The notes beneath the pieces were generated by a model. It had not been told where the DNA came from and did not search any database. It saw only the letters and a list, made by a program, of their open reading frames with translations. The translations under genes were made by a program, and so were the position numbers. Source: Escherichia coli (GTDB lineage: Bacteria > Pseudomonadota > Gammaproteobacteria > Enterobacterales > Enterobacteriaceae). Taken from it: a stretch of DNA of 64,000 nucleotides. Positions 1 through 64,000 of the stretch are shown here, piece after piece; within the stretch, counting starts at the first letter, position 1, and every line of letters starts with the position of its first letter. The stretch lies in NCBI RefSeq assembly GCF_001677475.2, contig NZ_CP015229.1; one strand, 5' to 3'.

Positions 1-15
1 AGAAAATATTGAAAA

Positions 16-2088
16 TTATTGTGTGTAAATGTCTCCCTTTAAAAAGTCTGGCCAGTTTTTTTCAAAGTAAATACCGTTAATACACGGTTGCATACGTAAA
101 GACTTTACTTCGGTAATAAAAGAACCTTGCGAATATTGAATTGTTAATTTGTGATTTTTATCTTCAGCGAGTTCAGAGCGAAAACGCCATTCTTCTTTTA
201 CGCCGCGACGAGTTTGTGGTAGGCATTTGCCTTGTGGATCAATAACCATCCGCGCCCCACGACTGCCGCCACCAGCATCAATATAATGCGTTAATTGTGT
301 TAATACCGCGGCAGAAGTCAGCGCCATATGCCGCCACATAAACAGCTCGGAAACTTCACCCACATGTTTGATTGCCAATCCATGCCGTTGGACAAATTCG
401 TTCAATAGCAGGGCATCGCGAGTGGCGCGTCGGACTTTATCGGCATGGCAAATAAATCCCGCATAGTCAGACATTCGTGCCTGAATTTTTTCTCTCACAA
501 CCGACAACGGCATCCCGGTCCCGTTATCGTGCGCCTGAGTAATGATCTCTCTTATAGAAGCCAGTGCCGGAGCTGCCAGCTGTGCTATATCTCCATCAAT
601 ATTCCGCTTTTGCGTGCAACCAATAAAACGTGCCAGACGCACGGCAAAAACCTGCCCGGCATTCAATGCCGCACCACCAGGGCGAGTGACGCCGTGTGTG
701 CCAGCAACTTCCCCCACTGCAAAACAACCGGGCAGAGATGTTTGTCCCCAGATATCCACTTCAATGCCGCCATTCATATGCTGATTATTCATGGCAAACT
801 GCAATGGCTGCGTGGTGAGATCGTAACCGTGCATCTTATACAGCGAGATAGACAGCGGATTCATTCGTTGCAGTCGTTCGATGGGCGATGGCGCCAGGGC
901 GTCGTTATTTTCCAGATACGCGCGAACGTCGTCGTCCAGTCGTTCTAATGAGAATGGCAGGTCACCCGGCACAGGTTCAGGATTGCGATTGAAATCCATA
1001 AATACCTGACGCCCTGATTGCTGCTCTTGCGCCACCGCCATATCTAACAAGCTGGAGCCAAAATCCATTACCCGCGTGGCGTGGAACGGCCACTGATAGC
1101 CTTTACGGAAGATGTTTGAAGCCAGCTCCTGGGTGGTGCGATAGTAATCTGCGAGGAAGTTATACTCGTTGCCCTCGGCATCCACGGAATAGATATATGG
1201 GATCACTTGTACATAGGTGCCGGACAAATTCCACGGAAACGTGCTGCGCGGCGTGCCTATACCAAACTGGCTTTCGGTCAGATTAGTTAGTGTCAGGCCT
1301 TCCTCCAGCGCCAGCCCCAGCGAGCCAAAACATTTGTGTGGGTACACACTGTCGCGATAAAGCTCGCCCGGCCCGCCTGTTGCCAGTACCACATTGGGCG
1401 CAGTCACAATTGCCAGCCCCCACGGGTTATGGGCGCGGGAACCGGTTGCGAGGATAGCCCCGGCCACACGATCTTCGCCGTTTTCACCGCGTTGATGCAG
1501 CAGTTTAATCACCGTTGCACTGGTCAACAGTGGGATGGCGAGGCGCTGCACTTCTTCGAGCAATACTTTCACCATCAGACGAGAAGTGCGCGGCCCACAG
1601 GAGGTTGCGCGTCCGGCTTCGTCATGGTCGGTCTGATAACGGAGAATTGCACCATAGCGATCTTCCGGTAATTCCAGACCGAGATATTGCAGCCCGCCAA
1701 GGGTATGTAGGGAACCGACCGCTTCGACATACGCCGTGTCGTGATCCATCGCACCGCCGCTCGCCAGTGCTTCAGCAAGTTTTGCGAAGTTATCGCCGTT
1801 GCCCGCCGTTGCGGCGGTAAACAGCGTCTGTTTATCGGAACCGGAGCAGGCCGATGTTCCCATGTATAACCCGGCGGTGGCGATTAGCACATTTTGCTGG
1901 CGACGTTTCAGTTCAACCGCCGCACGTAATCCTGCCGCGCCGCTACCAACGACCAGAGCATCTGTTTGCCAGAGCGGGTAATCAACACCGTCCACCGTGA
2001 CAATTGACGTTGGCTCTGCTGACACAAAACCCTTCGGGAAAGTGACGTGCGTCAGCGCATCGAGGATGGCGTCATCAGTCTGGCTCAT
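16..2088 (-). CDS. FAD-dependent oxidoreductase, fumarate reductase/succinate dehydrogenase flavoprotein-like (KstD/TcuA-type), 690 aa
   Basis: Full-length ORF; Rossmann motif VVGSGAAG about 45 aa from the N-terminus followed by a GTSACSGS motif; start overlaps the stop of the upstream CoA-transferase gene by 4 bp. Confidence 0.7.
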   Translation of the reverse strand: MSQTDDAILDALTHVTFPKGFVSAEPTSIVTVDGVDYPLWQTDALVVGSGAAGLRAAVELKRRQQNVLIATAGLYMGTSACSGSDKQTLFTAATAGNGDNFAKLAEALASGGAMDHDTAYVEAVGSLHTLGGLQYLGLELPEDRYGAILRYQTDHDEAGRATSCGPRTSRLMVKVLLEEVQRLAIPLLTSATVIKLLHQRGENGEDRVAGAILATGSRAHNPWGLAIVTAPNVVLATGGPGELYRDSVYPHKCFGSLGLALEEGLTLTNLTESQFGIGTPRSTFPWNLSGTYVQVIPYIYSVDAEGNEYNFLADYYRTTQELASNIFRKGYQWPFHATRVMDFGSSLLDMAVAQEQQSGRQVFMDFNRNPEPVPGDLPFSLERLDDDVRAYLENNDALAPSPIERLQRMNPLSISLYKMHGYDLTTQPLQFAMNNQHMNGGIEVDIWGQTSLPGCFAVGEVAGTHGVTRPGGAALNAGQVFAVRLARFIGCTQKRNIDGDIAQLAAPALASIREIITQAHDNGTGMPLSVVREKIQARMSDYAGFICHADKVRRATRDALLLNEFVQRHGLAIKHVGEVSELFMWRHMALTSAAVLTQLTHYIDAGGGSRGARMVIDPQGKCLPQTRRGVKEEWRFRSELAEDKNHKLTIQYSQGSFITEVKSLRMQPCINGIYFEKNWPDFLKGDIYTQ

Positions 2089-3626
2089 GCGTCCTCCATT
2101 GGCGTAAACAGGCTACTTTCCATCAGGCGCGGCTGGTTGATAATTGGACGGAAAGCCATGAACGGCAGAATGTCGCGGTCAATCTCCACGCCCGGCGCGA
2201 TTTCAATTAATTCAACGCCTTCTGCCGTTAACTGAAACACCGCGCGTTCAGTGATATACAACACTTCCTGACCGCTGTGCTGTGCGTAGGCGGCGCTAAA
2301 AGTGATTTTTTCCACCTGAGTAACCAGTTTAGGGATTTGACCTGACTGGGCGATATGCAAGCCATCTGGCGTTACATCAATCTTGCTGCCTTTGGCGTCG
2401 AACGTGCCGCAGAACACCACCTTACGGGCGTTTTGCGCAATTTCGAGAAATCCGCCGGGGCCAATCAGATTGCCATTGAGATGGGAGACGTTGACGTTAC
2501 CGTACTGATCCATCTCTCCCATGCCGAGGAAGGTGATATCGATCCCTCCGCCACTGTAGAACTCAAATTGATCGAGTGATGGAATAATGGCATCGGCGTT
2601 GCGGGCGCAGCCGAAAAACGCATCATCCAGCATCATACCGTTATGCACGCCTTGCTCGACGCTCAGCCATAAACTTTGGTAAGGCACGCCTTCGCGCAGC
2701 GCTACTCCTGGAATGCCGCCGGGAATACCAAAGCCAAAGTTGGTTGAAGCGCCAGCTACCAGTTCGCGTGCTGCCCGACGGGCAATCAGGCGACGTACCG
2801 GATGACTAACCAGTTCAATAGCGTCGTTAGAACTCAGACGGCGATGTTGGCCGCTGATGGTCAGGTCGTAACCGCCAAGATAGGTTTGTGGCTGTTCGCG
2901 GTGTTCAACGATGCCATCAACCAGAATGCCCGGTAATTTGACTCGGCGTGGTTCAATCGCGCCAGCTTCCAGCACATCGCGTACCTGTACAAACACTTTG
3001 CCGCCGCTGTTGTGTGCTGCCAGCGCCATGGAATAGCTATCCATATCAATCGCTTCTTCTTCAAGGCTGACGTTGCCCCGAGGATCGGCATAAGTGCCAC
3101 GCAAAATCGCGTAATCGACTTTGAAAGGGCGATAACGAAGTTTGGTTTCACCGTCGATTTCAATCAGTTCTACCAGGTCGTCGGTAGTGCATTCATTCGA
3201 CTTACCGCCGCCATTGCGTGGATCAACAAACGATCCCAGCCCAACGTGGGTAAAAAGCCCCGGACGTCCGGCGCCGATCTCCCGTAGCAGTGCCTGAATC
3301 ACGCCACCAGGAAAACAATAGGCTTCAATCGCGTTATTTTTTACCAGCGCCTGCATTTTGGGTGACCAGGTAAAGTGTCCGGCAATAATGCGTTTGAGCA
3401 TTTCAGCATGAGCGAAGCGGTTCGTGCCTTTGCAGTCGCGATCGCCAATGCCCAGCGAGTGGATTAATGTCAGATCGCGCGGGTGTCCGGTTTGCAGGAA
3501 GCGCGCTTCAATGGCTGCCAGAATATGGTCGGCTTCCACCATGCCGCCGCCGTTACCGCTAATGGCAATGGTTGCGCCATCCTGAATTTGCGCCGCCAGT
3601 GCCTCGGCGGTTGTTATCTTACGCAT
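2085..3626 (-). CDS. Family I CoA-transferase (acetyl-CoA hydrolase/transferase-like, fused subunits), 513 aa
   Basis: ORF with N-terminal AISGNGGG and a central glycine-rich region typical of fused CoA-transferases; 9-bp spacing to the upstream gene. Confidence 0.7.
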   Translation of the reverse strand: MRKITTAEALAAQIQDGATIAISGNGGGMVEADHILAAIEARFLQTGHPRDLTLIHSLGIGDRDCKGTNRFAHAEMLKRIIAGHFTWSPKMQALVKNNAIEAYCFPGGVIQALLREIGAGRPGLFTHVGLGSFVDPRNGGGKSNECTTDDLVELIEIDGETKLRYRPFKVDYAILRGTYADPRGNVSLEEEAIDMDSYSMALAAHNSGGKVFVQVRDVLEAGAIEPRRVKLPGILVDGIVEHREQPQTYLGGYDLTISGQHRRLSSNDAIELVSHPVRRLIARRAARELVAGASTNFGFGIPGGIPGVALREGVPYQSLWLSVEQGVHNGMMLDDAFFGCARNADAIIPSLDQFEFYSGGGIDITFLGMGEMDQYGNVNVSHLNGNLIGPGGFLEIAQNARKVVFCGTFDAKGSKIDVTPDGLHIAQSGQIPKLVTQVEKITFSAAYAQHSGQEVLYITERAVFQLTAEGVELIEIAPGVEIDRDILPFMAFRPIINQPRLMESSLFTPMEDA

Positions 3627-3635
3627 ACAATTTCC

Positions 3636-4412
3636 TTAGTGATTATGGAAGCTCACGCTACTTTTTTCGGCAAATGCCTGCGTCGCCTGCTGGCAATCCT
3701 GAGTGGCGGACATTAATCCAGCCAGTAACTGGTGTGGGTATTCAGCGTGTTTATTTTCCAGTGCCAGAATCAGCTGCTTAATATGCGCCAGTGCCACCGG
3801 ACCACATTTTTCCAGCTGCGCTAACTGGTTCGCCATCCAGCTTTCCACCTGTTCTTTTTCTACTACTTCATCAATTAAATTCGCCGCCTGGGCTTCATGC
3901 GCCGTCAGACGTTTACCTAGCATCAGCATCTGGCGACCGACCACTGGGCCGACCTGATTAATCACGCGTTCAATGCCCATCCAGCCAGGCACCATGCCGA
4001 GCATGACTTCCGGGTTAGAAAATTTCGCGCTGGGGCGAGCGATTCGAATATCGCAGCACAAGGCAAGTTCAATACCGCCGCCGATGGTATGACCGTTGAG
4101 ATTCGCAACCGTTAATTGCGGTAAATTGCGCAGGCGATTAAAAACGTCATTGCCGCGTTTAATCCATTTTCTGCCCATATCTAATGGCGAATAGGCCGAC
4201 CACGATTTAATATCACCGCCCGCACAAAAGAATTTATCGCCGATTGCCGTTAATTCGACTAATCGTAATGTGGTGTCGTTTTCAATTTCATTTAAATAAT
4301 GGTCGAGAGATTCAATCATCTCTTCGTTAATAGCATGACATTTCTCTTCACGGTTCAACGTCAGGCGGCAGGAAGCCGCCGCTCTGCTGAACAGAACGGG
4401 TTGGTCACTCAT
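3636..4412 (-). CDS. Enoyl-CoA hydratase/isomerase (crotonase fold), 258 aa
   Basis: ORF with crotonase-like motifs (FCAGGDI, HTIGGGIELAL). Confidence 0.75.
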   Translation of the reverse strand: MSDQPVLFSRAAASCRLTLNREEKCHAINEEMIESLDHYLNEIENDTTLRLVELTAIGDKFFCAGGDIKSWSAYSPLDMGRKWIKRGNDVFNRLRNLPQLTVANLNGHTIGGGIELALCCDIRIARPSAKFSNPEVMLGMVPGWMGIERVINQVGPVVGRQMLMLGKRLTAHEAQAANLIDEVVEKEQVESWMANQLAQLEKCGPVALAHIKQLILALENKHAEYPHQLLAGLMSATQDCQQATQAFAEKSSVSFHNH

Positions 4413-4421
4413 GATTATTCC

Positions 4422-5264
4422 TTAGCAATAATTCGCGATGCGATCGACGCTAATATCCAGCGTGTTGTTAATATCTTTCTGCCACCAGTACGGTGAGAAT
4501 ATTTCCAGTTCAATAGCGCCATTAAATCCGGCGTTTTCAACCAGTCGACGAATTGACGGAATATTTATCACGCCATCTCCCGGCATTCCCCGGTCATTGA
4601 CCAGATCGGTGGTCGGCACTAACCAGTCGGAAACATGAAACGCGAGAATACGTTTTCCGGCGCGCAGGAGCTGGCTGGCCAGATCCGGATCCCACCAGAC
4701 ATGGTAAACATCCACAGCCACGCCGAGGCCAAATTCGCCATCGGGATCGAGTTCATCACACCAGTCCAGCGCCTGGCGTAACGTGCACAGGCAAGAGCGA
4801 TCGGCGGCGGTCATTGGGTGCAGTGGCTCCAGCGCAATCGGCACGCCAACGTCTTTCGAATGTGGCAGTAACTGGCGTATCCCTTGTTTCACCTGTTCCC
4901 GTGCTTCATACAGATCTTTTGTGCCCTGCGGTAACCCGCCAACCACCTGCATATAACAGGCGGCGTTCAGCACCGCTGCGTCGTCCAGCGCCCGGCGGTT
5001 ATCATCAATTGCCAGTTTGCGTTCCGCCAGCGTCGGCGCGGTGTAGTAGGTGCTACGGCATAAACCGGAAACGCGCATGTTATTGACGGCAAGCTGGCGG
5101 GCGATCTGCTGAAGATCTTCACCCTGCAACTCTCTGCGCCAGGGGGCGATCGCACCGATACCGCGTGCGGCACAGGCATCAATAATGGCGGGTAGCGGCG
5201 TTTTATAGCCCAGTGTTGCGGTATTGATACTGAATAAATCCGGGCGTTGTAACAGATCTCTCAT
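4422..5264 (-). CDS. Sugar phosphate isomerase/epimerase (xylose isomerase-like TIM barrel), 280 aa
   Basis: ORF whose translation resembles the AP-endonuclease-2/xylose-isomerase-like TIM-barrel family. Confidence 0.65.
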   Translation of the reverse strand: MRDLLQRPDLFSINTATLGYKTPLPAIIDACAARGIGAIAPWRRELQGEDLQQIARQLAVNNMRVSGLCRSTYYTAPTLAERKLAIDDNRRALDDAAVLNAACYMQVVGGLPQGTKDLYEAREQVKQGIRQLLPHSKDVGVPIALEPLHPMTAADRSCLCTLRQALDWCDELDPDGEFGLGVAVDVYHVWWDPDLASQLLRAGKRILAFHVSDWLVPTTDLVNDRGMPGDGVINIPSIRRLVENAGFNGAIELEIFSPYWWQKDINNTLDISVDRIANYC

Positions 5265-5273
5265 GATTCAGCC

Positions 5274-6065
5274 TCAGAAGCGCGGCATACTTAAGCCGCC
5301 GTCGATGGCGACCGCCTGACCACAGGTGTAAATCAGTTTACCTTCCGCCATCGCGCGGACGGTGGAGGCAATATCAGCCGGATAACCCCAACGTCCCCAC
5401 GGCACCAGACCTTTGGCAATCAGTTCGTCGTAATAAGCCGTTGCTGGAATAGTCATATCGGTTTTGATGAGACCAGGGCGCACTTCATAGACGCCAATTT
5501 GTTCGTTGCAAAGGCGAGCAGCAAACAGACGAGCAGCGGCAGAAACGGCGGTTTTGGCAATTGTGTATTCGCCGCGATTCATCGCCAGCATGATGGCGTT
5601 GATGGAACTGACAAAAATAATTGAGCGGTGCGGGAATTCTGTTTCTGGTTTTGGCTGTGCGAGCAGACGTTTACTGAATGCCTGTGCAAGGAAGAACGGT
5701 GCGCGGGTGTTAATGGCAATATTTTGGTCGAAGCTGTCTGGTTCCAGGTCGAGAAGGTCACCGCGTTTTTTCACTGAAATGCCTGCGTTGTTGAGCAGGC
5801 AGTCCAGACGTCCCCACTGGTTTTGCGCTGCGTCGAGCATCTCTTCATGCAGGGAGAGATCGCCAACATCGGCAGGGAAGCAAATCACTTCCACGCCTTC
5901 CGCCAGACATTCTTGTTGTGTGACATGTAATTTTTCAACGCTATCGGCATCCGGACGATCATTAATCAGCAGATTAAATCCGCCACGCGCAAGCTCCAGC
6001 GCACAGCCCTTTCCAATACCACGAGCGGCTCCGGTAATCACGGCAACAGGACGAGTGGATTTCAT
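5274..6065 (-). CDS. Short-chain dehydrogenase/reductase (SDR), 263 aa
   Basis: N-terminal TGAARGIG cofactor motif and YxxxK catalytic motif (YTIAK); first gene of the five-gene operon. Confidence 0.8.
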   Translation of the reverse strand: MKSTRPVAVITGAARGIGKGCALELARGGFNLLINDRPDADSVEKLHVTQQECLAEGVEVICFPADVGDLSLHEEMLDAAQNQWGRLDCLLNNAGISVKKRGDLLDLEPDSFDQNIAINTRAPFFLAQAFSKRLLAQPKPETEFPHRSIIFVSSINAIMLAMNRGEYTIAKTAVSAAARLFAARLCNEQIGVYEVRPGLIKTDMTIPATAYYDELIAKGLVPWGRWGYPADIASTVRAMAEGKLIYTCGQAVAIDGGLSMPRF

Positions 6066-6133
6066 ACAATAGCTCTCTTTTTTTGAATTTTGTTTCCTTA
6101 GTGATGATTAGCTTGCGACTGGAGGATAAAAAG

Positions 6134-6155
6134 ATCAACCATCTAGTTGGTTGAT
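6134..6155. promoter_or_regulatory. Perfect 8-bp inverted repeat ATCAACCA-tctagt-TGGTTGAT in the divergent SDR/TetR promoter region; candidate TetR operator
   Basis: Palindrome read directly from the sequence; position between divergently transcribed regulator and operon. Confidence 0.4.
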
Positions 6156-6277
6156 ATGCGATGACGATCACAGGACATTTGATAACCTGATGAAAGTACA
6201 AGTTTTTGCCCTTTTTTCTGAAGCTGAAATCAAATCAGGTTATGATAGTCACCACGAAGAGGTCGTGGGGAAGCGTT

Positions 6278-6925
6278 ATGTATATTGATACCAGCAACGT
6301 ACAGAGCCTGAAGGAAAAGCTGCTGTTATGCGCGGTTAATGAATTTGCCGAATATGGTTATGAAGGGGCCAGGGTCGATAATATTGTTAAGTCTGCGGGG
6401 TGTAGTAAACAGACGGTTTATCACCACTTTGGTAATAAAGAAAATTTATTTATTGAAGTACTGGAATATACCTGGAACGATATTCGAAAAAAAGAAAAGG
6501 CCCTTGATTTCTCAGATCTTCCGCCACAAAAAGCCATTGAGAAAATTATTGATTTTACATGGGATTATTATATTGCTAATCCCTGGTTTTTAAAAATTGT
6601 GCATAGTGAAAATCAAAGTAAAGGTGTGCATTATGCAAAATCACAGCGTCTCTTAGAAATTAACCATGCGCACTTGCAGTTAATGGAATCCTTATTGGAG
6701 GAAGGGAAGAAACACAATATTTTTAAGCCAGATATCGACCCATTGCAGGTGAATATTAATATTGCTGCGCTTGGGGGATATTATTTGATCAACCAGCATA
6801 CGCTTGGCCTGGTTTATCACATCAGTATGGTTTCACCCCAGGCACTGGAAGCCAGACGTAAGGTCATCAAAGAGACGCTCCTTAGCTGGCTTTTGGTTGA
6901 CCCCTCATCTACCGCGCACGAATAA
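6278..6925 (+). CDS. TetR/AcrR-family transcriptional regulator (intact counterpart of the K-12 ytfA fragment, by recollection)
   Basis: N-terminal HTH region ([27 protein letters not shown]); ATG at 6278 preceded by a GGGGAAG Shine-Dalgarno-like sequence; the track ORF begins further upstream at a TTG. Confidence 0.75.
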
Positions 6926-7547
6926 AACTGCCATCCGGCTGACGGGTAAACAGGACCTGTTGATTATTCCCCGTATCAATGGTTAAGCCCGTCACCACGC
7001 CGCTGGCGTTCTGGCGGATTTTCACCATCTGCCCGTTTTGCAAATTACTCAGCGGCTTATCCGCGCCTTCTACCTGCGCCATTGCATAGACATCGGTAGC
7101 GGGCAGTCCGTGGTCGCGGAACAGCTGCGCCATCGTTTTACCGGGTTCGACACGGTAAGAGCGCCATTGATTATCAATTCCGCTATCTGGCTGGAATGGT
7201 TGCGTTTGGGTGGTTTGCGGCTGCTCTTCTGGCTGGCCTTCCTGTATTGGTTCTGGAGCGACCGGGGCCACCTGATCAGGATCATTTTGTGGCGTAACTA
7301 GCTGCGCCCGCAGCTGTTCTTCTGTCGGCAGTTGTGATTGCGACTGAATATCTAACTGCGCTTCACGCGTCACCACCGGCGCGTTGGGCGTATCATCAGA
7401 TGGAAGCAGAAATCCGACCACCAATACAATGGCGGCAATAATGATCCCCCGACGATGCATCGGCGGCAGCGGGTCCATGAAGCGAAAATTGTCCGGCGCG
7501 TGCCAGACTTTCTCCAGGGTTGGTTTTAGTTCAAAGCGCCCGGGCAT
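6909..7547 (-). CDS. ytfB: YtfB, OapA/LysM-domain cell-division-associated protein
   Basis: Translation matches the recalled YtfB (212 aa from MPGRFELKP); the track ORF is extended upstream. Confidence 0.85.
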
Positions 7548-7764
7548 GGTTTCCTCCTGCTCCGCGTCTTGTTCCTCAATCATAGCCTATGAATAAGCTA
7601 ACGCTATGATGTCCGTGGTAAACCCGCCTTTATTATATTCATACGGGATATTGCTATTGTTTCTTTTTCCCCGGGATTTGTCATCATTCCCGCGACAAAG
7701 TTTTACCCAAAGAAGTGTGGCTGATATGCTGCCCGCTACTTTATACCCTAAGAAAGGAAATACG

Positions 7765-8385
7765 ATGACCACCCCAACTTTTGACACCATCGAAGCGCAA
7801 GCAAGCTACGGCATTGGTTTGCAGGTAGGGCAACAACTGAGTGAATCTGGCCTGGAAGGGCTGCTGCCAGAAGCACTGGTTGCAGGCATTGCTGATGCGC
7901 TGGAAGGCAAACATCCGGCTGTTCCGGTTGATGTGGTGCACCGCGCGCTGCGTGAAATCCACGAACGCGCCGATGCCGTTCGTCGTCAGCGTTTCCAGGC
8001 GATGGCTGCTGAAGGTGTGAAATACCTGGAAGAAAACGCCAAAAAAGAAGGTGTAAATAGCACCGAATCTGGCCTGCAATTCCGCGTGATCAACCAGGGT
8101 GAAGGCGCAATTCCGGCACGTACCGACCGCGTTCGTGTTCATTACACCGGAAAACTGATCGACGGCACCGTGTTTGACAGCTCCGTCGCTCGCGGCGAGC
8201 CAGCTGAATTCCCGGTTAACGGCGTGATCCCTGGCTGGATTGAAGCACTGACTCTGATGCCGGTAGGTTCTAAATGGGAACTGACTATCCCGCAGGAACT
8301 GGCATATGGCGAGCGTGGCGCAGGCGCGTCCATCCCTCCGTTCAGCACCCTGGTGTTTGAAGTCGAACTGCTGGAAATCCTCTAA
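7765..8385 (+). CDS. fklB: FKBP-type peptidyl-prolyl cis-trans isomerase FklB
   Basis: 206-aa product starting [15 protein letters not shown] at 7765 inside the longer track ORF. Confidence 0.92.
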
Positions 8386-8692
8386 GCAGCGCATTCTGTT
8401 CCCCTCGAGCCAGAGGGGAGCAGGCATTCAGCAATAAACCCTTCAGTTTGCCAAACGGCGCTATTTTGTGTTGCAAAGACCCCGTAAGCGTGTATTTTTG
8501 TGAGCTGTTTCGCGTTATCACCGTGATATGACACTCACTTTAAACATAAAATTAACATTAGATCTAAATCTTAGTATTCATCCCGCGTATTGTTACCTAA
8601 TATCGATGAGTCCCGATACAGATTCGTCGTATCATAGACTGACTAAAGGCCGTAGAGCCTGAACAACACAGACAGGTACAGGAAGAAAAAAC

Positions 8693-10105
8693 ATGGTAGA
8701 TCAGGTAAAAGTCGTTGCCGATGATCAGGCTCCGGCTGAACAGTCGCTACGGCGCAATCTCACAAACCGACATATTCAGCTTATTGCCATTGGCGGTGCC
8801 ATTGGCACAGGGTTGTTTATGGGGTCCGGCAAAACGATTAGCCTTGCCGGGCCGTCGATCATTTTCGTTTATATGATCATTGGTTTTATGCTCTTTTTCG
8901 TGATGCGGGCAATGGGGGAATTGCTGCTTTCGAATCTGGAATACAAATCTTTTAGTGACTTCGCTTCCGATTTACTCGGGCCGTGGGCAGGATATTTCAC
9001 CGGCTGGACTTACTGGTTCTGCTGGGTTGTAACCGGTATGGCAGACGTGGTGGCGATCACGGCTTATGCTCAGTTCTGGTTCCCCGATCTCTCCGACTGG
9101 GTCGCCTCGCTGGCGGTGATAGTGCTGCTGCTGACGCTCAACCTCGCCACCGTGAAAATGTTCGGTGAGATGGAGTTCTGGTTTGCGATGATCAAAATCG
9201 TCGCCATTGTGTCGCTGATTGTCGTCGGCCTGGTCATGGTGGCGATGCACTTTCAGTCACCGACCGGTGTGGAAGCGTCATTCGCGCATTTGTGGAATGA
9301 CGGCGGCTGGTTCCCGAAAGGTTTAAGTGGCTTCTTTGCCGGATTCCAGATAGCGGTTTTCGCTTTCGTGGGGATTGAGCTGGTAGGTACAACAGCTGCG
9401 GAAACCAAAGATCCAGAGAAATCACTGCCACGCGCGATTAACTCAATTCCGATCCGTATCATTATGTTCTACGTCTTCGCGCTGATTGTGATTATGTCCG
9501 TGACGCCGTGGAGTTCGGTAGTCCCGGAGAAAAGCCCGTTTGTTGAACTGTTCGTGTTGGTGGGTCTGCCTGCTGCCGCCAGCGTGATCAACTTTGTGGT
9601 GCTGACCTCTGCCGCTTCTTCCGCTAACAGCGGCGTCTTCTCTACCAGTCGTATGCTGTTTGGTCTGGCGCAGGAAGGTGTGGCACCGAAAGCGTTCGCT
9701 AAACTCTCTAAGCGCGCAGTACCCGCGAAAGGGCTGACCTTCTCTTGTATCTGTCTGCTCGGCGGCGTGGTGATGCTGTATGTGAATCCCAGCGTGATTG
9801 GCGCGTTTACGATGATTACAACCGTTTCCGCGATTCTGTTTATGTTCGTCTGGACGATTATCCTTTGCTCGTACCTGGTGTATCGCAAACAGCGTCCGCA
9901 CCTGCATGAGAAATCAATCTACAAGATGCCGCTCGGCAAGCTGATGTGCTGGGTATGTATGGCATTCTTTGTGTTCGTGGTCGTGCTGCTGACACTGGAA
10001 GATGATACCCGCCAGGCGCTGCTGGTTACCCCGCTGTGGTTTATCGCTCTGGGGCTGGGCTGGTTGTTTATTGGTAAGAAGCGGGCTGCTGAACTGCGGA
10101 AATAA
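8693..10105 (+). CDS. cycA: D-serine/D-alanine/glycine transporter CycA (APC family)
   Basis: 470-aa multi-pass membrane ORF; synteny. Confidence 0.95.
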   Translation: MVDQVKVVADDQAPAEQSLRRNLTNRHIQLIAIGGAIGTGLFMGSGKTISLAGPSIIFVYMIIGFMLFFVMRAMGELLLSNLEYKSFSDFASDLLGPWAGYFTGWTYWFCWVVTGMADVVAITAYAQFWFPDLSDWVASLAVIVLLLTLNLATVKMFGEMEFWFAMIKIVAIVSLIVVGLVMVAMHFQSPTGVEASFAHLWNDGGWFPKGLSGFFAGFQIAVFAFVGIELVGTTAAETKDPEKSLPRAINSIPIRIIMFYVFALIVIMSVTPWSSVVPEKSPFVELFVLVGLPAAASVINFVVLTSAASSANSGVFSTSRMLFGLAQEGVAPKAFAKLSKRAVPAKGLTFSCICLLGGVVMLYVNPSVIGAFTMITTVSAILFMFVWTIILCSYLVYRKQRPHLHEKSIYKMPLGKLMCWVCMAFFVFVVVLLTLEDDTRQALLVTPLWFIALGLGWLFIGKKRAAELRK

Positions 10106-10149
10106 CCGCATTATCATGCTGGATGGCGCAATGCCATCCAGCTTTTAGA

Positions 10150-10812
10150 TCACTCACCCGCCAGTGCGCGCGGGAACAGCACATTATTTTCCAGACTAAT
10201 GTGATCCATCAGGTCATCAATCAATTCATTGATACCGTTATACATCGCTTTCCAGGTGGTGCAGGCTTCCGGCGGCGGTGTGACATTATTGGTGGTGTGT
10301 TTAATCACTTCCAGCAGTTCGCCCGCTTCATCGTGCTCGCTTTCCATTACGCTGATTGGCCCCATTGCCTGGCTGCCCATGCCTTGTTTGATCATCGGGA
10401 AGAGGATCTGCTCTTCTTTCATCATGTGGCTGGAAAGCTCTTCATGCAGCATAGTCAGGTATTTTGTCAGCCCTTTTGGCACGCTCGGTTTGTCGGCGTG
10501 AACGCGCTCGACTTTAGTCGCTTGCAGGATCAGCTCCGGCAGTTGCTCGCGGTGACGATCGTGGTAGCGCACGATGATATGGTCGATGATTTCTGCCAGC
10601 GGGGCGCTACGCCAGTCTTTCTCAATCGGTTGTTCAGCAAGCTTTGCCAGCTCAGCTTCAATGACCTCAACATCCAGCTCTTTACGTGCCGCCGCACGCG
10701 CCAGCGTTTGCTTACCGCCGCAGCAGTAATCCATATCATATTTACGAAACAGCGCTGAAGCGCGAGGAATAGAGAGCGCCAGTTCACCTAAAGGTTGGTC
10801 GCGATAAGCCAT
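10150..10812 (-). CDS. ytfE: Iron-sulfur cluster repair di-iron protein YtfE (RIC)
   Basis: 220-aa ORF with hemerythrin-like motifs; synteny. Confidence 0.95.
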
Positions 10813-10838
10813 AGCTGATACCTCATTCTTAATAAGAT

Positions 10839-10861
10839 AAGATGTATTTTAAATGCATCTT
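10839..10861. promoter_or_regulatory. NsrR operator (AAGATGTATTT-t-AAATGCATCTT, 11-1-11 inverted repeat) upstream of ytfE
   Basis: Near-perfect match to the recalled NsrR consensus, about 27 bp upstream of the ytfE start codon. Confidence 0.7.
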
Positions 10862-10919
10862 TAAGGCGAATGCTATAACCCTTACGTAGCAGAGGCTTAT
10901 TTAACTCACAGCCAGCATG

Positions 10920-11894
10920 TCAACTTTCTGAGACAGATTCAGTTAAAGGTTTTTCCGGTTTTGCTCTGACTGCAATGACCACGCCAACCACTAACAGCGC
11001 GATACCGCTCAGCGTCATCAGCGGCGGCATTTGCTGGCGGAGTAAAAAGGTGTACAGCAAACCTGCCAGTGTTTCGAAAACAATCAGCGGCCCGAGAATC
11101 ACTGTCGGTAATCGCTGGCTGGCGACGTTCCAGCAGAGTGCGCCGACCCATGAGCAAAGCACGGCTATCGCAATCATCAGACTAATAAACACCAGCGGGC
11201 GGGGGCCAAAGGGTAGGGAGAAGTCCGGCGTTTGCGTATTCAGCCAGTAACAAGCGACGAGATAGCCGATAAGTGAAACCGGCAGTGTGACCAGCGCCTG
11301 CGCCGTTGCCCACATCATCGGATGTTTGTCGGGATTTTCCCGCAGCCAGCGGGCGTTGCGCAGGGCATACCATGCCCAGCAGACCACGGAAACTAACGCC
11401 AGCACGATGCCAGAGGTATAACGTGCCCAGTCAAAATCGGGGAGTCCGTGGTTTAACTCAGCAATATTCACGCACGCCAGGCCGATGCCAATACAAATCA
11501 GTGCCGGGGCGAGTCTTCCCCACGCGAGTTTGCCGTCGCGCTGGCTATAAAGCAGATTGGCAAAGACAGGAATCACCACCGGCAGGGTGCCGATAATCAT
11601 CGTGGAAACAGGCGCGCCAGTACGTTGAATGGCACTGGCAAGGCAGAAGTAATAAATGAGGTTGCCCATCATAGTGAGCATCAAGGCGGTAAGCCAGTCC
11701 CGACGCGCCAACTGACGCAAACGCACGCGTCCCAGCCAGGCAATGGGTAGCGCAATTAACCCTAACGCCAGATAACGCCCCATCGACTGCAACATCGCCG
11801 GGTATTCCGGCACAATCAACGGCCCGACAAAAATAAGCCCCCACATCAACCCTGCTAACAGGGCGTACAGCACGCCGCTAATCATTACTGGCAT
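10920..11894 (-). CDS. ytfF: Inner-membrane EamA/DMT-family transporter YtfF
   Basis: Hydrophobic ORF; synteny; exact start uncertain. Confidence 0.85.
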   Translation of the reverse strand: MPVMISGVLYALLAGLMWGLIFVGPLIVPEYPAMLQSMGRYLALGLIALPIAWLGRVRLRQLARRDWLTALMLTMMGNLIYYFCLASAIQRTGAPVSTMIIGTLPVVIPVFANLLYSQRDGKLAWGRLAPALICIGIGLACVNIAELNHGLPDFDWARYTSGIVLALVSVVCWAWYALRNARWLRENPDKHPMMWATAQALVTLPVSLIGYLVACYWLNTQTPDFSLPFGPRPLVFISLMIAIAVLCSWVGALCWNVASQRLPTVILGPLIVFETLAGLLYTFLLRQQMPPLMTLSGIALLVVGVVIAVRAKPEKPLTESVSES

Positions 11895-11992
11895 CCATTG
11901 ATCTGTCAGAAGAAAGTTCAGGAAGCAGACATGATTGCTCCCGGCATCCCGTCATTATCAGAGAGGATGCGGGAGGATGCCACTTTAATTAA

Positions 11993-12853
11993 CTAGTTAT
12001 TAACATTAAAAAGATTGCTTACGCTTTCGGCTAACGTTGTCGTCGGGCGACCAATCAGTTTACTCAGCGTTTTGCTGTCATCAAACAGACCGCCTTTTGA
12101 CGCGCCAACGTCAGAATCCGCCAGCATATCCGCCAGTCCGTCGGGCAGTCCGACGCTTTTCAGCGCAGCGGCGAAATCGGCTTCGCTCAGATTTTGATAG
12201 GTAACCTGTTTGCCGCTCTGTTTGGTCAGCTCTGCCGCTAACTGTGTCAACGTCCAGGCGCTGTCGCCCGCCAGTTCGTAAACCTTGCCTTCGTGACCGG
12301 CTTCGCTAATCACGCGCGAGGCAGCGGCTGCATAATCTGCCCGCGTTGCTGAGGCAATTTTGCCATTGCCCGCCGCACCGATAAATACGCCGTGTTCCAC
12401 TGCTGCCGGGGCGCTGGCGAGGTAGTTTTCGGTGTACCAGCCGTTGCGCAGAAGGGTGTAAACGATGCCAGAATCAGCCAGCATTTTCTCCGTCTCGATG
12501 TGCTCATCGGCGAGGCCGAGCGGGGAGGTATCTGCATGTAGCAGGCTGGTATAAGCGATAAATTTCACGCCAGCCGTCTTTGCGGCATTAATAACATTAC
12601 GATGCTGCGGGGCACGTTGACCCACTTCGCTGGAAGAGATCAGCAGTAGTTTTTCCACTCCCTGAAGTGCAGATGTCAGTGCGGCTTCATCGCCGTAGTC
12701 AGCCTGACGCACGGTAATGCCTTGTGCTGCCAGGGCCTGGGCTTTTGCCGGATTACGAACGATAGCCACTATTTGGCTGGCAGGAACAGTTTTCATCAAG
12801 GATTCAATAACATAGTGACCAAGTTGGCCAGTGGCACCAGTAATAGCGATCAT
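11993..12853 (-). CDS. qorB: NAD(P)H:quinone oxidoreductase QorB (YtfG), NmrA-like
   Basis: 286-aa ORF with N-terminal ITGATGQLG Rossmann motif. Confidence 0.9.
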   Translation of the reverse strand: MIAITGATGQLGHYVIESLMKTVPASQIVAIVRNPAKAQALAAQGITVRQADYGDEAALTSALQGVEKLLLISSSEVGQRAPQHRNVINAAKTAGVKFIAYTSLLHADTSPLGLADEHIETEKMLADSGIVYTLLRNGWYTENYLASAPAAVEHGVFIGAAGNGKIASATRADYAAAASRVISEAGHEGKVYELAGDSAWTLTQLAAELTKQSGKQVTYQNLSEADFAAALKSVGLPDGLADMLADSDVGASKGGLFDDSKTLSKLIGRPTTTLAESVSNLFNVNN

Positions 12854-12941
12854 GGGAAGTCTCCATCGTTTTGTCTTGTGTTTAAATACGCTAACACCTA
12901 AACTTACTTTTAGTAAGTACGCACAAAAAGGTAAGTATGAA

Positions 12942-13322
12942 ATGAGTCAGGTTAGCCTGTCGCAACAACTGAAAGAGGGAAATCTCTTTGCGGAACAGTG
13001 CCCGTCGCGCGAGGTGTTGAAACACGTCACCAGCCGTTGGGGGGTATTGATTCTGGTGGCGCTACGCGAAGGCACTCATCGCTTTAGCGACCTGCGGCGC
13101 AAAATGGGCGGGGTGAGTGAAAAGATGCTTGCGCAGTCGTTACAGGCGCTAGAGCAGGATGGTTTTCTTAACCGTATAGCGTATCCGGTGGTGCCGCCGC
13201 ATGTGGAATATAGCCTCACGCCGTTGGGCGAGCAGGTGAGCGAAAAGGTTGCTGCACTGGCGGACTGGATTGAGTTGAATTTGCCCGAGGTGTTGGCGGT
13301 GCGGGATGAACGTGTGGCATAA
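12942..13322 (+). CDS. ytfH: HxlR-family transcriptional regulator YtfH
   Basis: 126-aa product from the ATG at 12942; divergent from qorB. Confidence 0.85.
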   Translation: MSQVSLSQQLKEGNLFAEQCPSREVLKHVTSRWGVLILVALREGTHRFSDLRRKMGGVSEKMLAQSLQALEQDGFLNRIAYPVVPPHVEYSLTPLGEQVSEKVAALADWIELNLPEVLAVRDERVA

Positions 13323-13323
13323 C

Positions 13324-13425
13324 TGCCGGATGCGCTGCGCTTATCTGGTCTACGGTGCATGGCTTGTAGGGCGGATAAGATGCGCCAGCATCGCATCCGC
13401 CAATAAATGCCGGATGCGGTTGATG
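13324..13425. repeat. REP/BIME palindromic repeat cluster
   Basis: GCCGGATGCG...CGCATCCGGC-type palindromic units in the ytfH/cpdB intergenic region. Confidence 0.7.
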
Positions 13426-13450
13426 ATTTATAGGCCGAAAAAGAAGTGTA

Positions 13451-15403
13451 TTACTTACTCAAATCCACCTGATAAATCGCAAACCCGATATCATCGGTCG
13501 CGACTTTATTCATCGGATATTGCCCTTTCTCTTTAATAAACGCTGCGGCTTTATCTGATGGAGAGGTTTCGAAACGGATATCCAGTTTCTTATCGCCAGC
13601 AATCGGTGCTAAACGCCAGTTGTTATCTGCCGCCGGGTGAATTTCCCCCGCACGTTTCGACTCATCAGCAATCCACGCTGCCAGCACCGAGCGGTTCTCA
13701 TCCGGTGAAGCAAAAGCGATATGGCTGTCGCCCGTACCAGCAAATTTGCCGCCGTAAGCGCGATAGTTATTGGTGGCAACGAGGAACATGGCGTTCGGAT
13801 CAATGGGTTTACCGTTAAAGGTCAGGTTCTTAATCCGCTCTGCATTGGCATTAACCACCTGACATTCACCGTCATAACGGGCGGGTTGGGTAACATCAAT
13901 CTGATAATTCACACCATCAATAACATCAAAGTTATAAGTGCGGAAACCATCCCAGTTGATGAGTGACTGTGGTTTCGTGCTGTTAGGATCAATCTGGTTA
14001 AACTGTCCGGCGGAGCACTCCAGCCACTCTTTCACCTCTTTACCGCTGGCTTTCACCACAATCAGCGTATTGGGGTAGAGATAAAGATCGGCGGCATTAC
14101 GGAAGGTCAACTGGCCTTTTTCCACCTCCACATAGCTTGCCGGGTCATTTTTGCGACCACCAACTTTAAACGGTGCGGCAGCTGAAAGCACCGGCAGTTT
14201 TGCCAGATCCGGATCGCCCTGAATGTAATGTTCGACATACGCTTTTTGCGCGTTGTTCACGACTTGCACGGTCGGATCGTCCTGCACCAGCGCCAGATAG
14301 CTATACATATTGTCGGCAGATTTACCGATTGGCTTGCTGACAAACTGGCGTGTGGCATCGTGATCGGCTTTGAGTGTTTCTACCAGCTTGCTATCTTCCG
14401 CCGCGAGGGATTTTTTATTAGCGATGTCGTAAATCGGCCGTGCTTCCGCTTTCGCCTGCATCACCTGCCATTTACCGCTGTCATTACTGAGTTACAAGTC
14501 GACCACACCAAGATGATCGCCCCACATGCCCGGCATTACCGCCGGAACACCATTCAGCGTGCCTTTCGCGATATCAGCCCCTTCGATATCAGCAAAATCT
14601 TTACCTGGGAAAACGGCGTGAGCATGGCCAAACATAATGGCGTTAACGCCCGGAATTTCACTGAGGTAATAAACTGAGTTTTCCGCCATCACTTTATACG
14701 GATCGGCAGACAGCCCGGAATGCGCCAGAACGACAACGAGATCGGCACCTTTCTCACGCATTTCAGGCACGTATTTGCGCACAGTTTCTGTTATATCGTT
14801 AACGGTGACTTTGCCGGACAAATTGGCTTTATCCCACCCCATAATCTGCGGCGGCACCACGCCAATATAGCCAATCTTTAACGTCTGTTTTTTTCCGTCT
14901 TTATCGACCACTTCGGTGTCTTTAATTAAATACGGTGTAAACATGGGCTGTTTGGTTTTTGCGTCGATGACGTTGGCATTTACATAAGGGAATTTCGCTC
15001 CCGCCAGCGCATTTTTCAGGTAATCCAGACCGTAGTTAAACTCGTGGTTGCCAAGCGTGCCGACGGTATAGTCCAGCGTATTTAATGCCTTATAGACCGG
15101 GTGAATATCGCCTGCTTTTAAACCTTTCGCCGACATGTAATCTGCCAGCGGACTCCCCTGAATCAAATCGCCGTTATCGACCAGTACGCTGTTTTTCACT
15201 TCATTGCGGGCATCGTTAATCAGGCTTGCGGTACGTACCAGTCCGAATTTTTCCGTAGCGGTGTCTTTGTAATAATCGAAATCCATCATGTTGCTATGCA
15301 GATCAGTGGTTTCCATGATACGCAGATCGACCGTCGCTGCATTTACACTGGCGGCAATCAGCGTGGCCAGGAGCGTTGCGCTAAACTTAATCATCAGGGA
15401 CAT
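13451..15403 (-). pseudogene. cpdB: cpdB (2',3'-cyclic-nucleotide 2'-phosphodiesterase / 3'-nucleotidase) interrupted by an in-frame TAA
   Basis: Two same-frame ORFs (14492..15403 and 13451..14464) separated only by a stop codon at 14492..14494 (minus strand); together they span the full-length protein. Confidence 0.85.
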
Positions 15404-15583
15404 CCTTTTATCATCGGGAATACGAAAGAAAAGGGAGAATAAACGTCTTACTTATAGAACAGTGAAGAATGCCACAATTTTACGCTTTGAAAATGATGAC
15501 ACTATCACAGTTGGCGCATTCATTAACGATAGGGTATAAGTAAAACAATAAGTTAACACCGCTCACAGAGACGAGGTGGAGAA

Positions 15584-16324
15584 ATGTTAGATCAAGTATG
15601 CCAGCTTGCACGGAATGCAGGCGATGCCATTATGCAGGTCTACGACGGGACGATACCGATGGACGTCGTCAGCAAAGCGGACAATTCTCCGGTAACGGCA
15701 GCGGATATTGCCGCACACACCGTTATCATGGACGGTTTACGTACGCTGACACCGGATATTCCGGTCCTTTCTGAAGAAGATCCTCCCGGTTGGGAAGTCC
15801 GTCAGCACTGGCAGCGTTACTGGCTGGTAGACCCGCTGGATGGTACTAAAGAGTTTATTAAACGTAATGGCGAATTCACCGTTAACATTGCGCTCATCGA
15901 CCACGGCAAACCGATTTTAGGTGTGGTGTATGCGCCGGTAATGAACGTAATGTACAGCGCGGCAGAAGGCAAAGCCTGGAAAGAAGAGTGCGGTGTGCGC
16001 AAGCAGATTCAGGTCCGCGATGCGCGCCCGCCGCTGGTGGTGATCAGCCGTTCCCATGCAGATGCGGAGCTGAAAGAGTATCTGCAACAGCTTGGCGAAC
16101 ATCAGACCACGTCCATCGGCTCTTCGCTGAAATTCTGCCTGGTGGCGGAAGGACAGGCGCAGCTGTACCCGCGCTTCGGACCAACGAATATTTGGGATAC
16201 CGCCGCTGGTCATGCTGTGGCTGCAGCTGCCGGAGCGCACGTTCACGACTGGCAGGGTAAACCGCTGGATTACACTCCGCGCGAGTCGTTCCTGAATCCG
16301 GGATTCAGAGTGTCTATTTACTAA
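15584..16324 (+). CDS. cysQ: 3'(2'),5'-bisphosphate nucleotidase CysQ
   Basis: 246-aa inositol-monophosphatase-family ORF. Confidence 0.95.
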
Positions 16325-16326
16325 AT

Positions 16327-16369
16327 TCAGATGGCAGAAACAGTGTATTTCCTGAATCTGCCATCCTGA
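16327..16369 (+). terminator. Hairpin downstream of cysQ (candidate terminator)
   Basis: GATGGCAG ... CTGCCATC stem directly after the cysQ stop; no strong T-run. Confidence 0.4.
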
Positions 16370-16535
16370 TTTCTCCCAACCTAAAAAGTTATAAATAAAA
16401 AGAGATTGTATTTAAAGTGCAAAAATTCAATTGCTAATAAGTTACATTTTAATAATGAGCGTTTTTTGATAGTTTACTTCTCTAATGAGATATTTAATGG
16501 CGACATAAAATAACCAAATAAAATAAGGTTGTCAT

Positions 16536-17447
16536 ATGTTACCCAGGATCAGACACAATAATTTTATTGGTGCGGTGGAGTTATTTGTAAAGTCTTCGTA
16601 TACAAAAACACATTCAAACAATTTTTTTAACAATATCCAGCATGCATTTAAGAAAAAAGATTGGATTTCAAATTATGATAGCCTGTTAACTTTGAGGGAG
16701 TTCTTTCGTTGCGCAACTCAGATTGATAAAAATAGTTATCAGGTACTTTCATCAAAAAATGAAACTGTTAACGCCATGGATAAGTTTCTTATCAGTTTCA
16801 GCCTTAAAGATAACGGTGCCGAATATATAATGACATTGCGAGGCAGTGGATTTGAATACGAAGAAATTCCCATAACAATAAATGAGTATAACTCATTCAT
16901 GGATTTCAAAAACCGCGAGTTTCCGTTAGAACAAAACAGAAGATTGTATGCCTGGGATATTCTGCAGAAAAAACAGTCTGACATACCGGAAAGGATTAAA
17001 GGTTATATTCGCCAGGCGTTTGGTGACGTGTCTTTAGGTTATGCTGTATTGGATGATATAGTAAGTAAATTAAAACGGGGTAAATTTGACCTCCAAATAC
17101 CAGGAGGTGGAATTAAAGAATGCGATGGATGGTATATTTACGAAAAAATAATTGATGATAATTTTGCCATAGTCATAGAATCTTTGGGCTTTGCGCTTAA
17201 AATCTATGGAGGGGATGAACGTTTTCGTAATGGTTCCTCTGTTGTTTTGGAGGATGAAGATTACTCTCTTATTTATAATTTTCTGGTTAATGCAGGTTGC
17301 CAACAAGTCGAATTAGCCGAACAAGTGGATGCGATAGTAAGTGCGAATCTGGCCGCAGATAGTGATATTACCGAAGAAAAGATTTGCGAGAAATATAAAT
17401 CGACCATTGAGGCGTTTAAAAAAAAGCAACTAGCGTTACCAGTATGA
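16536..17447 (+). CDS. ytfI: Uncharacterized protein YtfI (AT-rich orphan gene)
   Basis: 303-aa ORF with strongly reduced GC (roughly one third by eye) compared with its neighbours; position matches K-12 ytfI. Confidence 0.8.
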   Translation: MLPRIRHNNFIGAVELFVKSSYTKTHSNNFFNNIQHAFKKKDWISNYDSLLTLREFFRCATQIDKNSYQVLSSKNETVNAMDKFLISFSLKDNGAEYIMTLRGSGFEYEEIPITINEYNSFMDFKNREFPLEQNRRLYAWDILQKKQSDIPERIKGYIRQAFGDVSLGYAVLDDIVSKLKRGKFDLQIPGGGIKECDGWYIYEKIIDDNFAIVIESLGFALKIYGGDERFRNGSSVVLEDEDYSLIYNFLVNAGCQQVELAEQVDAIVSANLAADSDITEEKICEKYKSTIEAFKKKQLALPV

Positions 17448-17515
17448 GTTCGGCGTAAGAACTCAGAGGCTTAATTCCCCTATCCCATAGATAACGATAG
17501 GGGAAAATTATTTTT
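17446..17515. terminator. Bidirectional terminator region between convergent ytfI and ytfJ
   Basis: Two hairpins (GAGTTC-ggcgtaa-GAACTC and CCCCTATC...GATAGGGG) followed by an AT/T-rich tract. Confidence 0.55.
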
Positions 17516-17536
17516 GCAGAATTTATGTTATTGCCA

Positions 17537-18091
17537 TTATTTGAGCAACTTTTGCAGCAGGTCCATCACTTGCTGCACCTCTTCCGGTGTGAGCGCCCCG
17601 TCTTTGGCCCATTGCACGCGACCGTCTTTATCCAGCACCACTACAGCGGAACTTTCTTCATCCAGCTGCCAGGCACCGCGCGCGACGCCATTGCTATCGA
17701 CAATAAACTGCGACCAGGGATAAAGCTTTTTATTACTCTCCAGACTGCTGCGCACAAACATGCCGGAACCCGGAATTGCGTCGTCGGTGTTAACAATGGT
17801 GGTGGTCTGGTAACGATCGTGCGGTAACTTCGCTGATTTAATCGCTTCAATCAGCGTCGCGTTTTTCTCTTTTGCAGAGGTGCGACCAGCAATATGTTGC
17901 AGTACTCGCACTTTTCCCACTAACTGCGCGCTGTTCCAGGTTTTGTAGCTAAACTGATCTTTATCAAGCACCAACTCGCCACGATCGGTAATGCCAATCG
18001 GCGGCACTCGCTGACCGGTTTCGAACTGATGTGCGGAAGCCATCATCGGCAACAGCAGGCAGGTGAGTGCCAGAATCTTGCGTAGGGTCAT
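17537..18091 (-). CDS. ytfJ: Periplasmic protein YtfJ
   Basis: 184-aa ORF with N-terminal signal peptide; synteny. Confidence 0.9.
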   Translation of the reverse strand: MTLRKILALTCLLLPMMASAHQFETGQRVPPIGITDRGELVLDKDQFSYKTWNSAQLVGKVRVLQHIAGRTSAKEKNATLIEAIKSAKLPHDRYQTTTIVNTDDAIPGSGMFVRSSLESNKKLYPWSQFIVDSNGVARGAWQLDEESSAVVVLDKDGRVQWAKDGALTPEEVQQVMDLLQKLLK

Positions 18092-18415
18092 GGTGTTTCC
18101 TTCTTATGATATGCAGGTGATCCGACCACTTAGGTCTGAGTTTTAATCATATGTGCTATTTATCGAATTTCCCGCAAGTGTGATACCAGTTTGCGGTCAA
18201 GCGCACAAATCATATGAAAAATGAATGCTTATACTGAAGACCGCGCTTCGGTAAAAAGATAATTCTGAATAATTGTAACCTTTAGGTAAATAAAGTTATA
18301 CGCGGTGGAAACATTGCCCGGATAGTCTATAGTCACTAAGCATTAAAATTTGCGCCTCATAATAGTTGGGCCGATTGTGGCACCGCACAGGCGTAATACT
18401 CAGCAGGAGATAACA

Positions 18416-18622
18416 ATGAAAATTTTCCAACGGTACAACCCACTTCAGGTGGCGAAGTACGTAAAGATCCTGTTCCGTGGACGGTTATACATCAAGGACG
18501 TTGGCGCTTTTGAATTTGATAAGGGTAAGATTCTTATCCCAAAAGTGAAGGATAAGCTGCATTTGTCAGTGATGTCCGAAGTTAACCGTCAGGTTATGCG
18601 TCTGCAAACAGAGATGGCTTAA
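18416..18622 (+). CDS. ytfK: Small protein YtfK (68 aa)
   Basis: ATG at 18416 preceded by GGAGA; product [17 protein letters not shown]... Confidence 0.85.
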
Positions 18623-18683
18623 CCAAAGTGCTATGCAGTAATAAGACGGCTCCTGATTCAGGAGCCGTTGATGTTTCTGGGGG

Positions 18684-20027
18684 TTACGCGACGCTTTCTT
18701 CTTTATCTTTAGCGTCAGGCAGTTTTGGCGAAAGGGCGGTGGCCTTGCTGTCGATCCGGGTCACCAGCAGCTGGTCGATACGGTAGTTATCGATATCCAC
18801 CACTTCAAATTTGTAGCCGGCGAATTTCACCGAATCGGTGCGTTTCGGGATCTTACGCAGCATAAACATCATAAAGCCGCCGATGGTTTCGTAGTTGCCC
18901 GACTGCGGGAACTCGTCAATATCCAACACGCGCATGACGTCGTCAATCGGGGTGCCGCCGTCAATCAGCCATGAGTTCTCATCACGGGCGACAATCTGCT
19001 CTTCCAGCCCCTGACCGACCAGATCGCCCATCAGCGTGGTCATCACGTCGTTGAGGGTGATGATCCCCACTACCAGCGCGTACTCGTTCATGATCACCGC
19101 GAAGTCTTCACCTGCGGTTTTAAAACTTTCCAACGCCTCTGAAAGGGTTAACGTATCCGGCACAATCAGCGTGTTGCGAATTTGTACGCCGCTGTTCAGT
19201 GCCAGGCTTTGGTTAGCCAGCACGCGGTTCAGCAGGTCTTTAGAATCGACATAGCCGATGATGTGGTCAATATCTTCATTACAGACGAGGAACTTAGAGT
19301 GCGGATGTTCCGCCACCTTATTCTTCAGACTTTGCTCATCTTCGTGGAGATCAAACCAAATCACGTTTTCACGCGGTGTCATTGAAGACGGAACGGTACG
19401 GGATTCCAGCTCAAAGACGTTTTCAATCAGCTCGTGTTCCTGTTTACGTAACACGCCCGCCAGCGCACCGGCTTCCACTACCGCGTAGATGTCATCAGAA
19501 GTGATGTCATCTTTACGTACCATTGGCAGTTTGAAAATACGGAAGATTATGTTCGCCAGTCCGTTGAAGAACCACACCAGCGGGGTGCAAACGTACAGGC
19601 AGAAGCGCATCGGGTTGATGATACGCAAAGCCACCGCTTCTGGCGCAATCATACCGATGCGTTTCGGGGTTAAATCCGCAAACAGGATAAACATGCCAGT
19701 CACTAACGAGAAAGAGAGAATAAAGCTCAGTTGCTCAGAAAGTTCTGCCGACATATAGCGGGAGAACAGGCTGTGAAAAGCTGGAGAAAATGCCGCATCA
19801 CCGACGATACCGCCGAGAATCGCCACTGCGTTCAGACCGATTTGGACCACGGTAAAGAACATGCCGGGATTTTCCTGCATATTCAGAACGCGTTGGGCAT
19901 TTATATTGCCTTCATCAGCCAGCAGTTTAAGTTTGATTTTGCGTGAGGCGGCAAGCGAGATCTCGGACATCGAGAAGAACGCACTTACAGCGATCAAACA
20001 GAGTATGACTAAAATACTGTTTAACAT
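18684..20027 (-). CDS. ytfL: UPF0053 inner-membrane protein YtfL (CNNM/CorC-type with CBS domains)
   Basis: 447-aa ORF; synteny. Confidence 0.9.
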   Translation of the reverse strand: MLNSILVILCLIAVSAFFSMSEISLAASRKIKLKLLADEGNINAQRVLNMQENPGMFFTVVQIGLNAVAILGGIVGDAAFSPAFHSLFSRYMSAELSEQLSFILSFSLVTGMFILFADLTPKRIGMIAPEAVALRIINPMRFCLYVCTPLVWFFNGLANIIFRIFKLPMVRKDDITSDDIYAVVEAGALAGVLRKQEHELIENVFELESRTVPSSMTPRENVIWFDLHEDEQSLKNKVAEHPHSKFLVCNEDIDHIIGYVDSKDLLNRVLANQSLALNSGVQIRNTLIVPDTLTLSEALESFKTAGEDFAVIMNEYALVVGIITLNDVMTTLMGDLVGQGLEEQIVARDENSWLIDGGTPIDDVMRVLDIDEFPQSGNYETIGGFMMFMLRKIPKRTDSVKFAGYKFEVVDIDNYRIDQLLVTRIDSKATALSPKLPDAKDKEESVA

Positions 20028-20204
20028 ATCTTATCCGACCTTTCAGGCCAGATCCTCGGAAGGGGAAGTTGATTAATTTGTGTGAAATACACATTGAAAG
20101 CCGATTCGAAGAAAGTGAACCGGCATTTTCAGTGGCTAGTATAGCGTAAGGTACTGTAAAGCCGCCAGAGTGTTAAAATTCAGACTGCTGATAAATGAAA
20201 AACT

Positions 20205-20295
20205 GGCTGATGCGCTATGCCGATCAGGCCTACGCAGTCCCCACAATATATTGATTTTGGACGATTTTGTAGGCCTGGCAAGGCGTTTACGCCGC
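20205..20295. repeat. REP/BIME palindromic repeats
   Basis: GCTGATGCG...GATCAGGCCTAC and GTAGGCCTGG...GCCGCATCCGGCA units. Confidence 0.7.
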
Positions 20296-20349
20296 ATCCG
20301 GCATAAACAAAACGCACTTTGTCAACAATCTACATTTGTACCCGTAACG

Positions 20350-20988
20350 CTATGCTTCCGGCGGCAGACAGACGCCAATTCCGCCAATTCCACAGTAACC
20401 ATACGGGTTTTTATGCAGATATTGCTGGTGGTCATCTTCGGCATAATAAAACGGTGTGGCGTTAGCAATTTCCGTGGTGATGCGACGATCGTCATCGGCG
20501 GCAAGCATCGCTGCCTGAAAACGTTCCAGACTGGCGCGAGCTGCGGCATCCTGTTCTGGGGTCAGCGGATAAATCGCTGAACGATACTGCGTGCCGTGGT
20601 CATTGCCCTGACGCATTCCCTGGGCGGGATCGTGATTCTCCCAAAATACTTGTAGCAACTGTTCATAGCTGATGACGGAAGGATCGTAAACAATGCGTAC
20701 CGCTTCGGCATGACCCGTATCACCGGAGCACACTTCCCGATAAGTCGGATTTGGCGTATAGCCGCCGGTATAGCCTGCGGCGGTGCTGTAAACGCCGGGT
20801 AACTGCCAGAACAGACGCTCCACACCCCAGAAACAACCCATCGCAAAAATGGCAATCTCCATTCCGTCAGGTACATTGGTCATTGAGTGACCGTTGACTG
20901 TATGCAGCGTGGCTACGGGCATCGGGGTGTTACGTCCAGGCAGGGCATCGGCGGGGGAAACCAGATGCTTTTTATCAAATAAACTCAT
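20350..20988 (-). CDS. msrA: Peptide methionine sulfoxide reductase MsrA
   Basis: 212-aa product with the GCFWG active-site motif; start at MSLFDKK inside the longer track ORF. Confidence 0.92.
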
Positions 20989-21151
20989 GGTATCGCTCTC
21001 CCGAAAATCGGTCATTGGGGTTAAGGTTGTAACAAGAGGCGTATTTGCACACAATAACCGCCGTGAATAGGTCTAAAGTAAAACATAAGAAATATTTGGG
21101 GTTTAGTCTGCTTTTTAATCCATATTACTGGATTTTTGTTAAGCCGTTTAA

Positions 21152-26703
<5,552 letters not shown>

Positions 26704-26705
26704 CA

Positions 26706-27047
26706 ATGCGAATATTTGTCTACGGCAGTTTACGCCACAAACAAGGCAACAGTCACTGGATGACCAATGCCCAGTTACTGGGCGATTTCAGTATCGATAA
26801 CTACCAGTTGTATAGCCTGGGCCACTATCCAGGCGCAGTTCCGGGGAACGGAACAGTACACGGTGAAGTTTATCGTATTGACAACGCCACGCTGGCCGAA
26901 CTTGATGCCTTGCGCACCAGGGGCGGTGAATACGCGCGCCAGTTGATTCAGACGCCGTACGGGAGTGCATGGATGTACGTTTATCAACGACCCGTCGATG
27001 GATTAAAGCTAATTGAAAGCGGCGACTGGTTAGACAGGGATAAGTAA
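26706..27047 (+). CDS. ytfP: Gamma-glutamylcyclotransferase-like protein YtfP
   Basis: 113-aa ORF directly after tamB. Confidence 0.85.
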   Translation: MRIFVYGSLRHKQGNSHWMTNAQLLGDFSIDNYQLYSLGHYPGAVPGNGTVHGEVYRIDNATLAELDALRTRGGEYARQLIQTPYGSAWMYVYQRPVDGLKLIESGDWLDRDK

Positions 27048-27057
27048 TAATAAAAGC

Positions 27058-27084
27058 ACGCCACCTTCGGGTGGCGTTGTTTTA
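27058..27084 (+). terminator. Rho-independent terminator after ytfP
   Basis: ACGCCACC-ttcg-GGTGGCGT hairpin followed by TGTTTT. Confidence 0.7.
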
Positions 27085-27371
27085 TGCGATGTATCTCGCG
27101 ATTTTTTTTGTAACTTTCCCATCTTTTGCTTTTCTCTCCGAGCCGCTTTCCATATCTGCAATCGCATAAAAAACTCTGCTGGCGTTCACAAATGTGCAGG
27201 GGTAAAACGGGGGCACGCTTTGAACGGTGAGTATGAGTGAGGTCGGCTAACTTCCAGCAAGTGGCTATGAACAGCAAAATGGTGGTCGAGTTTAGCTTGT
27301 TCTTACCGTTCAAGCCTTTCAACTGCTGAAAATAATAATAGTGGAGTAGATAGTTTATAAATTGCGGGCAT

Positions 27372-27410
27372 AAAAAAACCCTTACTAACCGAAGCCCGGT
27401 GTTCAGGGTT
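27372..27410 (-). terminator. Rho-independent terminator after ppa
   Basis: AACCCT...AGGGTT hairpin followed by a T7 run on the minus strand, just 3' of the ppa stop. Confidence 0.65.
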
Positions 27411-27426
27411 ATTACGCTAGAAGAAC

Positions 27427-27957
27427 TTATTTATTCTTTGCGCGCTCGAAGGAGGCAACGATTTCAGCTTTAGCGGCTTCTGCGTTTTCCCAACCTTCAA
27501 CTTTCACCCACTTGCCTTTTTCGAGGTCTTTGTAGTGCTCGAAGAAGTGAGCGATCTGCGCTTTCAGCAGCTCTGGCAGATCGTTAACGTCTTTAATGTG
27601 ATCGTATTCTTTGCTCAGCTTGGTGTGCGGAACAGCAATCAGTTTCGCATCTTCACCGGCTTCGTCGGTCATTTTCAGAACGCCAACCGGACGGCAGCGG
27701 ATCACAGAACCAGGCTGCAGCGGGTACGGAGTCGGGACCAGTACATCAACCGGGTCACCGTCCAGAGACAGGGTGTGGTTGATGTAACCGTAGTTGCACG
27801 GATAGAACATCGCGGTGGACATGAAGCGGTCAACGAACAGTGCGCCGCTCTCTTTGTCGATTTCGTATTTGATCGGATCTGCGTTAGCCGGGATCTCAAT
27901 AACAACGTAGATGTCTTCCGGCAGATCTTTACCCGCAGGGACGTTGAGTAAGCTCAT
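27427..27957 (-). CDS. ppa: Inorganic pyrophosphatase
   Basis: 176-aa ORF, family I soluble pyrophosphatase. Confidence 0.95.
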
Positions 27958-28266
27958 GTCTGTTTCCTTTAAAAATATGTGGCAAACAAGTGCCGAGTAT
28001 TATAGCCAACTCGCGCCGAATGTCTTCGCTTGTTTTCGTCTTCATTTTCCTTTTTCGCCAGTTTTAAGACGGTATGCAGAGCAGAAAAATCCATAACCGT
28101 AGCCGCATTTTTCATAGTGAGATGAAAGCGATTACAAACTTGTGATTAACGTTTTATTTACTTTTTTGAAGTGTGATGTAACGCAATCCGTTACATAACG
28201 AATTGTCTATAGTTTTTTCGCGAACATCTTTTCACCAATAATAATTACCCCGACGAGGACAACCCT

Positions 28267-28677
28267 ATGTGGAAACGCTTACTTGTAGTCTCTGCAGTCT
28301 CGGCAGCCATGTCGTCTATGGCGTTGGCCGCTCCTTTAACCGTAGGATTTTCGCAGGTCGGATCGGAATCCGGCTGGCGCGCAGCAGAAACCAATGTGGC
28401 GAAAAGTGAGGCCGAAAAACGCGGAATTACGTTGAAAATCGCCGATGGTCAGCAAAAGCAGGAAAACCAGATTAAAGCGGTACGTTCCTTCGTTGCACAA
28501 GGGGTGGATGCGATCTTTATCGCTCCGGTGGTTGCGACGGGTTGGGAACCGGTATTAAAAGAGGCGAAAGATGCCGAAATCCCGGTCTTTTTGCTCGATC
28601 GTTCCATCGATGTGAAAGACAAATCTCTCTATATGACCACTGTTACTGCTGACAACATCCTCGAAGGTAAGTTATGA
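28267..28677 (+). pseudogene. ytfQ: ytfQ 5' fragment (galactofuranose-binding periplasmic protein), truncated by an IS insertion
   Basis: Signal peptide and N-terminal 135 residues up to ...ILEGKL, then a stop created at the IS junction. Confidence 0.85.
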
Positions 28678-28765
28678 GACGACAATAACTCAGTCCGCCT
28701 GGCGCCGATTATTCTGGCCGGTTTTGTAACCTGAGTGTCATTTACATGATCCAACAGGAAATGGC

Positions 28766-30265
28766 GTGACGCTCAATACTTCTCAGGTCAGTTACTATAT
28801 GACTCAGCGTAAGAAAGGTATAACTCAGCATATCTCGGCCATGAAGGCTGGTATCTCAGTCCGTTCTGGTCGTCGGATCGAAAAAGGAGAGTGGGCAAAA
28901 AACAGTGTTCGGCACTGGCGCACACGCAAAGATCCTCTGGAAGCTGTGTGGGACAGCATGCTTGTTCCTCTGTTGAAAGAGAGGCCGGCTCTGACACCAA
29001 CAACTCTACTGGAGATGCTACAGGATAAATATCCCGGCCAGTACCCCAACAGCCTTCGAAGAACAATGCAACGGCGGGTTCGCGAATGGAAACTACAGTA
29101 TGGTACAGAGCAGGAGGTCATGTTCCGCCAGCAACATCAGCCCGGCCTGCGAGGCCTGTCGGACTTTACTGAACTGAAAGGTGTAGTTGTCACCATCGCC
29201 GGTAAGTTGTTGGCGCATAAGTTGTATCACTTCCGTCTGGAATGGAGCCACTGGAGCTGGATGCGGGTTGTTCTGGGTGGTGAGAGCTTCTCTGCTCTGG
29301 CTGAAGGCCTGCAGGAAGCCCTCGGACAACTGGGCGGAGTGCCGGTAGAACATAAAACGGACAGCCTGAGGGCAGCATGGAAACAACAGGGCGAAGATGG
29401 ACGCCGCGAGCTGACTGAGCGTTATGCTACTCTCTGTCAGCACTACGGAATGCAGGGCGTACACAATAATGCCGGTCGGGGCCACGAAAATGGCTCGGTT
29501 GAAAGTGCCCACGGACATCTGAAAAGGCGTATCTGTCAGGCGCTGATACTGCGGGGCAGTAACGACTTCAGCACCATAGAAGAATATCAGGCCTTCATCA
29601 CTCAGCAGGTTATGCGGCACAACCGTAACAATCAGGATCTGGTCAAGGAAGAACGTCTTCATCTGAAACCGCTGCCGCTTCGTCGCAGTGCTGACTATGA
29701 TGAGCTGACTGTGAGGGTTAGTCGCAGCAGTACCATCAATGTGAAGCACGTCGTCTACAGCGTACCTTCCCGGCTTGTAGGTCAACTGTTACGGGTCAGG
29801 TTATGGGACGATCGTCTGAGCTGTTACGTTGGCAGCAGCGAGGTCATGAGCTGCCCTCGCGTCAGACCAGAAAAAGGGAAGACGCGGGCCCGTCGTATCG
29901 ACTTCCGACATGTGATCGACAGTCTGGCAAAAAAGCCCGGTGCGTTCTGCCATGCAACGCTGAGAAATGACATCCTGCCGGACGATGAATGGCGGAGGCT
30001 GTGGCGTCGCTTATGTAATCATCTGGAGCCCGATATGGCAGGAAGGCTGATGGTACATGCCCTGAAACTGGCTGCAGGATACGACGATATCTCAGTCGTG
30101 GCAAAAGGTATGGAGCAGATGCTGAATACCCCGGGAAACGTGGATCTGCACCGGCTGATGCGCTTCCTGGGTATAAAAGAAAAGGCGTTGCCGGTAGTCA
30201 ATGTGATACAGCATAACCTGAGCAGTTATGAGCAACTACTGCGTGGCAAGGGAGGTTCGCAGTGA
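28766..30265 (+). CDS. istA: IS21-family transposase IstA
   Basis: 499-aa ORF (GTG start) with an N-terminal HTH-like region; followed by overlapping istB. Confidence 0.8.
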   Translation: MTLNTSQVSYYMTQRKKGITQHISAMKAGISVRSGRRIEKGEWAKNSVRHWRTRKDPLEAVWDSMLVPLLKERPALTPTTLLEMLQDKYPGQYPNSLRRTMQRRVREWKLQYGTEQEVMFRQQHQPGLRGLSDFTELKGVVVTIAGKLLAHKLYHFRLEWSHWSWMRVVLGGESFSALAEGLQEALGQLGGVPVEHKTDSLRAAWKQQGEDGRRELTERYATLCQHYGMQGVHNNAGRGHENGSVESAHGHLKRRICQALILRGSNDFSTIEEYQAFITQQVMRHNRNNQDLVKEERLHLKPLPLRRSADYDELTVRVSRSSTINVKHVVYSVPSRLVGQLLRVRLWDDRLSCYVGSSEVMSCPRVRPEKGKTRARRIDFRHVIDSLAKKPGAFCHATLRNDILPDDEWRRLWRRLCNHLEPDMAGRLMVHALKLAAGYDDISVVAKGMEQMLNTPGNVDLHRLMRFLGIKEKALPVVNVIQHNLSSYEQLLRGKGGSQ

Positions 30266-31017
30266 GCAATATCCATCACCTTGAACATAGCCTGCGTAAA
30301 CTACGCCTGACACGAGTTGGAGCTGAATGGCACGCTCTGGAAAAACGAGCGCTGGCAGAAGGCTGGACACCATCGCGCTATCTTCTGACGCTATGCAATG
30401 AAGAACTCCTGTGGCGCGAGAGTGAAAAACTGCGTCGTTATAAAAAGGAGGCCCGGTTGCCAGTTGCCAAAACGCTGAGCGAATACGACTTCAGTCAGGT
30501 GCCGGAACTGAATGGAGCTCAGTTCCGGCAACTCTGTGAAACGACAGACTGGGTTGATGCAGGAGAAAACGTTCTGCTGTTCGGAGCCAGCGGGTTGGGG
30601 AAAAGCCATCTGGCGGCAGCGATCGTGGATGGCGTAGTAGGTCAGGGCTACCGGGCCCGGTTCTACAGCGCAGGAGAGCTGTTGCAGGAACTACGTAAAG
30701 CCAGAGCTCAGTTGAAACTGAATGAGCTGCTACTGAAACTGGATCGCTACCGGGTGATAGTGGTGGATGATCTTGGCTATGTCAAACGCGATAGTGCCGA
30801 AACGGGTGTGCTGTTCGAGTTAATAGCGCATCGCTATGAACGTGGGAGCCTGGTGATAACCAGTAACCATCCGTTCAGCATGTGGGGCAGCATCTTCGTG
30901 GATGAGACTATGGCGGTGGCTGCGGCAGACAGGCTGATCCATCACGGATATATGTTCGAACTGAAAGGGGAAAGCTACAGGAAAAAGACAGCGAAGGCAG
31001 TAACAAGCGCGACTTGA
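30262..31017 (+). CDS. istB: IS21-family helper ATPase IstB
   Basis: 251-aa ORF with Walker A GASGLGKSHLA; start overlaps the istA stop. Confidence 0.85.
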   Translation: MSNIHHLEHSLRKLRLTRVGAEWHALEKRALAEGWTPSRYLLTLCNEELLWRESEKLRRYKKEARLPVAKTLSEYDFSQVPELNGAQFRQLCETTDWVDAGENVLLFGASGLGKSHLAAAIVDGVVGQGYRARFYSAGELLQELRKARAQLKLNELLLKLDRYRVIVVDDLGYVKRDSAETGVLFELIAHRYERGSLVITSNHPFSMWGSIFVDETMAVAAADRLIHHGYMFELKGESYRKKTAKAVTSAT

Positions 31018-31084
31018 TGTCGCCCTGAAGGGTGCGGCCAGTATAGTTGGCGCGAGTCGGCAAAACTAGTTGACGTCTAATAGT

Positions 31085-31639
31085 AAGTTGATTGGTGACT
31101 GGCTGGTAAAAGAAGTCAACGGCAAACCGTGTAACGTGGTTGAGTTGCAGGGGACGGTTGGGGCAAGCGTTGCCATTGACCGTAAAAAAGGCTTTGCCGA
31201 AGCCATTAAGAGTGCGCCAAACATCAAAATCATCCGCTCACAGTCCGGTGACTTCACCCGTAGTAAAGGCAAAGAAGTGATGGAGAGCTTTATCAAAGCG
31301 GAAAACAACGGCAAAAACATCTGCATGGTTTACGCCCATAACGACGACATGGTGATTGGCGCAATTCAGGCAATTAAAGAAGCGGGACTGAAACCGGGCA
31401 AAGATATCCTCACGGGTTCCATTGACGGCGTGCCGGATATCTACAAAGCGATGATGGATGGCGAAGCGAACGCCAGCGTTGAATTGACGCCGAACATGGC
31501 AGGCCCCGCTTTTGACGCGCTGGAGAAATACAAAAAAGACGGCACTATGCCTGAAAAGTTGACCCTGACCAAATCCACCCTTTACCTGCCTGATACTGCA
31601 AAAGAAGAGTTAGAGAAGAAGAAAAATATGGGGTATTGA
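31085..31639 (+). pseudogene. ytfQ: ytfQ 3' fragment
   Basis: Reading frame resumes at ...KLIGDWLVKEVNGKPCNVVELQG... and runs to the native stop; the track ORF begins at a TTG inside the IS end (31070). Confidence 0.85.
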
Positions 31640-31649
31640 GGGACATCAA

Positions 31650-31805
31650 TACCTGATGCCGACTTGTACGCCGCCGGATAAGGCGTTTATGCCGCATCCG
31701 GCGGTTGTGTGCGGATGCCTGATGCGACGCTGGCGCGTCTTATCATGCCTACGAGTTCGATACTCTGTGTAGGCCGGATAAGGCGTTCACGCCGCATCCG
31801 GCAGT
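31650..31805. repeat. REP/BIME cluster (at least three palindromic units)
   Basis: Repeated GCCGGATAAGGCG...GCCGCATCCGGC-type units between ytfQ and ytfR. Confidence 0.75.
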
Positions 31806-31839
31806 TGTGCAGTACCGGACTTAACACCATGCACAATCT

Positions 31840-31879
31840 GTCCCCTCGCCCCTTCGGGGAGAGGGTTAGGGTGAGGGGG
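31840..31879. repeat. GC-rich hairpin repeat, copy 1 (TCCCCTCGCCCCTTCGGGGAGAGGGTTAGGGTGAGGGGG)
   Basis: A near-identical element recurs at 41350..41389. Confidence 0.6.
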
Positions 31880-31951
31880 ACAAACGGCGCAGCTCTTAAC
31901 ATCAGGCACGATCTATTCCCAGACTTTTAGAGCGTGGCTAAGGGGGAAACC

Positions 31952-33454
31952 ATGACGACCGACCAACACCAGGAAATCCTCCGCACCGAAGGATTAAGTA
32001 AATTTTTCCCCGGCGTCAAAGCGTTAGATAACGTTAATTTCAGCCTGCGCCGTGGCGAAATCATGGCGCTGCTCGGTGAAAACGGGGCGGGAAAATCAAC
32101 GCTAATCAAAGCATTAACCGGTGTATACCACGCCGATCGCGGCACCATCTGGCTGGAAGGCCAGGCTATCTCACCGAAAAATACCGCCCATGCACAACAA
32201 CTCGGCATCGGCACCGTCTATCAGGAAGTCAACCTGCTACCCAATATGTCGGTTGCTGATAATCTATTCATAGGTCGCGAACCCAAACGTTTCGGCCTTC
32301 TACGCCGTAAAGAGATGGAAAAGCGCGCCACCGAACTGATGGCATCTTACGGTTTCTCCCTCAACGTGCGCGAACCGCTCAACCGCTTTTCAGTCGCGAT
32401 GCAGCAAATCGTTGCCATCTGCCGGGCTATCGATCTCTCTGCCAAAGTGCTGATCCTCGATGAACCCACCGCCAGTCTCGACACCCAGGAAGTGGAATTA
32501 TTATTTGGCCTGATGCGTCAGCTTCGCGATCGCGGCGTCAGCCTGATCTTTGTCACTCACTTTCTCGATCAGGTCTATCAGGTCAGCGATCGGATCACCG
32601 TCTTACGCAACGGCAGTTTCGTAGGCTGTCGGGAAACGCGCGAGCTACCGCAGATCGAACTGGTAAAAATGATGCTGGGGCGCGAGCTGGATACCCACGC
32701 GCTACAGCGTGCCGGGCGAACGTTACTGAGCGACAAACCCGTTGCCGCGTTTAACAATTACGGCAAGAAAGGAACGATCACGCCGTTTGATCTCGAAGTA
32801 CGCCCCGGCGAGATCGTCGGCCTGGCTGGCCTGCTGGGTTCCGGGCGTACCGAAACCGCCGAAGTGATCTTCGGGATCAAACCCGCCGACAGCGGCACGG
32901 CGCTGATCAAAGGCAAACCGCAAACCCTGCGATCGCCACATCAGGCTTCGGTTCTTGGCATCGGCTTTTGCCCGGAAGACAGGAAAACCGATGGCATCAT
33001 CGCCGCCGCCTCGGTGCGGGAAAATATCATCCTGGCGCTACAGGCCCAGCGCGGCTGGCTGCGACCAATTTCCCGCAAAGAACAGCAAGAAATTGCCGAA
33101 CGCTTTATCCGCCAGCTTGGCATTCGCACCCCTTCCACTGAACAGCCGATAGAGTTTCTCTCCGGTGGCAATCAGCAAAAAGTGTTGCTCTCACGCTGGC
33201 TGCTCACCCGACCGCAATTTCTGATCCTCGACGAGCCAACCCGCGGCATTGATGTTGGTGCCCACGCCGAGATCATTCGCCTGATTGAAACGCTGTGCGC
33301 CGACGGTCTGGCGCTGCTGGTGATCTCCTCCGAACTGGAAGAGCTGGTAGGCTATGCCGATCGGGTGATCATCATGCGCGATCGCAAACAGGTGGCGGAG
33401 ATCCCGCTGGCAGAGCTTTCCGTTCCGGCGATCATGAACGCCATTGCGGCGTAA
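31952..33454 (+). CDS. ytfR: ABC transporter ATP-binding protein YtfR (tandem ATPase domains)
   Basis: Two Walker A motifs (GENGAGKST, GLLGSGRTE); start taken at the ATG at 31952 (500 aa). Confidence 0.9.
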   Translation: MTTDQHQEILRTEGLSKFFPGVKALDNVNFSLRRGEIMALLGENGAGKSTLIKALTGVYHADRGTIWLEGQAISPKNTAHAQQLGIGTVYQEVNLLPNMSVADNLFIGREPKRFGLLRRKEMEKRATELMASYGFSLNVREPLNRFSVAMQQIVAICRAIDLSAKVLILDEPTASLDTQEVELLFGLMRQLRDRGVSLIFVTHFLDQVYQVSDRITVLRNGSFVGCRETRELPQIELVKMMLGRELDTHALQRAGRTLLSDKPVAAFNNYGKKGTITPFDLEVRPGEIVGLAGLLGSGRTETAEVIFGIKPADSGTALIKGKPQTLRSPHQASVLGIGFCPEDRKTDGIIAAASVRENIILALQAQRGWLRPISRKEQQEIAERFIRQLGIRTPSTEQPIEFLSGGNQQKVLLSRWLLTRPQFLILDEPTRGIDVGAHAEIIRLIETLCADGLALLVISSELEELVGYADRVIIMRDRKQVAEIPLAELSVPAIMNAIAA

Positions 33455-33464
33455 GGAGAACAGT

Positions 33465-34490
33465 GTGATGCCTCAATCTCTCCCGGACACCACGCCGCCA
33501 AAAAGGCGCTTTCGCTGGCCGACGGGGATGCCGCAGCTGGTAGCGCTATTGCTGGTGCTGCTGGTCGACAGCCTGGTGGCCCCGCATTTCTGGCAGGTGG
33601 TGCTTCAGGATGGGCGTTTGTTCGGTAGCCCTATCGACATTCTTAACCGTGCGGCTCCCGTTGCGCTGTTGGCTATCGGAATGACGCTGGTGATCGCAAC
33701 AGGTGGGATTGATCTCTCTGTGGGGGCGGTGATGGCTATCGCCGGAGCCACAACGGCTGCGATGACGGTCGCGGGATTCAGCCTGCCGATTGTTTTGTTA
33801 AGCGCCCTGGGCACCGGCATCCTGGCGGGATTGTGGAACGGCATACTGGTAGCGATCCTCAAAATTCAGCCGTTTGTCGCCACCTTGATCCTGATGGTCG
33901 CCGGGCGCGGCGTGGCGCAACTGATCACCGCCGGGCAGATCGTCACGTTTAACTCGCCGGATCTCTCATGGTTTGGCAGTGGATCGCTATTGTTCCTGCC
34001 AACACCAGTCATTATTGCGGTACTGACGCTTCTCCTGTTCTGGCTGTTGACCCGCAAAACGGCACTGGGGATGTTTATCGAAGCCGTTGGTATCAACATT
34101 CGGGCGGCAAAAAATGCCGGGGTAAACACGCGAATCATCGTCATGCTCACCTACGTGTTGAGCGGGCTATGTGCGGCGATTGCGGGCATTATCGTGGCGG
34201 CGGATATTCGCGGTGCCGATGCCAACAACGCCGGATTATGGCTGGAGCTGGACGCAATTCTCGCGGTGGTGATTGGCGGCGGATCGCTGATGGGCGGGCG
34301 CTTTAACCTGCTGCTTTCAGTGGTGGGGGCGCTGATTATTCAGGGAATGAACACCGGAATTTTGCTTTCTGGCTTTCCGCCGGAGATGAACCAGGTCGTA
34401 AAAGCGGTGGTGGTGCTTTGCGTGCTGATTGTCCAGTCGCAACGCTTTATCAGTCTGATTAAAGGGGTACGTAGCCATGATAAAACGTAA
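33465..34490 (+). CDS. ytfT: ABC transporter permease YtfT
   Basis: Hydrophobic ORF; AAGGAG Shine-Dalgarno-like sequence before the GTG/ATG at 33465/33468. Confidence 0.88.
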   Translation: MMPQSLPDTTPPKRRFRWPTGMPQLVALLLVLLVDSLVAPHFWQVVLQDGRLFGSPIDILNRAAPVALLAIGMTLVIATGGIDLSVGAVMAIAGATTAAMTVAGFSLPIVLLSALGTGILAGLWNGILVAILKIQPFVATLILMVAGRGVAQLITAGQIVTFNSPDLSWFGSGSLLFLPTPVIIAVLTLLLFWLLTRKTALGMFIEAVGINIRAAKNAGVNTRIIVMLTYVLSGLCAAIAGIIVAADIRGADANNAGLWLELDAILAVVIGGGSLMGGRFNLLLSVVGALIIQGMNTGILLSGFPPEMNQVVKAVVVLCVLIVQSQRFISLIKGVRSHDKT

Positions 34491-35472
34491 TTTGCCACTG
34501 ATGATCACCATCGGCGTCTTTGTGCTGGGCTATCTCTACTGTCTGACCCAGTTTCCCGGTTTTGCTTCCACAAGAGTGATCTGCAATATCCTGACCGATA
34601 ATGCCTTTCTTGGGATAATCGCCGTTGGCATGACCTTTGTGATCCTCTCCGGTGGGATCGATCTCTCCGTCGGTTCGGTGATCGCCTTTACTGGCGTGTT
34701 TCTGGCAAAAGTGATTGGCGATTTCGGCCTCTCGCCGCTGCTGGCGTTTCCGCTAGTGCTGGTGATGGGCTGTGCCTTCGGCGCATTTATGGGGCTTCTG
34801 ATCGACGCCCTGAAGATCCCGGCATTTATCATTACGCTTGCGGGGATGTTCTTTTTGCGCGGCGTCAGCTATCTCGTTTCGGAAGAGTCGATCCCGATAA
34901 ACCATCCCATTTATGACACGCTCTCAAGCCTTGCGTGGAAAATCCCTGGCGGCGGTCGCTTAAGTGCGATGGGACTGCTGATGTTGGCGGTGGTGGTTAT
35001 CGGCATATTCCTCGCGCATCGTACCCGTTTTGGTAATCAGGTATACGCCATTGGCGGCAACGCAACGTCGGCGAATCTGATGGGGATTTCCACTCGCAGC
35101 ACCACTATTCGCATTTATATGCTCTCCACCGGACTGGCAACGCTGGCGGGGATTGTCTTCTCGATTTATACCCAGGCCGGATATGCGCTGGCGGGCGTAG
35201 GAGTGGAACTGGATGCTATCGCCTCAGTGGTAATTGGCGGTACGCTTTTGAGCGGTGGCGTTGGAACGGTATTAGGGACGCTTTTTGGCGTGGCGATTCA
35301 GGGACTGATTCAGACTTACATAAACTTTGATGGCACGCTGAGCTCATGGTGGACGAAAATCGCCATCGGTATTTTGTTGTTTATTTTTATAGCATTACAG
35401 CGTGGATTAACGGTGCTGTGGGAGAATCGTCAGAGTTCGCCTGTGACAAGAGTCAACATTGTGCAGCGATAA
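34477..35472 (+). CDS. yjfF: ABC transporter permease YjfF
   Basis: 331-aa hydrophobic ORF overlapping the ytfT 3' end. Confidence 0.9.
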   Translation: MIKRNLPLMITIGVFVLGYLYCLTQFPGFASTRVICNILTDNAFLGIIAVGMTFVILSGGIDLSVGSVIAFTGVFLAKVIGDFGLSPLLAFPLVLVMGCAFGAFMGLLIDALKIPAFIITLAGMFFLRGVSYLVSEESIPINHPIYDTLSSLAWKIPGGGRLSAMGLLMLAVVVIGIFLAHRTRFGNQVYAIGGNATSANLMGISTRSTTIRIYMLSTGLATLAGIVFSIYTQAGYALAGVGVELDAIASVVIGGTLLSGGVGTVLGTLFGVAIQGLIQTYINFDGTLSSWWTKIAIGILLFIFIALQRGLTVLWENRQSSPVTRVNIVQR

Positions 35473-35504
35473 AAACGCCTCTCCGTGTGGAGAGGCGCAG
35501 GAGA

Positions 35505-36503
35505 TTACGCGTCCGGGAACTCACGGATAAAGCGTTCGACATCTTCAACCATATGGTCGTTGCCGACAAAGAATGAACGGCGCTGGTGCAGGGTTTCCGG
35601 GATGATATCCAGAATACGCTCTTTGCCATCGCTCGCTTTACCGCCCGCTTGTTCCGCCAGGAATGCCATCGGGTTGCACTCATACAGCAAACGCAGTTTG
35701 CCGTCCGGGTGGCTGGCGGTACTTGGGTAGAGATAAATACCGCCTTTCAGCAGGTTACGGTGGAAATCCGCAACCAGTGAGCCGATATAACGTGAGGTAT
35801 ACGGGCGGTTGGTGGACTTATCTTCTTCCTGGCAGAATTTAATGTACTTCTTCACCCCGTTCGGAAACTTAATGTAGTTTCCTTCGTTGATGGAGTAGGT
35901 TTTGCCTTTCTCCGGGAAGCGCATCCGTTCCTGGCACAGACAGAAAACGCCGAGCGAAGGATCGTAAGTAAAGGCGTGAACACCGCATCCGGTGGTGTAA
36001 ACCAGCATGGTAGAGGAGCCGTATACCACGTAACCTGCCGCAACCTGCTTGTTACCAGGCTGGAGGAAATCTTCTTCCGTTACCGGCGTGCCAACAGGCG
36101 TAACGCGGCGGTAGATGGAGAAAATGGTACCGACAGAGACGTTAACATCGATGTTGGACGAGCCATCCAGGGGGTCCATCAGCACCACGTATTTTGCGTG
36201 TTCACAGCCTTCAAAGACGACAATCTCATCTTCTTCTTCAGAGGCAATGCCCGCAACGATATCGCGTGCTTTCAGTGCGGCTTTCAGTTTTTCATTAGCG
36301 AACAAGTCGAGTTTCTGCTGAACCTCGCCCTGCACATTCTCAGCACCGCTGGCACCCAGGATATCAACCAGTCCTGCTTTGTTGATATCGCGATGGATAA
36401 TCTTGGCGCCCAGTTTTATTGCCGACAGCAAAGCAGTGAGCTCACCGGTAGCATGAGAAAACTCGTGCTGCTTTTCGACAATAAATTCACCTAACGTTTT
36501 CAT
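35505..36503 (-). CDS. fbp: Fructose-1,6-bisphosphatase class 1
   Basis: 332-aa product from [12 protein letters not shown]; the track ORF is extended upstream. Confidence 0.93.
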
Positions 36504-36678
36504 AAAACTTTCCCTGCAATGTTTATGGAGTAAAGCGACCGCAACAATCTTAACAAATAATCTCAATGTTGCGCTCAGGTGAATCGCGCCAGCAAATTGC
36601 GGATTATCCTGAAATGCGTTTCTCACTTGCCCGACATATGCGTAAAATGAGCGGCAGATTAAAAAAGGATAGTGACGT

Positions 36679-38052
36679 ATGCGCATTCATATTTTAGGAA
36701 TTTGTGGCACGTTTATGGGCGGTCTGGCGATGCTGGCGCGCCAGTTAGGCCATGAAGTAACGGGTTCGGACGCCAATGTGTATCCGCCGATGAGCACCTT
36801 ACTTGAGAAGCAAGGCATTGAACTGATTCAGGGTTACGATGCCAGCCAGCTCGACCCGCAGCCGGATCTGGTGATTATTGGCAACGCCATGACCCGTGGA
36901 AATCCGTGTGTGGAAGCGGTACTGGAAAAAAACATCCCTTATATGTCAGGTCCGCAGTGGCTGCACGATTTTGTGCTGCGCGACCGCTGGGTGCTGGCCG
37001 TTGCCGGTACACACGGCAAAACCACCACGGCGGGAATGGCGACCTGGATTCTGGAACAGTGTGGTTACAAACCGGGATTTGTGATCGGCGGTGTGCCGGG
37101 GAACTTTGAGGTTTCGGCGCGTCTGGGCGAAAGCGACTTCTTTGTTATCGAAGCGGATGAGTATGACTGCGCCTTCTTCGACAAACGCTCTAAATTTGTC
37201 CATTACTGCCCGCGTACGCTGATCCTCAACAACCTTGAGTTCGATCACGCCGATATCTTTGACGACCTGAAAGCGATCCAGAAACAGTTCCACCATCTGG
37301 TGCGTATCGTTCCGGGGCAGGGGCGTATTATCTGGCCGGAAAACGACATCAACCTGAAACAGACCATGGCGATGGGCTGCTGGAGCGAGCAGGAGCTGGT
37401 GGGCGAGCAAGGTCACTGGCAGGCGAAAAAGCTGACCACCGATGCTTCCGAATGGGAAGTCTTGCTGGATGGCGAAAAAGTGGGCGAAGTGAAATGGTCG
37501 CTGGTAGGCGAACATAATATGCACAATGGCCTGATGGCGATTGCGGCGGCTCGCCATGTTGGTGTAGCGCCGGCAGATGCCGCTAACGCGCTGGGTTCGT
37601 TTATTAATGCTCGTCGCCGTCTGGAGTTGCGTGGTGAAGCGAATGGCGTCACGGTATATGACGATTTTGCCCATCACCCGACGGCGATTCTGGCAACGCT
37701 TGCGGCGCTGCGTGGCAAAGTTGGTGGTACGGCGCGCATTATTGCTGTGCTGGAGCCGCGTTCGAATACCATGAAAATGGGGATCTGCAAAGATGATTTG
37801 GCACCGTCACTAGGTCGTGCCGATGAAGTCTTCCTGCTGCAACCGTCGCATATTCCGTGGCAGGTGGCAGAAGTGGCAGAAGCCTGCGTTCAGCCTGCAC
37901 ACTGGAGCGGCGATGTGGATACGCTGGCAGATATGGTGGTGAAAACCGCTCAGCCTGGCGACCATATTCTGGTGATGAGCAATGGCGGTTTTGGTGGGAT
38001 CCATCAGAAACTGCTGGATGGACTGGCGAAGAAGGCGGAAGCTGCGCAGTAA
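36679..38052 (+). CDS. mpl: UDP-N-acetylmuramate:L-alanyl-gamma-D-glutamyl-meso-diaminopimelate ligase (murein peptide ligase)
   Basis: 457-aa Mur-ligase-family ORF divergent from fbp. Confidence 0.93.
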
Positions 38053-38075
38053 TTCGGCTTCAGCATGATATAGCA

Positions 38076-38108
38076 TTGCCGGATAAGGCGTTTACGCCGC
38101 ATCCGGCA
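38076..38108. repeat. REP element
   Basis: TGCCGGATAAGGCGTTTACGCCGCATCCGGCA palindromic unit. Confidence 0.75.
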
Positions 38109-38134
38109 AACCATACTCACATCAACAACGAAAA

Positions 38135-38686
38135 TTACCCTTCGTTCTCCGCTAACTCGCGCAGATACTGGAAAATCTGGCGTGCGGATTTCGGCGGCTT
38201 ATTCCCTTCTTTCTCTTTCTTCGCGTTGCGGATCAGAGTACGCAGTTGCTGACGATCGGCATCGGGCCACAGATTTAATACTTCAGCGATGGCGTCATCA
38301 CCTTGATCGATCAGACGATCGCGCAGGTTTTCCAGTTTATGGAACAGTACCACCTGCTGGTTGTGACGGTTTTTCAGATTATCCAGCGCCTGACGGATCG
38401 GTTCAACATCGCGCTGGCGCAGCATCTTACCGATGAGCTGCAACTGGCGGCGGCGACCTTCCATCTTAATACGCTGGGCGAGCTCAATAGCCGCGCGCAG
38501 ATCCGCATCTAACGGGATCTTATCCAGCGCGTTTTTCCCCAGATCAACAATTTCCGCGCCAAGGCGTTTTAGCTCTTCGGCATCGCGTTTAATTTCACTT
38601 TTACTGACCCAGATAATTTCATCGTCTTCGTCTTCGATGTCATCACCGGGAACGTCGTCGAGCCAGTCTTCGGGCTGCTTAGTCAT
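38135..38686 (-). CDS. yjgA: Ribosome-associated protein YjgA (DUF615)
   Basis: 183-aa acidic/basic ORF; synteny. Confidence 0.9.
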
Positions 38687-38779
38687 CTCAGGCTCCTTAA
38701 AAAAAGAGGCTAATGTTACCAGTTAAGATGCGCACTGAAAAACGGTTCTCTGTTAGACTTCAGAGAAACTCTCTACATT

Positions 38780-40132
38780 ATGGCACTTGCAATGAAAGTA
38801 ATCTCTCAAGTTGAAGCGCAGCGCAAGATTCTGGAAGAAGCAGTTTCCACTGCGCTGGAGTTGGCCTCAGGCAAATCGGACGGTGCGGAAGTTGCCGTCA
38901 GCAAGACCACCGGCATTAGCGTAAGCACGCGTTATGGTGAAGTGGAGAATGTTGAATTCAATAGCGATGGCGCGCTGGGGATCACTGTTTATCACCAGAA
39001 CCGCAAAGGTAGCGCATCGTCTACCGATTTAAGCCCGCAGGCCATTGCCCGCACCGTACAGGCGGCGCTGGATATTGCCCGTTATACCTCGCCAGATCCC
39101 TGTGCCGGCGTGGCAGACAAAGAGCTGCTGGCCTTTGACGCACCGGATCTCGACTTGTTCCACCCTGCGGAAGTTTCCCCTGATGAAGCCATTGAACTGG
39201 CGGCCCGCGCTGAACAGGCGGCATTGCAGGCGGACAAACGCATCACCAATACCGAAGGTGGCAGCTTTAACAGCCACTACGGTGTCAAAGTTTTTGGCAA
39301 CAGCCACGGCATGTTGCAGGGTTACTGCTCTACGCGTCATTCGCTCTCCAGCTGTGTAATTGCTGAAGAAAATGGCGATATGGAGCGTGATTACGCCTAC
39401 ACCATTGGTCGTGCGATGAGCGATCTGCAAACGCCAGAGTGGGTTGGGGCCGACTGTGCTCGCCGTACTTTATCGCGCCTGTCACCGCGTAAACTCTCCA
39501 CCATGAAAGCGCCGGTCATTTTTGCCAATGAAGTGGCAACCGGGCTTTTTGGGCATCTGGTGGGGGCGATAGCGGGTGGATCGGTTTACCGTAAATCTAC
39601 CTTCCTGCTGGATTCGCTGGGTAAACAAATTCTGCCGGACTGGCTGACCATTGAAGAGCATCCGCATCTGCTGAAAGGGCTGGCCTCTACGCCATTCGAC
39701 AGCGAAGGTGTGCGCACCGAGCGTCGCGATATTATTAAAGATGGCATTCTGACTCAGTGGCTGCTGACCAGCTACTCGGCGCGGAAACTGGGGCTGAAAA
39801 GCACCGGGCATGCGGGCGGTATTCACAACTGGCGGATTGCCGGACAAGGTCTAAGCTTCGAGCAGATGCTCAAAGAGATGGGCACCGGGCTGGTGGTGAC
39901 GGAATTGATGGGCCAGGGCGTGAGTGCAATTACCGGTGATTATTCCCGTGGTGCGGCGGGCTTCTGGGTAGAAAACGGCGAAATTCAGTATCCGGTTAGC
40001 GAAATCACCATCGCAGGTAATTTAAAAGATATGTGGCGCAATATTGTCACCGTCGGTAACGATATTGAAACACGCAGTAATATACAGTGTGGTTCTGTGC
40101 TGTTGCCGGAGATGAAAATCGCCGGGCAGTAA
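38780..40132 (+). CDS. pmbA: Metalloprotease PmbA (TldE)
   Basis: 450-aa ORF; synteny. Confidence 0.93.
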
Positions 40133-40310
40133 AAAACTGGCGCGACCTGCCGCGCTTAAACTAAAAAATTACACAAAATCATTCGCACTGCATCGAGACG
40201 GAAAGTGAATGAGAGCCGGGGAGCGTACTCGTAGTACGTGACTCGGGCGAATGAGCGTAGCCGTCGATGAGGTGGTGTGAAGGATGAAGTGTAAATAAAA
40301 AAGGAAGTGA

Positions 40311-40700
<390 letters not shown>

Positions 40701-40744
40701 TTCCTTATTTCCCTGTTGCCTGCACTCAGGTAACAGGGAACTTA

Positions 40745-41209
40745 TCATCGCAAATGATGCACCACCTGATTGCTGCTGCCGCGCCAGATCAGGGAAGGGT
40801 CTTTTAAATCCTGCACAAATTTGCCGTCGACCAGCACGTTAATCAAATCAACAACCTGCATTTGCGCAGCGTTGAGTTCGTCGAGTTTATACCCTGTCCA
40901 CACCCAGATGTCTTTACCCGGACACTCGGCGCGGATGCGTTGTACCAGTTTCAGAATATCCGGCACGTTTTGCGGATGCAGCGGATCGCCGCCGGAGAGG
41001 GAAATCCCCTGGCGTTTGATGCGAGTGTCATTCAGATCGTTAATGATCTGGTCTTCCATTGCTTTGGTAAATGGCTGACCGGAATTTACCCGCCAGGTGC
41101 TTTTGTTATAGCAACCGGGGCATTCATGAACACACCCGGAGACAAACAGGGTGCAGCGAGTGCCGGGGCCGTTGACGATGTCGACAGGATAGTACTGATG
41201 AAAGTTCAT
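40745..41209 (-). CDS. nrdG: Anaerobic ribonucleoside-triphosphate reductase activating protein (radical SAM)
   Basis: 154-aa ORF with a CxxxCxxC-type cysteine cluster. Confidence 0.93.
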   Translation of the reverse strand: MNFHQYYPVDIVNGPGTRCTLFVSGCVHECPGCYNKSTWRVNSGQPFTKAMEDQIINDLNDTRIKRQGISLSGGDPLHPQNVPDILKLVQRIRAECPGKDIWVWTGYKLDELNAAQMQVVDLINVLVDGKFVQDLKDPSLIWRGSSNQVVHHLR

Positions 41210-41349
41210 TTTCGCTTCTCAATTGACGCCATGACTGCTCTGGTGCGTACGGGCGAAGTCCCCCGATGCTACGCATTTGCCTCCTTGCGACGACAAAAAC
41301 TGGCCAGAGGCAATTCATTATGTCGGGAATCAGGAAGGGGCACGAAACG

Positions 41350-41389
41350 GTCCCCTCTCCCTTGAGGGAGAGGGTTAGGATGAGGGTGG
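41350..41389. repeat. GC-rich hairpin repeat, copy 2 (TCCCCTCTCCCTTGAGGGAGAGGGTTAGGATGAGGGTGG)
   Basis: Near-identical to the element at 31840..31879; contains a 9-bp perfect stem CCCTCTCCC/GGGAGAGGG; lies between nrdD and nrdG. Confidence 0.6.
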
Positions 41390-41394
41390 AAGGA

Positions 41395-43533
41395 TTAACC
41401 TATCTGCCCATTTCCCAAATGTTTAACGCGGCGCTTAACTTCTTCCTGCTTACCAGCGTTAAACGGACGTGCATCCGGGCTACCTAAATATCCGCACACG
41501 CGGCGAGTCACCGACACACGGGAGGCGTCATGGTTACCACATTTCGGGCAAGTGAAGCCTTTGCTGGTGCACTCGAACTCGCCAGTAAAGCCACACTCGT
41601 AGCACTCATCGATCGGCGTATTGGTGCCGTAATACGGTACATGCTGATAGCTGTAATCCCAGACATCTTCCAGCGCCTTCAGGTTGTGCTGAATGTTTGG
41701 ATACTCGCCGTAGCAAATGAAACCACCGTTCGCCAGCGGCGGGTAAGGCGCTTCAAAGTCGATCTTGTCGTACGGGTTCACCTTCTTCTCCACATCGAGG
41801 TGGAAACTGTTGGTGTAGTAACCTTTATCGGTTACGCCCGGCACCACGCCAAACTCAGCAGTATCGAGACGGCAGAAGCGGTCGCACAGGTTTTCACTTG
41901 GCGTGCTGTAGAGACTGAAACCATAACCCGTTTCTTCTTTCCACTGATCCACTGCCTGACGCAGACGTTCAACAATCGCGATACCTTTCGCGCGAAGCTG
42001 CTCGTTGTCGTAAACATGTTCGCCGCCGAACAGCGCGTTAATGGTTTCGTGGATGCCGATGTAACCCAGCGAAATAGACGCACGACCGTTTTTGAAGATT
42101 TCAGAAACGTCGTCGTCAGCATTCAGACGCACGCCACAAGCGCCTTCCATATAGAGGATCGGGGCTACGCGCGCTTTCACGCCTTCGAGACGAGCGATAC
42201 GGGTCATCAGTGCCTTACGTGCCAGCACCAGACGTTCATCCAGCAGCTTCCAGAAGGTGGCTTCATCGCCTTTTGCTTCCAGAGCAATACGCGGCAGGTT
42301 CAGGCTGATCACGCCGAGGTTGTTACGACCATCGTGGATCTGCTCGCCGTTTTCATTTTCCCACACGCCGAGGAAGCTGCGGCAGCCCATCGGGGTTTTA
42401 AACGAACCGGTGACTTTCACTACCTGATCGTAGTTCAGGATATCCGGATACATGCGCTTGCTTGCGCACTCCAGCGCCAGCTGTTTGATGTCGTAGTTCG
42501 GATCGCCTTTTTTATGGTTCAGGCCATCGCGAATCGCAAACACCAGTTTCGGGAACACCGCCGTTTTACGGTTTTTACCGAGGCCGGCGATACGGTTACG
42601 CAGGATAGATTCCTGAATCAGGCGCGACTCCCAGCTGGTGCCCAGACCAAAACCAAAGGTTACAAACGGCGTTTGACCGTTGGCGGTATGCAGGGTGTTT
42701 ACTTCGTACTCCAGCGACTGGAAGGCATCGTAGCACTCTTTGATGGTACGAGAGTTAGCGTAGCCTTCGGCGTCCGGGATGTTCCACTCTTCCGCGGTCT
42801 TGCGATGTTTGTTGTAGCTGGCGGTGACAAATGGTGCCAGCACTTCATCGATACGGTTAATGGTGGTGCCGCCATAAATATGGCTGGCAACCTGAGCAAT
42901 AATCTGCGCAGTTACAGCGGTTGCCGTAGAGATCGACTTCGGCGGTTCAATCTCGGCGTTCCCCATTTTAAAGCCCTGGGTCAGCATGCCTTTCAGGTCG
43001 ATCAACATGCAGTTGAACATCGGGAAGAACGGCGAGTAATCGAGATCGTGATAGTGAATATCGCCACGCTCATGTGCCTGCACCACGTCACGCGGCAGCA
43101 GGTGCTGGCGTGCATAGTGTTTAGCCACGATCCCGGCCAGCAGGTCGCGCTGGGTTGGAATCACCTTGCTGTCTTTGTTGGCGTTTTCGTTGAGTAACGA
43201 GGAGTTGGTCTGCTCGACCAGACCACGGATCTCCTGGTTCAGGCGACCGCGTTTTTCACGTTCAATGTCGCGATCGTGACGGTACTCGATGTAAGCACGA
43301 GCCAGTTGTTTGTATGGACCTGACATCAGCTGGTTTTCAACTGCGGTCTGGATCTCATTGATATCCACTTGGTTGCGGCCCTGCATCTGCTCGCTGACAA
43401 CCGCGGCAACAGTGGCGCAATAATCGGCATCATCGACTTCCGCTGCTTTAGCTGCACGCAGAATCGCTTCTTTGATGCGCTCTGATTTAAACGGCACTTT
43501 GCAGCCGTCTCGTTTCATCACATGCGGTGTCAT
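41395..43533 (-). CDS. nrdD: Anaerobic ribonucleoside-triphosphate reductase (class III RNR)
   Basis: 712-aa ORF with C-terminal glycyl-radical region and CxxC zinc ribbon. Confidence 0.95.
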   Translation of the reverse strand: MTPHVMKRDGCKVPFKSERIKEAILRAAKAAEVDDADYCATVAAVVSEQMQGRNQVDINEIQTAVENQLMSGPYKQLARAYIEYRHDRDIEREKRGRLNQEIRGLVEQTNSSLLNENANKDSKVIPTQRDLLAGIVAKHYARQHLLPRDVVQAHERGDIHYHDLDYSPFFPMFNCMLIDLKGMLTQGFKMGNAEIEPPKSISTATAVTAQIIAQVASHIYGGTTINRIDEVLAPFVTASYNKHRKTAEEWNIPDAEGYANSRTIKECYDAFQSLEYEVNTLHTANGQTPFVTFGFGLGTSWESRLIQESILRNRIAGLGKNRKTAVFPKLVFAIRDGLNHKKGDPNYDIKQLALECASKRMYPDILNYDQVVKVTGSFKTPMGCRSFLGVWENENGEQIHDGRNNLGVISLNLPRIALEAKGDEATFWKLLDERLVLARKALMTRIARLEGVKARVAPILYMEGACGVRLNADDDVSEIFKNGRASISLGYIGIHETINALFGGEHVYDNEQLRAKGIAIVERLRQAVDQWKEETGYGFSLYSTPSENLCDRFCRLDTAEFGVVPGVTDKGYYTNSFHLDVEKKVNPYDKIDFEAPYPPLANGGFICYGEYPNIQHNLKALEDVWDYSYQHVPYYGTNTPIDECYECGFTGEFECTSKGFTCPKCGNHDASRVSVTRRVCGYLGSPDARPFNAGKQEEVKRRVKHLGNGQIG

Positions 43534-43768
43534 GATCGCTCCATATTTTTAAGAACAGGTTATCCACAGAAATTGGGAAAGGCGTTTTCCGGTTTTTTTG
43601 TTTCGTTTTCCGGTGCTTTCCGCAATCGCCATCCGCTTATCCACAACGCCGCACCTTTTTCGTGGGGAGCTGTAGTAGCAATTATAGTCGATTAATACAA
43701 CATATTGGGTTGGGACGCATTTTAAAGTCTATATATAGTGCTTTGCATCAAGGATGTTTGAACTTTTT

Positions 43769-43782
43769 TTGATGTAGCTCAA
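43769..43782. promoter_or_regulatory. Candidate FNR binding site TTGAT-gtag-CTCAA in the nrdDG promoter region
   Basis: 9/10 match to the FNR consensus TTGAT-N4-ATCAA upstream of an anaerobically induced operon. Confidence 0.45.
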
Positions 43783-43926
43783 AGTAAAAAGCAGAGCGTA
43801 CGGATGACGGGCGCTACAGCGATATGTAAATTTTTTAATGAATTTTTTGATTATAAAATCAACAAAAACAACATACTGACAGGCAAAACCCCGGAATGAC
43901 AGGCATTACCGGGGCTTAGGGAAGAT

Positions 43927-45582
43927 TTACTTCTGTAACCACCAGACAGCCTCAAAAGGCCGTAAATTCATGGCACAGGGTTGTGGTGAGGCTTCTTCGT
44001 AGTTATGCATCACAAGCTGCCAGTTGCCGCGCATTTGCCCTGGCTGCCAGGGTTGGATCTCACGGCTAAGGTTGGCAATGACCAGCAAGGTTTGTCCCTT
44101 CCATTCACGGCGATAGCACCACAATACAGGGCTGTTTGGCAGCAGATCCTGGTAATTACCCCATGTCAGAACGGCTTCTTGCTTACGCAGTGCGATTAAC
44201 TTTTGGTAGGTGTAAAACACCGAGGACTCATCGGCCAGCGCGGCTTCTACGTTGATTTGTTGATAGTTATCGCCCAGGCCAATCCACGGTTCGCCAGCCG
44301 TAAACCCGGCATTATCGCCGTTGCTCCATTGCATGGGCGTGCGGCTGTTGTCACGGGATTTACTGGCGAGGATTGCCAATAACTCGTCGGCATCACGCCC
44401 ATCGTTGCGCAGCTCGGCAAACATATTGAGGCTCTCTACGTCGCGATAGTCAGTAATGCGCGTGAAATGCGGGTTGGTCATGCCAATCTCTTCGCCCTGG
44501 TAGATATACGGCGTTCCCTGCATGCCATGCAGCACCATCGCCAGCATTTTTGCCGCAGGCACGCGGTATTCACCTTCATCACCAAAGCGAGAAACAATGC
44601 GCGGCTGATCGTGGTTACACCAGAACAAGGCATTCCATGCCACGTTGTGCATTCCTTGTTGCCAGTGGCGGAACAATGTTTTCAACGCCACAAAGTCAGG
44701 TTTAGCCAGCGTCCATTTTTCACCGCCTGGATAATCGACCTTCAGGTGATGAAAATTAAAGGTCATCGACAATTCACTACCTGTCAGAGCCGCGTATCGC
44801 TGGCAATGCTCAAGGCTGGTGGAGGACATTTCACCTACGGTCATTAACCCGCGTGGCGTAAACACATCGCGGTTCATCTCGTGCAAAAACTCGTGTGCTC
44901 GTGGCCCGTCAGTGTAGAAGCGACGCCCGTCGCCATCCAGGTCTTCAGGGAAACGCGGGTCTTTGGAGATCAGATTCACCACATCCAGGCGCAACCCGTC
45001 GACCCCACGATCGGCCCAGAAATCACAGACTTTTTTCAGCTCTGCGCGTACCGCTGGATTCTCCCAGTTGAGATCCGCCTGTTCTGGTGCAAAGAGATGC
45101 AAATAGTACTGTTCGCTTTCCGCATGCCAGCGCCACGCACTACCGCCAAATTTTGAACGCCAGTTGTTCGGTGGCGTTTCTGGTTCGCCATCGCGCCAGA
45201 TATAAAACTGGCGGTAAGGGCTTTCTTTGTTCAGCGCCTCGCGAAACCAGGCATGTTGGGTAGAGGTATGGTTAAACACCATATCGAGAATGATACGAAT
45301 CCCGCGCGATTTTGCCTGCGTCACCAGTTCGTCAAAATCGTCCAGCGTGCCGTAGGTGGGATCAATCGCCGTATAGTTCGCTACATCGTAACCGTTATCG
45401 ACCTGCGGAGAGACATAAAAGGGGGTTAGCCAGATGGCATCAACGCCCAGTTTATGCAGATAGTCCAGGCGTTGGATAACGCCACGTAAATCGCCGGTGC
45501 CGCTACCCGTGGTGTCCTGAAAACTCTTTGGATAAATCTGGTAGATAACGCCGTTTTGCCACCAGTGGGGAAGATGAGTCAT
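43927..45582 (-). CDS. treC: Trehalose-6-phosphate hydrolase
   Basis: 551-aa GH13 ORF from MTHLPHWWQNGVIYQIYPKSF. Confidence 0.93.
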   Translation of the reverse strand: MTHLPHWWQNGVIYQIYPKSFQDTTGSGTGDLRGVIQRLDYLHKLGVDAIWLTPFYVSPQVDNGYDVANYTAIDPTYGTLDDFDELVTQAKSRGIRIILDMVFNHTSTQHAWFREALNKESPYRQFYIWRDGEPETPPNNWRSKFGGSAWRWHAESEQYYLHLFAPEQADLNWENPAVRAELKKVCDFWADRGVDGLRLDVVNLISKDPRFPEDLDGDGRRFYTDGPRAHEFLHEMNRDVFTPRGLMTVGEMSSTSLEHCQRYAALTGSELSMTFNFHHLKVDYPGGEKWTLAKPDFVALKTLFRHWQQGMHNVAWNALFWCNHDQPRIVSRFGDEGEYRVPAAKMLAMVLHGMQGTPYIYQGEEIGMTNPHFTRITDYRDVESLNMFAELRNDGRDADELLAILASKSRDNSRTPMQWSNGDNAGFTAGEPWIGLGDNYQQINVEAALADESSVFYTYQKLIALRKQEAVLTWGNYQDLLPNSPVLWCYRREWKGQTLLVIANLSREIQPWQPGQMRGNWQLVMHNYEEASPQPCAMNLRPFEAVWWLQK

Positions 45583-45631
45583 TACGTTATTCCTGCAAAT
45601 GCGAGGGGGCGCAATTGCGCCCCGAAGAAAA

Positions 45632-47053
45632 TTAAACAATGTCCAGCGTGCCCAGGCGGTATTTCCGCTGATAGATAAACGAGGTGAGTACAATCGGGAT
45701 GATGATGGCGATAGCCATTGCCAGCGCAAACACCTGCCAGTAGCTCGGTTGAATCGAGAGAATTCCCGGCAGGCCGCCTACGCCGATGCCATTCGCCATA
45801 ACGCCGTTCAGGCCGCAGAGCAATCCTGCCAGACCAGAACCAATCATCGCGCACAGCATCGGGAAGCGATATTTCAGGTTGATGCCGTACATTGCAGGCT
45901 CAGTGACCCCAAGCCAGGCGGAGATCGCCGCAGGCACGGAGATCTCGCGTTCATTGTGCTTGCGGCTGGAAATGATAATGCCTATCACGGCGGAGCCCTG
46001 AGCGATATTCGACAGCGCAATCAGCGGCCACACTGGCGTACCACCCATGCTTTGAATCATCTGCAAATCAATAGCAAGCGTGGTCTGGTGTACCCCGGTG
46101 ATCACCAGCGGGGCGTACAGGAAGCCAAACAATGCCGCGCCAATCGGAGCAAAGCTGCCGGTCATCAGGTGACGGACCGCAAAGGCAACCCCATCGCCAA
46201 TCATGCGCCCAAACGGACCAATCAGTGCATGGGCGAGGAACACCGCGAGGATCAGCGAACAGACGGGCACCACCACCAGATAGAGGTAATCCGGCACGAT
46301 GCGTTTAAGGCGAGTTTCAATAACGCCCAGCGCCAACCCGGCTAACAGTGCCGGGATCACCTGCGCCTGATAGCCCACTTTAGCGATGCTGAACATGCCA
46401 AAGTCCCACACTTCCGGCAGCTGCTGCCCGAGCAGATAAGCGTTCATCAGCTGTGGAGAAACCAGCGTTACGCCAAGCACGATACCAAGGATCGGCGTGC
46501 CGCCCATTTTTTTCACCGCGGACCAGCAAATCCCGACCGGCAGGTAGAAGAAGATCGCTTCACCGATCAACCACAGAAAATCGTAGATCGTTTGCAGGGA
46601 AGGGTACATTTGTGCCAGCGTTTGACCGTTGCTCATGGGCAAATCGCCGATCACATTGCGAAAACCGAGGATCAAACCGCCGCTAATCAACGCGGGCAGC
46701 AACGGGAAGAAGATCTCCGCGAAATGAGAGATCAACTGCTCATGCCATTTCATATTCTGCCGGGCGGCTTTTTTTACCTGCTCTTTATCAACCTGCGCCT
46801 GTCCGGTTGACGCTATCAGTGCTTGATAGTAATCACCCACGTTGGTGCCAATCACCACCTGAAATTGCCCGGCATTGGTGAAACAGCCTTTCACCATGGG
46901 GAGTTGCTCAATTTCTTTCGGTCTGGCATTGGCCGGTTGGTTGAGGACAAAGCGCAGACGAGTAATACAGTGGCTCACCGTCGCAATATTGCCGCGCCCG
47001 CCGACCAGTTCAATCAACCGATCGATATCCGTTTGGTTTATTTTGCTCATCAT
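45632..47053 (-). CDS. treB: PTS trehalose-specific EIIBC component
   Basis: 473-aa ORF with N-terminal EIIB cysteine motif and a membrane domain. Confidence 0.93.
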   Translation of the reverse strand: MMSKINQTDIDRLIELVGGRGNIATVSHCITRLRFVLNQPANARPKEIEQLPMVKGCFTNAGQFQVVIGTNVGDYYQALIASTGQAQVDKEQVKKAARQNMKWHEQLISHFAEIFFPLLPALISGGLILGFRNVIGDLPMSNGQTLAQMYPSLQTIYDFLWLIGEAIFFYLPVGICWSAVKKMGGTPILGIVLGVTLVSPQLMNAYLLGQQLPEVWDFGMFSIAKVGYQAQVIPALLAGLALGVIETRLKRIVPDYLYLVVVPVCSLILAVFLAHALIGPFGRMIGDGVAFAVRHLMTGSFAPIGAALFGFLYAPLVITGVHQTTLAIDLQMIQSMGGTPVWPLIALSNIAQGSAVIGIIISSRKHNEREISVPAAISAWLGVTEPAMYGINLKYRFPMLCAMIGSGLAGLLCGLNGVMANGIGVGGLPGILSIQPSYWQVFALAMAIAIIIPIVLTSFIYQRKYRLGTLDIV

Positions 47054-47118
47054 AAAGCCCCATGGCAGATGACATTTTTGGTTGGCTGCAGAATATATTG
47101 CGCTGAAAAATTTAAAAA

Positions 47119-47132
47119 CGGGAACGTTCCCG
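47119..47132. promoter_or_regulatory. Candidate TreR operator (palindrome CGGGAACGTTCCCG) in the treB promoter
   Basis: Perfect 14-bp LacI-family-type palindrome about 65 bp upstream of the treB start. Confidence 0.6.
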
Positions 47133-47171
47133 AAACGCAGCGAAGATCACAATTTATCGTTCAGGAAACGA

Positions 47172-48119
47172 TCAGGACAGGGTGGCGGGGATGATGATTT
47201 GTTGCGGTTCGCTGCGCCCGGTTACCTGCGCGATCAACTGGCAGGCCGCCTGGCGTCCAGCTTCGGCGTAACCGGGATCTACGGTGACGATCTCCGGATG
47301 GAGGAATTTCATTAACGGCGTATTACCGACGCTCGCTAGTTGCAAGGTGTCGATGCGTTGCTCTTGCAGGTATTTACTTGCACCAAGTGCCAGCGTGTCG
47401 GTTGCGCACAGTAAGGCGGTAGTTTCAGGCGTAATCACTTTTGCTACGTTCTCATAGCCTTGCTTCATAGCAAGGCCTGGCAGGGCGGCAACGGGATGCA
47501 GTTTATGCGCTTTGCAGAACGCCAGGTAGGCTTCGTGACGTCGCTTACCGGTCGTCACGTCACAGTGCGGCACGCCGAGATAACTGATATTACGATGCCC
47601 CTGGTCATACAGCCGTTGCATCAGGATCTTGATTGCCCCTTCGTCGTCATAACAGACCGAAGCAAAGCCTTTTGCGTCACGCGCCAGCAGAACCAGCGAT
47701 GACTGCCAGTGGGTTAACATTTCTTCTGTTATGCCAGTAAAACCGAACAGCACTACGCCGTCGATATTACGCCGTTTCAGCACCCCCAAATGTTCGGCAA
47801 CTAATTGCGGGGAAAACTGACTTTCCATCATGATTGGATCGTAACCTTGTTCATAGAACGCTGGCAGCATGGTTTGAACGGCGAGATTTTCTGACAACGA
47901 ATCCAGGCGGGTAACAATGATGGCGACCACTTTATCGCTTTGCCCACGCATAGCGCGTGCAGAGCGGGAAGGGGAAAATCCATGCTGATTCATCACTGCT
48001 TCAACACGCTCGCGGGTGCGCTGGCTCACGCCGCTTTCGTTATTCAGCACCCGGGAAACTGTAGATTTCCCCACGCCGCTTAAGCGCGCGATGTCTTTGA
48101 TGGTCAGCCGATTTTGCAT
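47172..48119 (-). CDS. treR: Trehalose operon repressor (LacI family)
   Basis: 315-aa ORF with N-terminal HTH. Confidence 0.93.
   Translation of the reverse strand: MQNRLTIKDIARLSGVGKSTVSRVLNNESGVSQRTRERVEAVMNQHGFSPSRSARAMRGQSDKVVAIIVTRLDSLSENLAVQTMLPAFYEQGYDPIMMESQFSPQLVAEHLGVLKRRNIDGVVLFGFTGITEEMLTHWQSSLVLLARDAKGFASVCYDDEGAIKILMQRLYDQGHRNISYLGVPHCDVTTGKRRHEAYLAFCKAHKLHPVAALPGLAMKQGYENVAKVITPETTALLCATDTLALGASKYLQEQRIDTLQLASVGNTPLMKFLHPEIVTVDPGYAEAGRQAACQLIAQVTGRSEPQQIIIPATLS

Positions 48120-64000: not shown

Follow-up and report, generated by a model that had tools for sequence, protein, structure and literature searches.

The window, by which is meant the whole 64-kb stretch of Escherichia coli DNA analyzed, contains two GC-rich repeat elements, each situated in an intercistronic spacer. 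Site 1 (GTCCCCTCGCCCCTTCGGGGAGAGGGTTAGGGTGAGGGGG, 31840-31879) lies between ytfQ and ytfR, 203 nt past the ytfQ stop codon (31639) and 73 nt ahead of the ytfR ATG (31952). Three REP units on the + strand, two at 31672-31749 and one at 31772-31816, were located upstream of it with the Rfam naRNA4 (REP-derived) model at scores of 73.3 and 42.5 bits and form part of the context rather than of the element. Site 2 (GTCCCCTCTCCCTTGAGGGAGAGGGTTAGGATGAGGGTGG, 41350-41389) lies between nrdD and nrdG, both encoded on the minus strand, 7 nt past the nrdD stop codon (41395-41397) and 143 nt ahead of the nrdG start (41209). As both copies are written on the + strand, a ytf transcript would carry the G-rich strand and an nrd transcript the C-rich complement, the two copies being opposite in orientation relative to transcription. 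The ytfQ gene (28267-31639 including the insert) is split after approximately codon 135 by a 2.4-kb ISEc10 element of the IS21 family (28674-31082) encoding a 499 aa IstA (28766-30265) and a 251 aa IstB (30262-31017, PF01695). The two ytfQ flanks share a 7-bp overlap, as would fit a target-site duplication, and the ytfQ-ISEc10 junction was found in no complete E. coli genome of the collection, where best coding identities were approximately 98-99%. The operon setting described in the first-pass annotation was thus correct with respect to both spacers and their genes, but the nrd genes are on the minus strand and ytfQ is interrupted. A 50-aa open reading frame was also noted in the nrdD-nrdG spacer (41124-41276, minus strand) with AAGGAGG 3 nt before its ATG; its frame differs from that of nrdG, whose start it overlaps, and it is probably spurious.

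The two sequences are closely related. Near-identical elements of approximately 40 bp had been reported at these positions in the first-pass annotation, and both sequences are indeed present there. With as many as three mismatches tolerated, the window has exactly two occurrences of the 21-nt core GGGAGAGGGTTAGGRTGAGGG, and no match was obtained in 100 dinucleotide-preserving shuffles. A fuzzy three-block search of both strands of the window recovered these two copies and nothing else, with neither a type-B partner nor degenerate copies, so that both are solitary. Alignment of copy 1 with copy 2 indicated likeness over approximately 53 bp and unrelated sequence outside this. The copy 1 core (31843..31878, + strand) consists of a C-block CCCTCGCCCC (31843-31852), a first loop TTC (31853-31855), a first G-block GGGGAGAGGG (31856-31865), a second loop TTA (31866-31868) and a second G-block GGGTGAGGGG (31869-31878). 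Together with a 12-nt 5' leader, GCACAATCTGTC, and a short 3' tail, GACAA, this gives a full unit with approximate limits 31831..31883 (+ strand). The copy 2 core (41353..41387, + strand) similarly comprises block 1 CCCTCTCCC (41353-41361), a first loop TTGA (41362-41365), block 2 GGGAGAGGG (41366-41374), a second loop TTA (41375-41377) and block 3 GGATGAGGG (41378-41386) followed by T at 41387. With its 5' leader GCACGAAACGGTC and short 3' tail the unit extends over approximately 41340..41392 (+ strand).

Copy 2 carries a substitution in its third block, which reads GGATGAGGG in the window and GGGTGAGGG in four of four E. coli strains that share this allele of the locus. The presence of G at 41380 in these four strains indicates that the G>A change is derived in the lineage of the window. 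Relative to the nrdD-nrdG element of strain AST215, copy 2 differs by two substitutions, 41380 G>A and 41345 G>A, the latter at a position in the 5' leader. The change at 41380 removes one G from the third triplex block and from the third G-tract of a G-quadruplex motif. Copy 1 has the canonical motif G3N3G3N3G3N3G3 and in copy 2 this motif is broken by the 41380 substitution. One other canonical G-quadruplex motif is present in the window, GGGCGGGGGCCAAAGGGTAGGG at 11197-11218 on the + strand.

Judged by their sequences, both elements are copies of a known enterobacterial repeat, BoxC. What Holder et al. (2015, NAR 43:10126, PMC4666352) term TM_ECO is, by their account, the repeat known in the 1990s as BoxC and described by the Maher group in 2000 as the 'potential intrastrand triplex' (PIT) element. 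Copy 1 is an exact fit, at 31843-31877, to the search pattern used by Holder et al., 5'-CCCTCNCCC-N3-6-GGGNGAGGG-N3-GGGNGAGGG-3' (PMC4666352). Copy 2 falls outside the strict pattern through the single 41380 G>A substitution in its third block, and since four strains have GGGTGAGGG at this point it represents a point-mutated BoxC member and not a different family. When compared with the 23 K-12 copies in Table 1 of Holder et al. (PMC4666352), copy 1 was identical at 35/36 positions (97%) to 'A mm' copies 6, 7, 11, 15 and 23, the sole difference lying in loop 1, whilst copy 2 was identical at 34/35 positions to copy no. 2 of type A. Copy 1 was therefore assigned to BoxC/TM_ECO type 'A mm', from both pattern match and K-12 identity, and copy 2 to type 'A' with a derived G>A at 41380. 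The first-pass annotation had left the repeat family uncertain, and it is the comparison with boxC that identifies it.

Nine K-12 copies from eight loci were re-extracted with their flanks. A 5' leader of approximately 12 nt (consensus GCAC.A.CGGTC) was present in the two window copies as well as in those K-12 type-A copies that were examined, indicating that the BoxC unit extends to approximately 53 bp. In agreement with this length, published sizes are 51-59 bp for the 33 BoxC features of the K-12 GenBank record (PMC5172473) and 50-56 bp, with 22-32 copies, in a separate account (PMC2267715). All nine re-examined K-12 copies are intergenic, as are both window copies. K-12 is empty at both loci and the window copies are consequently not among its 23 listed copies. 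Neither ytfQ-ytfR nor nrdD-nrdG is named in the accessible portion of the supplementary tables of Holder et al., and a literature search on BoxC, PIT elements and TM_ECO returned no work later than that of Holder et al. 2015. For the window the result is mainly a correction of annotation, the element already having a name and a literature of its own. Separately, a BoxC copy adjoining tkt in E. coli (e.g. NZ_CP123255.1 1370899-1370985) shows approximately 79% identity to window positions 31838-31922; as this likeness continues 3' of the core for approximately 45 nt, a longer right-hand flank may be common to some copies.

A number of other identities were considered and rejected. The Rfam naRNA4 model matches the neighboring REPs and not the BoxC element, in agreement with the earlier description of the repeats as distinct from nearby REP/BIME units. 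An intrinsic (Rho-independent) terminator would be expected to carry a T-run, which is lacking here, and terminator and promoter scans of the window gave nothing at either element, the terminator scan having no site there on either strand. Published unit lengths are approximately 127 bp for IRU (ERIC) and approximately 150 bp for RSA (PMC5172473), and since likeness between the window copies is restricted to approximately 53 bp these families were set apart by unit length. A CRISPR-DR57 match reached 19.9 bits, below the gathering score of 39 (E = 2.2), and was taken as chance; the copies are moreover solitary, and a CRISPR repeat was also discounted. A match of Rfam Antizyme_FSE to the element was sub-threshold and taken as chance, and an Rfam E-value scan of 30000-43000 returned no family for the element. 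The reading of the elements as a chance GC-rich palindrome, an ordinary intrinsic terminator or a REP subtype has a superficial hairpin shape in its favor and nothing more. Given the absence of shuffle matches and of a T-tract, the failure of the REP model to detect the element and its 97% identity to catalogued BoxC copies, such a reading is extremely improbable.

The distribution of the repeat was determined in complete E. coli genomes. A 57-nt probe matched in 5425 of 5426 genomes, with a median of 18 copies and a range of 1 to 34, and these counts agree with the 23-33 reported for K-12. Outside E. coli, copy number is 143 in Enterobacter asburiae and zero in Salmonella. The description 'two-copy' in the first-pass annotation thus holds within the window but not genome-wide, where many further copies occur. 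RefSeq annotation has no feature marked under the BoxC matches. Both loci are variable between strains, E. coli AST215 and strain 120899 being examples of natural carriers. The ytfQ-ytfR BoxC allele was present in 877-880 of the 5426 genomes (approximately 16%) and the nrdD-nrdG BoxC allele in 408 (7.5%), the latter locus being occupied in 4609 genomes (85%) by a REP-type (BIME, K-12-like) allele. Neither locus has BoxC in K-12 MG1655, where the ytfQ-ytfR spacer measures 139 bp and contains REPs only, against approximately 312 bp in the window, and the nrdD-nrdG spacer contains two REPs in place of BoxC. At ytfQ-ytfR the population is bimodal, with genomes carrying either the full REP, BoxC and spacer allele or a K-12-like allele in which the match begins only at the ytfR ribosome-binding site. 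The nrdD-nrdG spacer (window 41195-41410) exists as two unrelated alleles, each with a stable hairpin immediately 3' of nrdD. A clean 'empty site' was sought at ytfQ-ytfR, and insertion boundaries and target duplications at both loci, and none could be read, because between alleles most of the spacer is replaced, with no clean insertion. This spacer replacement at both loci is the pattern reported by Holder et al., who observed 'intergenic change' in 39% of TM-locus comparisons and in <1% of controls (PMC4666352). The nrdD-nrdG locus in particular, where BoxC and REP alternate at one position, provides a natural allele pair for studying the spread and conservation of BoxC.

To place these copies in a wider context, species-representative genomes were scanned for the exact 21-mer and at least 120 stretches were recovered. 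Among the matches listed, two Pseudomonas genomes, sp. dw_612 and sp. EaCA-3, each carried at least approximately 30 copies, and the 21-mer was also present in Bradyrhizobium, Polaromonas, Contendobacter, Deltaproteobacteria, Thermodesulfobacteriota and Verrucomicrobiales, in a Ca. Gracilibacteria MAG and on one short Methanomicrobiaceae MAG contig. The upstream C-block was retained at all of these listed matches. The range exceeds that given by Holder et al., '262 proteobacterial genomes' (PMC4666352), with the caveat that matches on single MAG contigs may reflect contamination. In Pseudomonas the type-A core forms the right end of an approximately 190-bp composite repeat with an inverted type-B-like copy (CCCTCACCCCAGCCCTCTCCCC...GGGGAGAGGGG) at its left end, and the leader, C.CGAACGGTC or CTCGGTCAGTC, resembles that of E. 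coli including that of copy 2. The Ca. Gracilibacteria MAG JALNXF01 contains five perfect 21-mer copies on five contigs of 82-489 kb, at loci of 24-31% GC. Under genetic code 25 each of these copies is enclosed by a long open frame (212-1007 aa) and reads as PHPNPLPEGEG or LTLTLSQRERG, an arrangement that looks like in-frame intragenic insertion.

The folding potential of the window copies was assessed at both RNA and DNA level. The GC-rich stem-loops described in the first-pass annotation were reproduced, each copy being predicted to form a stem of 9-10 bp. Predicted RNA minimum free energies were -26.4 kcal/mol (+ strand) and -22.0 kcal/mol (- strand) for site 1, whereas site 2 gave -18.6/-19.2 kcal/mol on its two strands. 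Folding Z-scores against shuffles were modest (-2.4, -2.3, -0.5 and -2.3), as shuffled sequences composed of G/C blocks also fold well. Hairpins are all that ViennaRNA predicts, with RNA or with DNA-parameter folds. The blocks were also compared for triplex pairing, with block 3 antiparallel to block 2. In copy 1, blocks 1 and 2 form 9/10 Watson-Crick pairs with a G.A mismatch that is the hallmark of type 'mm', and all ten third-strand positions of block 3 against block 2 are allowed triplets (G*G, A*A, T*A). In copy 2, 9/9 Watson-Crick pairs are formed between blocks 1 and 2, and 8/9 triplets of block 3 are allowed, with A*G at the mutated position.

The BoxC unit of approximately 53 bp may accordingly be described as a leader of approximately 12 nt followed by three blocks of 9-10 nt, one C-rich and two G-rich, in which block 1 would pair with block 2 by Watson-Crick bonds and block 3 mirrors block 2. 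Because of this mirror relationship the isolated G-rich strand could fold back twice into a purine-motif triplex. At both loci BoxC is probably a passenger, that is, a non-coding repeat tolerated in intercistronic spacers, which would come and go along with REPs. If active at all, it would act at the DNA level by folding transiently whilst single-stranded during replication or repair, and such folding would promote local indels or replacement of the spacer. BoxC is not, we infer, a dedicated regulator of ytfR or nrdG. The passenger and instability interpretation is supported by the strain variability of both loci, by whole-spacer replacement and by the copy 2 substitution, which damages both triplex and G-quadruplex potential. 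The association of BoxC with instability is a correlation, and variable spacers may simply accumulate repeats. A passenger model of a purely neutral kind does not account for the perfect conservation of the 21-mer over distant phyla.

REP stabilization of upstream mRNA is established (malE-malF), and a comparable RNA-level role would have the transcribed 9-10-bp GC hairpin block 3'-5' exonucleases or attenuate weakly, so stabilizing the upstream cistron (nrdD or ytfQ) relative to the downstream one. The stable RNA hairpins predicted on both strands, the location of both copies in intercistronic spacers, the placement of the nrdD-nrdG element 7 nt past the stop codon at the position taken by REP in 85% of E. 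coli genomes, and an intra-operon copy between pstA and pstB in K-12 are all consistent with such a role. Against this, a T-tract is found in neither copy, the copies are oppositely oriented, most strains lack the element at these loci, and other genomes show no orientation bias: in a survey based on crude ORF contexts at 120 loci in diverse other genomes, tandem-gene contexts were divided 20 to 20 between the two orientations, with a further 19 loci convergent and 12 divergent. Published tests were also null, since according to work cited by Holder et al. BoxC has no promoter or terminator activity and leaves RNA polymerase unaffected, and purine-motif triplexes are not formed in RNA (PMC4666352). 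For these reasons the function as mRNA stabilizer or partial terminator that the first-pass annotation had suggested for the two elements is unsupported. A REP-like role in RNA is unlikely, and is retained at that level on account of the strong hairpins, the nrdD-proximal REP position and the pstA-pstB copy. In this strain an operon-level role at site 1 would in any case be moot, ytfQ being disrupted by the insertion sequence. It would be an over-reading to label these hairpins attenuators or terminators of ytfR or nrdG.

A further alternative is that BoxC is a selected non-B-DNA element, which as a triplex or G-quadruplex in vivo stalls replication or recruits repair and thereby provides adaptive local variation ('evolvability') or contributes to chromosome organization. 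CD and NMR of consensus oligonucleotides representing types A, B, A mm and B mm have demonstrated that the G-rich strand on its own folds into a very stable triplex of the purine motif, melting at 70-82 C, and TM loci are more variable than control loci (PMC4666352). The canonical G-quadruplex motif of copy 1 and the extreme conservation of the core across phyla also favor this explanation. However, with the complementary strand present only duplex DNA and no stable triplex was formed, no triplex signal was obtained by in vivo DMS footprinting, and NMR excluded a G-quadruplex for the full oligonucleotide (PMC4666352). A G-quadruplex identity was accordingly rejected for the window elements, of which copy 1 alone qualifies, and copy 2 has lost a G-tract without apparent consequence. 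The spread in copy number, 1 to 34 among E. coli genomes, speaks against an essential role. A selected structural function is on balance quite unlikely, and a tolerated passenger repeat is again the preferred interpretation of both copies.

Concerning how BoxC might spread, its core could be the active module of a non-autonomous element mobilized in trans and moving between lineages, although we consider this unlikely. It would then be recognized as a single-stranded DNA hairpin together with its conserved 5' leader, by analogy with the recognition of REPs by RAYT/HUH enzymes. If correct, mobilization in trans would cover the presence and absence of BoxC at both loci and the occurrence of an identical 21-mer in Proteobacteria, Verrucomicrobiales, Thermodesulfobacteriota and a 26%-GC Gracilibacteria genome, as well as the MITE-like Pseudomonas composite and the apparently in-frame Gracilibacteria copies.

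The window copies were also compared with known repeat systems. Like REP/BIME (PU) elements they are short GC-rich palindromic interspersed repeats of enterobacterial intergenic or intercistronic spacers, and the same nrdD-nrdG position is taken by either family in different strains. Unlike REP/BIME, the BoxC sequence is unrelated and is built of three blocks with mirror symmetry rather than as a simple palindrome, and the mRNA stabilization documented for REP has no documented counterpart in BoxC. The partner of REPs is the RAYT transposase; we know of no transposase partner or mobilizing enzyme for BoxC. The layout of the approximately 190-bp Pseudomonas composite repeat resembles that of MITEs, and the Gracilibacteria copies resemble Rickettsia palindromic elements (RPE) in lying within long open reading frames. 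In contrast to MITEs and RPE, the window copies are solitary units of approximately 53 bp that lack terminal inverted repeats, a target-site duplication and an associated transposase, and Holder et al. likewise found no mobilizing enzyme near the elements (PMC4666352). The closest correspondence is with BoxC/PIT/TM_ECO itself, with which the window copies share the three-block construction, the TTA second loop of type A, the G/T variant in block 1 that separates 'A mm' from 'A', the conserved 5' leader, an intergenic location, tens of copies per genome and strain-variable presence. The single substitution in copy 2 and the solitary disposition of both copies, without an inverted type-B partner nearby, are the particulars of the window pair, and there is no essential difference between these elements and the BoxC family.

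Follow-up and report, generated by a model that had tools for sequence, protein, structure and literature searches.

We identified the 128-nt palindrome at 40168-40295, between pmbA and cybC, as very probably one diverged copy of ERIC (IRU, RU-1), with the small palindrome that had drawn attention to this region as its apical stem-loop. ERIC is a non-autonomous MITE of about 127 bp found in Enterobacterales; it has been known since 1990-91, and the ERICs of K-12 are catalogued. The elements of E. coli and Salmonella were reportedly described by Sharples & Lloyd in 1990, by Hulton et al. in 1991 and by Wilson & Sharp in 2006. The pmbA-cybC copy, which is present in E. coli K-12 and in most E. 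coli, therefore belongs to a kind of sequence that has already been described, and is a diverged member of its family. We examined its length, its colinearity with the consensus, its long hairpin, its dispersal in many copies, its intergenic position and its variable presence among strains, and all are those of an ERIC.

The pmbA-cybC locus

The window (the whole 64-kb stretch of DNA that was analysed) carries pmbA (tldE) and, in the same direction, an intact cybC encoding soluble cytochrome b562 (Table 1). The original prediction had placed its structured element between these two genes, a location borne out by the open reading frames and by the RefSeq annotation of homologous E. coli records. 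The spacer measures 181 nt, most of it occupied by the 128-nt palindrome, and the sequence around the finding reads ...GGAAAGTGAATGAGAGCCGGGGAGCGTACTCGTAGTACGTGACTCGGGCGAATGAGCGTAG... No feature is annotated in the pmbA-cybC spacer of the RefSeq records, so that an ERIC label is worth adding, and nothing relevant was found in the literature on pmbA with cybC or on cybC with ERIC.

Table 1. Features of the pmbA-cybC region of the window, with the evidence for each.
Feature	Position	Strand	Basis
pmbA (tldE) CDS, upstream gene	38780..40132	+	ORF list; RefSeq annotation of homologous E. coli records
Short GC hairpin GCGCG-ACCTGC-CGCGC, right after the pmbA stop, outside the ERIC	40140..40155	.	Terminator-like site called on the minus strand
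A-rich left flank AACTAAAAAA	40159..40168	+	Direct repeat with right flank AAATAAAAAA at 40293-40302
Complete element, very probably ERIC/IRU/RU-1, 128 nt, canonical strand = sense	40168..40295	+	Consensus alignment; nhmmer E=9e-40
Terminal inverted repeats TACAC (40170-40174) and GTGTA (40289-40293), TA at both ends	40170..40293	+	Sequence
Left arm of the ERIC hairpin	40169..40222	+	Inverted repeats; MFE structure; family consensus structure
Left GAATGAG repeat, = GTGAGTGAA of the ERIC consensus; purine-rich internal-loop region	40207..40213	+	Alignments; fold
CCGGG, 5' half of the GC-rich inner stem, pairs with 40243-40247	40216..40220	+	Fold
Apical stem-loop GCGUACU-CGU-AGUACGU, contains the flagged palindrome	40223..40239	+	Fold; alignments
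Right arm of the ERIC hairpin	40240..40295	+	Inverted repeats; fold; family consensus structure
CUCGG, 3' half of the GC-rich inner stem	40243..40247	+	Fold; G-U/G-C alternation among Escherichia orthologues (pair 51-75)
Right GAATGAG repeat, = GTGAGCGAA of the ERIC consensus	40249..40255	+	Alignments
cybC Shine-Dalgarno AGGAAG, 7 nt past the ERIC end	40302..40307	+	Sequence; fold of 40120-40345; motif ATAAAAAAGGAAGTGAGCAATG
cybC (soluble cytochrome b562), intact, 128 aa, ATG at 40314	40314..40700	+	ORF list; homologous records annotated cytochrome b562

A small palindrome at the tip of a long hairpin

The original prediction described a perfect 6-bp inverted repeat with a 3-nt loop, nested between two GAATGAG direct repeats and partly complementary GC-rich arms. 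All of these are present: the inverted repeat consists of CGTACT (40224-40229) and AGTACG (40233-40238), the two GAATGAG repeats lie on either side of it, and the arms are seen in the fold as CCGGG paired with CUCGG. By themselves the small palindrome and the direct repeats are not beyond chance: perfect inverted repeats of 6 bp around a 3-nt loop number 22 in the 64-kb window, 13% of its 61-nt segments contain a 7-mer direct repeat, and 0.75% contain both features. The larger structure, which has these small repeats as its core, is far beyond chance. Nested long-range inverted repeats span 40169-40294 (40169-40188 with 40275-40294, 40186-40196 with 40264-40274, and 40179-40186 with 40247-40254), and the flagged palindrome is thus no more than the apex of a palindromic stretch about 128 nt long.

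As RNA, the plus strand forms a single long hairpin with an energy of -55.6 kcal/mol; shuffled sequences average -31.0 (z=-7.4, with none of 200 as good), and the minus strand reaches only -31.7 kcal/mol (z=-2.9). The canonical strand also folded better than its complement in 13 of 14 sequences, two published reference sequences included. When the whole spacer was folded together with the start of cybC (40120-40345), the ERIC hairpin stayed an independent module and left the cybC Shine-Dalgarno outside. The view that the structure of the region exceeds the needs of a promoter, and the idea of a structured RNA as a plausible one, are in this respect well founded; a locus-specific regulator site or a small RNA gene upstream of cybC, the two roles suggested for it, did not stand up to the evidence given below.

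Assignment to the ERIC family

For comparison we used the E. coli ERIC (RU-1) consensus of 127 nt that Delihas 2007 prints from Wilson & Sharp (2006) (PMC2759123, Table 1a), and the element aligned to the reverse complement of the printed sequence. The alignment runs end to end, with 84 of 127 positions identical (66%) and one 1-nt gap. Its score of 121 lies far above those of shuffles (44.8, sd 5.7; z=13.3), of the opposite orientation (37) and of 654 other 130-nt windows (64 at best). The unit length agrees as well: the 128 nt found here correspond to consensus positions 1-127, and E. coli alleles lacking the element are 127 bp shorter. An nhmmer profile built from four copies recovered canonical ERICs in Yersinia, Morganella, Citrobacter, Salmonella and Edaphovirga, including a Y. 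pestis copy near pmbA (E=1e-26), and detected no further ERIC copy in the 64-kb window besides the element itself. The 44-nt ERIC core, a sequence that the published consensus includes, had no match at up to three mismatches, this copy being too diverged for such a test. The core is nevertheless present in register, with several substitutions, mostly compensatory, and one extra loop base. REP/BIME was also considered and rejected on size and sequence.

Structural conservation across the family points in the same direction. The family consensus structure is a single long hairpin of 40 pairs, 19 of which show compensatory changes, among them the inner-stem pairs (columns 48-52/76-80). The apical stem-loop corresponds to GCTTAC-ATA-AGTAAGT of the ERIC consensus, a region targeted by ERIC-PCR primers; the central palindrome is GCGTACT-CGT-AGTACGT here and GCATAC...GTATGT in Morganella. 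In CTTAC/GTAAG, CGTACT/AGTACG and CATAC/GTATG, compensatory changes have kept the pairing rather than the sequence.

Dispersed copies, presence and absence

When 5,426 complete E. coli genomes were searched by sensitive blastn, 40160-40300 matched a median of 3 places in each, and the ERIC consensus used as query a median of 13. The published estimate for K-12 is about 30 copies (PMC10969869), and blastn probably misses diverged copies such as the pmbA-cybC one. The paralogues at puuR-puuC and rhlB-gppA share 70-74% identity with it over about 126 nt and align over the full length, from TACAC...AAAATCATTC to TTGAAGGATGAAGTGTA. All paralogues that we examined are intergenic (puuR-puuC, rhlB-gppA, yeiL-psuT, ybhI-ybhJ and yeiS-preT). 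Six of the copies examined lie between co-directional genes; in five of these the canonical and the sense strand coincide, the exception being the ybhI-ybhJ copy, which adjoins a stop codon.

The ERIC occupies the pmbA-cybC spacer in 3,883 of the 5,426 complete E. coli genomes. In the remaining E. coli the spacer measures 54 nt, exactly 127 bp less, and an evenly spaced sample of E. coli contained 7 rows out of 25 of this kind. Sensitive blastn left 1,232 genomes with paralogue-level matches only and about 315 with none, so that about 28% of complete E. coli genomes are without the element and about 72% have it; cybC is still annotated as intact in those without. An O157:H7 strain and C5 are examples of carriers, STEC276 and TOK-001 of natural strains that lack the ERIC.

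The two alleles were compared at the point of insertion. The ERIC-less allele reads GCGCCAAATCTTCA-TA-ATAAAAAAGG and the ERIC allele GCGCY(A)TAAACTAAAAAAT-TA[CAC...GTG]TA-AATAAAAAAGG. The former has TA at the insertion point, with an adjoining flank that differs (TCA vs AAAAAAT, plus one extra A). From these alignments, insertion at a TA with target duplication is plausible, but the flank match is not clean, and as the left flanks of the two alleles are mismatched a simple TA duplication is not provable. With the alleles of E. whittamii and SCPM most of the left flank aligns (CAAATCT vs CATAAACT), a 3-nt versus 7-nt difference beside the TA remaining. A simple deletion between the A-rich flanking direct repeats was rejected as the origin of the ERIC-less allele, as it does not fit the observed GCGCCAAATCTTCATAATAAAAAAGG.

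A protein-guided scan of 57 cybC loci across species showed that pmbA-cybC synteny is kept in most Enterobacterales, where the two genes usually stand 50-90 nt apart with no ERIC between them. In all representatives of the other Escherichia species (E. albertii, E. whittamii and unnamed lineages) the ERIC has the position and the orientation that it has in E. coli, and by this comparison its entry into the spacer predates the divergence of the Escherichia species. Conservation across enterobacterial pmbA-cybC spacers, which had been proposed as a check on the structure, therefore extends to the genus Escherichia only. A much more canonical ERIC lies in the same spacer in the opposite orientation in Citrobacter sp. 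Res13 and MGH106 and in Salmonella enterica subsp. diarizonae; it starts from the TA next to the pmbA stop codon, on its downstream side, and scores 39-56 bits in the minus orientation and essentially nothing in the plus orientation. Other Citrobacter and Salmonella arizonae retain short remnants of an opposite-orientation ERIC. ERICs have thus arrived in the spacer on at least two independent occasions, as would be expected of a mobile element but not of a site peculiar to the locus.

These distributions bear directly on the proposal that the palindrome is a regulator binding site, that is, an operator for a transcription factor controlling cybC. A perfect 6-bp inverted repeat does lie upstream of this gene, and cybC expression responds to signals such as phosphate limitation in O157:H7 (PMC3978041). 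The palindrome is, however, the apical stem-loop of a dispersed repeat, and the same structure recurs at about 13 or more unrelated intergenic sites per genome; across the family it is the pairing and not the sequence that is conserved; the structure is missing upstream of cybC in most genera and in the 28% or so of E. coli described above; and the promoter scan showed no sigma-70-like site in the vicinity on which it could act. We thus consider an operator extremely improbable.

Conservation within Escherichia

Pairing was evaluated in eight distinct Escherichia orthologues. Standard pairs on the sense strand make up 99.4% of the paired cells, and 9 of the 11 variable paired columns keep sense-strand pairing via G-U wobble, while at this shallow depth no double compensatory change was seen among the eight. 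The columns that vary number 11 of 88 paired and 7 of 40 unpaired, proportions that are not clearly different.

Rates of divergence were compared with those of four-fold degenerate sites in the neighbouring genes. Between Escherichia species the ERIC has diverged by 0-10%, against 14-32% for pmbA four-fold sites, which makes it 3-15 times less diverged, with one pair identical; Fisher tests gave p values from 2e-5 to 3e-12 for the species pairs, except for MOD1-EC7003 against two E. coli strains. The adjacent cybC four-fold sites have diverged by 16-28% between Escherichia species, again more than the ERIC. Within E. coli (window versus K-12) the ERIC has diverged by 5.5%, a value not lower than that of four-fold sites (7.6%). 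The entire pmbA-cybC spacer is conserved in Escherichia, the ERIC and the rest alike, so that the constraint need not concern the hairpin itself.

A rival account of the element would be that of a fossil ERIC without function here, a selfish MITE tolerated between pmbA and cybC. Several observations speak for it. The copy is strongly diverged from the consensus (66% identity), it diverges within E. coli about as fast as four-fold sites, it is dispensable, given that many E. coli and most Enterobacterales do without it and have an intact cybC, and the Citrobacter and Salmonella ERICs in the same spacer are decaying, with internal deletions and footprints. Set against this are the divergence between species, which falls well below that of four-fold sites in pmbA (p<=2e-5 when MOD1-EC7003 against the E. 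coli strains is excluded) and also below that in the adjacent cybC, and the fact that most stem substitutions preserve sense-strand pairing. On balance we find a functionless fossil somewhat unlikely.

Probable transcription of the element

A consensus promoter scan found no sigma-70-like site in or near the spacer, and a terminator scan found no plus-strand terminator between pmbA and the ERIC, terminator-like calls being confined to the minus strand. With neither a promoter-like site nor a sense-strand terminator between pmbA and cybC, the element is probably co-transcribed, as part of a pmbA-cybC read-through transcript or of a long cybC leader. Literature on cybC/tldE yielded nothing on a cybC promoter or transcription start site. 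An intrinsic terminator of pmbA was rejected, as no U-tract stands behind either hairpin on the sense strand, where AAAUAAAAAAGG comes after the ERIC hairpin and UUAAACUAAAAAA after the one at 40140-40155. The latter hairpin is kept in all Escherichia spacers, with or without the ERIC; on the plus strand it has no T-run, and the A-run before it makes it terminator-like on the minus strand only.

The same scans weigh against the suggestion that the spacer contains a small structured RNA gene of its own. A search of 39800-40800 against Rfam at a permissive E-value returned chance-level matches only (best E=0.77), namely ES173, V_AS5 and two weaker ones, each of which missed its gathering score by 25 bits or more and most by over 40, and thus no family even at E=0.1. 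A very stable fold and a sequence conserved within Escherichia might be expected of such a gene and are both seen here, but they are properties of the ERIC family; with no sigma-70-like promoter in the scan and neither a terminator-like site nor a U-tract after the plus-strand hairpin, we see hardly any likelihood of a free-standing small RNA gene in the pmbA-cybC spacer.

A further alternative is that the ERIC supplies or remodels the promoter or leader of cybC. The element would have been inserted at the TA of a conserved CATAATAAAAAAGG, which is -10-like in ERIC-less alleles, and transcription would start within or just past the right ERIC end. The motif TAATAATAAAAAAGGAAGTGAGCAATG directly upstream of cybC is indeed conserved across genera, as is ATAAAAAAGGAAGTGAGCAATG at the Shine-Dalgarno, the ERIC-less allele has CATAAT at the insertion point, and other MITE families, such as Correia elements, carry promoters (PMC3184786). 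The promoter scan, however, found nothing in the ERIC allele, the right ERIC arm has no properly spaced -35-like hexamer, and ERICs are not reported to carry DNA motifs beyond their terminal inverted repeats (PMC2229807). A role as promoter appears to us quite unlikely.

Transcription from the other side was also taken into account, in which case the element would be a minus-strand terminator or insulator: on that strand the antisense ERIC hairpin precedes AUUUUUUAG and the GC hairpin (40155-40140) precedes CAGUUUUUUA, and together they would stop antisense transcription from entering pmbA. The terminator-like site called at 40155-40140 and the T6 run after the ERIC on the minus strand are in keeping with this. 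Against it, the antisense fold is weak (as given above), the A/U-rich base of the ERIC stem is unlike that of an intrinsic terminator, there is no known source of antisense transcription, and the convergent genes cybC and nrdG already have a strong hairpin between them, at 40709-40740. We regard this alternative as very improbable.

A possible role in the pmbA-cybC transcript

A cis function of the ERIC at the RNA level in the pmbA-cybC unit is, in our view, quite possible, if short of probable, and it is the reading that we favour, given the stable sense-strand hairpin, the stem changes that keep its pairing and the low divergence between Escherichia species. In a transcript of the kind proposed above, the element would form a hairpin of 128 nt that stops 7 nt short of the cybC ribosome-binding site. 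To our knowledge, the ERICs of Yersinia, studied by De Gregorio et al. in 2005, are the only ones with experimental functional data. That work is said to have established the RNase E mechanism for the orientation that abuts the stop codon, and to have proposed for the other orientation only an 'upstream stabiliser or other function'. As summarised in three later articles (PMC2229807, PMC3184786, PMC10969869, summarising De Gregorio 2005), Yersinia ERICs are co-transcribed with their flanking genes and change the relative stability of upstream versus downstream mRNA in an orientation-dependent manner. The same articles also place an RNase E site in one terminal inverted repeat of the Yersinia ERIC (PMC2229807, PMC3184786, PMC10969869). 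By analogy, the hairpin found here could set the mRNA stability or the processing of the segments that flank it. Its orientation is not the stop-codon-abutting one with demonstrated destabilisation, and for this reason any effect could go in either direction. The roughly 28% of E. coli and most other genera that are without the element keep an intact cybC, and any function of the ERIC must be dispensable.

A stronger version of this proposal can be formulated, in which an old ERIC has been domesticated as a cis-acting RNA of the pmbA-cybC transcript and is under purifying selection across Escherichia, its hairpin setting the mRNA stability or translation of cybC (or pmbA). Presence or absence of the element in E. 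coli would then act as a heritable switch of cytochrome b562 expression. In K-12, cybC is a pseudogene and the ERIC allele shows an excess of changes, which in this version would reflect relaxed constraint. We offer this version as speculation and think it unlikely.

Comparison with known repeats

The element matches the ERICs of E. coli and Salmonella in size (128 vs 127 nt), colinearity, terminal repeats ending in TA, the long imperfect hairpin, and a central palindrome flanked by direct repeats of the GTGAG(Y)GAA type. It likewise shares with them a position between co-directional genes, many copies per genome and a presence that varies among strains. It differs in being among the more diverged copies, with 66% identity to the consensus.

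With the Yersinia ERICs it has in common the family, the setting between genes that are probably co-transcribed, the RNA hairpin and the asymmetry of orientation. Two differences stand out. First, RNase E destabilisation in Yersinia concerns opposite-orientation copies that abut stop codons, an arrangement seen at pmbA in Citrobacter and S. diarizonae and not in the pmbA-cybC copy of E. coli. Second, the Yersinia elements are recent and numerous, whereas the Escherichia copy is old and fixed across Escherichia species.

REP/BIME sequences are also extragenic palindromic repeats that are transcribed with their neighbours and implicated in mRNA stability. REP units are GC-rich, 20-40 bp long and often clustered (PMC3733652), in contrast to the single 128-nt unit found here, which aligns to ERIC. 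The Correia/NEMIS elements of Neisseria resemble it as MITEs of about 100-150 bp with terminal inverted repeats and TA ends, which are co-transcribed, form long hairpins and are processed by RNase (PMC2229807, PMC10969869). They belong, however, to an unrelated sequence family in another host, are processed by RNase III, and in some cases carry IHF sites and promoters.

For annotation, the spacer should be labelled as an ERIC repeat and not as a new regulator site or small RNA. The locus is of modest interest for work on MITEs in two respects: the element is far more conserved between Escherichia species than synonymous sites and yet missing in about a quarter of E. coli, and the same short spacer has been entered independently by ERICs in opposite orientations in different genera. 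Owing to this presence/absence polymorphism and to the opposite-orientation arrivals, the pmbA-cybC spacer offers a convenient natural test case, with the ERIC present, absent or inverted, for effects on the expression of flanking genes.

A lost cybC start codon and a divergent ERIC allele in K-12

Comparison of the window with E. coli K-12 MG1655 (locus L001 of our cross-species cybC scan) revealed that K-12 carries a 26-bp deletion (GTGAGCAATGCGTAAAAGCCTGTTAG) directly downstream of the ERIC (L001 ~3985-3990; window equivalent 40307-40332), through which cybC lost its start codon together with the initial signal-peptide codons. This loss accounts for the pseudogene annotation of K-12 cybC, a gene that is intact in the window. 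The gene has been termed cryptic in K-12 (PMC4361602).

The ERIC itself also differs between the two strains, at 7 of 128 positions (window 40169-40296 versus L001 3851-3978). Between the window copy and the alleles of other Escherichia species we counted 1 to 6 differences, fewer than the 7 separating it from K-12, the exception being E. albertii with 10. Three of the K-12 changes were found in K-12 alone among the sequences compared. These changes might reflect a relaxed constraint once cybC had turned into a pseudogene, the numbers being too small to tell.

ERIC copies and remnants in other species

At the same pmbA-cybC spacer, two Citrobacter species and Salmonella enterica subsp. diarizonae carry ERICs in the opposite orientation, which are nearer to the consensus and begin at the TA following the pmbA stop codon; these are independent insertions. 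ERIC remnants were identified in the spacers of four further loci (L013, L015, L020 and L057). C. gillenii possesses a "short ERIC" with an internal deletion, and apparent ERIC footprints (TGATACTCGT...) are present in C. youngae and S. arizonae. The 191-nt spacer of Citrobacter amalonaticus S646 (L013 2313-2503) holds a brief stretch of ERIC-like sequence, evidently a remnant, and after it a long palindrome of another kind (GAGCCCGGCCATCAGGC ... GCCTGATGGCCTGGCTC) that was not recognized by the nhmmer profile built from four ERIC copies, and which may thus belong to another repeat family.

In E. whittamii, Morganella, Edaphovirga and two Citrobacter species, additional full or partial ERICs were found no more than a few kb downstream of cybC, illustrating the dense ERIC population of some genomes.

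Positions of hairpins in the window and of ERIC copies at other cybC loci (L-numbers)
Feature	Sequence or locus	Coordinates	Location
A6 run, then hairpin	GCGCG-ACCTGC-CGCGC	40133-40155	Directly after pmbA stop codon
Hairpin, 12-bp stem, 11/12 paired	TTCCCTGTTGCC ... GGTAACAGGGAA	40709-40740	cybC-nrdG gap
Opposite-orientation ERIC	L018	2334-2457	After pmbA stop codon
Opposite-orientation ERIC	L021	2340-2463	After pmbA stop codon
Opposite-orientation ERIC	L025	2343-2465	After pmbA stop codon
Additional ERIC	L011	4071-4166	Downstream of cybC
Additional ERIC	L044	3533-3658	Downstream of cybC
Additional ERIC	L042	3505-3614	Downstream of cybC
Additional ERIC	L038	4631-4720	Downstream of cybC
Additional ERIC	L046	4886-5003	Downstream of cybC

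Hairpins and strain variation around the locus

The hairpin following pmbA is kept in both ERIC-bearing and ERIC-less alleles. It lacks a U-tract on the + strand; read on the - strand, the same segment has the form of an intrinsic terminator (GCGCGGCAGGTCGCGC CAGTTTTTTA) directed into pmbA. The second hairpin occupies the 44-bp gap between the convergent cybC and nrdG genes and looks like a bidirectional terminator. In some E. coli strains a RelE/ParE-RelB/DinJ toxin-antitoxin module is inserted between these two genes (window equivalent ~40700-40745), making the region ~400-700 bp longer; this was seen in E. coli records H86-H88 and H99, e.g. IAI39 (NC_011750.1).

A few genomes match the pmbA-ERIC-cybC segment only partially, namely H30 (NZ_AP027256.1), H100 (NZ_OY754853.1) and H125 (NZ_CM196106.1), which suggests local rearrangements or insertions breaking the ERIC. 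In H30 the match is limited to the spacer's right half, a stretch over which pmbA is annotated.

The scan also returned a contig of just 396 bp (L063, NZ_AEJF01000297.1) that bears the name Caballeronia mineralivorans PML1(12). It consists of the 3' end of E. coli pmbA, the ERIC and the 5' end of cybC, with an nhmmer score equal to that of K-12 and a 100% identical pmbA fragment. The contig is almost certainly E. coli contamination within a Burkholderiaceae assembly.

Follow-up and report, generated by a model that had tools for sequence, protein, structure and literature searches.

Control elements in the treC-nrdD intergenic region of an Escherichia coli chromosome match those known for nrdDG in K-12

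Results

Genes and terminator at the locus

The DNA analyzed here, referred to as the window, is a stretch of 64,000 nucleotides whose positions are counted from its first letter. A 601-bp query around the region of interest found a match in 5425 out of 5426 complete E. coli genomes, where it is annotated with treC on one side and nrdD on the other. The stretch is E. coli chromosome; treC and nrdD are separated by the intergenic region 43534..43926, and nrdDG is encoded on the minus strand (Table 1). The gene order, treR-treB-treC-nrdD-nrdG, is that of K-12, in which b4237 agrees with nrdG both in length and in its placement relative to nrdD. A previous sequence-only reading had described the region as an AT-rich stretch of 393 bp upstream of nrdDG, which is borne out by the coordinates of the gap and by its GC content (40.2%, vs 50.8% for the whole window). 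The segment 43820..43870 reaches only 15.7% GC.

The treC terminator folds as RNA with an energy of -17.1 kcal/mol (z = -3.68), and none of 200 shuffled sequences folded as well. A scan with sigma-70 and terminator consensus sequences detected neither the real promoter nor this terminator: the promoter was missed because its -35 element is weak, the promoter being FNR-dependent, and the terminator because its hairpin is imperfect and consists of two stacked helices. An Rfam scan of 43300..44100 returned chance-level matches alone (asR3 and STnc410; E about 0.7-0.9), of which STnc410 was dropped because it is absent from the corresponding loci of Salmonella, Citrobacter, E. albertii, Enterobacter and Klebsiella.

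Read on the nrdD strand, the order of elements runs from the treC terminator through an AT-rich spacer with a strain-variable palindrome to FNR site 2 and FNR site 1. It continues with NrdR box 1, the probable -10 hexamer TAAAAT, a probable start at 43711, NrdR box 2, a leader of 178 nt, the Shine-Dalgarno sequence and the nrdD ATG.

Table 1. Features of the nrdDG locus, with coordinates in the window and positions relative to the back-calculated nrdDG start
Feature	Coordinates	Strand	Position relative to start	Sequence or size	Remarks
nrdG CDS	40745..41209	-		154 aa	ORF list; K-12 b4237
nrdD CDS	41395..43533	-		712 aa	ORF list; RefSeq annotation of matching genomes; K-12 b4238
treC-nrdD intergenic gap	43534..43926			393 bp	From treC stop (43929..43927) to nrdD ATG (43533)
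Shine-Dalgarno	43539..43542	-		GGAG	5 nt from ATG; read from the sequence
DnaA double box	43548..43569	+	+143..+164	tTTAAGAACAggTTATCCACAg	Perfect 9-mer at 43560..43568
DnaA box, perfect	43637..43645	+	+67..+75	TTATCCACA	Exact match
NrdR box 2	43710..43695	-	+2..+17	ACCCAATATGTTGTAT	6/6 conserved positions
Probable nrdDG start	43711	-	+1	A	Back-calculated from published FNR centres and site coordinates
Probable -10 hexamer	43724..43719	-	-13..-8	TAAAAT	Assigned from published site centres
NrdR box 1	43741..43726	-	-30..-15	GCACTATATATAGACT	6/6 conserved positions
FNR site 1	43738..43751		-40..-27, centre -33.5	TTGATGCAAAGCAC on nrdD strand	Weaker, auxiliary
FNR site 2	43769..43782		-71..-58, centre -64.5	TTGATGTAGCTCAA; nrdD strand TTGAGCTACATCAA	Primary activating site
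GCCCGTCATCCGTAC island	43798..43812	-	-102..-88		Contains (C)TGTAC-like core
TTTACA island	43825..43830	-	-120..-115	TTTACA	Majority-base frequency 0.82
Palindrome-block island	43845..43871				Majority-base frequency 0.71
AT-rich 16-bp palindrome	43847..43862		centre about -143.5	TTGATTATAAAATCAA / TTGATTTTATAATCAA	Perfect TTGAT-N6-ATCAA
treC intrinsic terminator	43886..43917	-		CCCCGG...CCGGGG, then UUUU	Hairpin directly after treC stop codon

FNR sites

The sequence at 43769..43782 had been put forward as a candidate FNR site since it agrees with TTGAT-N4-ATCAA at 9 out of 10 positions. Matches to this consensus with one mismatch are not rare in the window (5 observed vs 2.9 expected), and thus a consensus match alone proves nothing. 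Scoring was done with a symmetric position weight matrix (PWM) built from the 62 sites with a ChIP-seq peak in Table S6 of Myers et al. (2013), with nrdD excluded. With this matrix the candidate scores 17.86 bits, compared with a training median of 15.36, and ranks first among the 63,987 positions of the window. The identical 14-mer, TTGATGTAGCTCAA, is listed for nrdD in the same Table S6 (PatSer 15.68; ln p -14.45, threshold -10.75), and all ChIP data sets of that study, from ChIP-seq and from ChIP-chip, show an FNR peak at the K-12 nrdD locus. Published K-12 FNR ChIP-seq summit coordinates lie within about 20 bp of it. The candidate is a functional site and coincides with the published FNR site 2.

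In a 2023 SAXS study, the 54-mer TACTTTGAGCTACATCAAAAAAAGCTCAAACATCCTTGATGCAAAGCACTATAT was bound by two FNR dimers in gel-shift and SAXS experiments, with sites centred at -33.5 and -64.5. This 54-mer maps to 43733..43786 with a single mismatch, which falls between the two FNR sites. Roca et al. (2008), as summarized in the SAXS paper, reported site 2 to be necessary and sufficient for anaerobic activation.

FNR site 1 lies exactly 31 bp downstream of site 2, and these two are the only places in the intergenic region where the PWM exceeds 2 bits. Site 1 ranks 7 of 63,987 with 10.74 bits, below the 11.88 of the weakest training site, and alone it would miss a genome-wide threshold; one of its half-sites is degenerate (AGCAC). 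The sequence-only reading had two candidates and left unsettled which of them was functional. The first proved to be so and the second did not, and the real second site is one that had been missed, namely site 1 at 43738..43751, which is degenerate in E. coli and easily overlooked by eye.

Our comparative set comprised the nrdD loci of 80 Enterobacterales species, and conservation was measured as majority-base frequency in an alignment of 51 Enterobacteriaceae sequences, in which unconstrained columns range from 0.45 to 0.52. By this measure site 1 reaches 0.98 and site 2 0.88. The commonest form of site 1 in other Enterobacteriaceae is TTGATGCAAATCAC (15.5 bits), which is usually a better match than site 2 in the same loci, and most of 50 Enterobacteriaceae loci retain the spacing of 31 bp. 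Furthermore, an FNR match of at least 10.5 bits occurs upstream of the NrdR boxes in all 80 Enterobacterales loci, its distance to NrdR box 1 being 40-41 bp in Enterobacteriaceae and ranging from 27 to 75 bp in other families.

NrdR operator

An NrdR operator was defined as two 16-bp boxes carrying C4, A6, A8, T9, T11 and G13 and separated by a linker of 15-16 bp. A single pair in the window agrees at all 12 positions, and it has the 15-bp linker published for nrdDG; the number of such pairs expected by chance was 0.00 (100 shuffles). This places the NrdR boxes, whose position could not be settled by eye in the sequence-only reading, at 43741..43726 and 43710..43695. A 12/12 pair is found in 80 out of 80 Enterobacterales nrdD loci, and the majority-base frequency in the 51 Enterobacteriaceae is 0.90 for box 1 and 0.85 for box 2. 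In addition, a published 57-mer that binds E. coli NrdR in the presence of ATP and dATP (KD 160 nM) is an exact match to 43690..43746, with both boxes inside. Box 1 and FNR site 1 have 4 bp in common. The centres of the FNR and NrdR sites are spaced by 31, 11 and 31 bp, so that all four sites lie on one face of the helix.

Probable promoter and transcription start

An nrdD start was found in neither of two genome-wide start-site data sets, and a literature search for E. coli 'nrdDp' found nothing. The comparison with a mapped start, suggested earlier as a check, could be made through the published site positions. Taken together with the centres of the two sites in the window (43744.5 for site 1 and 43775.5 for site 2), the published positions of -33.5 and -64.5 imply, by back-calculation, a start at 43711, a -10 hexamer TAAAAT and a leader of 178 nt, and they place the first FNR candidate at -64.5. 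The majority-base frequency of TAAAAT across Enterobacteriaceae is 0.94. Further downstream, at 43686..43681 (+26..+31), there is a perfect TATAAT, whose TAnnnT is kept in most genera.

DnaA boxes in the leader

The 64-kb window contains two perfect DnaA boxes, vs 0.32 expected, and both are in the nrdDG leader, where they read TGTGGATAA on the nrdD strand. A DnaA double box was taken to be a consensus TTATCCACA preceded, at 2-3 bp, by a second DnaA-box-like 9-mer in the same orientation. One of the two perfect boxes belongs to such a double box, with the layout TTAAGAACA-gg-TTATCCACA (43549..43568), in which the upstream 9-mer has the same orientation and agrees at 6 out of 9 positions. The majority-base frequency is 0.93 for 43637..43645 and 0.84 for the double box. 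About 70 of the 80 Enterobacterales loci keep at least one perfect DnaA box in the leader. Their arrangement differs between families: in Enterobacteriaceae both boxes have the same orientation at a distance of 77-79 bp, and an inverted pair with about 55 bp between the boxes is found in Yersinia, Serratia, Pectobacterium and their relatives.

In the ChIP-seq data of Stringer et al. (2024), DnaA gives a peak at nrdD whose coverage is 62 times that of the control, and the double box quoted there, tTTAAGAACAggTTATCCACAg, matches 43548..43569 exactly. Their coordinate 4462739 corresponds to window position 43612, between the two DnaA boxes, in the numbering of NC_000913.3 (offset 4419127); the paper gives version.2, but it is only with version.3 that no more than 200 bp separate the peak from the quoted box. 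Also, NrdD has been published to be over-expressed in a DARS2 deletion mutant, which fits repression by DnaA-ATP, short of proving it.

Folding of the leader RNA is unexceptional (z = -1.39; 21 out of 200 shuffles fold as well), and the leader has no match in Rfam. As the leader is neither unusually structured nor present in Rfam, its conservation acts at the DNA level.

A strain-specific palindrome

The second candidate of the sequence-only reading was an FNR-like pair with 6-bp spacing at 43847..43862. The sequence is present as described, but its spacing, its score and its lack of conservation all speak against an FNR site. Exact copies of TTGAT-N6-ATCAA occur twice in the window (the other is at 24542), and with at most one mismatch there are 6 vs 2.35 expected, which is weak evidence alone. 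The best FNR PWM 14-mer overlapping the palindrome scores -4.1 bits because its cores are arranged as TGA-N8-TCA and FNR recognizes TGA-N6-TCA.

At this place K-12 reads TTGATTTTTCAACCAG, differing from the window at 43846, 43847, 43850, 43853 and 43854, and two other sampled strains have TTGATTTTTCAACCAG, like K-12. The exact 66-bp allele of the window is present in 700 out of 5426 genomes, including Nissle 1917; alleles within 95% of that of K-12 are present in about 4318 genomes, and the share of complete E. coli genomes with the window allele is no more than about a fifth. Comparison across genera shows moderate conservation of the left arm GTTGA and of the AT-rich centre; the right arm varies, also among Escherichia species. 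We conclude that the palindrome is a strain-specific sequence in an AT-rich spacer and not an FNR site; the tidiest palindrome of the region is a strain-specific accident. It was also considered as a terminator hairpin. Both alleles fold weakly (-5.0 and -6.6 kcal/mol), and since it is followed by a U-tract on neither strand, it is not a terminator.

Conserved islands upstream of the FNR sites

Three islands upstream of the FNR sites are more conserved than background (Table 1); within the GCCCGTCATCCGTAC island, the segment GCCCGTCATC at 43803..43812 has a majority-base frequency of 0.76. A CTGTACAG-like motif was recognized by eye in loci of Serratia, Yersinia and Edwardsiella. Compared by eye, the islands gave no convincing fit to CRP, IHF, ArcA, NarL/NarP, Fur, PurR, DeoR or TyrR, nor to LexA, NsrR, IscR, sigma-E, sigma-32, sigma-28, sigma-54 or the mar box. 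The only likenesses seen in this way were a loose Fis-like (G-N13-C) and an ARG-box-like (TGA-N8-TCA) geometry.

Discussion

Our results indicate that this is almost certainly the known regulatory region of E. coli nrdDG, with functional elements identical in sequence to those studied in K-12. Both FNR sites, both NrdR boxes, the -10 hexamer and both DnaA box sites are base-for-base the same. The K-12 intergenic region is also 393 bp long and differs by 9 substitutions, none of which is inside the FNR, NrdR, -10 or DnaA elements. One is located between the FNR sites (43762), one in the leader (43599) and two in the treC terminator or adjacent to it (43883 and 43901); the other five are at 43846..43854, where the bases of the window create the palindrome. 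The window allele is of a minority type, common to strains such as Nissle 1917. The K-12 nrdDG promoter has been treated by Rozman Grinberg et al. (2025) and Stringer et al. (2024), and earlier by Boston & Atlung (2003), Torrents et al. (2007) and Roca et al. (2008), according to later papers that cite them. The scan had picked up a real, well-characterized control region, whose control elements are already known and which adds no new biology. The comparison also holds a lesson: position, PWM score and conservation told the real site from its look-alike, and a match to the consensus was by itself not significant.

The same architecture is found in Salmonella. In S. Typhimurium, the nrdDG promoter likewise has a pair of FNR sites and a pair of NrdR boxes, of which box 1 shares bases with an FNR site, and mutation of the NrdR boxes de-repressed it (Panosa et al. 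2010). The S. enterica arizonae locus in our set (L003) has the same spacing and the same DnaA boxes. The strengths of the two FNR sites, however, are reversed: in Salmonella site 1 is the stronger (TTGATGCAAATCAC, 15.5 bits) and site 2 the weaker (TTGTTCTACGTCAA, 14.6 bits), whereas in E. coli site 2 scores 17.9 and site 1 10.7 bits. The E. coli nrdAB promoter likewise has dual NrdR boxes together with a DnaA double box, but unlike nrdDG it is not FNR-dependent, and its DnaA boxes are located upstream of the promoter, not in a long leader.

FNR sites are usually centred at -41.5 in class II promoters and at -61.5 or -71.5 in class I promoters, and -33.5 and -64.5 are unusual places for the centre of an FNR site. 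Among activated promoters, 19 out of 23 have the class II centre of -41.5 (Myers et al. 2013). Two FNR 14-mers per upstream region are also listed in Table S6 of that study for tandem-FNR promoters such as yfiD, ndh, cydA and ompW. The authors of the SAXS paper called the mechanism of FNR activation at nrdDG a remaining mystery. According to published work, [4Fe-4S]-FNR dimers occupy both sites in the absence of oxygen, site 2 being essential and site 1 raising expression further, and together activate RNA polymerase. When dATP rises, an NrdR tetramer with ATP and dATP binds both boxes, the binding itself being published. Because the boxes lie over the flank of the -10 hexamer and the start, and box 1 reaches into FNR site 1, NrdR might block the polymerase and compete with FNR; we infer this occlusion and competition from the geometry. 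DnaA, the occupancy of which on the leader boxes in vivo rests on the published ChIP-seq data, might in turn lower nrdDG expression. Oxygen through FNR, the dATP/ATP balance through NrdR and replication status through DnaA may thereby converge on the anaerobic ribonucleotide reductase.

It would be tempting to see in the palindrome a functional, non-canonical third FNR site far upstream, at about -143.5. Both of its half-sites are perfect, it lies 79 bp upstream of site 2, and its left arm GTTGA is conserved across genera. Yet a rigid dimer of the CRP/FNR type should not span TGA and TCA cores that are 8 bp apart, the normal distance being 6, and even the best overlapping 14-mer has a negative score. 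Even within E. coli the right arm lacks conservation: the sequence in K-12 and in about 80% of genomes is TTGATTTTTCAACCAG. The 54-mer that binds two FNR dimers does not contain the palindrome, site 2 was reported as sufficient (Roca et al. 2008, in the summary of the SAXS paper), and the ChIP-seq summits are about 20 bp from site 2 and not 80 bp upstream of it. A third FNR site is therefore extremely unlikely. The odd centre of -33.5 would also disappear if a second promoter, or the true one, used the downstream TATAAT and started near 43674. FNR site 1 would then be near -70.5, a class I position, with site 2 near -101.5 and NrdR box 2 over the -35 region. The hexamer is a perfect -10 element, and the block 43694..43679 around its widely kept TAnnnT has a majority-base frequency of 0.78. 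However, the published start gives -33.5 and -64.5, the TAAAAT at 43724..43719 is better conserved (0.94), TATAAT lacks a -35-like hexamer 16-18 bp upstream, and the essential FNR site is site 2 and not site 1. We thus regard such a promoter as very unlikely, and the rearranged FNR and NrdR positions that it would entail as very unlikely too. The start at 43711, activated through site 2, remains our preferred reading.

The conservation outside the FNR, NrdR and -10 elements also allows other readings. The upstream islands could be a platform for another protein that tunes nrdDG, such as Fis, H-NS, an ArgR-like binder of TGA-N8-TCA or some other regulator. Several points are suggestive: the frequencies of the islands are 0.71-0.82, vs 0.45-0.52 in neighbouring unconstrained columns, the segment 43820..43870 has 15.7% GC, and GTTGAnnnnnnnnnTC can be fitted by eye to the loose G-N13-C pattern of Fis, its centre being AT-rich. 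Moreover, distant Enterobacterales also have a TGTAC-like core upstream of the FNR site, and H-NS is said in the literature to act on nrdDG. Against this, none of the islands matched a specific motif, Myers et al. (2013) list no enrichment of Fis, H-NS or IHF overlapping the nrdD FNR site in K-12, the right arm of the palindrome is polymorphic, and the conservation could equally reflect DNA curvature or contacts of the RNA polymerase alpha subunit. We therefore consider a further regulator possible but doubtful. As for the leader, its blocks might be conserved as RNA structure, in the form of a riboswitch or an attenuator, and not as DNA sites; in favour of this, the leader is, at 178 nt, a long one, and most genera have a leader of conserved length. 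This idea has hardly any likelihood given the ordinary fold (z = -1.39; 21 out of 200 shuffles) and the empty Rfam result. In addition, conservation is confined to the two TTATCCACA 9-mers and the ribosome-binding region, with the rest at background, and the inversion of the boxes in other families agrees with a DNA site, not with conservation as RNA. DnaA boxes acting as DNA thus account better for the conserved leader blocks.

Going beyond the known elements, we speculate that the islands from -160 to -88 might form the operator of an undescribed regulator of anaerobic dNTP supply, or else that the TAnnnT at +26..+31 might serve as a second promoter or as a sigma-70 pause site; this is unlikely on present evidence. 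The elements of such an operator would be the variable inverted repeat, TTTACA and GCCCGTCATC-(C)TGTAC, the last recurring across Enterobacterales, an assignment that we hold to be just as unlikely. If it were true, a second promoter or pause site at TAnnnT would reconcile the odd positions of the FNR sites.

Conserved sequence upstream of nrdDG

The segment that lies between the two FNR sites upstream of nrdD is well conserved, its CAAACAT reaching a majority frequency of 0.86 in the Enterobacteriaceae alignment, and in most genera, but not in E. coli, it takes the form of a palindrome of 12 bp, CAAACATGTTTG, that extends into FNR site 1. Farther out, upstream of FNR site 2, we observed three islands of moderate conservation, namely a GTTGA/AT-rich block, TTTACA and GCCCGTCATC(C)GTAC, with majority-base frequencies of 0.71–0.82 against a background of ~0.5. 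Serratia, Yersinia and Edwardsiella also have a CTGTACAG-like core, which lies ~30 bp upstream of their FNR site. When these islands were compared by eye with known motifs, none matched. The region also contains a small hypervariable patch, of which at least three alleles occur among Escherichia; five substitutions relative to K-12 fall inside these 9 bp, and 17 were counted across the whole 1001 bp compared.

Elsewhere in the window, the runner-up matches to the FNR matrix, built from 62 other ChIP-supported sites, scored 12.1–13.8 bits (see table).

Coordinates of minor features in and around the nrdDG regulatory region and of runner-up FNR matches
Feature	Position in window	Strand	Sequence	Location
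Third, degenerate NrdR-like box	43663..43678	minus	CTACTACAGCTCCCCA	16 bp after NrdR box 2
Perfect -10-like element	43681..43686	minus	TATAAT	+26..+31 of inferred transcript
Inter-FNR segment	43752..43768			between the two FNR sites
Three upstream islands	43798..43871			upstream of FNR site 2
Hypervariable patch	43846..43854
FNR matrix match	31636..31649		TTGAGGGACATCAA
FNR matrix match	17954..17967
FNR matrix match	37235..37248
FNR matrix match	46823..46836			within ORF corresponding to treB

Elements in the nrdDG leader and operon

The third NrdR-like box has four of the six conserved NrdR positions and is without the critical G13; it resembles box 2 of nrdAB (CTACAGGTAG), and is probably not functional. 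The nearby -10-like element, which could act as a second promoter or as a sigma-70 pause element, is retained as TAnnnT in most Enterobacteriaceae.

The arrangement of DnaA boxes in the leader varies across Enterobacterales. In Enterobacteriaceae the two boxes share the same orientation and lie 77–79 bp apart, and in the loci from outside this family (L051–L074, L077 and L078; upstream of position 1501) two perfect boxes stand in opposite orientation, ~55 bp apart. Upstream of position 1501 in Escherichia sp. ESNIH1 (L030) and the Enterobacteriaceae MAG UBA7338 (L042), the leader is ~100 nt shorter and without DnaA boxes; both loci retain the two FNR sites as well as the pair of NrdR boxes, whose linker is 16 bp long. 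Perfect DnaA boxes are likewise absent from six other nrdD loci (L049, L050, L058, L075, L076 and L079).

Finally, the E. albertii locus (L001) carries, directly after nrdD and between nrdD and nrdG, a sub-threshold Rfam match (3626..3693; 43.5 bits, E = 8e-5; gathering score 59.5) to naRNA4 (CssrE), a REP-like element.

Follow-up and report, generated by a model that had tools for sequence, protein, structure and literature searches.

A perfect palindrome between treR and treB of Escherichia coli, very probably the TreR operator, and its conserved promoter context

The treR-treB spacer

The window, i.e. the whole 64-kb stretch of Escherichia coli DNA that was analyzed, carries the gene order mgtA-treR-treB-treC, as in E. 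coli K-12. treR and treB both lie on the minus strand and are separated by a spacer of 118 bp (47054..47171), within which the 14-bp perfect palindrome CGGGAACGTTCCCG is located. A first-pass annotation of the sequence had reported the palindrome and the length of the spacer from the treR stop to the treB start, and both were exact. The features of the locus, in the direction of transcription of treB after the two genes, are as follows.

47172..48119, minus strand: treR, LacI-family trehalose operon repressor of 315 aa, annotated as treR in E. coli genomes
45632..47053, minus strand: treB, PTS trehalose EIIBC transporter of 473 aa, the regulated gene, likewise so annotated in E. coli genomes
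47156..47172, minus strand: inverted repeat ATCGTT-N5-AACGAT that overlaps the treR stop, a lineage-specific hairpin
47133..47154, minus strand: putative CRP site in the 22-bp frame AATTGTGATCTTCGCTGCGTTT, with the left half TGTGATC at 47145..47151 and the degenerate right half CTGCG; it abuts the operator
47119..47132, palindromic, no strand assigned: very probable TreR operator, perfect palindrome with the central CG at 47125/47126 and the core GGGAACGTTCCC at 47120..47131
47113..47118, minus strand: weak -35-like hexamer TTTTTA, which begins directly after the palindrome, 17 bp upstream of the -10
47090..47095, minus strand: -10 TATTCT (TAnnnT), a conserved hexamer 24 nt after the core
47082..47083, minus strand: predicted treB start (A/A), 7-8 nt after the -10 and placed by the -10 geometry

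The identity of both gene products is well supported by NCBIfam equivalog models. TreR scored 591 bits against TIGR02405 (cut-off 357) and TreB 974 bits against NF008236 (cut-off 409); the effector domain of TreR is represented by PDB entry 4xxh. treR ends with a TGA stop codon at 47172..47174. An Rfam scan detected no RNA family within the treR-treB spacer. On the other side of treR, the Mg2+ leader of mgtA (RF01056, 125.8 bits) was found at 48289..48404 on the plus strand, upstream of mgtA (48498..51194), so that the treR-mgtA intergenic region is common to this leader and the oppositely directed treR promoter.

The 14-mer CGGGAACGTTCCCG had a single match in the window when zero to two mismatches were allowed. 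Perfect palindromes of even length and 14 bp or more as such occurred four times in it, and 4.7 were expected according to first-order Markov simulations; the expected number per given 118-bp spacer was about 0.009. Palindromy by itself is unremarkable, and its significance rests on conservation across species. As the palindrome count was at chance level, the case had to be made by comparison with other genomes. The longest palindrome in the window was a different one, the 24-bp perfect palindrome AAGGCCGGAGCATGCTCCGGCCTT at 61811..61834, which is probably a terminator or a REP-like element.

Comparison with E. coli K-12 MG1655 (K-12 coordinate = window coordinate + 4419127) showed that 145 of 146 bases across the spacer and its flanks were the same. 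The sole difference, at 47104, falls outside the palindrome, TGTGA, and the -10. Thus, the sequence and gene context are those of the characterized treBp region of K-12, with the whole CRP-operator-promoter block unchanged. Of 5426 complete E. coli genomes, 5008 carry the 48-bp block from TGTGA through the T-run with 100% identity.

Conservation of the palindrome and its linkage to treB

A genome scan with TreR yielded 80 Enterobacteriaceae loci with TreR proteins of 82-99% identity. From these loci, a footprint set of 75 independent members was formed in which treB follows treR within at most 400 bp; it covers more than 20 genera. As evident from the core-anchored alignment, the 12-bp core upstream of treB was invariant in 75/75 loci, with 2.0 bits at all 12 positions, and was embedded in an ungapped conserved block, ttaTTGTGATCnTCGCnnnnTTTC-GGGAACGTTCCC-aTTTT. 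Pairwise identity amounted to 89% for this block versus 37% for the segments between the conserved elements, where the information content was only about 0.4 bits at each position. Directly 3' of the core, 66 loci have A, eight have G, and one has T. Most loci (66/75) thus show the form CCCA, and the perfect 14-bp form of this window and of K-12 belongs to the minority. The four central bases, ACGT, never varied among the loci.

These data bear directly on the simplest alternative, namely that the palindrome arose by chance and has no function. Such a reading is in keeping with the chance frequency of palindromes of this length in the window. It is incompatible with a core that stays invariant at all 75 loci while its surroundings have diverged to near saturation, and with the retention of that core across orders of the Gammaproteobacteria. 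It is in effect refuted by the conservation data and has next to no probability.

The palindrome followed treB rather than treR. An insertion of about 1.8 kb behind treR at two loci (L036 and L047) has left the CRP-operator-promoter block directly upstream of treB. At four loci (L004, L005, L028, and L038), treB was missing downstream of treR, and the box was missing too. Further features of these loci were recorded. L036 is from Enterobacter chuandaensis and L047 from E. quasihormaechei; in the former, a remnant resembling the 3'-end of treR precedes the block. In the four loci lacking treB, among them Escherichia sp. E1V33 (L004) and E. whittamii (L005), treR is intact, and the repressor gene appears to have been kept after treBC was lost or relocated.

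Two E. coli assemblies deserve separate mention. In that of strain HB101 (L094, NZ_CP184671.1, 2609380..2609711), an IS1A end lies directly upstream of CGTTTCGGGAACGTTCCCG; the CRP half-site and the end of treR are replaced, and the operator and the treB promoter remain. In strain Ecol_316 (L001, NZ_CP018957.1), treR is called a pseudogene with "missing N-terminus" by RefSeq. With 99.4% identity between this locus and the window, and with all 315 TreR residues aligned by tblastn, the pseudogene call is probably an issue of start codon or annotation.

A protein search for close homologues returned only close relatives; distant TreR proteins were reached with 50%-identity representatives. The distant TreR orthologues, 38-49% identical, were encoded in the order treR, PTS-EIIBC, and alpha-amylase-family gene. 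Upstream of the treB-like PTS gene, Orbus hercynius carries the box GGGAACGTTCCC, Salinivibrio the boxes TGGGAACGATTCCA and TGGGAACGTTACCA, and the metagenome lineages L085 and L090 the box TGGGAACGTTCCCA. In L092, two TGGGAACGTTACCA boxes were located upstream of the regulator. In L093, a paralogue-like regulator with 44% identity, encoded in a different context, was accompanied by a differing box, TGTAAACGTTTACA; the box therefore tracks the specificity of TreR. Two sequences were left out, L091 because it was too short and L084 because it represents a C-to-T converted assembly. The latter, a Logan contig from SRR18107613, contains a converted Klebsiella-like tre locus (TTTATGTGATTGTTGTTGGGTTTTGGGAATGTTTTTATTTT) in which gene calls are meaningless; it was probably assembled from bisulfite-type reads.

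Linkage to treR and treB also speaks to the question whether the site is bound by, or shared with, a LacI-family regulator other than TreR. Half-sites are generally similar within this family, and a closely similar CelR-type box, TGGGAACGTTCCGC, is present upstream of Acel_0130 (PMC3377646). The CelR/CebR boxes of Actinobacteria, which belong to LacI-family regulators responding to cellobiose, are nearly the same type of 14-bp box, but regulator, effector, phylum, and targets all differ. The likeness is one of motif and not of system, and we ascribe it to the family-wide similarity of half-sites. Against another regulator stand the presence of the box together with treR-treB-treC synteny throughout the lineages examined, its loss upon loss of treB, the use of another box by the L093 regulator, and the fact that the adjacent gene encodes an equivalog-scoring TreR. 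Recognition by a different LacI-family protein is accordingly highly improbable.

A further alternative concerns RNA instead of DNA. The palindrome and the T-run behind it (CGGGAACGUUCCCG UUUUUAAAUUUUU on the sense strand) could form the intrinsic terminator of treR, either instead of the operator or besides it. Indeed, a terminator scan flagged the palindrome together with TTTTTAAATTTTT, comprising five pairs (four of them G-C), a loop of four, and the subsequent T-run. The two genes are transcribed in the same direction with just 118 bp between them, and behind treR no further conserved terminator was convincing. E. coli gains a fifth base pair through the G at 47119 and has a longer T-run than most genera. 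The hairpin is nevertheless weak, with -7.0 kcal/mol (z -0.87) in this window and -5.4 kcal/mol and a 4-bp stem in the CCCA form of 66/75 loci. The bases of the would-be loop, ACGT, are invariant and compensatory changes are absent, pointing to protein-DNA recognition. Moreover, the box occurs without any T-run in the distant lineages L088, L090, and L092, and it goes with treB wherever treR and treB are separated. The palindrome thus does not combine a stable G+C stem, a U-run, and constraint on the stem in the way of a rho-independent terminator. We consider termination of treR at this site very unlikely; in E. coli it would be at most a minor role added to that of an operator.

The pattern opposite to that of the invariant loop was seen in the spacer between treB and treC (45583..45631, minus strand). 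It harbors an 18-bp perfect palindrome, GGGGCGCAATTGCGCCCC, at 45606..45623, which reads GGGGCGC-N4-GCGCCCC in the mRNA, i.e. a 7-bp G+C stem with a tetraloop and no U-run after it. The exact stem was present in 63 of 81 sequences, combined with 14 loop forms, which looks like a signature of RNA-structure constraint. The hairpin may serve as an intercistronic stabilizer, a processing barrier, or a partial attenuator.

For the inverted repeat at 47156..47172, a conserved role as terminator of treR or as a second operator was considered and rejected. It was found in Escherichia, Citrobacter, Leclercia, Silvania, and Kluyvera, but not generally. Its hairpin has -5.0 kcal/mol (z -1.1) in this window; z averaged -0.19 across the 75 loci and fell below -1.5 in only eight of them.

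The probable CRP site and the predicted geometry of the treB promoter

Upstream of the operator, TGTGATC was present in 75/75 loci at a fixed offset of 20 nt from the core. The first-pass annotation had noticed this half-site on the reverse strand near 47141..47150 and had called it weaker than the palindrome. The motif is indeed present on the minus strand, at 47145..47151, one base off that range. The CRP consensus is AAATGTGATCTAGATCACATTT. With respect to it, the half-site is part of a weak site: AATTGTGATCTTCGCTGCGTTT agrees at 14/22 positions, its left half fitting TGTGA-N6-TCACA perfectly and its right half, CTGCG, at one of five. With respect to constraint, the description as weaker did not hold, as invariance in 75/75 loci is as strict as that of the operator.

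In distant lineages the same arrangement recurs with better right halves. TGTGA is found at the same 20-nt offset in Orbus (TGTGATATTGATCTCA, right half TCTCA) and in Salinivibrio (TGTGATGGTTTTCAAA, right half TCAAA), with 4/5 matches each. In L085, a good CRP site, TGTGATCAATGTCTCA, lies exactly 21 bp, i.e. two helical turns, further upstream. Because of the invariance, the fixed spacing, and the same-offset sites in Orbus and Salinivibrio, the TGTGATC frame is accepted as the probable CRP site on sequence grounds. It begins 17 nt after the treR stop, which bears out the earlier remark that promoter and operator sit directly against the end of treR. The tetranucleotide TCGC at 47139..47142 (relative positions -12..-9) was kept in 66-72 of the 75 Enterobacteriaceae loci. 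It lies in the 6-bp spacer and the first right-half position of the CRP site, and the CRP consensus does not include such a requirement.

Downstream of the operator, the T residues at relative positions 13..16 were conserved in 75, 75, 72, and 70 of the 75 loci, respectively. The -10 pattern TAnnnT stands out from a diverged stretch; at relative positions 36, 37, and 41, T was found in 72/75, A in 75/75, and the final T in 75/75 loci. An alternative -10 register, TATATT at 47092..47097, exists in E. coli only. Relative position 49, which belongs to the predicted start, was a purine in 73/75 loci. Relative to this predicted start, the center of the CRP site is at -60.5/-61.5, and that of the operator is at -42.5/-43.5, so that the operator spans about -50 to -37. 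Class I promoters have CRP centered near -61.5, or farther upstream by one or two helical turns.

A promoter scan of the spacer revealed no consensus sigma-70 promoter, as expected for an activator-dependent promoter. treB was absent from the start-site supplement of one public TSS study. In the open full-text literature, neither the mapped operator nor the transcription start of treB was found in print.

Probable identity of the operator and proposed control of treBC

Operators of LacI-family regulators are even palindromes with a central CG, lie mostly 30-140 bp before the start codon, and have the regulator gene nearby (PMC4052901). The palindrome described here is even and has a central CG; its center precedes the treB ATG by 72 bp; the cognate regulator gene, treR, is adjacent; and the core is outlined by a phylogenetic footprint. 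All three kinds of evidence for a LacI/GalR-family operator, i.e. structure, upstream placement, and footprint, are thus present. Together with the identity to K-12, the conservation in 75/75 loci, and the recurrence in distant lineages, these operator features support the proposal of the first-pass annotation, and we conclude that the palindrome is very probably the TreR operator at the treB (treBC) promoter.

In E. coli, the treBC promoter is already known to have a TreR operator and a CRP site. For K-12, binding of TreR and induction by trehalose-6-phosphate are established, and derepression of treB upon deletion of treR has been reported. Horlacher and Boos, in work of 1997, reportedly located the TreR operator by DNase I footprinting at a palindrome directly adjacent to the -35 of treB. 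The position found here against the -35 matches the footprint so reported.

treBp of K-12 has the same genes in the same order and at the same spacing, and the DNA of its spacer departs from that of the window at a single position not belonging to the site; nothing substantive differs. RegulonDB is reported to list two TreR sites for treBC (PMC3505978), one of which is recognizable here. Only one convincing TreR site was visible; the next-best sequence in the tre region, at 47163..47176 over the treR stop, agreed with the core at 8/12 positions. Matches of this quality are at background level, with 159 in the window. A second TreR operator was therefore rejected, as the best candidates, with only 8/12, were no better than background.

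Based on the arrangement of the elements, repression may be pictured as follows. The TreR dimer, encoded immediately upstream, would bind the two GGGAAC half-sites that flank the central CG. In a weak promoter that depends on CRP, the operator would lie exactly between the -35 and the CRP site near -61, and bound TreR would fill the DNA needed by the C-terminal domain of the RNA polymerase alpha subunit and by sigma region 4. With TreR in this alphaCTD/sigma slot, CRP-dependent activation and polymerase binding would both be blocked on steric grounds. Trehalose-6-phosphate, the known inducer, frees TreR from the DNA, and cAMP-CRP could then activate transcription.

We also considered an extension of this scheme beyond classical occlusion. 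TreR on its operator would stand in the path of transcription reading through from treR and, as a roadblock, would insulate treBC from treR transcription; in E. coli the roadblock might be aided by the weak 5-bp hairpin and the U-run. At treBp itself, TreR would act as an anti-activator, repressing mainly by filling the alphaCTD slot between CRP (-61) and the -35 and not by simple occlusion. This reading is speculative, and we regard it as unlikely.

Several known systems offer points of comparison. Typical motifs of LacI/GalR operators such as lacO, the purR boxes, and cre are 16-22 bp long, whereas the strictly conserved part comprises 12 bp here, and the TreR half-site is GGGAAC. The outer pair of the TreR operator is C/G in E. 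coli and T/A in distant lineages, and in most Enterobacteriaceae C is combined with A. With its putative CRP half-site near -61 of the predicted start, its weak -35, and a LacI-family repressor in the alphaCTD slot, the treB promoter would resemble class I CRP promoters that have a repressor between CRP and the -35, with lac as the model for CRP geometry and CytR-CRP for anti-activation. As differences, treB has a single CRP site and gives no sign of protein contact between TreR and CRP. lac O1 is located at +11, whereas the TreR operator is at -43 relative to the predicted start.

Beyond a correct annotation of this stretch, the finding matters little, as it concerns the already characterized region that controls the trehalose PTS operon of E. 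coli. What is added is a comparative footprint consisting of the 12-bp TreR core, the CRP half-site at its fixed 20-nt offset, and the -10 register. The CRP-TreR-promoter module fits into 118 bp and was kept from Enterobacteriaceae to Vibrionaceae and Orbaceae. The footprint could aid the use of TreR and its operator as a compact part that responds to trehalose-6-phosphate.
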